Shown here: piece after piece, positions 1-50,909 of the stretch
Position numbering within the stretch: position 1 is the first letter of the stretch
How the letters are laid out: each line of letters starts with the position of its first letter
Source of the DNA: Bacteroidales bacterium
Lineage (GTDB): Bacteria; Bacteroidota; Bacteroidia; Bacteroidales; UBA1715
Direction of reading: 5' to 3'
Length of the DNA stretch: 50,909 nucleotides
NCBI GenBank assembly: GCA_016285445.1
Contig: JAEEQV010000001.1
Location: 1 to 50,909, forward strand
The notes under the pieces: model-generated
What the model was told of the DNA's origin: nothing
Seen by the model: only the letters and a program-made list of their open reading frames with translations
The model's database searches: none
Made by a program: the position numbers and the translations under genes

Positions 1-1182
1 AATCACGTGGGTTTTGCCCGTTTCCTTCATTCCCATTTTGCCTGTCTGTGGGTCTTTTGACCATTCAACTTCGGCAACTTCCACACCTGTCAGGACACCA
101 TTTTTTCCAATGAAACGCTTACTTGCAAGATTCCAGTAACGGTCGCAACCTTCTTCGTGAGAACTTGAAGTTTTTAGAATCATAGGATAGTTTGGCCACG
201 GTGTTGCCGGGTTGAATCCGATTGGCGGTTTTGGCATAATTTCAATCTGTGTAACCGATGCTGCACCTTGACGTGTAGCTGTTCCCACGCAGTCGGAACC
301 AGTGTCGCCACCACCGATTACTAATACTTTCTTACCTTTGGCGCTGATTCTGTCGTCGGCAGAAACTTCCTCGCCGGCATTAATGTGGTTTTGCTGTTGC
401 AACAATTGCAATGCAAAATACACACCTTTCAAATCACGACCTTCGATAGGCAAGTCGCGTGGCTCGCCCGAACCCATGGTAAGACAGATTGCGTCGAATT
501 TTTTCAGCAATTCCTTACCAGTAATGTCGGTGCCGATGTGTGTGCTGGTGACAAACTCGATACCTTCGGCACGAAGCACGTCGAGACGACGGTCGATGAC
601 TTTTTTGTTTAATTTGAAATCAGGAATACCGAAACGGAGCAGACCGCCTATTGCGTTGTCTTTCTCGTAAACAGTAACCGAATGTCCCATTTTGTTGAGC
701 AAATCGGCAGTAGCCAATCCCGACGGGCCTGAACCGATAACGGCAATTTTTTTGCCCGAGCGAGTTTTCGGCGGACGAGGAACTATCATACCTTGGTTGA
801 ATGCATATTCAATCAAAGCAACCTCGTTTTCGCGACACGTAACCGCTTCGCCCGTTTGGGCAAGTACGCACGATTTTTCGCACAATGCCGGGCAAACACG
901 TCCCGTAAATTCAGGGAAATTGCTTGTCTGTTGCAGTTTTGCGACTGCTTCGCGCCATTTTCCCTTGTACATCAAATCCTGCCATTCAGGGTTTTTGTTT
1001 CCGAGCGGACATGCCCAGTGGCAGAACGGCACGCCACAGTCCATACAACGCGACGCCTGCAATTTTCTATCTTCAAGGTTCAACGTCTGTTCAACCTCAC
1101 TGAAATCAGTGACTCTTTCGTGTATCGGACGATATCCTGCTTCTTTTCGGCCTATCGTCATAAATGCTTTAGGATTTCCCAT
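1..1182 (-). CDS. gltD: glutamate synthase small subunit (GltD), partial; C-terminal end lies beyond the window edge
   Basis: The minus-strand frame is open from the ATG at 1182-1180 to position 1. It is absent from the ORF track because no stop falls in the window. My translation starts MGNPKAFMTIGRKEAGYRPIHERVTDFSEVEQTLNLEDRKLQASRCMDCGVPFCHWACPLGN, the typical GltD N-terminus with its Cys cluster. It starts 18 nt downstream of the gltB stop. Confidence 0.9.
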   Translation of the reverse strand, partial: MGNPKAFMTIGRKEAGYRPIHERVTDFSEVEQTLNLEDRKLQASRCMDCGVPFCHWACPLGNKNPEWQDLMYKGKWREAVAKLQQTSNFPEFTGRVCPALCEKSCVLAQTGEAVTCRENEVALIEYAFNQGMIVPRPPKTRSGKKIAVIGSGPSGLATADLLNKMGHSVTVYEKDNAIGGLLRFGIPDFKLNKKVIDRRLDVLRAEGIEFVTSTHIGTDITGKELLKKFDAICLTMGSGEPRDLPIEGRDLKGVYFALQLLQQQNHINAGEEVSADDRISAKGKKVLVIGGGDTGSDCVGTATRQGAASVTQIEIMPKPPIGFNPATPWPNYPMILKTSSSHEEGCDRYWNLASKRFIGKNGVLTGVEVAEVEWSKDPQTGKMGMKETGKTHVI

Positions 1183-1200
1183 AATCAATTGCTTTTGTGG

Positions 1201-4200
1201 TTAATAATCTCTTTCTACTTCTGCGATTTTCTTGTTGATAGCAGCAATTCTCTCATCGTGAAGCACTTTCTTGTACTCAATTGGAACAACCTTGATGAAT
1301 TTGTCAAGATAATCGTTCCAGTTGGTGAGAATGCGTTTCGCAATCGGACTACCCGTGTAGGTGTAGTGGTTGTAGATGAGATTTTGCAACTCGTGAACGT
1401 CGGAACTGTCTTCGAGAAGCGACAGTTCAACCATTTCCATGTTACAGAAATAATCGAAATTGCCTTGCATGTTCAGCACGTATGCGATACCGCCACTCAT
1501 ACCAGCCGCAAAGTTACGACCCGTAGAGCCAAGAATTACCGCACGTCCGCCGGTCATATACTCGCAGCAGTGGTCGCCCACGCCTTCCACAACAGCAATC
1601 GCACCGCTGTTTCGCACGCAGAAACGTTCACCCACACGGCCGCTGATATAGACCTCGCCAGAAGTGGCACCGTACAAAATCGTGTTTCCTGCAATAATGT
1701 TCTTTTCGGGAGCATACGTTGTTCCTTCGGCAGGAACCACAGCAATTTTACCACCCGAAAGACCTTTACCCACATAGTCGTTGGTGTCGCCTTCCAAACG
1801 GAACGTAACACCGTGAGTAAGGAATGCACCGAAACTTTGTCCGGCAGAGCCTTTGAACGTCACTTTGATGGTATCGTCAGGTAAACCAGCTTCTCCATAT
1901 TTTCTGACGATTTCGCCTGAAAGCATTGCACCTACAGTTCTGTCGGTGTTTTCTATCGGAAATTCAAGTTCTGATTTTGCACCACTTTCAATTGATGATT
2001 TTGTTTTTGCAATTAATTGATTGTCAATAACACTTTCAATTACGTTGATTCCTCTCTTTACGCAGTGAAGCGGATTAGTCTTTGCTTCCTCTGGCATATA
2101 AATCAACTTGGAAATGTCGATTTTGCTGATTTTCGGGTTGCAGTCGAATGTTTTTGGCACAATCAAGTCGGCACGGCCAACAGCTTCGTTCAATGTGCGA
2201 CAACCAAGTTGAGCTAAATGTTCACGAACATCTTCAGCCAAGAAGTTGAAGAAATTCATCACATATTCGTGACGACCCAAGAAACGTTTACGTAATTCAG
2301 GATCTTGTGTGGCAACACCCATAGGACACGTATTTTTGTGACATTTACGCATCATTACGCAGCCAAGCACAATCAGCACGCTCGTTCCGAAACCGAATTC
2401 CTCGGCACCAAGCAAAGCAGAGATAATTATGTCACGACCAGTTTTCAACTGACCATCGGCCTGCAAACGAACTAAACCACGCAAGTTGTTCATTACCAAC
2501 GTCTGTTGTGCTTCGGCAAGACCAAGTTCACCTGGCAGACCTGCATGTTTTACCGAACTTACCGGACTTGCTCCTGTTCCACCTTCGGCACCAGAAATCA
2601 AAATCAAGTCGGCTTTTGCCTTTGCAACACCTGCAGCAATCGTACCTACACCTGTTTCAGAAACCAATTTTACGCTAATGGCAGCTTTCGGATTTACATT
2701 ACGCAAATCATAGATAAGCTGTTTCAAATCCTCGATAGAATAAATATCGTGGTGAGGTGGTGGCGAAATCAACGAAATGCCAGGAATTGAGTGACGCGTT
2801 TTTGCAATCACTTTGTCAACCTTGAAGCCTGGCAACTGACCACCTTCACCCGGTTTTGCACCTTGAGCAACTTTAATCTGAATTTCGTCGGCGTTTACTA
2901 AATATTCAGTCGTTACACCGAAACGACCAGAAGCAACCTGTTTGATGGCACTACGTGTAGAAAGTCCGTCTTCGCGTGGTTTGTAGCGGTCGGAATCCTC
3001 GCCACCTTCACCCGTGTTGCTCTTCGTTCCTAATTTATTCATTGCCATGGCAATTGCCTCGTGAGCTTCGGCACTGATTGCACCGAACGACATGGCTCCT
3101 GCCACAAAATGTTTCACGATTTCGCTTGCTGGCTCAACTTCGGAAATGTCGATAGGATTACGTTTGTAGTCCATAAAGTCGCGAAGCCACATTGGATGAG
3201 CTTTCTCGTCAACAGCTTTGGTAAATTCCTTGAATTTTGCATAGTCGCCCGAGCGAGTTGCAAGTTGCAATTTCGAAATAGTTTCGGGGTTCCAAGCGTG
3301 CAGTTCACCGTCTTTGCGGAACGCATAGTTTCCAGCGTTAACCACAGTCCACGAATCTTCTGCATCGGGAGCGAACGCTTTCTTGTGAGCATCGGCAATG
3401 TCACGGTAAATGTCGGACATATCGATACCGCCAATTTTGGAGTTCGTTCCTTTGAAATATTTGTCAAGTACGTAAGAACCAATGCCGATTGCTTCGAAAA
3501 TCTGAGCTCCACGATAACTACGTATTGTGGCAATACCCATTTTCGACATAATCTTCATGATACCCTTCGTGACTGCCTTAATGTAGTGATTTTGAGCACT
3601 TTCGTAGTCAAGAGAGATGTTTCCTTTCTTAATTTCTTCCTGAAGAACGGCGAATGCCATGTATGGGTTCACAATGTTTGCTCCGTAACCGAACAACAAC
3701 GCAAAGTGCATAACTTCACGAGGTTCTGCGGTTTCAACCACGATAGCCGTCTGCATACGTTTGCGTTTTTCAACCAAATAATGGTGAACGGCAGAAACAG
3801 CCAAAAGCGACGGAATTGCCGCATGTTGTGCGTCGATACCACGGTCGCTCAACACGATGTAGTTTTTACCAGCGTCAACAGCTTTCTCTGCCGATTTACA
3901 AAGTTCGTCAACAGCTTTTTCCAATCCTTCGGCACCAGATTGTGGGTCGAACAACATTGGCAACACTGTAGTTGAGAAACCTTTGTAGTTCAAGTTCAGA
4001 AGCAAATCAAACTGAATGTTTGTAAGAATAGGATTTTTGATTTTCACCATCTTACAAATTTCAGGAGCAGGTTCCAACAAATTCGTGTGGATAGATCCCA
4101 CGTAGTTTGTCATTGACATTACCAATTCCTCGCGAATCGGGTCAATAGGCGGGTTGGTAACTTGTGCGAACAACTGACGGAAGTAGGCGAACAAACGTTG

Positions 4201-5712
4201 AGGTTTGTCGGAAATAACAGCAAGAGGCGTGTCGTTACCCATTGAGTTAACAGGTTCCTTGCCTTCCAAAGCCATTGATGTAATAAGAAAATCAATATCT
4301 TCCTTGGTGTAGCCGAATTCCGTAACCATTGCCTTGTAGTTCGGCAGACTGATTTCGGCAGTTCTACCCGAAGAAACCGTAGCCAAGTCGATTCTGTTTT
4401 TGTTCAGCCATTCTCTATAAGGATATGCCTTTGCAAGAGAATCCTTGATTTCGGCATCGTAATGGATTTCGCCTTTTTCCGTATCGATGAGGAACATTTT
4501 TCCAGGACGAAGACGACCTTTTTCGCGAATGTCGGATGCCTTGAATTTCAAAACACCTGTTTCTGACGCCATTACCAACAAGTCATCGTTTGTGATAAGG
4601 TAACGGGCAGGACGAAGACCATTTCTGTCCAACATACCGCCAGCATAGCGACCATCGGTGAACATAAGATCAGCAGGACCGTCCCATGGTTCCATAAACA
4701 TGCTGTGATATTCGTAGAAAGCTTTCAAATCCTCGGAAATCGGGTTCTTTTCGTTCCAACTTTCAGGCACAAGCATCGAAAGTGCGTGTGGCAGCGACAA
4801 TCCTGCCATCATCAAGAATTCGAACACGTTGTCGAGCGAAGCACTATCGCTCATGTCAGGTTGAACGATAGGGAACAAATCTTTCAGATTACCGAGTTTG
4901 TCGGATTTAAGCACGCTTTCGCGGGCAGTCATCCAGATTCTGTTACCTTTTATGGTATTGATTTCACCGTTGTGTCCCAACAAACGGAACGGTTGAGCCA
5001 AGTTCCACGTTGGGAACGTGTTGGTACTGAAACGAGAGTGAACCAACGAAATGGCACTGGTGAAATTCGGGTTAGTCAAATCTTTGTAGTATTCGCGCAA
5101 TTGCGGAGACGTCAACATACCTTTGTAAACAATGGTTTTTGTTGACAAGCTATTGATATAGAAATCGCTTTTGTGTTCCATTGAGGAATTCATCACAGCA
5201 ATTTCCGATTTTTTACGTACGATGTACAATTTGCGCTCCAATTCGTCTTGACTGTCGCAGCCAGTTATGAATAACTGTTTGATTTGCGGTTCCGTAGCAA
5301 GCGAGCCTTTCCCCAAGATGCTGTTGTCAACGGGAACATCGCGAACGGCGATCAGTGACAGAGCTTCCGAAGCAATTTCCTTTTTAATTATTGCAAGACA
5401 TTCTTCCGCTTCGGCATTATTTTTAGGAAGAAATATCAAGCCTGTTCCGTATTTACCTTTTTCAGGAACAGCAATTCCTTGTAAGAGAATAAATTCGTGA
5501 GGAATCTGTACCAAAATACCGGCACCATCGCCAGTTTTTGAGTCAATTCCTTCTGCGCCACGATGGTTCATGTGTTCCAATACTTGCAGACCTTTCTCCA
5601 CAATATCGTGGGATTTTCCGCCGTGGAGCTGGGCAACAATACCAACACCACACGCATCGTGTTCGTTTTCAGGATTGTACAATCCTTGTTGTTTTGGGTA
5701 AGTTGATTTCAT
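1201..5712 (-). CDS. gltB: glutamate synthase large subunit (GltB)
   Basis: 1503-aa ORF. It has the N-terminal amidotransferase motif NEHDACGVG, FMN and Fe-S domain motifs, and a C-terminal GXGXG domain, and it is followed by gltD. Confidence 0.97.
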   Translation of the reverse strand: MKSTYPKQQGLYNPENEHDACGVGIVAQLHGGKSHDIVEKGLQVLEHMNHRGAEGIDSKTGDGAGILVQIPHEFILLQGIAVPEKGKYGTGLIFLPKNNAEAEECLAIIKKEIASEALSLIAVRDVPVDNSILGKGSLATEPQIKQLFITGCDSQDELERKLYIVRKKSEIAVMNSSMEHKSDFYINSLSTKTIVYKGMLTSPQLREYYKDLTNPNFTSAISLVHSRFSTNTFPTWNLAQPFRLLGHNGEINTIKGNRIWMTARESVLKSDKLGNLKDLFPIVQPDMSDSASLDNVFEFLMMAGLSLPHALSMLVPESWNEKNPISEDLKAFYEYHSMFMEPWDGPADLMFTDGRYAGGMLDRNGLRPARYLITNDDLLVMASETGVLKFKASDIREKGRLRPGKMFLIDTEKGEIHYDAEIKDSLAKAYPYREWLNKNRIDLATVSSGRTAEISLPNYKAMVTEFGYTKEDIDFLITSMALEGKEPVNSMGNDTPLAVISDKPQRLFAYFRQLFAQVTNPPIDPIREELVMSMTNYVGSIHTNLLEPAPEICKMVKIKNPILTNIQFDLLLNLNYKGFSTTVLPMLFDPQSGAEGLEKAVDELCKSAEKAVDAGKNYIVLSDRGIDAQHAAIPSLLAVSAVHHYLVEKRKRMQTAIVVETAEPREVMHFALLFGYGANIVNPYMAFAVLQEEIKKGNISLDYESAQNHYIKAVTKGIMKIMSKMGIATIRSYRGAQIFEAIGIGSYVLDKYFKGTNSKIGGIDMSDIYRDIADAHKKAFAPDAEDSWTVVNAGNYAFRKDGELHAWNPETISKLQLATRSGDYAKFKEFTKAVDEKAHPMWLRDFMDYKRNPIDISEVEPASEIVKHFVAGAMSFGAISAEAHEAIAMAMNKLGTKSNTGEGGEDSDRYKPREDGLSTRSAIKQVASGRFGVTTEYLVNADEIQIKVAQGAKPGEGGQLPGFKVDKVIAKTRHSIPGISLISPPPHHDIYSIEDLKQLIYDLRNVNPKAAISVKLVSETGVGTIAAGVAKAKADLILISGAEGGTGASPVSSVKHAGLPGELGLAEAQQTLVMNNLRGLVRLQADGQLKTGRDIIISALLGAEEFGFGTSVLIVLGCVMMRKCHKNTCPMGVATQDPELRKRFLGRHEYVMNFFNFLAEDVREHLAQLGCRTLNEAVGRADLIVPKTFDCNPKISKIDISKLIYMPEEAKTNPLHCVKRGINVIESVIDNQLIAKTKSSIESGAKSELEFPIENTDRTVGAMLSGEIVRKYGEAGLPDDTIKVTFKGSAGQSFGAFLTHGVTFRLEGDTNDYVGKGLSGGKIAVVPAEGTTYAPEKNIIAGNTILYGATSGEVYISGRVGERFCVRNSGAIAVVEGVGDHCCEYMTGGRAVILGSTGRNFAAGMSGGIAYVLNMQGNFDYFCNMEMVELSLLEDSSDVHELQNLIYNHYTYTGSPIAKRILTNWNDYLDKFIKVVPIEYKKVLHDERIAAINKKIAEVERDY

Positions 5713-5733
5713 TTTTATTATGTTTTGTGTTTC

Positions 5734-5764
5734 AAAAAGGACGACTGCCGTCCGACAGCCGTCC
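5734..5764 (-). terminator. intrinsic terminator downstream of glnN
   Basis: On the minus strand, a 9-bp stem (5739-5747 pairing with 5756-5764) is followed by TTTTT (5738-5734). One pair is G-U only when read on the minus strand, and the stem starts 12 nt after the glnN stop. Confidence 0.7.
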
Positions 5765-5775
5765 CGTGCAAAATT

Positions 5776-7971
5776 TTATCGAATAAACAACAATTCTCTG
5801 TATTTAGGCAACGTCCACATTTCGTCGTCAACAATCATTTCAAGCTTGTCGGCGTGGTAACGGATAGTGTCGAAGTACGGCAAAACTGTTTCCTGATATG
5901 CGATAGCCTTTTTCTTTTCGTCTTTGATTTTATTAGCAACCTTACGTGCCTCAACCATTTTCTCTACGGAATCCTTAACTGCGGAAATATGTTCCGAAAG
6001 ATCTTCAATCGTAGAGTTGTCGTGAGCAGCCAATTTCTTTGCCTTTGCAGCGCCATATACTTGTGACATTTTGAATACGTTATCCAAAAGCATTGACTGA
6101 TAGCGAGTTGCAACTGGAATAATATGGTTGAGAACTAAATCGCCAAGTACACGAGCCTCGATTTGGATTTTCTTTGTGTAGATTTCCCATTTAACCTCGT
6201 TACGAGCTTCAAGTTCTTTGGCAGTGAATACGCCGCAGCCCTCGAACATTGCGATAGATTCTTTCTTAGTGTAAGCGTCGTAGATTTTTGGAACGCTTGT
6301 TTCGCAGTCCAAACCACGTTTTTTCGCTTCTTTCTTCCATTCGTCGCTGTAACCGTTACCGTCAAAACGGATTGCCTTACATTCTTTTATGTATGCTTTC
6401 AAAACTGAGAAGATAGCTTCTTCTTTGCCCATGCCTTTTGCAATCTTAGCATCAACGGCAATCTTGAATTCTTTCAACTGAGCAGCTACGGCAGTGTTCA
6501 ATGCAATCATTGCAGAACCGCAGTTTGCCGAAGAACCAACAGCACGGAACTCAAAACGGTTTCCTGTGAATGCGAATGGCGACGTACGGTTACGGTCGGT
6601 ATTGTCGAGCAATACTTCTGGCAATTTTGCGATACCAAGGCTCACTTTACGTTTACCGTCAACTTTAAGAGCTTCACCACCGCTGTTTTTCTCAATTTTA
6701 TCAAGAATTGCCGACAACTGTGAGCCCAAGAAGATTGAGATAATTGCTGGAGGTGCTTCGTTCGCACCAAGACGGTGAGCGTTGGAAGCTGTCATAATAG
6801 AAGCCTTCAACAATGCGTTGTTTTTGTAAACGGCCATCAATGTGTTTACAATAAATGTAACGAACTGAAGGTTTTCCGTTGCAGTCTTGCCAGGAGTGAA
6901 CAAGCCCACGCCTGTGTTAGTTCCGAGTGACCAGTTGTTGTGTTTTCCCGAACCGTTGATTCCTGCAAATGGTTTTTCGTGCAAAAGTACGCGGAATCCG
7001 TGTTTGCGGGCGATACGTTTCATTATCGACATAATCAACAAGTTCTGGTCGCTTGCCAAGTTTGTTTCACCAAAAATTGGAGCCAACTCGAACTGGTTCG
7101 GAGCAACCTCGTTGTGACGAGTTTTGCAAGGAATACCATATTTATATGCCTCGAATTCAATTTCTTTCATAAATGCCTGAACACGTTCAGGAATAGCACC
7201 GAAATAGTGGTCTTCCAACTGCTGGTTTTTAGCCGATTCGTGACCTACCAACGTACGACCAGTCAGCAACAAGTCTGGACGAGTAGCGTACAAACCTTCG
7301 TCAACCAAGAAATATTCCTGTTCCCAACCTAAATATGAATACACTTTCTTCACATTTTTGTCGAAATACTGGCAAACCGAAACAGCTGCCTTGTCAACCG
7401 CATTCAACGCTTTCAAAAGCGGAGCCTTGTAGTCAAGTGATTCTCCCGTGTATGAAATGAATACGGTAGGAATACATAATGTATCATCAACGATGAATGC
7501 TGGTGATGAAGGATCCCATGCAGAGTAACCACGAGCTTCGAATGTGTTACGCAAACCGCCACTTGGGAAACTTGATGCGTCAGGTTCCTGCTGAACAAGC
7601 AATTTTCCAGAGAATTCCTCGATTACGCCTTCACCTGGAGCGCCAGCATATTCAATGAATGAATCGTGTTTTTCGGCAGTTCCGTCGGTCAATGGTTGGA
7701 ACCAGTGCGTGTAGTGAGTTGCGCCCATATCCATAGCCCACTGTTTCATACCGGCAGCAACGTGGTTTGCAATGTCGCGGTCCAACGTCGCACCATTATC
7801 AATTACGTCACGAATGACTTTTACTGTTTCTTTTGACAAGTATTTGGCCATCTGTTCACGACCAAAAACATACTTTCCGAAATACTCCGAAGTCAGACCT
7901 TGAGGAGCTTCCACGGCCATCGCTTTCTTCTTGAAAGCCTCGCCTACCACTTGAAATCTTAAATTTGCCAT
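5776..7971 (-). CDS. glnN: glutamine synthetase type III
   Basis: 731-aa ORF. Its length and sequence (MANLRFQVVGEAFKK..., FELAPIF, GSGKHNNWS) match the Bacteroides-type GS III. Confidence 0.93.
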   Translation of the reverse strand: MANLRFQVVGEAFKKKAMAVEAPQGLTSEYFGKYVFGREQMAKYLSKETVKVIRDVIDNGATLDRDIANHVAAGMKQWAMDMGATHYTHWFQPLTDGTAEKHDSFIEYAGAPGEGVIEEFSGKLLVQQEPDASSFPSGGLRNTFEARGYSAWDPSSPAFIVDDTLCIPTVFISYTGESLDYKAPLLKALNAVDKAAVSVCQYFDKNVKKVYSYLGWEQEYFLVDEGLYATRPDLLLTGRTLVGHESAKNQQLEDHYFGAIPERVQAFMKEIEFEAYKYGIPCKTRHNEVAPNQFELAPIFGETNLASDQNLLIMSIMKRIARKHGFRVLLHEKPFAGINGSGKHNNWSLGTNTGVGLFTPGKTATENLQFVTFIVNTLMAVYKNNALLKASIMTASNAHRLGANEAPPAIISIFLGSQLSAILDKIEKNSGGEALKVDGKRKVSLGIAKLPEVLLDNTDRNRTSPFAFTGNRFEFRAVGSSANCGSAMIALNTAVAAQLKEFKIAVDAKIAKGMGKEEAIFSVLKAYIKECKAIRFDGNGYSDEWKKEAKKRGLDCETSVPKIYDAYTKKESIAMFEGCGVFTAKELEARNEVKWEIYTKKIQIEARVLGDLVLNHIIPVATRYQSMLLDNVFKMSQVYGAAKAKKLAAHDNSTIEDLSEHISAVKDSVEKMVEARKVANKIKDEKKKAIAYQETVLPYFDTIRYHADKLEMIVDDEMWTLPKYRELLFIR

Positions 7972-8233
7972 ATCCTTTGGTTTTTATGATTTACATTATA
8001 ATTAGCATTTATCCGTCTTTCTGTAACCGTTTTAATGCATTTGCTTTAAATTTTCAATGCAAATAAACGAATTATATTTCAAAATGAAAGCAAAACGCAA
8101 GAAAAAATTAAAGTTTTTATACAAATTACGTGGATTTCGTATAAATGCATAATCGAAAAATAGGGAATCGCTTACAAAAATGAAAGTATAGCATGGATTG
8201 GTTTTGCGGCTTTTCCTTGCTCGTTTTTATGCT

Positions 8234-8269
8234 ATAAAGAACGGTTACTATGTAGTAACCGTTCTTTAT
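8234..8269 (-). terminator. long perfect hairpin downstream of the GH8 gene (probable terminator, no U-tract)
   Basis: AAAGAACGGTTAC (8236-8248) pairs perfectly with GTAACCGTTCTTT (8255-8267). The hairpin lies about 40 nt past the stop at 8305. Confidence 0.5.
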
Positions 8270-8304
8270 CATATATTGTTAGAACACGCTAACGTTCGTA
8301 AAAT

Positions 8305-11040
8305 TTACTTTTTAATGAACTGGGTCGTTTTTATATTCCCGTCAACAAAAACAATTCGGAGCGTGTACATTCCCGTAGGGAAACCACTCATAAGAAATGT
8401 CGTATTTGGTTGATTTACCGCAATCTTTGTTTTTGCGCCATTGACCTCAACAAGTTCTATGTAAGAAATCTCGCCATTTCCCTTCACAAAAATCTCCGAC
8501 ACACAAGGATTCGGATAAACGCTTACCTCGGCAGAAACGGTTTCTATTGCCGTCTTTATCACAGCTGCTTTGAATTTTTTCACTGCTTTCTCCAATGTGG
8601 AAACAGCTTGGGAGATTTCGCTTGTTGTAAGACCAAACGTGTCGTACGCATTTTGTGCCTCTGCTATTGCGGCATCCAATTCGTCTTTCGCCGTTTGTGG
8701 ATAATTTCCTTTTGCCGTGCCAATAATTGCTTCGGAACTTACCAACTGCGCCGCTTTGATTGCCTTATCCAAAACTTTCTTGTCGCCGTACGACGAAGAC
8801 TGGAAGGCAGAAATGGCCGCATTGAGAGCCGTATTTGTGGAATCAAGCTCGTCAAACGTTGCTTGCGTTTTTAAGTACTCGTTTGCGGCTGATTGTATTT
8901 CCGTAGCAAACTTGTCTATTGCCACTTGGGAATATTTTTCCGTTGTGGCATTGGCATACAGCGAATTAGCAGAGATGAGCGTGGTCGTCAACTGATTTCT
9001 ATCTGTTTCCGAAGGAGAAATAGTTCTGCCAATCAACACTACCTCATCAATATAGAAAGAGCCACTTCCCGTCACTTCTTTCCACTGAAAACCGGTAACT
9101 TCCGTAACATAGCCACTCGTGATGAAATCGTCGGCAACATCTTCCCAGGTTAATTCTATTTTTGTCCATTCTTCATGAGCTTCAATATCATAGGTCTGAT
9201 ATGAATATCCCGCATTACGTTTTGTCACGGTCTTTGCCTCCAAAATACATGCGTCGCCCTTGTGATAAAACGAAAAACCAGTGGAACCGGAACAATCCAA
9301 TGGCGATTCGCCGTTCAATATGTTGAACCCTGTACCGGCATAACTTTTTACATCGGTAAACTCAAAGTAAATGGAATGTTCCGTATCATCCGCACCCGAC
9401 TCCACTACTTTATACGATTGTTTTGAACCGTCGGAATATGAATACCAGCGACCGCCAAGCAAGGTGTTTTCCGTCTCGCAATCAGTTAAATTGGTGTTTC
9501 CACCTACTTCAAACACGTGATTGAGCACTGGTATGGCAAGTGCAGGCTGTAATTTTCCTCCCTGCGTACTTTCAAGTTGGTCACCCGAATAAGAAAGAAT
9601 GACGGCATTGTTTGCCAGAACAGTATTTTCTTTGAGTCCCAAATAAATATTTTTCTCCGAAACCATCATTAACGTAAACGGGTCGGCAACCGCCTGACCA
9701 TTCACGTTCAACGAGAAACCACTAAAATCTGTCGTCAATTCCGACATCATTTTGCTACACGAAACAACTATCGTTTCCCCGTCGGTTTCGGCCGAAGTCA
9801 ATACCGGATTTACAATAATTTGAGGTGCGCAATCATCCAACGCATAGAAATTTGCCGCATTCCCCGACGTTACCAGCAAATACAAAACTTGCAATGTTGG
9901 AGAATAATAGGGATTTTCCTCTCTCGTAAATAATTTTTCGTGAAAGCCATTCAAATATTCTTGTTGCGACTCGTCGGTAGCCAAAGCACAAGCGTAAGCT
10001 CCCATAAATGCGGAACTTCCTCCTCCTATCGAAGTCGTTAAATCAGCATACGATTCAGCGTCAAGATTTTTAAATCCAGACGATTTTCCCGGTTTTGCCA
10101 GAATATCACGGGCTGCCAGCATCTCGATGGTTTTTGCCATCATATTCTTGCTACTTTCTGTTCCAAACCACAAATAATCCCATCCAACTCGCCACGGAAC
10201 GCGACACGCATCCCAACCGCAATCCATCGAAGTCAAATCGTACGGACTTCTATCGACTAACGAGCCGTCCCAATTGTTCCAGTTTGCCCAAACGCCGTTT
10301 TTTTGAGAAAGTTCCAAAAAGGTGTGGCAGTCATCGTAAACCGTCTGCCAATCATGTTGAATCGCAAACGAGAAATATTCCTGTGTCTGTTTAAACACAC
10401 CGACAGAAGCAACGGTAAAATAACACGCGTTTGCAGTACTGCTCCAACTGTCTCCTGGATTAAATAACGTCAACAAATTACCTTTTACATCGTGCGTGCC
10501 AACTTCCTTTTTATAAATATTGTCCAACAATATCTCCGCTTCGTCGGCATAGGAGTACGATGAAGAATATCCCCATTGCTTTGCCGCCAGACAAAGAGCA
10601 AGGGCTACGTCCAAATCGGCATCGGTAGCGGCATTGTACGAGTCAATGCTCTCAAAACCATAGATTTTCCAATGCATCAAACCGTAACTGTCGCTCCATT
10701 TTTTATAATATGCATACAATTTATCGAATCGGTCTTGACAAAAATCGTTGGTCGCGTTTGCCATATATACGTAAATCAACATTCCATACCCAATTCCTTC
10801 CGAAACCGTATAAGCCTCGGAATCAAAGCGAATACGACCAAATTGCCCGTCGGCACTTTCACGATACATTGCCTTGTCCCAGCGAAGGAAAATTTCTTGA
10901 ACCTGATCATTATAAGGATTCTCGGCAGCAATTCCATACGGATACTTGTACGATTGTTCATTCATAGGGAAAGGGAACTTTTGCCCGAAAACGAATGTTG
11001 CTAATATAAGAGCTAACAAAGAAAGATTTATTTTTCTCAT
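8305..11040 (-). CDS. secreted multidomain glycoside hydrolase family 8 protein with a T9SS C-terminal sorting domain
   Basis: A GH8 signature-like segment is present (ATDADLDVALALCLAAKQW, preceded by SEGIGYGML). The signal peptide is MRKINLSLLALILATFVFGQ. A central beta-rich putative carbohydrate-binding region and an alpha-helical repeat region follow. The C-terminus (VYPNPCVSEIFVKG...YTLRIVF) resembles a Por/T9SS sorting domain. I trimmed the start from 11094 to the ATG at 11040, which precedes the signal peptide. Confidence 0.85.
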   Translation of the reverse strand: MRKINLSLLALILATFVFGQKFPFPMNEQSYKYPYGIAAENPYNDQVQEIFLRWDKAMYRESADGQFGRIRFDSEAYTVSEGIGYGMLIYVYMANATNDFCQDRFDKLYAYYKKWSDSYGLMHWKIYGFESIDSYNAATDADLDVALALCLAAKQWGYSSSYSYADEAEILLDNIYKKEVGTHDVKGNLLTLFNPGDSWSSTANACYFTVASVGVFKQTQEYFSFAIQHDWQTVYDDCHTFLELSQKNGVWANWNNWDGSLVDRSPYDLTSMDCGWDACRVPWRVGWDYLWFGTESSKNMMAKTIEMLAARDILAKPGKSSGFKNLDAESYADLTTSIGGGSSAFMGAYACALATDESQQEYLNGFHEKLFTREENPYYSPTLQVLYLLVTSGNAANFYALDDCAPQIIVNPVLTSAETDGETIVVSCSKMMSELTTDFSGFSLNVNGQAVADPFTLMMVSEKNIYLGLKENTVLANNAVILSYSGDQLESTQGGKLQPALAIPVLNHVFEVGGNTNLTDCETENTLLGGRWYSYSDGSKQSYKVVESGADDTEHSIYFEFTDVKSYAGTGFNILNGESPLDCSGSTGFSFYHKGDACILEAKTVTKRNAGYSYQTYDIEAHEEWTKIELTWEDVADDFITSGYVTEVTGFQWKEVTGSGSFYIDEVVLIGRTISPSETDRNQLTTTLISANSLYANATTEKYSQVAIDKFATEIQSAANEYLKTQATFDELDSTNTALNAAISAFQSSSYGDKKVLDKAIKAAQLVSSEAIIGTAKGNYPQTAKDELDAAIAEAQNAYDTFGLTTSEISQAVSTLEKAVKKFKAAVIKTAIETVSAEVSVYPNPCVSEIFVKGNGEISYIELVEVNGAKTKIAVNQPNTTFLMSGFPTGMYTLRIVFVDGNIKTTQFIKK

Positions 11041-11215
11041 AAAATCATTTTTATAGTTTTTGCAAAGAAAAACAATCTCTACGAAATACAACAATTAAAT
11101 AGATAAATATCTACAAACACACGATTTTTCAATCGTATCGTACGGGGAAAGTCGTATTTTCAACACCAATCACAAAAAAAATCCTGAAAAAAATGCAGTT
11201 TTATAATTAAATCTC

Positions 11216-11223
11216 TACCTTTG
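11216..11223 (+). promoter_or_regulatory. Bacteroidota -7 promoter box TACCTTTG
   Basis: Matches TAnnTTTG, 54 nt upstream of the DUF1987 ATG. Confidence 0.35.
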
Positions 11224-11277
11224 TAGAGGTATAAAATTCAAATAGGCGAGATTCGTTTTCTCATCAAAGGTAGGTAT

Positions 11278-11652
11278 ATGGAAAATTATTTCATTGAAGG
11301 AACAGAAGATACTCCGCAAATAAACTTTAATGCGGAAACGCACACATTCACGGTTTCTGGACGTTCTTTACCCGAAAATGCGATTGATTTCTATGCGCCC
11401 ATCTTAGAGTGGATTGACACCACGTTAAACGAAAATGACGCGATGGATTTTATATTTGAGGTTAAAATCGAATACTTCAACACCTCATCGTCAAAGCAGT
11501 TGGCAAAACTTTTCCTTACCATTGAAAAATACGTCGACAAACACAACGTTACCGTTCATTGGTTCTACGAGAAAGAAGATTTGGACATGCTTATGTCAGG
11601 AAATCAATACTCGAAATTCCTGAAAATGAACTTTAAATTCATAGAATACTAA
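11278..11652 (+). CDS. DUF1987 / SiaC-family protein
   Basis: 124 aa. Motifs GTEDTPQINF, SGRSLPENAIDFYAPILEWI and YFNTSSSKQL match my recollection of the DUF1987 family. Confidence 0.75.
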   Translation: MENYFIEGTEDTPQINFNAETHTFTVSGRSLPENAIDFYAPILEWIDTTLNENDAMDFIFEVKIEYFNTSSSKQLAKLFLTIEKYVDKHNVTVHWFYEKEDLDMLMSGNQYSKFLKMNFKFIEY

Positions 11653-11656
11653 TTTC

Positions 11657-12673
11657 ATGCTCAACTACATTATTTGGAACGTCAATCCTGAAATCATCAG
11701 CGGATTTCATGTTCGTTGGTATGGATTATTTTTCGGTATAGGATTTTTCTTGTCGTATTGGTGTTTGCGAAAAATTTTTGTTCGCGAGCAACTCACCGTT
11801 AACGATGCCGATAATCTGACATTTACCACATTTTTCTTCTTGTTGATTGGCTTGCGACTGGGCCATTGCCTCTTTTACGAGCCGTCGGTCTATCTTGCCG
11901 ACCCAATCCGAATCTTGTATGTTTGGGAAGGTGGTTTGGCGAGTCACGGAGGAGCAATCGGACTTGCGTTGGCATTTTGGTGGTTTTCACGAAAAGTTGG
12001 GCGACCTTTCTTGTGGGTAATGTCGCGAGCAGCCGTGGTTATTCCCATAACAGCGTTTTTTGTAAGAATGGGTAATCTTATGAATTCCGAAATTTATGGT
12101 ATCGCAACCTCGCTTCCGTGGGGATTCGTATTCGTCCGCGACGCTGTGATTCAAACAAATGCGTCGGAACTTACCAACATTATGGCACAAGCAGGTCTTG
12201 TGGCTACAGATTCTATGCAGACGCTACAGGCATTTTTGTCGAATTGCTTACCCGACACGGCGGTGTCGTTCGAGAGTCTGCGTGATATTTTGCTGAAATA
12301 CAACTTTTTAGAGCAGAGCCAAGTCAATACGTTGATTGACACTTGTGTGCAAGCAAATTTGCTTACGACCAACCATCCAACTCAAATTTACGAAGCGCTC
12401 ACATACTTGGCAACGGGAGGAATCCTTATTGCATATTACCAACTTCGGGCAAAACACAACAAGCCGATTTCCACTTATGTGATTTTGGCTATCACGTTTT
12501 TGATGATTTTTGCGACACGATTCTGTTTTGAGTTCATTAAGAACAAACAAGTTGATTTTGAAGAAAATATGTCACTCGACATGGGTCAATGGCTCAGCGT
12601 GCCGTTTATTTTGTGTGGCATTTACTTTGTCGTGATGGCAATTCTCGAAAAACGCAAAGCAACGCAAGCATAA
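11657..12673 (+). CDS. lgt: prolipoprotein diacylglyceryl transferase paralog 1 (divergent, with an insertion)
   Basis: Carries the Lgt motifs RWYGLFF, LGHCLFYEP, WEGGLASHGGAIG, RMGNLMNSEIYG and HPTQIYEAL. About 64 extra residues sit between WGFVF and HPTQIYE (roughly 12134-12373). Confidence 0.85.
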   Translation: MLNYIIWNVNPEIISGFHVRWYGLFFGIGFFLSYWCLRKIFVREQLTVNDADNLTFTTFFFLLIGLRLGHCLFYEPSVYLADPIRILYVWEGGLASHGGAIGLALAFWWFSRKVGRPFLWVMSRAAVVIPITAFFVRMGNLMNSEIYGIATSLPWGFVFVRDAVIQTNASELTNIMAQAGLVATDSMQTLQAFLSNCLPDTAVSFESLRDILLKYNFLEQSQVNTLIDTCVQANLLTTNHPTQIYEALTYLATGGILIAYYQLRAKHNKPISTYVILAITFLMIFATRFCFEFIKNKQVDFEENMSLDMGQWLSVPFILCGIYFVVMAILEKRKATQA

Positions 12674-12674
12674 G

Positions 12675-13493
12675 ATGAATCTTGCTTTTATCGTATGGAA
12701 TGTTTCACCCTACGTGTATCGGTTTTCCGACACATACGCCATTCGTTGGTATGGGATTTTATTCGCCCTTGCGTTTGTAATTGCCTATTATATTGCTTTT
12801 TTTATTTGTAGAAAGGAGCAAATTCCTGAGCGTCACATAAACAAACTTGCCATTGCGTGCGTGCTTGGCGGCGTGCTTGGTGCGAGACTTGGGCATTGCC
12901 TATTTTACGAGCCAATGTATTATTTGAGTAACCCTATCAAGATATTGCATATTTGGGAAGGTGGAATGGCAAGTCACGGCGGTGCTTTGGGCGTTATAAT
13001 CGCTCTTTTGTGCGTTTCTTCAAAAGAATACCCATTCTCAAGAAATCTTGCCCGTGCGCTTATGGTTATTCCGCTTGCCGGCGTGTTTTTTCGCTGGGGA
13101 AATCTTATGAACTCCGAAATCTACGGAGAGCCGACTTCGCTGCCCTGGGGTTTTATCTTTGAAAGTAGTCCCGAGGTTTTACGAGGCAGAGAAGAGGCCG
13201 TTCCCCGTCACCCGACACAGATTTATGAAATGATTTGCTACTTTTCGTTATTCGTGGTTTATATGCTACACTGTTGGAAACGACTACGTAACGGCAAACC
13301 CATTTCAGATTCCTTTATTATTGGAATGTTTGGCGTATGGGTGTTTGGTGGCCGATTTTTGATAGAATTCCTCAAAATGCCCCAAGTTGCCTTTGAGCAA
13401 GGATTACCACTCAATATGGGACAAATTCTCAGTTTGCCGTTTATTATTTGGGGAGGGATAGCGTTGATAAAAAATATTTACAACTCATTATAA
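12675..13493 (+). CDS. lgt: prolipoprotein diacylglyceryl transferase paralog 2 (canonical length)
   Basis: 272 aa with motifs RWYGILF, LGHCLFYEP, WEGGMASHGGALG, RWGNLMNSEIYG and PRHPTQIYEM. It starts 1 nt after the paralog 1 stop. Confidence 0.92.
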   Translation: MNLAFIVWNVSPYVYRFSDTYAIRWYGILFALAFVIAYYIAFFICRKEQIPERHINKLAIACVLGGVLGARLGHCLFYEPMYYLSNPIKILHIWEGGMASHGGALGVIIALLCVSSKEYPFSRNLARALMVIPLAGVFFRWGNLMNSEIYGEPTSLPWGFIFESSPEVLRGREEAVPRHPTQIYEMICYFSLFVVYMLHCWKRLRNGKPISDSFIIGMFGVWVFGGRFLIEFLKMPQVAFEQGLPLNMGQILSLPFIIWGGIALIKNIYNSL

Positions 13494-14473
13494 TCCCCTA
13501 CACTCAATTCATCAGCTGAACGAAACATTTTTACCGAATTTCCGACCATGGAATTCGTAATGTTTACATTGGCCAAATTGCTATTGGTTTGAATAATGGA
13601 ATTTGAAACCACGGAATGAGTGATTTTTGTTCCCTCTCCTACCGAAACATACGGTCCAACTACAGAATTTTCGATTTTTACACCAGCAGCAATACAACAT
13701 GGTTCAATAATCTGAGAATTAACTATTTTCACATCCTTTGAAATAGAACTACCGCAATTCACAAGAACACGTTGGTTTGTTTGTACCGTTGCATTTTTGT
13801 TACCGCAATCAAGCCATTCATTCACTTGGCCAGTATAGAATTTCAGACCTTTGTTTTTCATATTTTCCAATGCATCGGTCAATTGATATTCTGTACCTTT
13901 AATTACATTATTATCAATTAAATACTGTAATTCTGCACGAAGATTTTTTCCATCTTTGAAGTAATAAATTCCAATTATTGCCAAATCGGAAACAAAATCC
14001 TTCGGTTTTTCAACAAAATCGGTAATCATTCCATCGTTATTCAATTTTACAACACCGAATGCTGACGGATCATCAACTTTTTGTACCCAAATAATTGAAT
14101 CTTTCGATGTATCAAGATTGAAATCAGCAATAAACAACGTATCGGCAAATGCCACAACCACATTATCACACAAAGAATCGCCAGCACATAAAATTGCGTG
14201 GGCCGTACCTTTTGGTTCTTCCTGATAACATATTTTTCCAGTTGCACCCAAAGATTTTGCAATGTCGAGCAACATTTTCTCAACTTCTGCACCAAAACTT
14301 GGATGAATAATGAATGCTATTTCATCAATTTGCTGTTTACACACACGTGAAATATCTTCAACTAAACGTTGTACAATAGGTTTTCCTGCTACAGGAATCA
14401 ATGGTTTTGGAATAGAAAGCGTATGGGGACGCATACGTTTACCCATACCAGCCATAGGAATAATCAAATTCAT
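13478..14473 (-). CDS. sugar-phosphate nucleotidyltransferase with a C-terminal left-handed beta-helix
   Basis: The N-terminus (MNLIIPMAGMGKRMRPHTLSIPKPLIPVAGKPIV) is an NTP-transferase G-rich loop. The C-terminus has hexapeptide-like repeats. Confidence 0.85.
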   Translation of the reverse strand: MNLIIPMAGMGKRMRPHTLSIPKPLIPVAGKPIVQRLVEDISRVCKQQIDEIAFIIHPSFGAEVEKMLLDIAKSLGATGKICYQEEPKGTAHAILCAGDSLCDNVVVAFADTLFIADFNLDTSKDSIIWVQKVDDPSAFGVVKLNNDGMITDFVEKPKDFVSDLAIIGIYYFKDGKNLRAELQYLIDNNVIKGTEYQLTDALENMKNKGLKFYTGQVNEWLDCGNKNATVQTNQRVLVNCGSSISKDVKIVNSQIIEPCCIAAGVKIENSVVGPYVSVGEGTKITHSVVSNSIIQTNSNLANVNITNSMVGNSVKMFRSADELSVGDYNEL

Positions 14474-14480
14474 ATTTTTA

Positions 14481-14493
14481 TTTTTTTTTTTTT
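14481..14493. repeat. homopolymer T13 (A13 on the minus strand) in the 5' leader of the nucleotidyltransferase gene
   Basis: 13 consecutive T, ending 7 nt from the start codon at 14473 (8 nt to the A of the ATG). Confidence 0.95.
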
Positions 14494-14497
14494 AATG

Positions 14498-14525
14498 GTA
14501 GAGACGATGTGCATATCGTCTCTAC
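14498..14525. repeat. palindromic extragenic repeat, copy 1 (GTAGAGACGAT-GTGCAT-ATCGTCTCTAC), probable terminator of dut
   Basis: 11-bp perfect arms, 24 nt downstream of the dut stop. A near-identical copy lies at 46656-46685. Confidence 0.85.
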
Positions 14526-14548
14526 AAACCATAATTCTTAATTTTTAA

Positions 14549-14983
14549 CTATTTAACGCCTGTGTGGCCAAATCCGCCTTCACCACGAACAGTTTCCGAA
14601 AGTTCCTCAACTTCCACTATTTCTGCTTTGGCATATTGAGCAATCACCATCTGGCAAATTCGTTCACCATCGTTGATAGTAAATGGTTCACTCGACAAGT
14701 TGGCCAATATTGCTTTAATCTCGCCACGATAATCCGCATCAATTGTTCCAGGAGAATTCAACACTGTGATACCAAATTTGGCAGCCAAACCACTACGTGG
14801 CCGAATTTGTGCCTCATAGCCTTCGGGCAATTCAATAAATAAACCTGTAGGCACAATTGCACGTTGCATAGGAGCAAGCACAATAGGTTCTTCAATATTC
14901 GCACGTAAATCCATTCCAGCAGAATATTCGGTAGAATATGCTGGCAATTGATGTTTTGATTTGTTTACAATCTTCAATTTCAT
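14549..14983 (-). CDS. dut: dUTP diphosphatase
   Basis: 144 aa with motifs [28 protein letters not shown] and GGFGHTG. Confidence 0.96.
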
Positions 14984-15579
14984 CTCAAATAATTTTTGTG
15001 AAAATTATATAATTTTTGGAATAGACCAACAAGTTTGTCTTGTCTGTTTTTAACATTTTGTTATGGGTTACCAAACACACATCACTATTATTTTATTATT
15101 TTTTCTTTATTTAAAGAATTCAATGATAAATATAATATGACTGTTAATTAGTTTCTATTTTTTTTAGATTTCTCTTGTTTTGAACATAAAAAGAAAGTTA
15201 AGAACAAATATAAACATGTTATGAAACTCGTATTTTTTTGAAAATCAGCAATAATCTATAATTATGAACAAGTGTCGTTAAATACAGATAAACACATGAT
15301 TGTTTACTTCTTTTTTTTATTTTTATTGTTTGTTTTTATGTTTATAATTCCTCAATCAAAATCTCTATTTTTTTTGTAAGATTAAAATTCTTGTTTACGG
15401 TAGCATTTTTTATTTCTTCCAAATATTTTAACATTTTTTTATAAGAAAACTTATCCACTAAAAAATGTGTGTTGTAAACAGAAATAAACAAACACATAAA
15501 CAATAAATTTTAAAGTAACTACAAAAAACAAATATACAAAAATTCTTTGTACTTTGCTTGAATAAAAAGTAAATATAGA

Positions 15580-16113
15580 ATGACAACGAATGATTTTATA
15601 TGTCAGATTAATAAAGAAGGTATTTATCTGAATATGACCGAAAAAGTTGCCTTGATAGAAACAGGTGAAATTTCGGTTAAAGATGTGTTTCATATAGTTA
15701 CATCAAATAAGGAACCTGAAGCGTTCTATGCTTGCTGGATTTTGAATCATTATGTTGACAATCATGCTTTTGTTTTGGAGAATGATTTGAACGAAGCAGT
15801 TGAATTATTGCCAAATATAAAAAGAAGTGGTTTATTAAGATTGGTGTTACGCTTATTTGTCATTACTCCTAATTGGAAAATTGAAAAATTAGGTTTGTTG
15901 TTGGATTTTTGTATGAATTGTTTGACAAATATGACTATTCCCGTTGGTGTTAAAACACATGCAATGTCAATTATTGATAGAATTGCTGAAACCGAACCTG
16001 AAATTCGTGATGAGGTTTTGCTTGTTGTCGAAGAAATTTTTCCATACCTATCAACAGGCGGAAAAAACAGAGCGGGGAAAATGATAAAAAAATATAAGAG
16101 TACAAGTCGTTAA
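15580..16113 (+). CDS. hypothetical protein, predicted all-helical (HEAT/ARM-like)
   Basis: 177-aa ORF in a low-GC stretch. No motif I can name with confidence. The start could also be the internal ATG at 15634. Confidence 0.55.
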   Translation: MTTNDFICQINKEGIYLNMTEKVALIETGEISVKDVFHIVTSNKEPEAFYACWILNHYVDNHAFVLENDLNEAVELLPNIKRSGLLRLVLRLFVITPNWKIEKLGLLLDFCMNCLTNMTIPVGVKTHAMSIIDRIAETEPEIRDEVLLVVEEIFPYLSTGGKNRAGKMIKKYKSTSR

Positions 16114-16586
16114 TGTGCGAACTTTGCATACATGTATGAATCGTACAAAATGCCGTCAATAAGGAAATTCTTGCGTAGAATGCCTTCACGTTCGAATCCG
16201 AGTGATTCAAACAATTGTACCGAAGTTGTGTTTTCCGTGCAAATTTGTGCTTCCACTCGCACAATTCCTTGCGAGAATAGGCGTGAAACCAATGTTTGTA
16301 GTAACTCTTTCGCAAATCCGCAATGCTGATATGCTTCCAAGACAACTATGGTGACCGAGGCTGTCACATGCTTGGGGACAAGATGTGCCGAGGCGAATCC
16401 TACAAAAGTGCCGTTCTCGTAGCCGGCAATAGAGATTCGTTGCTCGTCGGCAACCCAGTTTTGCAATGAAGAGTCTTTGAGCGTTTCACAGTAGTCCAAA
16501 TCGGTGTAATGCAACAATTTTTTGTTTGAGAAAATTGCCAATAAATCGTCAAAAGCACTATGAAATTCAATAATTTGCATTACCAT
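16110..16586 (-). CDS. GNAT family N-acetyltransferase
   Basis: 158 aa with a GNAT core (VVLEAYQHCGFAKELLQTL...LFESLGFEREGILR). Confidence 0.85.
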   Translation of the reverse strand: MVMQIIEFHSAFDDLLAIFSNKKLLHYTDLDYCETLKDSSLQNWVADEQRISIAGYENGTFVGFASAHLVPKHVTASVTIVVLEAYQHCGFAKELLQTLVSRLFSQGIVRVEAQICTENTTSVQLFESLGFEREGILRKNFLIDGILYDSYMYAKFAH

Positions 16587-17074
16587 CTGTCATATTCTAT
16601 TACGGAAAGATTTTTGGGCGTTCCGTTTTCAATTCCAAGTTCTATCATTGTTCGTTTTTGATGAAAGCCCGTTTTCCCGATTGCTCCGGGGTTGATGTGC
16701 AGCAAATTCAGTTTGGCGTCGTTCATCACCTTTAATATGTGGGAATGCCCGCTGATGAAAATGTTTGGCTTATATGAAAGAATCTCTTGTTTTACCGAGG
16801 GTTCATATTTCCCAGGATAGCCGCCTATGTGTGTCATCAGCACTTTCAAACCGTCACACTCGAACGTGGCGATTTTCGGAATACGAATGCGCAAATCCTG
16901 CCCGTCAATGTTGCCATACACGGCGTGAACTGTCGTAATTCCTTGCAATTGTTCCAGCACCTGCAACGAGCCAATATCGCCCGAATGCCAGATTTCGTCA
17001 GCCGCCCTTGCGTGGTTCAAAATCGCCTCGTCTAAATAATTGTGCGTATCGGAAAGAATAAGAATCTTTTTCAT
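16580..17074 (-). CDS. metallophosphoesterase, YfcE/MJ0936 family
   Basis: 164 aa with motifs LILSDTHN, HSGDIG, GNIDG and SGHSH. Confidence 0.88.
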   Translation of the reverse strand: MKKILILSDTHNYLDEAILNHARAADEIWHSGDIGSLQVLEQLQGITTVHAVYGNIDGQDLRIRIPKIATFECDGLKVLMTHIGGYPGKYEPSVKQEILSYKPNIFISGHSHILKVMNDAKLNLLHINPGAIGKTGFHQKRTMIELGIENGTPKNLSVIEYDRW

Positions 17075-17090
17075 TTGTTTGAAATTGTAA

Positions 17091-17098
17091 CAAAAGTA
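17091..17098 (-). promoter_or_regulatory. -7 box (TACTTTTG on the minus strand) for the phosphoesterase/GNAT operon
   Basis: CAAAAGTA on the plus strand is TAnnTTTG on the minus strand, 17 nt upstream of the ATG at 17074. Confidence 0.4.
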
Positions 17099-17112
17099 AG
17101 TGTTTTTTTATG

Positions 17113-17120
17113 TACTTTTG
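17113..17120 (+). promoter_or_regulatory. -7 box TACTTTTG for yebC-purU
   Basis: TAnnTTTG, 23 nt upstream of the ATG at 17143. Confidence 0.4.
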
Positions 17121-17142
17121 CACGAACTTAAATAAAATTCGT

Positions 17143-17895
17143 ATGTCAGGTCATAGTAAATGGGCAAAAATTAAGAGAGACAAAGGAGCGAATGACTCTA
17201 AGCGAAGCAAGATATTCTCTCGTATTTCGAAGGAAATCACTATTGCGGTGAAAGAAGGTCAATGTGGCGACCCTGATATGAATCCGCGTTTGCGTCTTTG
17301 CATTCAGAACGCAAAAAGTCAGAATATGCCGAAAGAGGTTATCGAGCGTGCCATAAACAAGGGTAAGCAAGATAAATCCGATTTCGAGTTGTTGACATAC
17401 GAGGGCTACGCAAATGGCGGTGTTGCCGTGTTTGTGGAATGTTTGAGCGACAACAACAATCGTTCTTATACTGCTGTTCGCACGTGTTTCAAGAAATACA
17501 ACAACAGTTTGGGCAACAACGGTTCCTTGGCGTTCATTTTCGATAGAAAAGGCGTGTTCGAAATCAAGAAAAGCGCTATTCCTATGCCGCTGGACGAGTT
17601 CGAATTTGAGTTGATTGACTCAGGTTTGGACGAAATGGATGCCGAAGACGAGGAAATCGTTACATTATATTGTCCGTACGATTCTTTCGGCGAAATGCAG
17701 AAAAAGCTTGAAGAATTGAAAATTGAAATCGACAATGCAGAACTGAAGCAAATTCCAAATACGACAAAGGAATTGCCGTTGGAAGATGCTCAGAAAGTGA
17801 TGAACTTTGTCGATGCTTTGGAAGAAATTGATGACGTGAGTGCGGTATATCACAATCTTGAAATTACCGACGAATTAGCAAATACATTGGGATAA
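17143..17895 (+). CDS. yebC: YebC/PmpR family DNA-binding transcriptional regulator
   Basis: MSGHSKWAKIKRDKGANDSKRSKIFSRISKEI is the canonical YebC N-terminus. I trimmed the start from 17110 to the ATG at 17143. Confidence 0.93.
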   Translation: MSGHSKWAKIKRDKGANDSKRSKIFSRISKEITIAVKEGQCGDPDMNPRLRLCIQNAKSQNMPKEVIERAINKGKQDKSDFELLTYEGYANGGVAVFVECLSDNNNRSYTAVRTCFKKYNNSLGNNGSLAFIFDRKGVFEIKKSAIPMPLDEFEFELIDSGLDEMDAEDEEIVTLYCPYDSFGEMQKKLEELKIEIDNAELKQIPNTTKELPLEDAQKVMNFVDALEEIDDVSAVYHNLEITDELANTLG

Positions 17896-18764
17896 TGGAA
17901 AACAAATCGCAAAATACGGCGACTATTTTGGCTCATTGCAAGGACCAGAAGGGTATTGTGATGGCAGTCACCGACTTTATATTGAAAAACAACGGAAACA
18001 TTCTGTATTTGGATCAACACGTTGACCGTCAGGAATCGGAGTTCTTTATGCGTGTGCAATGGGACTTGGATGGATTTAACATTCCTACCGAGAAAATCGG
18101 CGACTATTTCACGACGTTGGTTGCAAAACCGTCGAAGATGTCGTTCGAGATTCATTTTTCAAATACGAAACAGCGTTTGGCAATCTTCGTGTCGAATCTC
18201 TCGCACTGTATTTACGACATTCTTTCACGTGCCCGTTCTGGCGAGTGGGACATTGAAGTTCCGCTTATCATAAGCAATCACGAAAAACTTCGTCATATTG
18301 CCGAGGAATTCAATATCCCATATTATTGTTTGCCAATCACGCCAGAAAACAAGTTGGAGCAAGAGGCAAAAATCAAGAAATTGCTTCGCGAAAACAATAT
18401 CGACTTGGTGATTCTTGCGCGCTATATGCAAGTGGTGTCTGACTCATTTATAAAAGATTACACCAATAGAATCATCAACATTCACCATTCGTTCTTACCT
18501 GCATTTCCAGGTGCGAAACCTTACGAATCGGCGTATGCCCGTGGCGTGAAACTGATTGGTGCTACCAGCCACTACGTAACTCCCGAACTTGATGCCGGTC
18601 CGATTATAGCACAAGGCGTAACCCAAGTTTCGCATAAGGATACGGTTGAAAACATGAAACGTAAGGGTTTGGATTTGGAGAAGATAGTGCTTTCAAAAGC
18701 TATTTGGTCGCATATTCAGCATAAAACATTGGTATTCAATAACAAGACTATTGTTTTTGAATAA
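17895..18764 (+). CDS. purU: formyltetrahydrofolate deformylase
   Basis: 289 aa with an N-terminal ACT-like domain and a formyltransferase core (NIHHSFLPAFPGAKPY, HYVTPELDAGPII). Overlaps the yebC stop by 1 nt. Confidence 0.93.
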   Translation: MENKSQNTATILAHCKDQKGIVMAVTDFILKNNGNILYLDQHVDRQESEFFMRVQWDLDGFNIPTEKIGDYFTTLVAKPSKMSFEIHFSNTKQRLAIFVSNLSHCIYDILSRARSGEWDIEVPLIISNHEKLRHIAEEFNIPYYCLPITPENKLEQEAKIKKLLRENNIDLVILARYMQVVSDSFIKDYTNRIINIHHSFLPAFPGAKPYESAYARGVKLIGATSHYVTPELDAGPIIAQGVTQVSHKDTVENMKRKGLDLEKIVLSKAIWSHIQHKTLVFNNKTIVFE

Positions 18765-18836
18765 CCCTTTTTTACGAAAAGACATGATAAATTTGTAGAA
18801 AAACTGCAAATTTGTTACTCGTTTTGTTTCTTTTTG

Positions 18837-18844
18837 TATGTTTG
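18837..18844 (+). promoter_or_regulatory. -7 box TATGTTTG
   Basis: TAnnTTTG, 31 nt upstream of the ATG at 18875. Confidence 0.4.
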
Positions 18845-18874
18845 TAATGACGAATTTTGAAAAATTGTAAGAAA

Positions 18875-19276
18875 ATGAAAAAAATATTCTTCGGTTTATT
18901 GTTTGTTATCGTTGTTGGGATAGTGTTGACTTTTGTTTTCTCAAATACAAAAATAATTCAAAAAAACACGGTAAGAGATGTCATTGAAAACGCTGTAGAA
19001 CTTGACAAACGCGATGTGAAAGTTACTTTGAAGGGTGTCATCTCTTCACCAATATCACAAAAGAAAAAACGCTTTTGGTTTGAAGACAGTACTGGACAGG
19101 TTATCATAGAGGTAAAATCACATCTTATGCCAATGGTTCCTTCAGACAACACAGTTCAAATTGAGATTCGTGGCGAAGTTGATTCTGAAATTGACGATGG
19201 CGAAGGCGTAAAAATCGAAGTTGACGAACTAATTCTTGACGAAGGCGAACCGAACGAGGAAGAGTTTATGATGTAA
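18875..19276 (+). CDS. membrane-anchored YgiW/BOF-like OB-fold protein with an acidic tail
   Basis: It has an N-terminal TM/signal segment (MKKIFFGLLFVIVVGIVLTFVF), an OB-like core (VKVTLKGVI...FWFEDSTGQVIIEV) and an acidic C-terminus. The ORF-track start at 18857 is TTG, so I used the ATG at 18875. Confidence 0.6.
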   Translation: MKKIFFGLLFVIVVGIVLTFVFSNTKIIQKNTVRDVIENAVELDKRDVKVTLKGVISSPISQKKKRFWFEDSTGQVIIEVKSHLMPMVPSDNTVQIEIRGEVDSEIDDGEGVKIEVDELILDEGEPNEEEFMM

Positions 19277-20429
19277 TTTCTACTCGTGCCCTATATTGCG
19301 TGTCTAACGTGACAGGCGTCAGCGAAAGGTAGCCAGCTTTAATTCTGCCATTTATTATATCTATTGATTTTGAAGCTTGGATTTTGTGGTCAGCAAGCAA
19401 ATCTTCGCTATTGTTGAAGAAATCCACCGAAAACGTCCCTATTTTTCCATCTTCTACAAATCTGTCGTAAAACAGACGAGCAACCAATCCCATCGTCATT
19501 CTCAGGTTAAATTCCACACAAGGATGTACGAAAAATTGTCCGTTTTCCTTGTAGATAAACATATCTACGCCCACGAATCCAGTATAATGCGGAGCAATAT
19601 GTTCCGAAATAAACGCAACGAGTGACTTTTGAATAGCGTTAAGGTTTTCAACCGAAATCCATTCTTGTAATTTATTGACAATGACATCATTCGAAGCAAG
19701 CAGATTTCCTTGATATGCTCCGTGTTCGTTGGTGAAAAACCACGAATAGCCGGCAAAATCAGTTTCTCCGTTTTTACACGAAAATTCCATGGCAAAGTCT
19801 TGAATGATAGTGTATAACGGTTCTGCTATCACGCTCCCCTGCTTTATGGCAATATTTTTAACCCGATTAAGCAAATTTTCGGGCAAATAGCCTAAACTTC
19901 GCACAATTCCTTTGCCACTCCCCGACCATGGCGCCTTAAAAATTGCATACGGATGCACGGCAACAAAGTTCTCAATGTCTTCGCCCGCAAGCAATGACGC
20001 TGGTTTTGCAAGATGCAGTGTTGGATTTTCCAACGGTTGTAAAAATGCTGTCGCTTCAATAGCCAGATTTCTATGTTGCAATGTCCGAAGCCGATCCAAC
20101 TGCTCAACCGACGGAAGTTGTGAAACGCCTTTTTTTTCAAAATACCTGCGAATGGTCTTATTCCATCCCCACGGAGAAATCTCCGCCGATTCGGCTGGTT
20201 GTGTCGCAAAAGAATTATTTCTTAGTTGTGGAAACAAAGTTTGTTGCTCCACAAGCCACGATTGTTCCGCATTTTCGGTATAAATCACGGCATTCTCGTC
20301 ACCATACCAGATGGGAAGCACCGAGAAATCACGAGCAAAAACTTTTGCCGACTGCGGAGCATCAAAATGGTCAGAATCAGATGCAAGTGCCAAATCGTGG
20401 TCGGGATTAAAAATGTATAGTTTTCGCAT
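19266..20429 (-). CDS. ATP-grasp fold protein of unknown substrate
   Basis: 387 aa. It has a Gly-rich loop (FKAPWSGSGKGIV), AEPLYTI, DFAMEF, and the catalytic-type motif VGVDMF...PCVEFNLRMT (E-x-N-x-R). Confidence 0.6.
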   Translation of the reverse strand: MRKLYIFNPDHDLALASDSDHFDAPQSAKVFARDFSVLPIWYGDENAVIYTENAEQSWLVEQQTLFPQLRNNSFATQPAESAEISPWGWNKTIRRYFEKKGVSQLPSVEQLDRLRTLQHRNLAIEATAFLQPLENPTLHLAKPASLLAGEDIENFVAVHPYAIFKAPWSGSGKGIVRSLGYLPENLLNRVKNIAIKQGSVIAEPLYTIIQDFAMEFSCKNGETDFAGYSWFFTNEHGAYQGNLLASNDVIVNKLQEWISVENLNAIQKSLVAFISEHIAPHYTGFVGVDMFIYKENGQFFVHPCVEFNLRMTMGLVARLFYDRFVEDGKIGTFSVDFFNNSEDLLADHKIQASKSIDIINGRIKAGYLSLTPVTLDTQYRARVEITS

Positions 20430-20432
20430 ACA

Positions 20433-21002
20433 CTAAAACTTCGACATAAATTTGTAGAAATAGTCCTTGTTTTCAATCGAAAACTGATTTTTCATTCCTA
20501 ACGCAATCGGAATAAACTTATTCTCGGAATTGTACACCAAAAACCATTTGTCCGCCTCATTTTTGTAGTTATTCCAGAAATTCTCCTTGCTTCGGTAATA
20601 TCGCCGAATCACGTCACGATTTGGCACAAAATGACCGCCTTTAAGCACGCGTTCCTTGATACGCTCAATACAAACTTCGGGAGAATACAAAAAAACATAT
20701 ACCAGCGTCACTTCGTAACCTTCCTTGTGAAAATCGTTCATCATCTTGGTAAGATAGGTTCCCGACAACGTACTTTCAATAAGAACGCTCTCGCCACGTT
20801 TTTTGTACTCCTCGAGTTGTTTAAAGAAAATTTTTCCGGCACTCACACTCACCCTGCTCATATTCACAGGATCGATTGTTTTGGCAATTTCGTCGGCATT
20901 CAGACACGCCATTGGGTGCAGTTCTATGTAGCTCTGCGTAAATGTAGTTTTTCCCGAACCATTCGGACCACCTATAATTACCAATTCTTTCGTATCTGCC
21001 AT
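20433..21002 (-). CDS. zeta-toxin-like P-loop kinase (AAA/zeta family)
   Basis: 189 aa with Walker A GGPNGSGKTT, LNADEI, LIESTLSG and RVLKGGHFVP...IRRYYRS, as in zeta/PezT-like kinases. Confidence 0.7.
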   Translation of the reverse strand: MADTKELVIIGGPNGSGKTTFTQSYIELHPMACLNADEIAKTIDPVNMSRVSVSAGKIFFKQLEEYKKRGESVLIESTLSGTYLTKMMNDFHKEGYEVTLVYVFLYSPEVCIERIKERVLKGGHFVPNRDVIRRYYRSKENFWNNYKNEADKWFLVYNSENKFIPIALGMKNQFSIENKDYFYKFMSKF

Positions 21003-21020
21003 ACCAACGCATTTTCAATA

Positions 21021-21028
21021 CAAAGATA
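21021..21028 (-). promoter_or_regulatory. -7 box (TATCTTTG on the minus strand) for the kinase/ATP-grasp pair
   Basis: CAAAGATA on the plus strand, 19 nt upstream of the ATG at 21002, inside the 59-bp gap after the thioesterase gene. Confidence 0.4.
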
Positions 21029-21061
21029 GGAAACTTGCCACAGAGGTTACACAAAAATCTG

Positions 21062-21481
21062 TTATTTCTTGAAATTTTCCACTGCTCGCTTCCATTCTTC
21101 CAGAACGGGTGCAGGTTTTTCATTCTCAATATGCACAAACGTCGTGACTGAAAAGTTCGCAAGTTGCTCACCTTCAGCAGTTTTCTTGAAAATTGCCTGG
21201 AGCATGTCGAAACTGGAATTCCCCCAACGGACAACCTTGTTTTTCACACAAATTTCGTCGGTTAGATACAAGGGCTTCACGTAGGTTGTATTTACCTGAC
21301 AAATAAGTGTGTTAGACGTCTTTGCCTGAAGCACTTCTTTAAAATAATGCATGCGCCCCAAGTCGTAATACGAATGATACACGCCATTGTTGATATGGCC
21401 GTTGCTGTCCATGTCGGTAAAGCGAACTTGAATATCTACCGAATGGGAAAATGCCTGCTGTAAAACCTCGTCTTTTGTCAT
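21062..21481 (-). CDS. acyl-CoA thioesterase, hotdog fold (YbgC/4HBT-like)
   Basis: 139 aa with VRFTDMDSNGHINNGVYHSYYD, typical of 4HBT thioesterases. Confidence 0.85.
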   Translation of the reverse strand: MTKDEVLQQAFSHSVDIQVRFTDMDSNGHINNGVYHSYYDLGRMHYFKEVLQAKTSNTLICQVNTTYVKPLYLTDEICVKNKVVRWGNSSFDMLQAIFKKTAEGEQLANFSVTTFVHIENEKPAPVLEEWKRAVENFKK

Positions 21482-22044
21482 TACTTGCGAATTATAGTGA
21501 TTTGTCCGTTGTTTGATAATTTAATGATTTGCGAAGCCTTTGCCTTTTTCATATCGTTCTGACGATAGTTCACCACATAGTCAACACCATCAATTATTTG
21601 ACTATCAATATCTTGGAAGATTTCAGCCGTTGGATTTCCATGGATATTCGCCGAGGTGGAAACAATAGGTTTTCGGAACTGCTGAATCAGTTGGTCGGTG
21701 AAAGGCTCACTCGTCACACGAATGCCTATGCTGCCGTCCTGCCCCACAAGGTTTTCCGGAAGATTTCGAGCCTTGTCGAAAATAATGGTCATAGGTGAAG
21801 TCGCACAATCAATCAAATCGTATGCAACTTGCGGCATATCAACCACATAGCGCTCAAGCATCGCCACAGAATTCACCAGCACAAGCAACGGGATATTGCC
21901 GTCGCGGTGTTTCAGTTTGAAAACCTTGTCGATTGCTTCGGCGTTGGTGGCATCGCAACCAATTCCCCAAATGGTGTCGGTTGGATACAGAATGGTGCCG
22001 CCGGAACGAAGCACCTCGCAACACTTTTTTATATCTTCTTTCAT
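21481..22044 (-). CDS. tsaC: L-threonylcarbamoyladenylate synthase (YrdC/TsaC)
   Basis: 187 aa with GGTILYPTDTIWGIGCDA and VSTSANIHG. Confidence 0.9.
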   Translation of the reverse strand: MKEDIKKCCEVLRSGGTILYPTDTIWGIGCDATNAEAIDKVFKLKHRDGNIPLLVLVNSVAMLERYVVDMPQVAYDLIDCATSPMTIIFDKARNLPENLVGQDGSIGIRVTSEPFTDQLIQQFRKPIVSTSANIHGNPTAEIFQDIDSQIIDGVDYVVNYRQNDMKKAKASQIIKLSNNGQITIIRK

Positions 22045-23306
22045 TTGTATATCAAAACATTTATTTTTTCTGGTGAAAGCATCATGGCCGCCACTTTTTT
22101 TATCATTTCGTTGGTAACGGCATTTATTTTCCGGGAAACTTCCTCAAACGAATCTATGTGATTGAACCACCAACACGATTTCGCGTTATTCAGCATGAGC
22201 GACATATAATTATCGTCGGAGATGGCAAGTTGTCCCAAAATCTGTTGTTTGTAGGCAGCAAGTTGTTCTTCGGGAAGACCGTTTGCCACAATGTCGGCAA
22301 ACAGGTTTGCAATAATTTCCCGACACTGTGGCACCTTTGCATAGTCCGTTCCGAAATATACGGCAAACACGCCCGTATCGGAATAGGCAGTATAATTCGC
22401 CTCTATATTGTACGTAAGTCCCTGTTCTTCACGGAGTTTCAGATTCAGCAACGCATTGAACGACGGGCCTCCCAAAATATTCGTCAACAACGAAGACGCA
22501 AACTTCAAGTCGCTGGAAATTGCCGGAGCATACGAGCCCAGCACACAATGAGCTTGGTGAGTCTTTTTATTTTTTACGATATTGAAATTCGTTCCACGTG
22601 GAACAAATGGTTTTTCTGCCAGTTTTTCCTGCTGTGTGTCAGTAGTTTGACCGAAGTAAGTTTGAGCAAAACTTTTAATTTTTTCTAAATCTACCCCACC
22701 CACATACGACACGACAAGGCGCTCATTTCTGTATAGTTTCCGATAGGCGGCAAGAACATCGGAGCGTTTCATTTTGCGGACCGACGATTTTGTCCCCAGA
22801 ATGTTCGACGCAAGCGAATGACCAGCAAACAATAGTTCTTCAAAGTCATCGTAGATAATTTCGGCAGGAGAATCCTCATACGATTCTATTTCGTCTATCA
22901 CCACCGTTTTTTCTTTTTTCAGTTCCTCTTCGGGAAATACAGAGTTATGAAAAATCTCGCTCAACACCGAGAACGCCCGTTCCACGTGGTCGTTGGCAAT
23001 GGCGATTTGGAAACACGTTTCCTCCTTGGCGGTGTAGGCGTTCATTTCGCCGCCCACCGATTCCACCATATTCATCAGTTCCGAATAGGAATATTTGTCA
23101 GTTCCCTTGAAAATTGCATGTTCAATCAAGTGCGAAACACCCAGTGTTTCACCGTCGTTGCGGGAGCCAGAGGCCAGGTACAGGCCGACATACGAAGCAG
23201 ATGAATCGGCAGCGGACAAACAGACTTTTGTCCCATTGGCAAGAGTTAGCGTTGTTTCCTTGTTATTCACAATTTTTTTTCGCAAATATACATTTTTTCC
23301 GTTCAT
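22041..23306 (-). CDS. M16 family (pitrilysin-like) zinc peptidase
   Basis: HxxEH motif present (GVSHLIEHAIFKGT). The ORF-track start at 23363 is GTG, so I used the first ATG at 23306 (MNGKNVYL...). The start remains uncertain. Confidence 0.85.
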   Translation of the reverse strand: MNGKNVYLRKKIVNNKETTLTLANGTKVCLSAADSSASYVGLYLASGSRNDGETLGVSHLIEHAIFKGTDKYSYSELMNMVESVGGEMNAYTAKEETCFQIAIANDHVERAFSVLSEIFHNSVFPEEELKKEKTVVIDEIESYEDSPAEIIYDDFEELLFAGHSLASNILGTKSSVRKMKRSDVLAAYRKLYRNERLVVSYVGGVDLEKIKSFAQTYFGQTTDTQQEKLAEKPFVPRGTNFNIVKNKKTHQAHCVLGSYAPAISSDLKFASSLLTNILGGPSFNALLNLKLREEQGLTYNIEANYTAYSDTGVFAVYFGTDYAKVPQCREIIANLFADIVANGLPEEQLAAYKQQILGQLAISDDNYMSLMLNNAKSCWWFNHIDSFEEVSRKINAVTNEMIKKVAAMMLSPEKINVLIYK

Positions 23307-23376
23307 TTCTTTTGGTGGCAAAAGAAACGAACCAAAGAAAAACCACCGACGGACCTGCTCCACTAAAAATCAACTG

Positions 23377-23668
23377 CGTTCCGCTAAAAGAGTTGAAGTG
23401 CCGCACTTTCGTAGTGCAAGCCGTCATGTATTAGGGCACCAACTCTTTTTACGCTGCACTCCATTGATTTTCTTGACGCTCCGCAGCTCAGTCGGAATGT
23501 CGAGTGGTAAAGGGAAACGTGTATTTTGCTATTTTATGTTTTTTACTATACAATGAAGGTTCGACTCCACAGATGAGCGTTAAGAAAAACAGAGAATGGA
23601 GCGTAAAGAACTCTCGGCTTGGCGGCGTGGGTTGTGTGTCAGCGCCATTTCGAGAATTTAGCGGAATG
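23377..23668 (+). mobile_element. candidate MITE-like or structured-RNA element, 292 bp
   Basis: The terminal inverted repeats are CGTTCCGCTAAA (23377-23388) and the reverse complement of TTTAGCGGAATG (23657-23668), matching at 11 of 12 positions. AACTG flanks both ends (23372-23376 and 23669-23673). The interior folds into nested long-range helices, described in the findings. Confidence 0.45.
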
Positions 23669-23710
23669 AACTGTTTTTTAGCGAAGATGTGGCGTCGACG
23701 GCGGTTTTTG

Positions 23711-23740
23711 TTACTTTTTGTCGCTGTAGACAAAAAGTAA
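23711..23740 (+). terminator. perfect 12-bp hairpin, homologous in position to the terminator hairpin after paralog 1
   Basis: TTACTTTTTGTC (23711-23722) pairs with GACAAAAAGTAA (23729-23740) around the loop GCTGTA. Confidence 0.4.
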
Positions 23741-23752
23741 AGAAAACTTTCT

Positions 23753-23760
23753 TATTTTTG
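23753..23760 (+). promoter_or_regulatory. -7 box TATTTTTG for paralog 1
   Basis: TAnnTTTG, 23 nt upstream of the ATG at 23783. It lies inside the duplicated segment. Confidence 0.45.
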
Positions 23761-23782
23761 ATGTTGTTATAATAGTTACAAT

Positions 23783-24298
23783 ATGAAACGTTTCTTTTTT
23801 ACAAGTGTTATTTTAAATCTTTTGACGTCGATTTTACTATCGTTTAATGTACATGCACAGAACGAATTTGTTGACTTGGGTTTAAGCGTTACATGGGCTA
23901 CGTGCAACGTTGGCGCTAATTCTCCAGAGGAAAATGGTGAGTATTATACATTTGATAATGCGTTAACATTAAAGAAAAACGAGGAAAGATTACCGACAAA
24001 AGAGGAATTTCAAGAATTGATTGATAATTGCACGTGGTTATGGACAGAAGAAGGAGTGCATGGATATATGGCGACAAGCAAAAAGAATGGTAACAGCATC
24101 TTTCTCCCTGCTGCTAGCACACGCTACGGGACGAGTGTTGAGCTCGTTGGTTCCCACGGCGGCTATTGGTCGAGTTCAACCGATGATGGGAGCGACTTCG
24201 TTGCCTTTCTGTACTTCTGTATTTTCGACGTGAGCGTAGGCTTCGACGACCGCAGTCTTGGGCGATCAGTCCGTCTTGTGCAGGATGCGAAGAAATAA
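23783..24298 (+). CDS. secreted DUF1566/FISUMP-like protein, paralog 1
   Basis: It has a signal peptide (MKRFFFTSVILNLLTSILLSFNVHAQ) and the motifs WATCNVGA, RLPTKEEFQELI, GYWSSS and GRSVRLV, typical of DUF1566 or the Fibrobacter major paralogous domain. Confidence 0.8.
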   Translation: MKRFFFTSVILNLLTSILLSFNVHAQNEFVDLGLSVTWATCNVGANSPEENGEYYTFDNALTLKKNEERLPTKEEFQELIDNCTWLWTEEGVHGYMATSKKNGNSIFLPAASTRYGTSVELVGSHGGYWSSSTDDGSDFVAFLYFCIFDVSVGFDDRSLGRSVRLVQDAKK

Positions 24299-24320
24299 CT
24301 TTTTCTTTCAAGAGAAAAAG
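24299..24320 (+). terminator. hairpin immediately after the paralog 1 stop
   Basis: CTTTTTCT (24299-24306) pairs with AGAAAAAG (24313-24320). Confidence 0.4.
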
Positions 24321-24336
24321 TAACAAGAAAAAATCT

Positions 24337-24344
24337 TATTTTTG
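24337..24344 (+). promoter_or_regulatory. -7 box TATTTTTG for paralog 2
   Basis: Identical to 23753-23760, 23 nt upstream of the ATG at 24367. Confidence 0.45.
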
Positions 24345-24366
24345 ATGTTGTTATAATAGTTACAAT

Positions 24367-24888
24367 ATGAAACGTTTCTTTTTTACAAGTGTTATTATAA
24401 GTCTTTTGACGTCGATTTTACTATCGTTTAATGCACATGCACAGAACGAATTTGTTGACTTGGGTTTAAGCGTTACATGGGCTACGTGCAACGTTGGCGC
24501 TAATTCTCCAGAGGGAAACGGTGAGTATTATACATTTGATAATGCGTTAACATTAAAGAAAAACGAGGAAAGATTACCGACAAGAGAGGAATTTCAAGAG
24601 TTGATAGATAATTGTACATGGTTATGGACAGCAGAAGGAGTGCAAGGATATAAGGTTACAAGCAAAAAGAACGGCAACAGCATTTTTCTTCCTGCTGCTG
24701 GCAAGCGCGACGAGGGCATTGACGGGCCAAAGGTGTTTTTTGGTGGTTCCATCGGCTACTACTGGTCGAATTCGGCTTACAATGACGAGAAAGCCTACTT
24801 TTTGTACTTCGGCGAAATTATTGGTATGGATTACTATGACCGCATTGAGGAACGGTCTGTCCGCCTTGTGCAAGATGCAAAGAAATAA
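24367..24888 (+). CDS. secreted DUF1566/FISUMP-like protein, paralog 2
   Basis: 173 aa. The N-terminal roughly 110 aa are nearly identical to paralog 1, and the C-terminal part diverges. Confidence 0.8.
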   Translation: MKRFFFTSVIISLLTSILLSFNAHAQNEFVDLGLSVTWATCNVGANSPEGNGEYYTFDNALTLKKNEERLPTREEFQELIDNCTWLWTAEGVQGYKVTSKKNGNSIFLPAAGKRDEGIDGPKVFFGGSIGYYWSNSAYNDEKAYFLYFGEIIGMDYYDRIEERSVRLVQDAKK

Positions 24889-24891
24889 CTA

Positions 24892-26760
24892 TTATCTTCC
24901 TAAATAGACAAGCAACACATTAATGTCTGCCGGAGAAATACCGCTGATTCGTGACGCCTGGCCAATGGTTTCGGGGTCAATCTTTGTGAGTTTCTGCCGT
25001 GCCTCGGTTGACAGTGACTCAATTTTCTCGTATGGAATTTTCCCTTTGATTTTGATATAATCCAAACGGGAAATCTTTTCGGCAATCTGTCGCTCTTTCT
25101 CAATATATCCCGAATACTTTATGTTTATATCCACCGACTCCTGAACAACGTCCCAATCAACATCGTCGGTTTCGATAAAATCAGATTGTTCCACGTGGAA
25201 ACATTTTACCGAAACATTCGGGCGAGCGATAAGGGACGCAAGTTTCGTCGATTCCGACAAGGGCTTACTTCCAAGTGATTCAAGAATTGGATTCGCCTGT
25301 GCCATTGTCATTTTTTTCTCGTTCACGTAATTTGTGAGCTTCTCAACAGCAGCCATTTTATGTTCAAATGCCTGCTTGCGAACATCGTCAACCAAACCAA
25401 GTTCGATTCCTTTTGGCGTCAAACGGACATCAGCATCATCCTGACGAAGCAAGATTCTGAACTCCGCACGGGAAGTAAACATTCTGTATGGCTCATTCAC
25501 GCCTTTGGTAATAAGGTCGTCAATCAGCACGCCAATATACGCCTCGTCACGATGAAGAATGAACGCCTCACGTTCCGACGCCTTGAGCGAAGCGTTGATT
25601 CCGGCAATCAAACCTTGTGCCCCCGCTTCTTCGTAGCCAGTTGTTCCGTTGATTTGTCCGGCGAAGAACAAATTCTGTATCATTTTCGTCTCCAACGAAG
25701 CCGTGAGCTGCGTCGGCATAAAAAAATCGTATTCAATGGCGTAGCCAGGGCGGAAAATCTTACAATTCTCCAAACCGGGCAACAAACGCATCGCCTTATA
25801 TTGCACATCAGCAGGCAGCGACGATGAAAATCCGTTCAAATAATATTCGCACGTGTTGATTCCCTCAGGCTCCAAAAAAAGTTGATGTTTGTCCTTGTCG
25901 GCAAACGTCACCAATTTTGTTTCAATGCTCGGGCAATATCGCGGGCCGATACTTTTTATTGTTCCGTTGTACAATGGTGAATCGGCAAAACCCGAACGAA
26001 GAACTTCGTGAACCTGCGGATTCGTGTAAGTCATCCAACAACTCAATTGAGGTAATCTTTGAATTGTTCCACGTGGAACAAACGAAAAACTACCAATCTC
26101 GTCGTCGCCTTTTTGTTCCTTACATTTTGAAAAGTCAATCGTTCTTCCATCAATACGAGCAGGAGTACCTGTTTTCATTCTTCCAACCTCAAATCCAAAA
26201 TCGCGGATTTGGTCGGAAAGTTTATACGAAGGCAACTCTCCTATTCTACCTCCTTCGACTTGCGAACGACCAATGTGCATCAAACCATTCAAAAAAGTTC
26301 CATTGGTTAACACAACCGATTTTGCCTTGATAGAAATTCCCCAAACCGTTTTAACTCCAACAACTTTATCTTTGTCGAGCAACAGTTCGCAAACAGCATC
26401 TTGCCAAAAATCAAGATTTGGGATAGATTCAAGTTCTTCGCGCCAGTGCTTAATGAACAACGCCCTGTCGGCTTGCGAACGAGGGCTCCACATAGCAGGG
26501 CCCTTCGATTTGTTCAACATTCGGAACTGAATTGACGAAGCATCGGTGATTTTTCCCATAGCACCACCAAGTGCGTCAATCTCGCGGACAATCTGTCCTT
26601 TGGCAATACCACCAACGGCAGGATTGCACGACATAGCCGCCATTTTCGTCATATCCATTGTGATGAGCAACGTCTGTGAACCCAGACGGGCAGCGGCAGC
26701 GGCGGCTTCACAGCCAGCGTGTCCGGCGCCAACAACTATTACATCGTATTCTTGTAACAT
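24892..26760 (-). CDS. mnmG: tRNA uridine 5-carboxymethylaminomethyl modification enzyme MnmG (GidA)
   Basis: 622 aa starting YDVIVVGAGHAGCEAA, with GidA motifs throughout. Confidence 0.97.
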   Translation of the reverse strand: MLQEYDVIVVGAGHAGCEAAAAAARLGSQTLLITMDMTKMAAMSCNPAVGGIAKGQIVREIDALGGAMGKITDASSIQFRMLNKSKGPAMWSPRSQADRALFIKHWREELESIPNLDFWQDAVCELLLDKDKVVGVKTVWGISIKAKSVVLTNGTFLNGLMHIGRSQVEGGRIGELPSYKLSDQIRDFGFEVGRMKTGTPARIDGRTIDFSKCKEQKGDDEIGSFSFVPRGTIQRLPQLSCWMTYTNPQVHEVLRSGFADSPLYNGTIKSIGPRYCPSIETKLVTFADKDKHQLFLEPEGINTCEYYLNGFSSSLPADVQYKAMRLLPGLENCKIFRPGYAIEYDFFMPTQLTASLETKMIQNLFFAGQINGTTGYEEAGAQGLIAGINASLKASEREAFILHRDEAYIGVLIDDLITKGVNEPYRMFTSRAEFRILLRQDDADVRLTPKGIELGLVDDVRKQAFEHKMAAVEKLTNYVNEKKMTMAQANPILESLGSKPLSESTKLASLIARPNVSVKCFHVEQSDFIETDDVDWDVVQESVDINIKYSGYIEKERQIAEKISRLDYIKIKGKIPYEKIESLSTEARQKLTKIDPETIGQASRISGISPADINVLLVYLGR

Positions 26761-26761
26761 A

Positions 26762-27181
26762 CTATTCTACCAAACGCAAATAATAATCTTCCTTTTGAGT
26801 CATAACTTTCTTATCCTCAGGCTTTTTGTCTTTGTAACCGACCAAATGAAGCACTCCATGAATCAGGATTCGATAACATTCATTGAGTTTTGTCACCTTG
26901 TTCTGCTTGGCATTGTCCTCTATCCTATCCATGCTCATATAAATATCCGAAGCAATTTCCGTTTCCGAATAATCAAACGTGATAATGTCGGTATAGTAAT
27001 CGTGCTTTAGGAAATTTTGATTGATTCCCAACAAATAATTGTCGGAACACGCAATGAAATTGATGTAGTCGATTTTTTTCTTCGACTCGTTTTGGACAAT
27101 GATTTGGACTATAGAACGAAACGATGTCCTACGCAATCCCGAAGGAAATTTGGAGTCCTCTTGGAAGAAATTTATTTTCAT
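26762..27181 (-). CDS. ybeY: rRNA maturation RNase YbeY
   Basis: HGVLHLVGYKD zinc motif present. I trimmed the start to the ATG at 27181 (MKINFFQED...). Confidence 0.9.
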   Translation of the reverse strand: MKINFFQEDSKFPSGLRRTSFRSIVQIIVQNESKKKIDYINFIACSDNYLLGINQNFLKHDYYTDIITFDYSETEIASDIYMSMDRIEDNAKQNKVTKLNECYRILIHGVLHLVGYKDKKPEDKKVMTQKEDYYLRLVE

Positions 27182-27214
27182 TGTAAACTCAAATGAAACA
27201 ATCAATTAACAAGG

Positions 27215-27222
27215 CAAAAATA
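27215..27222 (-). promoter_or_regulatory. -7 box (TATTTTTG on the minus strand) for ybeY-mnmG
   Basis: CAAAAATA on the plus strand, 34 nt upstream of 27181. Confidence 0.35.
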
Positions 27223-27479
27223 GTATTTTTTCCGTTTCAATATTTTTGTGACGAAATTTTCATCCTTATTTTCAAAAAAACTAATCCTTGGCAATTATAT
27301 ACCATTCTTGCTTGAAAAATGTTGAGACACAATGCTTTAGTCTTTCCGCTGGCTCGTCTGTTCAAATAGTATTTTGATATTGCGCCTTGTCCTTTTTCAA
27401 AACAAATTATAATAGTCTTTATTAGGGAATAGCTCAAATTTATTTTTTTCGTATTTTGCCACATAATTTTTGAATTACT

Positions 27480-29243
27480 ATGAGACAATTTTTCAGAGTT
27501 TTTTTCGCCACGGCATTGGGAGCAATATTAGGCGTTGTCATTATCATATTTTTGATAGTAGGAATTTTTGTTGCTTCGGCGTCAAAAAGTATCTCGTCAA
27601 CCAAGTATGAGAAAGAAAACGTTTTGCTACTTCGTAACGTCGTTACCGTCGGTGAAATTTCCACACCCGAAACGCCCTCATTCCTGTCAACAGTCGATTC
27701 TGAATCGGAATTGGGGCTGGTCGATATGATTCGCACGCTGGAAACAGCCGCCGATGACGAAAAAATTTCGGGTATCGTTTTGGACGATGTCGTACTGAAT
27801 GCGGGCTACGCAACTATATGGGAATTAGCTGATGCTCTCCAAAACTTTAAGGAATCGGGGAAATTCGTGGTTGGCCATTTCAATACGCTTTCGCAAAAAA
27901 CGTATTTGCTTGCTTCGGTGTGCGACGAAATTTCAATGAACGCCGAAGGTATGGCAGAATTTCACGGAATCTCTTCTACCTCAATTCATTATAAAAACCT
28001 TCTTGAAAAAATTGGTTTGAAACCTGTGATGATTCGCTGCGGAAAATATAAAAGTTACGTGGAATCGGTTACGGAAAATAAGATGAGCGAAGCAAACAAG
28101 GAACAAAAACAAGCATATATCAATGCTATATGGAAAACATATTGTGCTGCGATACAAAAATATAGAGAAGTGAACGGTTCGCAACTGAACTCATTTGCCG
28201 ACAGCGTGTTGGTGTGCTTGCCAACTGAACTGCGTGCATTCGGCTTCATCGACAAGATTCAGCATGCCGACGAGTTTTGGAACTCCGTGAAAACTCGTAT
28301 GAACATTGATTTGAATAAATCGGTTCCAACCGTTTCTTTTCGTGCATATATGGATGATTGCGCGGAACAAGAGGCTGCAGACACCTCGTTTGCTCGCAAT
28401 ATTGCGGTCGTGATAGCCCAAGGTTCCATAGATATGGGCAAATCCGATGAGGAATCCATTGGAAGCGAGACATACGCTTCGTTGTTCAAGAAGATTCGCA
28501 AGGATTCAACGGTAAAATCGGTCATTTTCCGCATCAATTCGGGTGGTGGCTCGGCATTGGCCTCGGAACTGATTTGGCGTGAAGTTGCCCTGACGGCACA
28601 AGAAAAACCTGTTATTGTTTCAATGGGCGACATGGCGGCTTCGGGAGCATATTATATAGCGGCTCCGGGGGCAAAAATCATTGCTTCGCCAATGTCGTTG
28701 ACTGGCTCAATCGGCGTGTTCGGTCTGTCGATGACGGCAAATGGACTGCTGAATAAAATCGGTGTCAACGTGGATAAAGTCAATACGCACCCGCATTCCG
28801 ACTTTGGCAACGTTTCTCGCGATATTGACGCCGTGGAAATGCGCGCCATTGAAAAATCAATCGACAAAACGTATCTGACCTTCAAACAACGTGTTTCGGA
28901 GGGAAGAAACTTATCGGTAGATTTTGTTGAGGAAATTGCGCAAGGTCGCGTATGGAGCGGTGTTGACGGCTTACGAATAGGCTTGGTTGACACACTTGGC
29001 GGATTGAATGCCGCCTTGCAGGAAGCAATTCGTTTGGCAAAAATTTCAGATGAACAGGAATTTGGCATTCAAGTATATCCAAAACCAAAAACGTTGTTCG
29101 ACGTTGTGACGGAAAAACTTGACTTCCAGTCGTCGTTTGTCGATAAATTGGTACAAGACGAGGAACTCAAGACCTTGCTGAAAAACGTGCCGATGAAATC
29201 GGGTGTCTATACGCAGATACAAGAAAGTATGACTATAGAATAA
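27480..29243 (+). CDS. sppA: signal peptide peptidase SppA, 67K type
   Basis: 587 aa with an N-terminal TM segment and two S49 domains (INSGGGSALASE, MAASGAYYIA, GSIGVFG). Confidence 0.93.
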   Translation: MRQFFRVFFATALGAILGVVIIIFLIVGIFVASASKSISSTKYEKENVLLLRNVVTVGEISTPETPSFLSTVDSESELGLVDMIRTLETAADDEKISGIVLDDVVLNAGYATIWELADALQNFKESGKFVVGHFNTLSQKTYLLASVCDEISMNAEGMAEFHGISSTSIHYKNLLEKIGLKPVMIRCGKYKSYVESVTENKMSEANKEQKQAYINAIWKTYCAAIQKYREVNGSQLNSFADSVLVCLPTELRAFGFIDKIQHADEFWNSVKTRMNIDLNKSVPTVSFRAYMDDCAEQEAADTSFARNIAVVIAQGSIDMGKSDEESIGSETYASLFKKIRKDSTVKSVIFRINSGGGSALASELIWREVALTAQEKPVIVSMGDMAASGAYYIAAPGAKIIASPMSLTGSIGVFGLSMTANGLLNKIGVNVDKVNTHPHSDFGNVSRDIDAVEMRAIEKSIDKTYLTFKQRVSEGRNLSVDFVEEIAQGRVWSGVDGLRIGLVDTLGGLNAALQEAIRLAKISDEQEFGIQVYPKPKTLFDVVTEKLDFQSSFVDKLVQDEELKTLLKNVPMKSGVYTQIQESMTIE

Positions 29244-30262
29244 TGCGGTACGTAAAGTATATATTATTCCCGTTTTCTTTGCTTTACTGGCTGTTCACGT
29301 ATTGCAGGAATCTTTGTTTTGACAAAGGAATCTTGAAGCAGACGGAGTTCGACATTCCCGTAATTTCGGTTGGAAACATTACCGTGGGTGGTACGGGCAA
29401 AACTCCTCACGTTCAGTATATTATACAACTTCTTAACGGAATGAAGGTCGCTTCGTTGAGCAGAGGTTACAAACGAAAATCAAAAGGATTTGTGCTGGCA
29501 AACGCCGAGACAACTGTGTCGGAGTTGGGCGACGAGCCATTTCTGTTGCACCGACGATTTCACGACTTGCATGTTGCCGTTTGCGAAAAACGTGTCGAGG
29601 GTGCTCAGAAACTATTGGAACAGGTTCCTTCATTGAAAACAATCGTGCTGGACGATGCATTCCAACATCGCTACATAAAACCAGGTCTGCAAATTTTGCT
29701 GATTGATTACAATCGCCCGTTGTGGCACGACCACGTTTTCCCCGTCGGTTTTCTGCGTGAAGGTAAGTATGCCGTTTCCCGTGCCGATGTGGTGATAATC
29801 ACCAAATGCCCCGAAACATTGTCGAAAAACGAGGTTGAAACGTATAAGAAACGATTAGGCCTGACTCGTCAGAAATTGTTCTTTTCAACGATGGAATATG
29901 GTTCCGTGTATGAATTCAGCACAAAACAATTGTATGACAATCAGGATTTTTTCACGCAACACAACGTGTGTCTCGTCACTGGTATTGCCGAGCCAAAACC
30001 GCTGGAACAATATGCGGAATCGTTTGGTAATCAAGTTAAAACGAAGTCGTACCCCGACCATTATTCTTATTCCGAAACTGATGTAAAAGAATTGTCGGCA
30101 TTATCGTCTGACTATAAGATAGTTACAACCGAAAAAGACGTGTATAAGTTGGCTGAGATTCTCCCACAAACAAAAATATTTGTCATTCCTATTATGCCGA
30201 GGATTTTGTTTGGAAAACAAGAGGAATTTAATGCTGAAATTCGTCGATTTACGAGTGAATAA
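29243..30262 (+). CDS. lpxK: tetraacyldisaccharide 4'-kinase
   Basis: 339 aa with VISVGNITVGGTGKTP and SRGYKRK. Overlaps the sppA stop by 1 nt. Confidence 0.93.
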   Translation: MRYVKYILFPFSLLYWLFTYCRNLCFDKGILKQTEFDIPVISVGNITVGGTGKTPHVQYIIQLLNGMKVASLSRGYKRKSKGFVLANAETTVSELGDEPFLLHRRFHDLHVAVCEKRVEGAQKLLEQVPSLKTIVLDDAFQHRYIKPGLQILLIDYNRPLWHDHVFPVGFLREGKYAVSRADVVIITKCPETLSKNEVETYKKRLGLTRQKLFFSTMEYGSVYEFSTKQLYDNQDFFTQHNVCLVTGIAEPKPLEQYAESFGNQVKTKSYPDHYSYSETDVKELSALSSDYKIVTTEKDVYKLAEILPQTKIFVIPIMPRILFGKQEEFNAEIRRFTSE

Positions 30263-30276
30263 TCATTGTTGAAAGT

Positions 30277-30861
30277 ATGCCAATTTACGTAGAACAGCAT
30301 CCCTTGCAGCCATTTTTGCCGAAGAAAGCAACTGTTTTGTTTCTCGGAAGTTTTCCTCCGCCTCGTAAACGGTGGTCAATGGAGTTTTTCTATCCGAATA
30401 TTCAAAACGATATGTGGAGAATTTGGGGGCTGATATTTTTCAATAATCCGAATTATTTTGTGTTGCCGTCTGTGAAAAAATTTGATTATCAGAAAATTGT
30501 TGATTTTTGTAATCTCTATGGATTGGCGTTTTACGACACGGCTTCTGCGGTTAAACGGTTACAAGAGAATGCATCCGACAAATATTTAGAGGTTGTGCAA
30601 CCAACTGATATTGAGGCATTGCTTTCGCAAATCCCATGTTGCCAGGCTATTGTTACAACTGGCGAAAAAGCGACTGACGTAATCGTCTCTGTCTATAATT
30701 GTGCTAAACCCAAAGTTGGAACAAGTGAAAAAATACAAATAGGTACGCAATGGTTTGATTTCTATCGAATGCCTTCATCTTCAAGGGCTTACCCGTTGGC
30801 GTTGGACAAAAAAGCAGAGTCATACCGGCTTCTTGTCCCGTATTTTCATTTTGACCATTGA
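30277..30861 (+). CDS. uracil-DNA glycosylase superfamily protein
   Basis: 194 aa. LFLGSFPP near the N-terminus and SSSRAYP near the C-terminus resemble UDG-superfamily motifs. The family assignment is from memory only. Confidence 0.6.
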   Translation: MPIYVEQHPLQPFLPKKATVLFLGSFPPPRKRWSMEFFYPNIQNDMWRIWGLIFFNNPNYFVLPSVKKFDYQKIVDFCNLYGLAFYDTASAVKRLQENASDKYLEVVQPTDIEALLSQIPCCQAIVTTGEKATDVIVSVYNCAKPKVGTSEKIQIGTQWFDFYRMPSSSRAYPLALDKKAESYRLLVPYFHFDH

Positions 30862-30879
30862 TGTTTTCTGCGAAATCGT

Positions 30880-30887
30880 TATTTTTG
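30880..30887 (+). promoter_or_regulatory. -7 box TATTTTTG
   Basis: TAnnTTTG, 13 nt upstream of the rdgB ATG at 30900. Confidence 0.4.
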
Positions 30888-30899
30888 TAAAAAAATGCT

Positions 30900-31475
30900 A
30901 TGGAACTTGTATTTGCATCGAATAACAGACATAAACTAGAAGAGATTTCGAAGATAATCGGAAGTAATTATTCTATTCTCAATCTAAAACAAGCAGGTTG
31001 TGAGGGTGAAATACCAGAAACGGGCAACACATTGACAGAAAATGCGTTACAAAAAGCTCACTGGGTATATGACAAAACGGGGAAAAATTGTTTTGCTGAC
31101 GACACAGGTCTTGAAATAGATGCGTTGGACGGGGCCCCAGGTGTATATACAGCTCGTTTTGCCGGCGATGACTGCACTCCCGAAGATAACATCCAAAAAA
31201 CGTTACGATTGATGAAAGGGATGGAAAATCGTCGGGCATGCTTCAAAACGGTGATTGCTTGTATAATTGACGGGAAGGAATACTTGTTCCATGGTGAAAT
31301 AGAAGGTGAGATTGCCACAGAAAAAATGGGAGATGGTGGTTTTGGCTACGATCCGATTTTTTTACCCAAAGGATATAAGGAGTCTTTTGCCCAAATGCCC
31401 CTTGAACAAAAAAATGCAATGAGTCACAGAGGTCGTGCAACGGCAAAGTTTGCTAGCTTTTTAGCAAAATTATAG
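30900..31475 (+). CDS. rdgB: non-canonical purine NTP pyrophosphatase (RdgB/HAM1)
   Basis: 191 aa with FASNNRHKLEE, ADDTGLEIDAL, GFGYDPIF and SHRG. Confidence 0.93.
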   Translation: MELVFASNNRHKLEEISKIIGSNYSILNLKQAGCEGEIPETGNTLTENALQKAHWVYDKTGKNCFADDTGLEIDALDGAPGVYTARFAGDDCTPEDNIQKTLRLMKGMENRRACFKTVIACIIDGKEYLFHGEIEGEIATEKMGDGGFGYDPIFLPKGYKESFAQMPLEQKNAMSHRGRATAKFASFLAKL

Positions 31476-31546
31476 AAATTATTGTCTGAGGTTTTTCAAG
31501 GTCATAGTTAGGATGAGTTTCAATTTTTTATTCTCATTTTTTTTCA

Positions 31547-31554
31547 TATCTTTG
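31547..31554 (+). promoter_or_regulatory. -7 box TATCTTTG
   Basis: TAnnTTTG, 22 nt upstream of the pyrE ATG at 31576. Confidence 0.45.
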
Positions 31555-31575
31555 CAAAGATTAATGTAAAAAATT

Positions 31576-32211
31576 ATGGCTAACAACATTGAAAGTACTA
31601 TCATTGACAACTTGTTACAAATCAAGGCAATAAAATTACAACCCGAAAATCCTTTTACGTGGGCAAGTGGTTGGAAATCACCTATTTATTGCGACAATAG
31701 AAAAACGCTTTCGTACCCTCACGTGCGCGAATGTCTGAAACAGGCGTTTGCTGAGAAAATCAAGGCTCAATATCCTGATGTTGAGGTAATTGCAGGTGTG
31801 GCAACGGGAGCAATCGCTGTTGGCGTGCTTGTGGCAGAAGCGTTGAATCTTCCGTTCATTTACGTTCGTTCTGCTTCAAAGGACCACGGCCTTGGCAATC
31901 AGATTGAGGGCTATTACGAAGAGGGTCAGAAAGTTGTGGTTATTGAGGATTTGATTTCAACAGGTGGAAGCAGTCTGAAGGCAGTTGAGGCGTTGCGTGC
32001 CGCAAACATCAATGTTCTTGGTATGTTGGCAATTTTCACATATCAATTCAATGTTTCCGTTGAGGCTTTTGCCAATGCAAAATGTAAGGTCGATACGCTC
32101 ACGAATTACACGGCTCTTGTGGAATTGGCAACAGAAAGAAATTATATCACGCCGGCTCAAATGGAGAGTTTGAAAGACTGGCGTCAACATCCCGATACGT
32201 GGGGAAAATAA
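31576..32211 (+). CDS. pyrE: orotate phosphoribosyltransferase
   Basis: 211 aa with the PRPP-binding motif VVVIEDLISTGGSS. Confidence 0.95.
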   Translation: MANNIESTIIDNLLQIKAIKLQPENPFTWASGWKSPIYCDNRKTLSYPHVRECLKQAFAEKIKAQYPDVEVIAGVATGAIAVGVLVAEALNLPFIYVRSASKDHGLGNQIEGYYEEGQKVVVIEDLISTGGSSLKAVEALRAANINVLGMLAIFTYQFNVSVEAFANAKCKVDTLTNYTALVELATERNYITPAQMESLKDWRQHPDTWGK

Positions 32212-32217
32212 CATACC

Positions 32218-32931
32218 ATGTCGATTTCGGTAAAAAATATAGTTAAGACGTACGGAACACAACGCGCAGTCGATGGCATTTCGTTTGAAATCCCGTCGGG
32301 CGAGATTGTTGGTTTCATCGGTCCTAACGGTGCCGGCAAATCGACCACGATGAAAATCATCACGGGTTTCCTTTCTGACTTTGAAGGCGAAGTACTTGTG
32401 AACGGCATCGATGTCCGTCAGAATCCGATTGAGGTGAAGAAAAACATTGGTTATCTGCCTGAACATAATCCCTTGTATCTTGAAATGTATGTCAAGGAAT
32501 ATCTGATGTTCGTTGCTAAAATTTATGGTTTAAATAAGAATACTGAAGGAATTGTAAATGATATTATTAAACGTGTCGGTTTAGAGAAAGAGATTCATAA
32601 AAAAATCTCTATGCTCTCGAAAGGCTATCGGCAGCGTGTGGGACTGGCTGCGGTGCTTGTCCACGACCCTAAAGTATTGGTTTTGGACGAGCCGACTACA
32701 GGACTGGACCCCAATCAGTTAATTGAAATCAGAAGTTTGATTGAGGCAGAGGGAAAGTCAAAGACTATAATGCTCTCAACGCATATTATGCAGGAGGTCG
32801 AGGCGATTTGTGACCGCGTGATAATCATCAACAACGGTCGCATTGTTGCTAACGACACTGCCGAAAATATTAAGAAAGACAGATCATTAGAAGAAGTTTT
32901 CCACGAATTGACACAATCTCAGGGCGAATGA
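32218..32931 (+). CDS. ABC transporter ATP-binding protein, GldA-like
   Basis: Walker A GPNGAGKST, signature LSKGYRQR, Walker B LVLDEPTTGLD. No cognate permease gene is adjacent. Confidence 0.85.
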   Translation: MSISVKNIVKTYGTQRAVDGISFEIPSGEIVGFIGPNGAGKSTTMKIITGFLSDFEGEVLVNGIDVRQNPIEVKKNIGYLPEHNPLYLEMYVKEYLMFVAKIYGLNKNTEGIVNDIIKRVGLEKEIHKKISMLSKGYRQRVGLAAVLVHDPKVLVLDEPTTGLDPNQLIEIRSLIEAEGKSKTIMLSTHIMQEVEAICDRVIIINNGRIVANDTAENIKKDRSLEEVFHELTQSQGE

Positions 32932-34472
32932 AGAAAATTACGACATACATAGCGACTCTCTTGATGTGTGCAGGTTTGCAGGCACAAGAGCAAATCGCAC
33001 TTAATGTGTCGATGCCCGATGCCAGCGATTTTGTGGATTCCAACGCAATAATTAGAAATTACAACACGCAACTCGACAGTCTGGTCAATTTGTGGTACGT
33101 GCAGCAAGCTGGTGGAATAAGTTTTTCGGAGCATTCCAAGAAACACTACGACAGCACGTATGTCCCAAAGTTTTCCAACAAGGAATACAAACACCGAATT
33201 GAGAATATGAATTCTGTCGTGAAAATCACGTACAACAATCGTGTGCAGTCGTATATCGACGTGTATGCGAACAAACGTCGCAATTCGGTTTGCTCAATGC
33301 TTGGTATGGCGGAATATTATTTCCCGATTTTTGAAGATATTTTTGAGCAGTACGATGTCCCACAAGAACTGAAATACCTTGCCATTATTGAGTCTGCACT
33401 GAATCCTAAGGCAAAATCGCCTGCTGGTGCTCGGGGAATTTGGCAATTTATGCCGTCAACGGGGAAAAATTACAAGTTGACAATCAACACCTACCTTGAC
33501 GAACGTTGTGATCCGATAAAATCTACGCACGCTGCGGCAAAATATCTCAAGGATTTGTATAACATTTTTGACGACTGGATTCTTGCGATTGCGGCGTATA
33601 ACTGCGGACCGGGAAACATCAAGAAAGCAATTGCCCGTTCTGGCGGAAAGACCGACTATTGGGAGATGTATGATTATTTGCCAAAAGAGACACGTGGTTA
33701 CGTGCCGGCGTACATTGCCGCCTTTTATGTATTCGAAAACCACGAATTGCATAATTTGTATCCTCGGAAAGTCACTATGCCAAAAACCGACACGTTAATC
33801 ATATCTAAAAAATTGCATTTCAAACAAATAGCAGAGGTACTTCAAGTTTCAGTTAAAGAAATAGAAGATTTGAATCCTCAGTATAAGGCCGACATGGTTC
33901 CATTCAGTGAAGAGGGTAGTCCGCTCTATCTTCCAATCGACTTGGTTTCACCATTCCTTCGTCTGCAAGATTCCATTTATGCGTATAAAGATTCTCTCTA
34001 TTTGAACTTACAACCTGAACAAGTGATAGCCACAAATTCGCCGAAAGTCTCTAACTCCGCATCAACAGCGGGTAAGACGAAGATATACTACACGGTGAGA
34101 CAAGGTGATACATATTCGAAAATCGGAAGCAAATACGGCGTTTCCGCAGCAACGGTGAAGTCTTGGAACCATAAGACGAGCAATATGTTGCATATAGGAG
34201 ATAAACTCGTCATATATGTTGCTCCTACGGGTAAGGGGAATTCTGCGCCTAAATCAACGGTAGCACCGAAAAACACGACGGCAAGCACGTCTTCTACGGC
34301 AAAAAATACTCCGACAAAAACGGCCTCTTCACAAAATATTCATACTGTAAAATCGGGCGATACGCTATGGAGTATTTCCCACGCATACGGTACGACGGTA
34401 GAGAACATCAAGAGTTTGAACGGCTTGACGTCGTCAAAACTCTCGGTCGGAATGAATTTAAGAATACAATAA
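32928..34472 (+). CDS. lytic transglycosylase (MltD-like) with two C-terminal LysM domains
   Basis: It has a signal peptide, the SLT motif ESALNPKAKSPAGARGIWQFMPSTG, AYNCGPGN, and two LysM repeats (YTVRQGDTYSKIG..., HTVKSGDTLWSIS...). Confidence 0.9.
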   Translation: MKKITTYIATLLMCAGLQAQEQIALNVSMPDASDFVDSNAIIRNYNTQLDSLVNLWYVQQAGGISFSEHSKKHYDSTYVPKFSNKEYKHRIENMNSVVKITYNNRVQSYIDVYANKRRNSVCSMLGMAEYYFPIFEDIFEQYDVPQELKYLAIIESALNPKAKSPAGARGIWQFMPSTGKNYKLTINTYLDERCDPIKSTHAAAKYLKDLYNIFDDWILAIAAYNCGPGNIKKAIARSGGKTDYWEMYDYLPKETRGYVPAYIAAFYVFENHELHNLYPRKVTMPKTDTLIISKKLHFKQIAEVLQVSVKEIEDLNPQYKADMVPFSEEGSPLYLPIDLVSPFLRLQDSIYAYKDSLYLNLQPEQVIATNSPKVSNSASTAGKTKIYYTVRQGDTYSKIGSKYGVSAATVKSWNHKTSNMLHIGDKLVIYVAPTGKGNSAPKSTVAPKNTTASTSSTAKNTPTKTASSQNIHTVKSGDTLWSISHAYGTTVENIKSLNGLTSSKLSVGMNLRIQ

Positions 34473-34473
34473 T

Positions 34474-36321
34474 ATGTGTGGTATTGCTGGATATTACTCA
34501 GTACATAACGTATTCTTTCCCAAAGAATTAGAACAAGTTGGAGAAAGTATTTCTTCAAGAGGTCCCGAACATCAGGGAACCTTCTCTGACGATTACGTCG
34601 GTCTCGTTCATAGACGACTGAAAATCATTGACTTGTCGGATGACTCCAACCAACCAATGTTTTCAGATGACGGAAGATATGTCATCGTCTATAATGGTGA
34701 AACCTACAATTATGATGAAATCCGACGGGAGCAGCAAATCCCCGTAAAAACGTCATCGGATACCGAAATCGTGTTGAAGACATTGATTTCCAACGGGATT
34801 GAGGCGTTGGAATATTTCAATGGAATGTTTGCCATTGCCTTGTATGACACGCTGGAGAAAAAACTGCTCGTCATTCGTGATAGAATGGGCGTGAAGCCGT
34901 TGTATTACTATTGGGATGGACATAATTTCGCATTCGCGTCTGAAATTAAAGCATTGCTTCAATTAAGTTTTATAAATCAAAATAAATCTTTAGATTATAC
35001 TGCGCTAAATACATTCCTTCATTTAGGGTATTCGGGAACTGAACTCACGTTTTACAAAAACATATTCAAGGTGCCCGCCGGCTCATATATAGAGGTGACT
35101 GCTTCGGGAATGGAGATTCATTCGTATTGGTCAACCTACAGCGTCGTGCAAAACGAGACAGTCGATGACTTGTATTCTGCCAAAGAAATTTTGCGTGACT
35201 TGGTTGAGCAGTCCATTCGCTATCGCCTAAAAAGCGATGTCCCTTATGGAACTTTTTTAAGTGGAGGCATCGATTCTTCGCTGGTTACGGCTGTTGCCCA
35301 GCGAAATCTTTCCACAAAATTGAATACTTTCACTATCGCGTTTGCCGAAAACAAATACGACGAAAGTCAGTATGCAAAGAAAGTGGCCGATTATTTATCT
35401 ACGAATCACACCGAGATGACGGTGACGCAGAAAGAGGCGGCACAGCTTATCCCCACAATTTTAGACACGTTCGACGAACCATTTGCCGATTCGTCGGCCA
35501 TTCCTACCATGTTAGTCTCGAAACTCGCTAAGACCAAGGCAACCATGATTTTGTCTGGCGACGGTGGCGACGAACTATTTATGGGCTATGGAGCATATCA
35601 TTGGGCAAAACGATTGGAAAATAACAAATTACAATTGTTTAGAAAACCAATCTATCTCGCTTCAAAACTTGGTAACTCTCGTATAAAGAGGGCAGGAACT
35701 GTTTTGAATTATCCCGACGAAAAGCAAATCCCTTCACATATATTTTCGCAAGAACAATATCTGTTTTCCCGAAACGAAATAAGTTCGCTTTTGCTACCCG
35801 ACGTGAGAGGGGATATAATTCTGAATGAATTTCCTCAAGTAGCCAGAACGTTGTCGGCAAGCGAAAACCAGGCGTTGTTCGACATCAATTATTATTTACG
35901 TGAAGATTTGCTTACAAAAGTTGATCGGGCGTCAATGAAATATTCCCTTGAAGTCCGTGTGCCACTTCTTGATTTCAATATTGTGGAATTTGCTCTCAAC
36001 CTCAACGAAAATCTCAAGATTCACAATGGGACGTCAAAATATCTGCTCAGACAAGTTCTTTACGAATACGTGCCTTCCGAATTATTTGACAGACCAAAAT
36101 GGGGGTTTTCAATTCCTCTTTGTGAATGGTTACACAAAGATTTACATTATCTTATTGATGATTATTTAAACGAAAACTTAATCATAAAAACCAACGTGTT
36201 CAACCCCAAAGTTGTTCGTTCACTAGTCAGGAAATTTGAGAATGGCAGGAACGATTATCTGTATAATCGTCTATGGCAAATTATTCTCGTTCAAAAATTC
36301 TTGGAGGAGAAATTACGGTAA
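34474..36321 (+). CDS. asnB: asparagine synthase (glutamine-hydrolysing)
   Basis: 615 aa with the MCGIAGY N-terminal nucleophile and the SGGIDSS PP-loop. Confidence 0.93.
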   Translation: MCGIAGYYSVHNVFFPKELEQVGESISSRGPEHQGTFSDDYVGLVHRRLKIIDLSDDSNQPMFSDDGRYVIVYNGETYNYDEIRREQQIPVKTSSDTEIVLKTLISNGIEALEYFNGMFAIALYDTLEKKLLVIRDRMGVKPLYYYWDGHNFAFASEIKALLQLSFINQNKSLDYTALNTFLHLGYSGTELTFYKNIFKVPAGSYIEVTASGMEIHSYWSTYSVVQNETVDDLYSAKEILRDLVEQSIRYRLKSDVPYGTFLSGGIDSSLVTAVAQRNLSTKLNTFTIAFAENKYDESQYAKKVADYLSTNHTEMTVTQKEAAQLIPTILDTFDEPFADSSAIPTMLVSKLAKTKATMILSGDGGDELFMGYGAYHWAKRLENNKLQLFRKPIYLASKLGNSRIKRAGTVLNYPDEKQIPSHIFSQEQYLFSRNEISSLLLPDVRGDIILNEFPQVARTLSASENQALFDINYYLREDLLTKVDRASMKYSLEVRVPLLDFNIVEFALNLNENLKIHNGTSKYLLRQVLYEYVPSELFDRPKWGFSIPLCEWLHKDLHYLIDDYLNENLIIKTNVFNPKVVRSLVRKFENGRNDYLYNRLWQIILVQKFLEEKLR

Positions 36322-36551
36322 GATTATTAAGGTTGACTAAACTTTCAAGATTCGCGCTGCTAAATCAGTCTTTCTTGTCTTATTTACCGTATTATCCCAC
36401 CTCAAATTGTGAGGTTACATTTTCTTATTAGGAAACCTTTGAAACCAATCATGTGCGAATAATACGATTTGATTTCTCGCTTTTCTATTCGTATTTTTCC
36501 GAAACGTGGCATAAATTTCTCAAAATCTTACATATAGATTAAAACTTTTTC

Positions 36552-36559
36552 TAAATTTG
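36552..36559 (+). promoter_or_regulatory. -7 box TAAATTTG
   Basis: TAnnTTTG, 24 nt upstream of the ATG at 36583. Confidence 0.4.
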
Positions 36560-36582
36560 TGGCAATCGTAAAAAAATGTTTT

Positions 36583-37308
36583 ATGCCATACAGAAGACTT
36601 CCAAATACTGATGCGGCTCGGTTGAGAGCGTTGCAAACAGCAATAGAGAAAAGTAAAAATGTGCCTCGTAACGAGTGTGCTATTTCGTATCAAACACTTT
36701 TAGAGGCAAAATTTTTTATCAATACTCTCCGTTACGGAATCGAGCAAAGTCGTTCCAACTATAGCCAGTCGGTCAAGAAAGGGGCTAATTTGGCTCAAAT
36801 GCAACGACGTACAAAAATGTACATTTCTCATTTCATCCAAGTTCTGAATATGGCTATTCTCCGTGGTGAAATGAAAGCGTCCATACGTGAATTTTATGGT
36901 CTGAAAGGGAAAAAACTTCCTCCTTTGGAAACGATGGAAGACGTATTGGAATGGGGAAAGAAAATAATCGACGGCGAACAGGACAGAATAGCACATGGTG
37001 GCGCGAATATGACCAATCCGCATATTTCAATGGTAAAAATTGAATACAACAAGTTCGCTGCCGCAGCTCGCACGCAGGAAATCCGACAATCAACCGACAA
37101 AAGAACGGCGGAATATATTGGAGACCTAAGAAAACAAGGCGACGATATTATTCTCAAAGTGTGGAACGAGGTCGAAAATCACTTTGCCGACTTGGATCCA
37201 GAAAAACGGCGCGAAATTTGTAGTGAATATGGAATATCGTATGTTTGGAGAAAATCTGAATTGCAACAAAAAGAAGATTCATCCGTATCAAACGAAAATA
37301 ATATGTGA
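36583..37308 (+). CDS. hypothetical protein, predicted helical, no recognised domain
   Basis: 241-aa ORF (MPYRRLPNTDAARLRALQTAIEK...). The ORF-track start at 36559 is GTG, so I used the ATG just after the -7 box. Its end is tightly packed against the next gene (2-nt gap). Confidence 0.65.
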   Translation: MPYRRLPNTDAARLRALQTAIEKSKNVPRNECAISYQTLLEAKFFINTLRYGIEQSRSNYSQSVKKGANLAQMQRRTKMYISHFIQVLNMAILRGEMKASIREFYGLKGKKLPPLETMEDVLEWGKKIIDGEQDRIAHGGANMTNPHISMVKIEYNKFAAAARTQEIRQSTDKRTAEYIGDLRKQGDDIILKVWNEVENHFADLDPEKRREICSEYGISYVWRKSELQQKEDSSVSNENNM

Positions 37309-37310
37309 TT

Positions 37311-37658
37311 ATGAAAAAATTAATTTTTAGTCTTTGTGCCATCTTGCTTGTTTTAAGCGGTTGCGACAAGAAAAATAAATTCGACGAAGCAGATTTGGTT
37401 GGCCGTTGGAAAAGCGGAACGCTTTGGGAAAAATATTCTTCCTCGGGAACGGGTGCTACATGGGACACCGCCGACGAGGTTGATGAGGAAGAGGCTCAAT
37501 CTTTTACGTGGGAACTCGATGGTGAAATTCTCACACAATACCATCAAATGGAGGGTAGTAGTGGCGTTGTCCCAAGACAAGTAACTATTAAGACTCTAAC
37601 GGCTTCTTCGTTAGTTTACACAAAAAACGGTAAAACTTATACCTTTACAAAACAATAA
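37311..37658 (+). CDS. small lipoprotein (lipocalin-like LVGRW motif)
   Basis: The signal peptide carries a lipobox (MKKLIFSLCAILLVLSGC). The ORF-track start is GTG, so I used the ATG at 37311. Confidence 0.7.
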   Translation: MKKLIFSLCAILLVLSGCDKKNKFDEADLVGRWKSGTLWEKYSSSGTGATWDTADEVDEEEAQSFTWELDGEILTQYHQMEGSSGVVPRQVTIKTLTASSLVYTKNGKTYTFTKQ

Positions 37659-37661
37659 TTT

Positions 37662-40600
37662 ATGAAAAAAGCCATCAAAATCATAGGAATAACACTCGGC
37701 TCAGTTGTGGGAGTATCGCTCATTGCCGTGTGTATTGTGGTTTGGTTTGTGTTCACACCGGCAAAACTCACGCCTATCGTGAAAAGTTATATTCCTGCCT
37801 TTGTCTCATGTCAGACGGAACTCGACACAGTTGACCTCACGTTTTTCAGCACGTTCCCGCATTTCGGACTCCGGTTGCACAACGTAGCCCTTATCAATCC
37901 TATGGACGGAGCCCCATCCGACACCGTGGCATATATCGGCGATTTGGTGGCTACGGTCGATGTGAATGAATATCTCTCGAATGCCAATGTGGTGATAAAC
38001 GGTGTGTATATCGACAATACGATTGCTAACATCTACGTGAACGCCGACAGCGTTGCAAACTACGATGTTTTCATTTCCGACACGACTGCCGAGGACACTA
38101 CATCGTCGTCAATGTTTAATCAATTGGCTATCAAGGATGTAAAACTGACAAACGTTTCGGCACAATATATTGACGTGCCTTCAAAAATGAACGCGTCAAT
38201 TTCAAATATAAATCTTAACGCCGACGTGCTTATGGAAGGTGATTCCATTGCCACCGACATGACCATAACGTCGGATGCGATTGACTTCGCTTTAACCGAC
38301 TCCACACAACTGACGGCTTCGGTCGGGGATTTCAGTGCAAACTTTTCGGGCGGTCTGGGTAATTACAACAACTTGAAAGGCACGCTCAAAATGGCCTTAA
38401 ACACGGTATCGGCAAAAATGGGCGAAACGCAGTATCTGGATTCGTTGAAACAGATTTCCGCCACTGTCCCGATGGAAGTTACGCTTGATTCGCTGAAAAT
38501 TGGCTTGAAAGAAGCGTTGCTTGGCATAAACGAACATCAAATTTCATTGACTGGCGATGCCGAGATTGGCGACGACATTCGTATGGATATGTTCTTCTCG
38601 ACAAATGATATTCGTCTGAATCAGTTATTTACGTTGATTCCCGAAGAAATGTTAAAGGAATATCTTGATGGCATTGATTTGAACGGCGTGGTGCAACTTT
38701 CGGGAAATGTGCGTGGTATTATGAACGATACGCTTATGCCTCTCATTACCGCCGATGCGAATTATTCCGAAGGAACCGTGGTTGTTGATGGTTTGGGTCA
38801 CGACTTATATGATGTGGCTGCCAATGCCCACGTGAATATTGACTTGAACGAGGAAAAGAATTCCTCTGTGAAATTAAATTCTCTTTCGGCAAAGACAGGA
38901 AAATCTTCGGTGACGGCAACGGGCGAAATTCTTGACTTGATGAACAAGATGATTTTCGACATTCGTGCCAATGCTCGCATTTGGTTACTTGATTTGAAAA
39001 ATGATATGCCGGAATACATTTTTGCCACTGGTTGGGCCGATGCAGTGCTTACGGCAAAATGCGACATGGATGCTCTTACCAATGTTGATTTGAATCGTAT
39101 CAAGGCAAACGGAACCATAAATTTGACCGATTTTGACGCCGTTTACGAGGATTCTACCCTTGTGAATAGCGAGAAAATGGCAATTGATTTCAAATTGCCT
39201 ACCACATATTCGCAGAAAGAATTCAAGGAAGTGCTTGATTTGAACATAAAAAGTGGAAAGCTCTCGGTTGAAATGCTTGATTTCTTCAAGACGAAACTCT
39301 ACGATGCCAACATTCGCCTTGGCTTGTCTGACGTGATGGACACGACCAAAGACGTGGCTATGGCGTGCGACCTCAATATAAAGGATATTGACTACGTAAT
39401 GGAAGCCGATACGATTTCCGCCGCTGTACGGAATACCAAAGGTACGCTCAAAATGTTCCCAAAAGGAAAAAATACTGGCTATGTGTGCATGATGAACTGC
39501 GATAGCGTGTATGCCAAGGTTGCCGAAGATGTTACTGCCCGAACAGGTGTTATAAACATTGACGCAAAAGCAGAATACGATGAATCTATTGAAGATGCTC
39601 TTTTGCAATGGAATCCCGATGTGAAACTTAACTTCAATCAGGGTCAAATTGCGTTGAGTGCCATCGAGGCACCCATAAAAGTGTCGAAAATCAAATGTGA
39701 ACTCGACAAGAAACGATTCATCTTGGATCAAAGCAAGGTAATTCTTGGTAATTCCGACTTCCAATTGAAGGGTGTCATAAAAAATATCGCCGATTACATC
39801 AATGGTGAAGACATTCTTAAGGGCGAGCTGGAATTTACTTCGGACTACACCGATGTGATGGAGTTGATGGATATGGTAAGTGGCATGGGCGACACCACCG
39901 AGGTGGCAACCGAGGAACCCGTGGCTGCAAACACAGCCGATACTACCGTAGTTGAAGAAGACAATCCGTTTATGGTGCCTCTTGGCGTTGATATTGTAAT
40001 GACGACGGACATTAAGAAGGCATTGGTGGGCAAGAAGATAGTTGAACACGTAGGTGGAGGCCTTACTATTCGTGATGGTGTGCTTGTGCTTGAAGAAATG
40101 GGTTTCACGTGCGACGCCGCACAAATGCAGTTGACGTCAATCTATCGCTCGGCACGGAAAAATCACCTTTTTGCAGGACTTGATTTTCACTTGATTGACA
40201 TTAGCATAGCCGACTTGATTGATATGATTCCCGACATTGACACTATCGTTCCTATGTTGAAATCATTCTCGGGGAAAGCGGAATTTCACTTTGCCGCCGA
40301 GACGTACCTGAAGTCAAATTACGAACCGAAATTCTCGACACTTCGTGGTGCGGCAGCCATCAAAGGAAAGGATTTGGTTGTAATGGATAGCGAGACATTC
40401 GACCAAATATCGAAGTTGCTTCTATTTAATAAAAAGAAAACGAAAAACGTGATAGACAGTCTTGACGTGGAAATGACCGTTTTCCGCAACGAAGTTGACC
40501 TGTATCCGTTTGTGGTTTCAATGGACAAATACCAAGCCGTGCTTTCGGGCTATCACAATCTTGATATGACATACAATTATCATATCTCATTGACAAAGAG

Positions 40601-40802
40601 CCCGTTGCTTTTCAAATTGGGATTGAACATTATGGGAAATCTTGAAGATTTGAAGTTCAAATTGGCAAAATGTCAGTATAAAAAATTGTATAAACCACAA
40701 AAACGTGGCGTAGTCGATGAACAGATTCTTGCCTTGAAGAAAACAATCAGTTCTTCGTTGCAGGCAGGTGTGAAAAATCAAGACGCGTTGATGAAAGATT
40801 GA
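37662..40802 (+). CDS. AsmA-family / TamB-like large envelope protein
   Basis: 1046 aa with a single N-terminal TM anchor, followed by a long beta-rich, D/N/T-rich sequence typical of AsmA-like proteins. Confidence 0.75.
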   Translation: MKKAIKIIGITLGSVVGVSLIAVCIVVWFVFTPAKLTPIVKSYIPAFVSCQTELDTVDLTFFSTFPHFGLRLHNVALINPMDGAPSDTVAYIGDLVATVDVNEYLSNANVVINGVYIDNTIANIYVNADSVANYDVFISDTTAEDTTSSSMFNQLAIKDVKLTNVSAQYIDVPSKMNASISNINLNADVLMEGDSIATDMTITSDAIDFALTDSTQLTASVGDFSANFSGGLGNYNNLKGTLKMALNTVSAKMGETQYLDSLKQISATVPMEVTLDSLKIGLKEALLGINEHQISLTGDAEIGDDIRMDMFFSTNDIRLNQLFTLIPEEMLKEYLDGIDLNGVVQLSGNVRGIMNDTLMPLITADANYSEGTVVVDGLGHDLYDVAANAHVNIDLNEEKNSSVKLNSLSAKTGKSSVTATGEILDLMNKMIFDIRANARIWLLDLKNDMPEYIFATGWADAVLTAKCDMDALTNVDLNRIKANGTINLTDFDAVYEDSTLVNSEKMAIDFKLPTTYSQKEFKEVLDLNIKSGKLSVEMLDFFKTKLYDANIRLGLSDVMDTTKDVAMACDLNIKDIDYVMEADTISAAVRNTKGTLKMFPKGKNTGYVCMMNCDSVYAKVAEDVTARTGVINIDAKAEYDESIEDALLQWNPDVKLNFNQGQIALSAIEAPIKVSKIKCELDKKRFILDQSKVILGNSDFQLKGVIKNIADYINGEDILKGELEFTSDYTDVMELMDMVSGMGDTTEVATEEPVAANTADTTVVEEDNPFMVPLGVDIVMTTDIKKALVGKKIVEHVGGGLTIRDGVLVLEEMGFTCDAAQMQLTSIYRSARKNHLFAGLDFHLIDISIADLIDMIPDIDTIVPMLKSFSGKAEFHFAAETYLKSNYEPKFSTLRGAAAIKGKDLVVMDSETFDQISKLLLFNKKKTKNVIDSLDVEMTVFRNEVDLYPFVVSMDKYQAVLSGYHNLDMTYNYHISLTKSPLLFKLGLNIMGNLEDLKFKLAKCQYKKLYKPQKRGVVDEQILALKKTISSSLQAGVKNQDALMKD

Positions 40803-40805
40803 AAT

Positions 40806-40828
40806 AATTGACAATGAGAATTGACAAT
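40806..40828 (+). repeat. two direct copies of AATTGACAAT, 13 nt apart
   Basis: The copies lie at 40806-40815 and 40819-40828. Each contains the near-palindrome ATTG-N-CAAT. They sit between the asmA-like stop and pyrF. Confidence 0.8.
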
Positions 40829-40840
40829 TGAAAAATGTAG

Positions 40841-40859
40841 GGACGCAAAGTTTGCGTCC
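40841..40859 (+). terminator. GC-rich hairpin after the asmA-like gene
   Basis: GGACGCA (40841-40847) pairs with TGCGTCC (40853-40859). The preceding TGTAG resembles the start of the 14498 and 46656 palindromes. Confidence 0.5.
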
Positions 40860-40878
40860 AGATTTATAAATTAAGAAT

Positions 40879-41703
40879 ATGAATAAAGATCAGTTAGTAT
40901 CGGAAATTACCAAGAAACAAAGTTTTTTATGCGTCGGTCTTGATACCGACATAAACAAAATACCTGAACATCTACGTTCCGTTGACGACCCAATTTTTGT
41001 GTTCAACAAGGCGATTATCGACGCAACGGCACAATATACTGTTGCTTACAAGCCAAACATTGCTTTTTATGAATGTTATGGCATTTCGGGATGGAAAAGT
41101 CTGGAAAAAACGGTGAATTACATAAAAAATAAATATCCCGAAATATTCCTTATTGCCGACGCAAAGCGTGGTGATATTGGCAATACGTCGAAAATGTATG
41201 CCAAGGCATTTCTTGAAAACCTTCCGTTCGATTCGGTAACAATTGCTCCTTATATGGGCGAAGATTCTGTGTCGCCGTTTTTGACATACGAAGGGAAATG
41301 GGCAATTATCTTGGCTCTCACGTCGAATAAAGGAGCTTTTGATTTTCAGTTTCAAGAAAGCAACGGCAAGGCGTTGTATGAGCACGTGCTTGAAACGTCG
41401 CAAAAGTGGGGCAGCGAACAAAATATAATGTACGTTGTTGGTGCTACTAAGGCCGAAATGCTCGGAAATGTGCGTGCCATTGTGCCGAATCATTTCCTTT
41501 TAGTTCCAGGTGTCGGAGCACAAGGTGGAAGTCTTGAAGCTGTGGCGCAATACGGAATGAATAAGGATTGTGGACTTTTGGTAAATTCTTCTCGAGACAT
41601 CATTTACGCCGACACAACGGAAAAATTTGCTGAGGTTGCTGGCGAAAAAGCTCACGAACTGCAAGTTCAAATGGCTGATTTAATGAAACAATTTATGAAA
41701 TAG
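40879..41703 (+). CDS. pyrF: orotidine 5'-phosphate decarboxylase (long type 2 form)
   Basis: 274 aa with the [11 protein letters not shown] motif. Confidence 0.93.
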
Positions 41704-41706
41704 CAA

Positions 41707-42780
41707 ATGAAACGATTTGCACTTTTCTTCCTTATTGTTGCTTGTTTTTGTTGCTGTAAACGTACTTCGCAGACGCAGGAAACAACACAAGTTTCGTCTG
41801 ATAATATCTTCAAATACGCCAAAAACATTTATTGTCAGCCAGGAAGCGACACGGTCGTTGTGTATTGTGACTGGAATAATTCAAAAGACACTCTTGTGTA
41901 TTGTCTTCACGACATAAAGTCGAATAGTATAGCCGTGATTTCCACGACCGACATTGCTATGCTTGCGGAACTGAATGCGACTGACCGCATCACAGGTATT
42001 TGCGACCCGTTTCGCACGACGAATCCCCAGGTACAAGAACGGGTAAAACAAGGACTTGTACAAAACGTGGGAACGAGCATGGAAACCAATATAGAGGCTC
42101 TGGTCGCTCTCAATCCCGATTTGGTAATCACGTCTGCCTACAACAGCCTTGACTTAAAGAAATATCAGCATGTTTCGTGTCCGATAGTTTTTACCACAAG
42201 TTGGCAAGAAAATACGCCACTTGCACGTATAGAATGGATAAAATTCGTTGGTATGCTCATCGGAAAAACGCACGAAGCCGATAGCGTATTTGCTGAAATT
42301 GAGAAAAAATATCTAACTCTCAAATCGCGAGCCGACAGCGTTGATACGAAACCTCTCGTTTTGGCGGGTGCCGCGAGCAACGACATTTGGTATATGCCAG
42401 GCGGCAAAAGCTATGTGGCTCAGTTTATTGCCGATGCAGGAGGAAAATTCATCTGGGCTGACGATGAAAATACGGGCAGTGTGGTCTTGAATTTTGAACA
42501 GGTGCTCCACGCTTCGCAAAATGCCGATTGTTGGATTGGATGTGATGAAAAATCGTATGCTGAACTTGATGCGATGAACAAAAACTACAAATTGCTCGAT
42601 GTCTATAAGAAAAAAGCAATCTACAATCGCTCAAAACGAAGTTTCCCGAACGGTGGTAACGATTATTGGGAATATGGTTATGTCCGTCCCGACATTGTTC
42701 TTGCCGATTATATGAAAATCATTCATCCCGAACTCCTACCTAATTACGAGACGGTGTTTTTAGAAAAACTTGCCGAATAA
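41707..42780 (+). CDS. ABC transporter periplasmic substrate-binding lipoprotein (BtuF/FecB class)
   Basis: It has a signal peptide with Cys residues (FFLIVACFCCC). The sequence looks like a helical-backbone binding protein, and FecCD permease and ATPase genes follow. Confidence 0.8.
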   Translation: MKRFALFFLIVACFCCCKRTSQTQETTQVSSDNIFKYAKNIYCQPGSDTVVVYCDWNNSKDTLVYCLHDIKSNSIAVISTTDIAMLAELNATDRITGICDPFRTTNPQVQERVKQGLVQNVGTSMETNIEALVALNPDLVITSAYNSLDLKKYQHVSCPIVFTTSWQENTPLARIEWIKFVGMLIGKTHEADSVFAEIEKKYLTLKSRADSVDTKPLVLAGAASNDIWYMPGGKSYVAQFIADAGGKFIWADDENTGSVVLNFEQVLHASQNADCWIGCDEKSYAELDAMNKNYKLLDVYKKKAIYNRSKRSFPNGGNDYWEYGYVRPDIVLADYMKIIHPELLPNYETVFLEKLAE

Positions 42781-42782
42781 TA

Positions 42783-43799
42783 TTGCACGTGAGAAATCTA
42801 CTGTCCATAATACTCGTAATCTTAATTCCGATTTGTTTCGTCACCGACATTTTGTTCGGTAGTGTGCAGATCCCATTGCAAGGGTTTATAGATATACTCC
42901 AAGGGAATAATGATAATTCGTTGTGGTACAATATTATAGTTCGTTTGCGACTCCCTCGGGCTATCTCCGCTATTCTGGTAGGAATCGCGTTGCCCATTTC
43001 GGGATTGCTTATGCAGACACTGTTTAAGAATCCTCTCGCCGACCCCTATATTTTAGGAGTAAGCACGGGGGCAAGTCTGGGCGTGGCTTTCTATTCTCTT
43101 ATGGGTGGAATCACGTTGGGAATATTTACCTTTCTCAATGGTAGTTTGGGAACTGCTATTTCGGCGTTGATAGGCTCGTCAATCATCATTTTGCTCATTC
43201 TTGTCATAGCACCTAAAATCAAAAACATTGCTTCATTGCTCATTATAGGAATAATGTTCGGGAGTTTGACTTCGGCCATAGTCAATATGTTACAGTATTT
43301 TTCAAATCCCGACGAGGTGCATAATTTCCTTCTTTGGACAATGGGAAGTCTTGCCAACATTGATAAGACGGAAATTACTTTTATGATTATAGTAATTGTT
43401 CCGATAACAATTGCCACACTTTTGATACATAAACCGTTAGATGCAATCCTTTTGGGAGAAAATTATGCGCATAGTTTAGGCGTAAATACAGGAAAAACAA
43501 AAATCGTGATTATTATTTTCTCAACGATATTAGCAAGTATTGTCACAGCATTTGCCGGACCAATCGGGTTTGTGGGAATGACAGTTCCGCACATTGCTCG
43601 ATTTTTATTTAAGACAAACTCGCATAAAAAACTCATTATCAATGCAATATTGATTGGCGTCAATCTTATGCTTGTTTGCGATTTGATTTCGCAACTTCCA
43701 GGAACACAGACAATGCTCCCGATTAATACGGTGACCGCAATTTTTGGTGCGCCCATCGTGATTTTAGTTATTTACCGAAGCCGACGAAACAATATATGA
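42783..43799 (+). CDS. FecCD/BtuC-family ABC permease
   Basis: 338 aa and polytopic, with LRLPRAISAILVGIALPISG and GPIGFVGMTVPHIAR. The ORF-track start is TTG and the GTG at 42789 is also possible, so the start is uncertain. Confidence 0.88.
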   Translation: MHVRNLLSIILVILIPICFVTDILFGSVQIPLQGFIDILQGNNDNSLWYNIIVRLRLPRAISAILVGIALPISGLLMQTLFKNPLADPYILGVSTGASLGVAFYSLMGGITLGIFTFLNGSLGTAISALIGSSIIILLILVIAPKIKNIASLLIIGIMFGSLTSAIVNMLQYFSNPDEVHNFLLWTMGSLANIDKTEITFMIIVIVPITIATLLIHKPLDAILLGENYAHSLGVNTGKTKIVIIIFSTILASIVTAFAGPIGFVGMTVPHIARFLFKTNSHKKLIINAILIGVNLMLVCDLISQLPGTQTMLPINTVTAIFGAPIVILVIYRSRRNNI

Positions 43800-44590
43800 A
43801 CGAGACGAAAAACATATTGGTCACTCTTGAAAACCTTGCCGTTGGATACGTAGGGAAAACTCAGAATAGCATCATTCTTGGAAATCTTAATCTTTCCATT
43901 GCCGAAGGCGAATTGGTTTGTCTGCTCGGGCCAAACGGATGTGGAAAATCCACATTGATACGGACTATTGCGGGAATGCAGCCGAGTTTGTCGGGTGAGG
44001 TTTTTATAAAAGAGAATGCCATTTCAACGTTGGAGATTCAAAATCTGGCGAAAGTCGTGAGCGTTGTCCTTACTGATACCATCGACGTTCCCAATATGAC
44101 CGTGTTTGATATTGTTGCCTTGGGACGCTATCCTCACACGGGCTGGTTCGGCACGTTACATTCCAAGGATTTGGAACTCATCAACGATTGCATTTCCAAA
44201 GTCGGACTTGAACACCTCAAAATGAGGGAGTTTTTGCAACTGAGCGACGGCGAGAAACAACGGACGCTGATTGCCAAAGCGCTGGTTCAAGATACAGATT
44301 TCATACTGTTGGACGAGCCGACGGCACATTTGGATTTATCAAGTCGGATTGAAATAATGAAACTGCTCAAGGAGCTTGCTCACACGACGAAAAAATCTTT
44401 TCTTTTGTCAACCCATGAACTGGAACTTGCTCTCCAAATTTCCGACAAAATATGGCTGGCTTCAAACAAAGAAATCGTAAGCGGAACAGCTACGGAACTT
44501 ATTCAACAAAAAGCGTTTGAGACATCGTTCCCCAATGGGAATTTTGTTGTTGAAGAAGAGCAGGGGATAGTACGAATCAATTATAGATAG
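43796..44590 (+). CDS. ABC transporter ATP-binding protein (FecE/BtuD class)
   Basis: Walker A GPNGCGKST, signature LSDGEKQR, Walker B ILLDEPTAHLD. Confidence 0.9.
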   Translation: MNETKNILVTLENLAVGYVGKTQNSIILGNLNLSIAEGELVCLLGPNGCGKSTLIRTIAGMQPSLSGEVFIKENAISTLEIQNLAKVVSVVLTDTIDVPNMTVFDIVALGRYPHTGWFGTLHSKDLELINDCISKVGLEHLKMREFLQLSDGEKQRTLIAKALVQDTDFILLDEPTAHLDLSSRIEIMKLLKELAHTTKKSFLLSTHELELALQISDKIWLASNKEIVSGTATELIQQKAFETSFPNGNFVVEEEQGIVRINYR

Positions 44591-44688
44591 ATTATATTCA
44601 ATAATCAAATTCTGAAAAGGCACCCTTTTATCAAATAGATATCGTTTGCTTTTTCCTCCTAAATGCGATAAATGTTGAAGAGATGCAA

Positions 44689-45744
44689 TTAGTCGCATTT
44701 CTCTCTATATATAATCTGTAACGTGCTATTCCCGATAGTTGCGGTTTCCTCTTTAGATATATTTTCTAAGGAAATTTTGGGAGCAGAAACACCGTTAGCG
44801 AAACACTCTTTGGTGGTAAAAATTCGTGCTTCGTCCCACATATCGGCGTCAAGAAATGTCTGAAGCGTTTTTGTTCCTCCTTCTACAATGACGGATTGTA
44901 TTCCTTTCTCATAAAGGTACTCCAAGGTATCAGACACGAGATTATTAGTAATTGTTTTATATTCAAGGTTTTCACACGATTCTTTTGAATCAGCAGTAAA
45001 GATAACCGTAGGCGTTGATTTGTCTTTCAGGTTATTATATTCTGGAATTTTATTATGTACATCCCAAACGACACGCAATGGATTTTTTCCTGCAACCAAA
45101 CGAGTGGTAAGACTTGGATTGTCGTTTACGGCAGTTGTTGTACCGACTAAAATGGCCTGTTCCTCGGCTCTCCATTGATGAACTAATTTTTGACAAACCT
45201 CATCGGTGATTCGTACTCCTTTCGGCGAGTTCTTTTCCGAAGCGACCTTATCAATGAATCCGTCTGCCGTTTGAGCCCATTTCAGTATGATATATGGTCG
45301 CTTTTTCTCGTGGTAGGTAAAAAACCTTCTGTTTAGGAAACGGGATTCTTTTTCTAAAACATTGACAGTCACATCAATTCCTGCGTTTCGTATTTTCTCG
45401 ATTCCTTTCCCTGAAACCTTGCTAAACGAGTCAACACATCCGACGACAACGCGTTTAAGATGTTTGGAAACAATCAAATCGGCACAAGGAGGCGTTTTTC
45501 CAAAATGCGCGCACGGCTCAAGACAAACGTACAACGTGCTTTCAGCAAGCAGACTTTGGTCTGTTACGGAACGGATTGCATTCACCTCGGCGTGCGGTTC
45601 TCCTGCCTTATGATGAAAGCCCTCGCCAATAATCTGTCCGTCGTGTACAATCACGCAACCTACCATAGGATTGGGATACGTGTTGCCAAACGCTTGGTGC
45701 GCCAATGCGATGCAACGTTGCATATATTTCTCGTCGTCAGTCAT
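44689..45744 (-). CDS. ribD: bifunctional riboflavin biosynthesis deaminase/reductase RibD
   Basis: Deaminase zinc motifs HAEVNAI and CLEPCAHFGKTPPC, plus a C-terminal reductase domain. I trimmed the start from 45882 to the ATG at 45744 (MTDDEKYMQRCIALA). Confidence 0.92.
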   Translation of the reverse strand: MTDDEKYMQRCIALAHQAFGNTYPNPMVGCVIVHDGQIIGEGFHHKAGEPHAEVNAIRSVTDQSLLAESTLYVCLEPCAHFGKTPPCADLIVSKHLKRVVVGCVDSFSKVSGKGIEKIRNAGIDVTVNVLEKESRFLNRRFFTYHEKKRPYIILKWAQTADGFIDKVASEKNSPKGVRITDEVCQKLVHQWRAEEQAILVGTTTAVNDNPSLTTRLVAGKNPLRVVWDVHNKIPEYNNLKDKSTPTVIFTADSKESCENLEYKTITNNLVSDTLEYLYEKGIQSVIVEGGTKTLQTFLDADMWDEARIFTTKECFANGVSAPKISLENISKEETATIGNSTLQIIYREKCD

Positions 45745-45785
45745 TGAAAAATTGCATTTTCTGTCTTTATATTCCAATTGAATCG

Positions 45786-45793
45786 TATTTTTG
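45786..45793 (+). promoter_or_regulatory. -7 box TATTTTTG
   Basis: TAnnTTTG. Its last base is 5 nt from the prmC ATG at 45798, which would give a very short or absent leader. Confidence 0.35.
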
Positions 45794-45797
45794 TCGT

Positions 45798-46643
45798 ATG
45801 ACAATTCAAGATGTAAAAATAGAATTTCAGCGGAAATTGGCAACATTTTATGAGCCAAAAGAAATACAATCAATTTTTTCATTGATTGCCGAGGACCTGG
45901 ATTTTTCCCCTACCTACCTGATTTTACACAAAGATGACGAGTTGTCGGATACACAAAAAAATTTCTTTGAACAATGCTTGCAACGGCTTGCGACTGCCGA
46001 GCCTGTGCAATATATTCGTGGCAAGGCGGATTTTTACGACTTGCAGTTCTTCGTAAATCCGTCAGTACTCATTCCTCGCCAAGAGACAGAGGAGTTGATT
46101 AATGTAATACTTCAAGAGAACAGAAATAATACTCCAAAAATCATTGACTTAGGAACAGGGAGCGGATGTATTGCCATTACGCTTGCAAAGCACCTCTCCA
46201 ATGCGAAGGTTTCTGCTGTTGACGTTTCGGAACAAACATTACAGACGGCGAAATCGAATGCTCTGAAAAATGACGTTTCGGTAGATTTTTATCTTGGCGA
46301 TATGCAAGACGAGGCTTTTATGTCGCAGTTCCCCAAATTTGACATTATTGTGAGCAATCCGCCATACGTATGTCACTCCGAAAAGAACGAAATTCGCCAA
46401 AATGTGTTGCACTATGAGCCACATCTTGCTTTGTTTGTGGAAGACACGAATCCGTTGCAGTTTTATCGGGCAATTGCTCGTTTTGCGTCAGAACATCTTG
46501 CAGAAAACGGTACGGTTTATTGCGAAATCAACGAAACTTTGGGCGAGGAAACAAAACAGTTATTTGAATCGTTTGGATTCTCAAAATGCGAAATACGAAA
46601 AGATTTGTTCGGGAAAGATAGAATTGTGAAAGTTCAAAAATAA
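45798..46643 (+). CDS. prmC: release factor N5-glutamine methyltransferase PrmC (HemK)
   Basis: SAM motif DLGTGSGCIA and catalytic NPPY (VSNPPYV). I trimmed the start to the ATG at 45798 (MTIQDVKIEF). Confidence 0.9.
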   Translation: MTIQDVKIEFQRKLATFYEPKEIQSIFSLIAEDLDFSPTYLILHKDDELSDTQKNFFEQCLQRLATAEPVQYIRGKADFYDLQFFVNPSVLIPRQETEELINVILQENRNNTPKIIDLGTGSGCIAITLAKHLSNAKVSAVDVSEQTLQTAKSNALKNDVSVDFYLGDMQDEAFMSQFPKFDIIVSNPPYVCHSEKNEIRQNVLHYEPHLALFVEDTNPLQFYRAIARFASEHLAENGTVYCEINETLGEETKQLFESFGFSKCEIRKDLFGKDRIVKVQK

Positions 46644-46655
46644 ATAATAGAACAT

Positions 46656-46685
46656 TGTAGAGACGATGTGCACATCGTCTCTACA
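46656..46685. repeat. palindromic extragenic repeat, copy 2 (30-nt perfect palindrome), probable terminator of prmC
   Basis: TGTAGAGACGATGTG|CACATCGTCTCTACA, starting 13 nt after the prmC stop. It differs from the 14498-14525 copy at one loop base. Confidence 0.85.
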
Positions 46686-46728
46686 ACAAACATCATGGGA
46701 AACCCTTCTAAATCCCATTATTATTTTC

Positions 46729-46736
46729 TATCTTTG
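46729..46736 (+). promoter_or_regulatory. -7 box TATCTTTG
   Basis: TAnnTTTG, 19 nt upstream of the mrp ATG. The context TTTTCTATCTTTGCC is shared with 47870-47884. Confidence 0.45.
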
Positions 46737-46754
46737 CCACAAATAAAAAAAACA

Positions 46755-47780
46755 ATGAAAGAACAAATCGTAAAAATCATCAACCAAATACCCGTTCCAG
46801 GCGAATCGGGAACAATGGTTCAATTTATACAACTTGTTGATGTCAACGGCAACGATGTCACCATAAAATTTGGTTTGCCTCAGAAATACGACAAATACGA
46901 ACGCGCCATCATCTCGTCGGTACAAGATGCCATAAAACGCGGTGTGCCCGAGGTTGGTAATGTCAATGTCCTTATTGATATCATTAAAGCCAATGATTTA
47001 GAAGGAGAAGGTGGCGTTTCGAAGGTGAAAAAAGTGATTGCCGTCGCATCGGGGAAAGGTGGTGTAGGGAAATCGACTGTGAGCGCTAATTTGGCGATAG
47101 CATTGGCAAAACAGGGCTACAAGGTGGGATTGCTCGATGCCGATATTTTCGGTCCTTCCATTCCTAAAATGTTCGGTGTGGAGGATGCGCAGCCACTTTG
47201 TCGCAAAGAAGGAGAAAAAGAATGGATTATACCGATAGTGCGATATGGAATAGAATTGCTTTCCATCGGTTTTTTTGTTCGTCCCGAAGATGCTCTTGCA
47301 TGGCGCGGACCAATGGCGGGAAACGTATTGAAACAGTTTATACAGGATTCTGATTGGGGAGAATTAGACGTCTTGGTAATTGATATGCCTCCAGGCACAA
47401 GCGACATACAACTAACTCTGTGTCAAATCATTAACATTACCGGGGCAATTATGGTCGGTACGCCACAGGATGTTGCCGTGATTGATGTGGTGAAAGCGAT
47501 TGATTTCTTCCAAAAAGAGAAAATCGAGGTTCCTATTTTGGGCTTGATAGAAAATATGGCATGGTTTACGCCAAAAGAATTGCCAGACAACAAATATTAC
47601 ATTTTCGGGAAAGGTGGCGTGGAACAACTTGCAAAAGAAAAAGGTTTGCCGTTTTTAGGTGCTGTTCCTATCGTGATGAGCATTCGCGAAGGTGGTGACA
47701 ATGGCGAGCCAGCAGCGCTACACGACAATACGATTATCGGACAACAATTTGCAGAGATAGCAGCGAAAGTTATGATGTAA
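46755..47780 (+). CDS. mrp: Mrp/NBP35 (ApbC) family iron-sulfur cluster carrier ATPase
   Basis: Deviant Walker A SGKGGVGKST and an N-terminal DUF59-like segment. I trimmed the start to the ATG at 46755 (MKEQIVKII). Confidence 0.92.
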   Translation: MKEQIVKIINQIPVPGESGTMVQFIQLVDVNGNDVTIKFGLPQKYDKYERAIISSVQDAIKRGVPEVGNVNVLIDIIKANDLEGEGGVSKVKKVIAVASGKGGVGKSTVSANLAIALAKQGYKVGLLDADIFGPSIPKMFGVEDAQPLCRKEGEKEWIIPIVRYGIELLSIGFFVRPEDALAWRGPMAGNVLKQFIQDSDWGELDVLVIDMPPGTSDIQLTLCQIINITGAIMVGTPQDVAVIDVVKAIDFFQKEKIEVPILGLIENMAWFTPKELPDNKYYIFGKGGVEQLAKEKGLPFLGAVPIVMSIREGGDNGEPAALHDNTIIGQQFAEIAAKVMM

Positions 47781-47874
47781 AGGAGGGATAATGAGAAGTT
47801 ATCAAGGAATAAAATTTTTTCAAAAAAGTTAATAACTTTCTCACTGAGTTTCTTGCTGAAAAAATCCCTTTTTC

Positions 47875-47882
47875 TATCTTTG
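47875..47882 (+). promoter_or_regulatory. -7 box TATCTTTG upstream of the carB leader
   Basis: This is the only TAnnTTTG match between mrp and carB. It lies 166 nt upstream of the carB ATG and upstream of the terminator at 47986-48019. Confidence 0.4.
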
Positions 47883-47894
47883 CCGAAATAAAAA

Positions 47895-47981
47895 ATGAGA
47901 ATCACAATGACAACATTCTTAGACTGTAAAACGGGAGCAAATCCGATAAATAAAGCAGGAAAGATTGTTGTTTTTATTTAA
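47895..47981 (+). other. candidate 28-codon leader ORF (MRITMTTFLDCKTGANPINKAGKIVVFI)
   Basis: The ATG lies 13 nt after the -7 box in an A-rich context like real genes in this window, and the stop is 5 nt before the terminator stem. There is no other evidence for translation. Confidence 0.2.
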
Positions 47982-47985
47982 TAAG

Positions 47986-48019
47986 ATGCGTTAGTTTTTT
48001 TCACTAACGCATTTTTTTT
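47986..48019 (+). terminator. canonical intrinsic terminator 28 nt upstream of the carB ATG
   Basis: A 10-bp perfect stem, ATGCGTTAGT (47986-47995) with ACTAACGCAT (48003-48012), has a 7-nt loop and is followed by T7 (48013-48019). Confidence 0.8.
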
Positions 48020-48047
48020 ATTTAGGAAAGGTTAAAATAGTATAATT

Positions 48048-50909
48048 ATGAAAGATCTAAAAAAAGTTCTGTTGTTGGGGTCTGGTGCTTTGAAAATCGG
48101 ACAAGCAGGTGAATTCGACTATTCTGGTTCACAAGCGTTGAAGGCAATGCGTGAAGAAGGTATCTCCACGGTATTGATTAACCCGAATATCGCTACCATT
48201 CAGACTTCTGACGGTATTGCCGACAAAGTGTATTTCTTGCCGATTACTCCATATTTCGTGGAGGAAGTCATTAAAAAGGAAAAACCTGATGGAATCCTTT
48301 TGGCTTTCGGTGGACAAACTGCACTGAACTGCGGAACGCAATTATATCTTTCGGGCGTACTTGAAAAATATGGCGTAAAGGTTCTTGGAACTTCGGTTGA
48401 AGCCATTATGATTACCGAAGACCGCGACTTGTTCGTGAAGAAATTGAACGAAATTCAGGCAAAAACTCCTGCTTCACAAGCAGTTGAATCAATCGAGGAT
48501 GCATTAAAGGTTGCAAATCGTCTTGGTTTCCCAATCATGGTTCGTTCGGCATACGCTCTTGGCGGTCTTGGCTCGGGTATCTCAACCAATGAAAAAGAAT
48601 TTGTTGATTTGTGCGAAAATGCATTGGCATATTCAAAACAAATTCTTGTTGAAGAATCGCTTAAAGGTTGGAAAGAAATTGAATTCGAAGTTATCCGCGA
48701 TGCTAACGACCACTGTTTCACGGTTGTTCCTATGGAAAACGTCGATCCGCTTGGCATCCATACGGGTGAAAGTATCGTGATTTCGCCAATCATCACGTTG
48801 ACAAAGGAACAAATTGAATTGTTGCAAAAGATTGCCATTCAAGTTGTTCGTCACATTGGAATCGTGGGTGAATGTAACATTCAGTTTGCATTCAACGCAC
48901 AGACAAACGATTACAGAATTATTGAAATCAACGCTCGTTTGAGCCGTTCTTCGGCTTTGGCTTCAAAAGCGTCGGGTTATCCGTTGGCTTTCGTTGCAGC
49001 AAAATTGGCGTTGGGTTATACACTTGACCAAATCGGCGAAATGGGCACGCCAAACTCGGCTTACGTTCCGCCATCGGTTGACTACATCATTGCAAAAATA
49101 CCTCGTTGGGACTTGTCGAAATTCATCGGCGTTGACCGCGAAATTGGCTCTTCAATGAAATCGGTGGGCGAAATCATGTCTATCGGTAAGTCATTTGAGG
49201 AAATTATGCAGAAAGGTCTTCGTATGATTGGTCAAGGCATGCACGGATTCGTCGGCAACAACGATTTGGAATTCGATGACTTGGACAAGGAATTGACGCA
49301 TCCTACCGATATGAGAATTTTTGCTGTAGCAAAAGCTCTCGAAAACGGCTACACTCCTGAAAGAATCGAGGAACTGACGAAAATCGACGTGTATTTCATC
49401 AAATGTTTGAAAAACATTGTCGATTACACGAAAGTTCTTTCAAAATACAATAAAATTGAGGATTTGCCAGCCGACGTGCTTGCCGAAGCAAAACGTCTTG
49501 GTTTCTCCGACTTCCAAATTGCCCGTTATGTAGAAAATCCGATTGGCACAATGGAAAAAGAACAACTTCGCGTTCGCGACGTGCGTAAGAAATTCAACAT
49601 TCTTCCTGCTGTTCGCCGTATCAACACTGTTGCTTCGGAACATCCTGAGTTGACCAACTATTTGTATATGACCTACGGCGAAAAAGAACATAGCATCAAT
49701 TACGCATACAAAAACGACAAATCTATCGTCGTTCTTGGTTCTGGTGCATACAGAATCGGTTCTTCTGTAGAATTCGACTGGTGTTCGGTCAATGCAATTC
49801 AAACTGCACGCAAATTTGGCTACAAGTCAATAATGATAAACTACAACCCTGAAACGGTTTCAACTGACTACGATATGTGCGACCGCTTGTATTTCGACGA
49901 GTTGAGTTTTGAACGTGTACTCGACGTGATTGACCTTGAAATACCAAAAGGCGTGATTGTTTCGGTTGGTGGTCAGATTCCTAACAATTTGGCTATGAAA
50001 CTGTATCGCCAGAATGTGCCAATTTTGGGAACATCGCCAGTTTCAATCGACCGTGCGGAAAACCGTAACAAATTCTCTGCTATGCTCGACCAGCTTGGCA
50101 TTGACCAACCTCGTTGGGAAGCATTGACAAGCTACGATGAAATCGACAAGTTTATTGACGAAGTTGGTTTCCCTGTATTGATTCGTCCTTCGTACGTGCT
50201 TTCGGGTGCTGCAATGAACGTTTGTTACGACAAAGACCAGATGCACACGTTCTTGGGCGCTGCTGCAAAGGTTTCAAAGGAATATCCTGTTGTGGTTTCT
50301 AAATTCTTGCAAAACGCAAAAGAAATTGAATTCGACGCTGTTGCTAAGAATGGTGAAATTATTGAATATGGAATTTCCGAACATATTGAGTTCGCCGGCG
50401 TTCACTCTGGTGACGCTACATTGGTGTTCCCTGCACAAAATATCTACGTTGCAACTGCCCGCAGAATCAAACAAATCAGTCGCAAGATTGCGAAAGAATT
50501 GAACATCAGCGGTCCGTTCAACATTCAGTATTTGGCTAAGAACAACGATGTGAAAGTAATTGAATGTAACTTGCGTGCTTCGCGTTCGTTCCCGTTCGTT
50601 TCCAAAGTTTTGAAACGTAATTTCATTGAAACAGCAACAAAGATTATGTTGGGCGAAACGGTTGAAAAACCTGATTCGGCAGTATTCGATGTTGACCACG
50701 TGGGCGTTAAGGCATCACAGTTCTCATTTGCCCGTCTTCACAGAGCCGACCCGATTTTGGGCGTTGATATGTCTTCGACTGGTGAAGTTGGCTGTCTTGG
50801 AACAACGTTCGACGATGCATTGTTGTCGGCGTTGTATTCTGTAGGATTCCACAAACCAGAAAAAGGTGTGTTGGTTTCGTCGGGCGACGTGAAAGGCAAG
50901 GTTGATTTG
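48048..50909 (+). CDS. carB: carbamoyl-phosphate synthase large subunit, partial (runs off the window end)
   Basis: The frame is open from the ATG at 48048 to the window end (954 codons), so it is absent from the ORF track. My translation starts MKDLKKVLLLGSGALKIGQAGEFDYSGSQA, the canonical CarB N-terminus. A second ATP-grasp repeat begins near 49720. Confidence 0.95.
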   Translation, partial: MKDLKKVLLLGSGALKIGQAGEFDYSGSQALKAMREEGISTVLINPNIATIQTSDGIADKVYFLPITPYFVEEVIKKEKPDGILLAFGGQTALNCGTQLYLSGVLEKYGVKVLGTSVEAIMITEDRDLFVKKLNEIQAKTPASQAVESIEDALKVANRLGFPIMVRSAYALGGLGSGISTNEKEFVDLCENALAYSKQILVEESLKGWKEIEFEVIRDANDHCFTVVPMENVDPLGIHTGESIVISPIITLTKEQIELLQKIAIQVVRHIGIVGECNIQFAFNAQTNDYRIIEINARLSRSSALASKASGYPLAFVAAKLALGYTLDQIGEMGTPNSAYVPPSVDYIIAKIPRWDLSKFIGVDREIGSSMKSVGEIMSIGKSFEEIMQKGLRMIGQGMHGFVGNNDLEFDDLDKELTHPTDMRIFAVAKALENGYTPERIEELTKIDVYFIKCLKNIVDYTKVLSKYNKIEDLPADVLAEAKRLGFSDFQIARYVENPIGTMEKEQLRVRDVRKKFNILPAVRRINTVASEHPELTNYLYMTYGEKEHSINYAYKNDKSIVVLGSGAYRIGSSVEFDWCSVNAIQTARKFGYKSIMINYNPETVSTDYDMCDRLYFDELSFERVLDVIDLEIPKGVIVSVGGQIPNNLAMKLYRQNVPILGTSPVSIDRAENRNKFSAMLDQLGIDQPRWEALTSYDEIDKFIDEVGFPVLIRPSYVLSGAAMNVCYDKDQMHTFLGAAAKVSKEYPVVVSKFLQNAKEIEFDAVAKNGEIIEYGISEHIEFAGVHSGDATLVFPAQNIYVATARRIKQISRKIAKELNISGPFNIQYLAKNNDVKVIECNLRASRSFPFVSKVLKRNFIETATKIMLGETVEKPDSAVFDVDHVGVKASQFSFARLHRADPILGVDMSSTGEVGCLGTTFDDALLSALYSVGFHKPEKGVLVSSGDVKGKVDL

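Follow-up and report, generated by a model that had tools for sequence, protein, structure and literature searches.

A probable inverted doublet of a structured interspersed repeat from uncultured ruminant-gut Bacteroidales

Judging from its sequence, the segment at about 23301-23740 of the window (the whole 50,909-nucleotide stretch of Bacteroidales DNA that was analysed) is two tail-to-tail copies of one hairpin-forming repeat, inverted and diverged from each other. We consider it probable that this segment is an inverted doublet of a non-autonomous structured interspersed DNA repeat, similar in kind to REPIN/BIME, ERIC or MITE elements. The family appears to be undescribed, though its kind (interspersed palindromic repeats) is familiar; a search of the literature found no description of it. 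An initial annotation of the same DNA had presented a single element, a MITE or a novel structured RNA, with nested long-range helices. Most of that finding is now accounted for: two inverted copies side by side yield nested long-range helices as a side effect.

The element and its setting

The element is set in a housekeeping region. Its neighbours on one side, all on the minus strand, are the M16 peptidase gene (called at 22041-23306) and the genes for a thioesterase and TsaC; on the other side come two tandem DUF1566/Lcl_C-like genes on the plus strand (23783-24298 and 24367-24888) and beyond them, on the minus strand again, MnmG and YbeY. The GC content of the element region is 0.44-0.47, compared with 0.31 in neighbouring intergenic DNA, which bears out the remark in the initial annotation that this gap is GC-richer than its surroundings.

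The repeat unit is about 210 bp long and has two parts: a short hairpin (H) and then a multi-helix hairpin core of about 150 nt, which begins with GACGG and closes with AGTCGG (the ends of the unit are CGGAATTATCCACTTTAATC). In the left unit, H occupies 23301-23332 on the plus strand (GTTCATTTCTTTT-GGTG-GCAAAAGAAACGAAC) and is seen in the predicted DNA fold; GGTGG in its loop (23314-23318) is complementary to CCACC at 23343-23347. The core of this unit (A, 23348-23493, plus strand) is one long irregular hairpin, found in 29 distinct A-type copies, and H and A together span 23301-23493. An AT-rich spacer of about 64 nt follows (23494-23560, with no strand); it is the apparent central loop, and alignments of doublets show it to be poorly conserved between subfamilies. 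The right unit is inverted. Its core (A', 23561-23698, minus strand) is a diverged paralogue of A, with the same helices made of other sequences, and its hairpin H' (23710-23740, minus strand; GTTACTTTTTGTC-GCTGTAG-ACAAAAAGTAA) is homologous to H in the alignment of units; A' and H' together span 23561-23740 on the minus strand, and A' aligns collinearly with A, hairpin H included. In a global alignment the left arm (23372-23525) and the reverse-complemented segment 23526-23673 score 47, where shuffled sequences reach 12.3 +/- 4.8. No second copy of the element was found elsewhere in the window.

The initial annotation had drawn narrower boundaries, based on a 12-bp terminal inverted repeat and a flanking 5-bp target-site duplication. 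The sequences themselves are present: CGTTCCGCTAAA stands at 23377-23388 and is complementary at 11 of 12 positions to 23657-23668, and AACTG occurs at 23372-23376 and 23669-23673. The inverted 12-mer pair is weak when taken alone (at least two matches in 5 of 100 shuffles of the window), and the boundaries are misplaced: the homology of the arms runs outward to the hairpins at 23301-23332 and 23710-23740, which leaves the 12-bp repeat inside the conserved unit and not at an end of the element. AACTG, for its part, belongs to a conserved ATCAACTGCGTT in copies at unrelated loci, and the string that joins AACTG to the 12-mer (AAAAATCAACTGCGTTCCGCTAAAAGAG) is likewise shared by copies at unrelated loci. 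Because AACTG and CGTTCCGCTAAA are internal to the unit in all of these settings, they are neither a target-site duplication nor termini, and the specific evidence offered for a MITE therefore fails. Terminal inverted repeats are missing from single units; inverted arms exist only in the doublet as a whole.

The -7 promoter consensus of Bacteroidetes is TAnnTTTG. Read by eye against this consensus, the M16 peptidase gene has a putative -7 box (TATATTTG, 23283-23290, minus strand) immediately outside hairpin H, a position from which the M16 coding region would begin farther downstream than its called ATG (23306). A putative box for the first DUF1566/Lcl_C-like gene (23783-24298) lies immediately outside H' (TATTTTTG, 23753-23760, plus strand). 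The doublet of the window is likely placed between two divergent promoters. Reading the spacer by eye revealed no TAnnTTTG box on either strand; a promoter and terminator scan, of the sigma-70 type only, was uninformative.

An element in this position could be an invertible promoter segment (inverton) that switches the M16 or the DUF1566-like surface proteins. Invertons are common in Bacteroidales, inverted repeats are present here, and the genes on either side diverge, one of them coding for a member of a secreted protein family. We nevertheless regard this as very improbable: both flanking genes have putative -7 boxes of their own outside the element, no promoter motif was found in the spacer, and no recombinase gene lies nearby. 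The arms are also diverged structured units of about 200 nt and not short exact repeats, and the same unit is found as a singlet and between convergent genes.

A dispersed family of repeats

The units of the window belong to a dispersed family. A 20-mer from the left arm identifies 12 loci in three ruminant-gut Bacteroidales MAGs of a species-representative genome collection: five loci (six hits) in RGIG7965 from buffalo rumen, three loci in RGIG6246 from sheep rectum and four in RGIG9988 from yak reticulum. Counting exact-word matches only, each MAG has 3-6 copies, on different contigs. An independent 19-mer identifies 43 metagenome loci. A profile of the unit, built from the recovered copies, gives 88 matches in the window and 62 loci (from the three MAGs and rumen-type metagenomes); 59 of the 88 are full length, and 45 are left once copies at least 97.5% identical are dropped. 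The extra copies that the initial annotation had proposed to look for thus exist, several to a genome. The family's range is limited to one clade of uncultured Bacteroidales from the ruminant gut; both the MAGs with matches and the closest named relatives of the window's M16 protein are themselves uncultured Bacteroidales.

Family members occur as singlets, as inverted doublets and in tandem arrays, which in some genomes include a further repeat (X). About 17 of the inverted doublets are built like the window copy, tail to tail around a spacer of some 50-65 nt. In several cases a contig breaks off within a unit, which is what one would expect of repeats. All copies are intergenic, and their orientation relative to the neighbouring genes is of every kind. 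The neighbours, whose names were assigned by reading N-terminal sequences and not by profile search, are heterogeneous and include housekeeping, defence, toxin-antitoxin and surface-protein genes. DUF1566-like secreted proteins are the commonest (14 ORFs in 12 loci), and IF-2, SurE, RlmH, restriction/HNH and toxin-antitoxin genes are also among them.

The conserved fold is that of the single unit

RNAalifold was applied to two sets of units, the first of 16 and the second of 43 (A and A' pooled); each set gave 15 pairs in which both partners change and pairing is retained. The helices recovered are the H hairpin, a closing helix P0 and P1 (AAAATCAA/TTGATTTT), with P2 and P3 recovered only in the smaller set. 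In the left unit, P0 pairs 23348-23363 with 23478-23493, P1 pairs 23366-23374 with 23463-23471, P2 pairs 23378-79 with 23458-59 and 23383-84 with 23453-54, P3 pairs 23387-23395 with 23440-23448, and P4 pairs 23398-23402 with 23435-23439. Across the 29 distinct A-type cores, 92.8% of the cells of a 41-pair structure are paired, compared with 28-52% when the partners are slid. Ten pairs are changed on both sides (63 cells), and covariation scores 0.140, a level that none of 500 shuffles attains (0.058 +/- 0.006). Each unit also folds alone: A at -44.8 kcal/mol (z -2.6) and A' at -36.4 kcal/mol (z -3.5).

The differences between the two unit types are compensatory in several helices. P3 is AAGAGTTG/CAACTCTT in A and AACTCTCG/CGAGAGTT in A'; P1 is AAAATCAAC/GTTGATTTT in A and AAAAACAG/CTGTTTTT or AAATCT/AGATTT in A'; and P0, where the changes are again compensatory, is GACGCCACA/TGTGGAGTC or GCCGCCGCA/TGCGAAGGC in A'. 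The stem of H covaries between subfamilies (TTTTGG/CAAAAG, TTTCGG/CGAAAG, TTTTTG/AAAAAG), and in the alignment as read by eye the pairing between the H loop and the sequence downstream covaries too, from GGTGGC/GCCACC to GGCGGC/GCCGCC. The unpaired segments GCTAAAAA, TTCCGCTAAA and CTTAACGC are highly conserved. Compensatory changes keep the fold of the hairpin, and selection maintains it. What is selected may be that the unit is mobilised as a folded single strand, or that it affects the transcripts on either side (termination, insulation or stability).

The initial annotation had described another fold, in which most of the helices join one arm to the other. Its helices are indeed recovered in the minimum-free-energy fold of 23372-23673, and this segment does fold better than dinucleotide shuffles: the plus strand has -106.7 kcal/mol against -83.6 +/- 5.5 (z -4.21), and the minus strand also beats its shuffles (z -4.85). 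To separate the two folds, inter-arm and intra-unit helices were compared on one alignment of 16 doublets with 500 shuffles. The five inter-arm helices (23377-88/23657-68, 23450-55/23600-05, 23461-65/23595-99, 23468-81/23575-88 and 23490-96/23560-66) have 90.3% of cells paired (shuffle mean 90.1%, with 171 of 500 as high), a covariation of 0.112 (shuffle mean 0.098, 15 of 500) and 13 cells changed on both sides (shuffle mean 8.3); their covariation is no better than that of shuffles. The intra-unit helices have 96.7% of cells paired (shuffle mean 91.6%), a covariation of 0.164 (shuffle mean 0.075) and 72 cells changed on both sides (shuffle mean 27), and for the first two of these measures none of the 500 shuffles does as well. 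What is conserved is thus a fold that each unit forms alone, not an inter-arm one; the long-range helices are complementary only because the two arms are homologous inverted copies. Two local helices of the earlier description (23386-23395/23440-23449 and 23398-23402/23435-23439) belong to the conserved fold of the unit. The idea of a structured RNA keeps a fold backed by covariation, one for each unit of about 150 nt, and loses the long-range helices.

Strand signals and the possibility of an RNA gene

G-U pairs are rare in the family: the A-type alignment has 3 G-U and 8 A-C among about 1130 cells. In the doublets, A read on the top strand has 1 G-U and 9 A-C cells, and A' read on the bottom strand has 28 G-U and 6 A-C cells. 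By these counts, the strand that tolerates wobble is the complement of H->A in both unit types. For the window, this makes it minus in the left unit, heading for M16, and plus in the right unit, heading for the DUF1566-like gene. This bias is only suggestive, with few independent columns behind it. The initial annotation had argued from G-U pairs for a structure on the plus strand. One of the bases concerned, the G at 23475, is an A in the closest copies (L012 and L005); since it is a private substitution, the argument fails for the left half, and across the family the wobble-type mismatches favour the complement of each unit (minus for the left, plus for the right).

In one subfamily, a box of the form [AG]AnnTTTG stands 18-20 nt before the start of the bottom-strand unit (13 of 35 A-type units), and in these copies H is followed by a U-rich stretch (AGATTTTTG). 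The box is absent from the window copy and from all A' units, and the sequence of the window's H hairpin has no U-tract on the bottom strand.

A unit with these properties might be the gene for a structured small RNA of about 200 nt, or a cis-acting leader or 3'-UTR element, belonging to a multi-copy paralogous family. The transcribed strand would be the complement of H->A, H would be the 3' terminator, and the pairing of the H loop with downstream sequence would be a pseudoknot or an alternative helix. Covariation backs a defined multi-helix fold and extends to the H-loop pairing, the unpaired segments are highly conserved, the wobble-compatible mismatches fall on the same (bottom) strand in A and A', and in the box-bearing subfamily the box stands at a fixed distance, with AGATTTTTG after H. 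These points have to be weighed against the missing box in the window copy and in all A' units, the missing U-tract, the copies in every orientation to their neighbours, and a strain related at 99% in which half of the element is deleted. The 3 G-U in about 1130 cells are unusual for a functional RNA and more like a hairpin that acts at the DNA level, and Rfam has no match. We think an RNA gene possible, if rather unlikely.

We are similarly doubtful, and if anything a little more so, of a wider proposal in which the unit is a new structured nucleic acid of about 200 nt that acts as a single strand (the complement of H->A). It would be either a regulatory RNA present in many copies, with a Bacteroidetes promoter of its own and H as terminator or pseudoknot, or the folded ssDNA substrate of a putative recombinase that moves the unit together with cassettes for variable, DGR-target-like DUF1566 surface proteins.

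Searches for known RNAs returned nothing of substance. At gathering score, Rfam has no hits in the window, HEARO included and in agreement with the earlier failure to match RNase P, tmRNA, 6S or a riboswitch, and none in eight loci that hold 14 units; a permissive scan of 23150-23850 gave only chance matches of miRNA type. ARAGORN finds no tRNA or tmRNA, despite the tRNA-like words GCTCAGTCGG and GGTTCGACTCC. A tracrRNA or guide RNA was considered for the copy in L014, which lies upstream of a Cas9-like gene, and was set aside: a separate tracrRNA-like terminator region adjoins cas9, and the L014 unit is part of a 392-bp tandem duplication. A retron or DGR RNA was rejected as well, as no reverse transcriptase lies nearby and the element has no similarity to the ends of the DUF1566-like genes.

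Turnover between relatives

Relatives of the locus, located through the M16 protein, differ in what lies beside that gene, and the element is absent or different at orthologous sites. In L002, L003, L004 and L007 (M16 61-81% identical), MnmG directly adjoins M16, with neither the element nor DUF1566-like genes; in L001 (M16 81%) a single DUF1566-like gene is present, and the gap, of 141 bp, lacks the element. In L005 (99%), only the left ~150 nt of the element is present, and the sequence from window position 23497 to about 23686 is absent. The absence in relatives, together with the half element in L005, indicates a lineage-specific unstable insertion and not a conserved housekeeping RNA. L012 and L005, with flanks 97-99% identical in one comparison and 95.6-97% identical to the window in another, have H and A followed directly by the H'-type module, A' and the spacer being missing; the window and L015 thus carry a doublet at a site where L012 and L005 have a singlet.

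Doublet/singlet differences are also seen at two further orthologous loci (L033 vs L059/L045 and L055 vs L042), with flanks 88-94% identical. L046 carries a doublet between convergent genes that nearly abut in L012 (flanks 75-82% identical), and this is the only fully empty site. The junctions between doublet and singlet are complex: there is a heptamer array in L059, and there are short similar words in L055/L042. At the true boundaries, neither a target-site duplication nor a clean insertion junction could be resolved, at doublet/singlet or empty-site junctions.

The comparison of the window with L015, from a MAG, is of another kind. From 23300 to 23719 the two are 98-100% identical (about 99.6% for the doublet), whereas their M16 genes are 58-93% identical per 60-nt block and about 80% overall. 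A doublet this similar beside an M16 gene at about 80% indicates recent transfer or conversion of the whole doublet; the 99.6% identity could have come about through homologous recombination of a stretch of chromosome and not through transposition. Evolutionarily short times suffice for copies of the family to be gained, lost or exchanged.

Another reading of this turnover starts from the genes next to the repeats. The doublets could be integron- or shufflon-like recombination sites that bound mobile cassettes for DUF1566/Lcl_C-like secreted proteins and mark the junctions between them. DUF1566-like genes are the commonest neighbours, a layout of A', H', promoter, gene, H and A recurs in L010, L037, L051 and the window, and there are relatives with neither the cassettes nor the element between MnmG and M16. 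L051 and L013 differ by about 2.9 kb between two direct A copies, with identical outer flanks, and the nearly pure Watson-Crick covariation would suit a folded single-strand DNA substrate. The doublets also resemble the attC sites of integrons in being imperfect palindromes between cassettes, in conserving structure over sequence and in that one strand may be the folded substrate. However, at about 400 nt the family doublet is much larger than attC, and many units are free of cassettes, adjoining housekeeping genes such as IF-2, SurE and RlmH. Where an integron has an adjacent integrase and promoterless cassettes, no integrase lies near any copy, none of the recurrent neighbours is integrase-like, and the cassette genes have their own promoters (TAnnTTTG). 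The attC core (RYYYAAC/GTTRRRY), read by eye, agrees at 6 of 7 positions in A (AATCAAC/GTTGATT) and is unmatched in A' (AAAACAG/CTGTTTT or AAATCT/AGATTT). The difference between L013 and L051 is equally explained by ordinary homologous recombination between repeats. We regard the cassette reading as quite improbable.

If the units are interspersed DNA repeats, as we favour, they would spread or rearrange as DNA, through a factor that acts in trans on a folded single strand or through recombination between copies. Where the hairpins are co-transcribed with neighbouring genes, they could act as terminator, insulator or RNA-stability modules; in the window the two units would point outward from the centre, towards the M16 and DUF1566-like promoters.

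Relation to known repeats and possible carriers

Among the closest parallels are the REP, BIME and REPIN sequences of Proteobacteria. These too are extragenic, multi-copy, palindromic hairpin units that occur as singlets and inverted doublets, form mosaic clusters with other motifs, lie at the 3' ends of genes and between convergent genes, and show compensatory upkeep of the hairpin. In REPINs the doublet is the replicative unit and singlets are remnants. The family shares the extragenic unit with a conserved, covarying hairpin and the recurrent inverted doublets. In contrast to REP sequences of 20-40 nt, its unit is about 210 nt long (about five times the classical REP) and has five helices; it occurs in another phylum, has no sequence similarity to them and has a modest copy number so far, and the fetched loci have no RAYT (Y1 transposase).

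ERIC/IRU sequences and the pneumococcal BOX elements are similar in other respects: they are imperfect palindromes or modular repeats (boxA-B-C) of 100-200 nt in transcribed intergenic DNA, with predicted stable RNA or DNA structures. They have no sequence relation to the family, whose modules are instead H, the core, the spacer and in some genomes X.

MITEs have been reported in Porphyromonas gingivalis (PMC2575886, PMC5771137). Like these and like other foldback elements (such as Correia of Neisseria), the family is short, non-coding and multi-copy and lies next to promoters, its doublet has inverted arms, and its presence or absence differs between relatives. Unlike MITEs, it is without terminal inverted repeats on single units and without copy-specific target duplications, and what it conserves is a covarying internal fold rather than transposase-binding ends. 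No parent IS was found near the copies. What stands of the original MITE proposal is a repeated, possibly mobile non-coding element; its evidence from terminal repeats and target-site duplication does not, and no related transposase has come to light. The earlier statement that the window has no transposase or integrase holds, and there is no RAYT-like gene either; none of the three was found in about 430 kb of loci. A tblastn search of the fetched loci with IS200 and IS608 TnpA (approximate query sequences) gave no match.

Repeats of this interspersed, structured kind help to shape the genomes of bacteria. They interrupt assemblies, give rise to rearrangements and carry promoters or terminators, and they sometimes prove to be guide RNAs or recombination substrates. 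The present family is unusually large and well structured, and its hosts are uncultured Bacteroidales of rumen and hindgut, in which such elements are almost unstudied. About 45 diverged copies with clear covariation suffice for a model and for the annotation of MAGs, and a family model could explain contig breaks as well as local gain and loss of surface-protein genes.

The element has no match in a plasmid collection, and two patterns run against viral contigs gave chance hits only, with no profile match. In a phage collection the sole match is to the flanking H' hairpin, in two human-faecal phage contigs. This hairpin is found in other settings as well: the module of H' plus -7 box also stands upstream of paralogous genes in L009, L010, L013 and L015, and solitary H'-like hairpins, each with a promoter, precede other genes at 24268-24335 in the window and in L013 and L018.

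Gene starts and promoter-proximal hairpins

The M16 peptidase gene, on the minus strand to the left of the inverted doublet, was called from an ATG at 23306, and its longest ORF starts with a GTG at 23363. A good Bacteroidetes -7 box (TATATTTG) lies on the same strand at 23283-23290, so placed that both candidate starts are upstream of it, and M16 proteins in relatives are called 4-12 residues shorter than the one in the window. The true start is probably a GTG near 23270, in which case the intergenic gap would measure about 510 bp and not 420 bp.

At the other end of the doublet, beside the promoter, lies the module containing H' (the hairpin of the right unit; module at 23699-23739). Over 28-42 nt it is 90-96% identical to stretches of two "Bacteriophage sp." contigs of human faecal origin that carry no annotation, MT836407.1 and MT836148.1. 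Modules of H' plus promoter also stand alone upstream of other genes, in the window (24268-24335) and in loci L013 and L018.

The doublet is followed on the plus strand by a tandem pair of DUF1566/Lcl_C-like secreted-protein genes (23783-24298 and 24367-24888). The duplicated segment (23750-24049 and 24334-24633) covers the promoter and first ~270 nt at 96% identity; the C-terminal ~60 residues diverge strongly, up to a conserved terminus (...RSVRLVQDAKK) after which a hairpin follows. Paralogues in L010, L015, L019, L037 and L051 show the same pattern. The arrangement resembles that of diversity-generating retroelement targets with a variable C-type-lectin fold; no template repeat was found within the window.

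Other repeats and neighbors

Repeat units are flanked in several loci by repeat X, a ~75-nt element with two hairpins (GTTCCGTTAGGAAC...GGTTGGTAGAAAC...GCGTGCCGTAGGTACGC); there, X and the units make up tandem arrays that repeat every 305-392 bp (L017 2211-2850; L008 2538-2918; L014 4718-5259; also L016 and L049). In L059 (~2030-2080), and also in L045 and L027, singlet units are abutted at their 3′ end by a short tandem array of heptamers (GCACAAT/GCGCAAT/GCGTAAT), which occupies the position of the second unit in the related locus L033.

One unit in L014 lies ~300 nt upstream of a Cas9-like ORF (MAKVLGLDLGTNSIG...; 5392-7998), a proximity that is apparently coincidental. The minus-strand sequence preceding this ORF (AAGGCTATAAGCC...GCCCTGCGTACTCCGTAGGGCTATTTTTTT; 5200-5340) is probably a tracrRNA tail.

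A second REP-like repeat, the short perfect palindrome GTAGAGACG-N10-CGTCTCTAC, occurs twice in the window (14498-14525 and 46657-46684), where chance alone would give zero occurrences; the loci examined hold six more copies (four in L021; also in L030 and L049).
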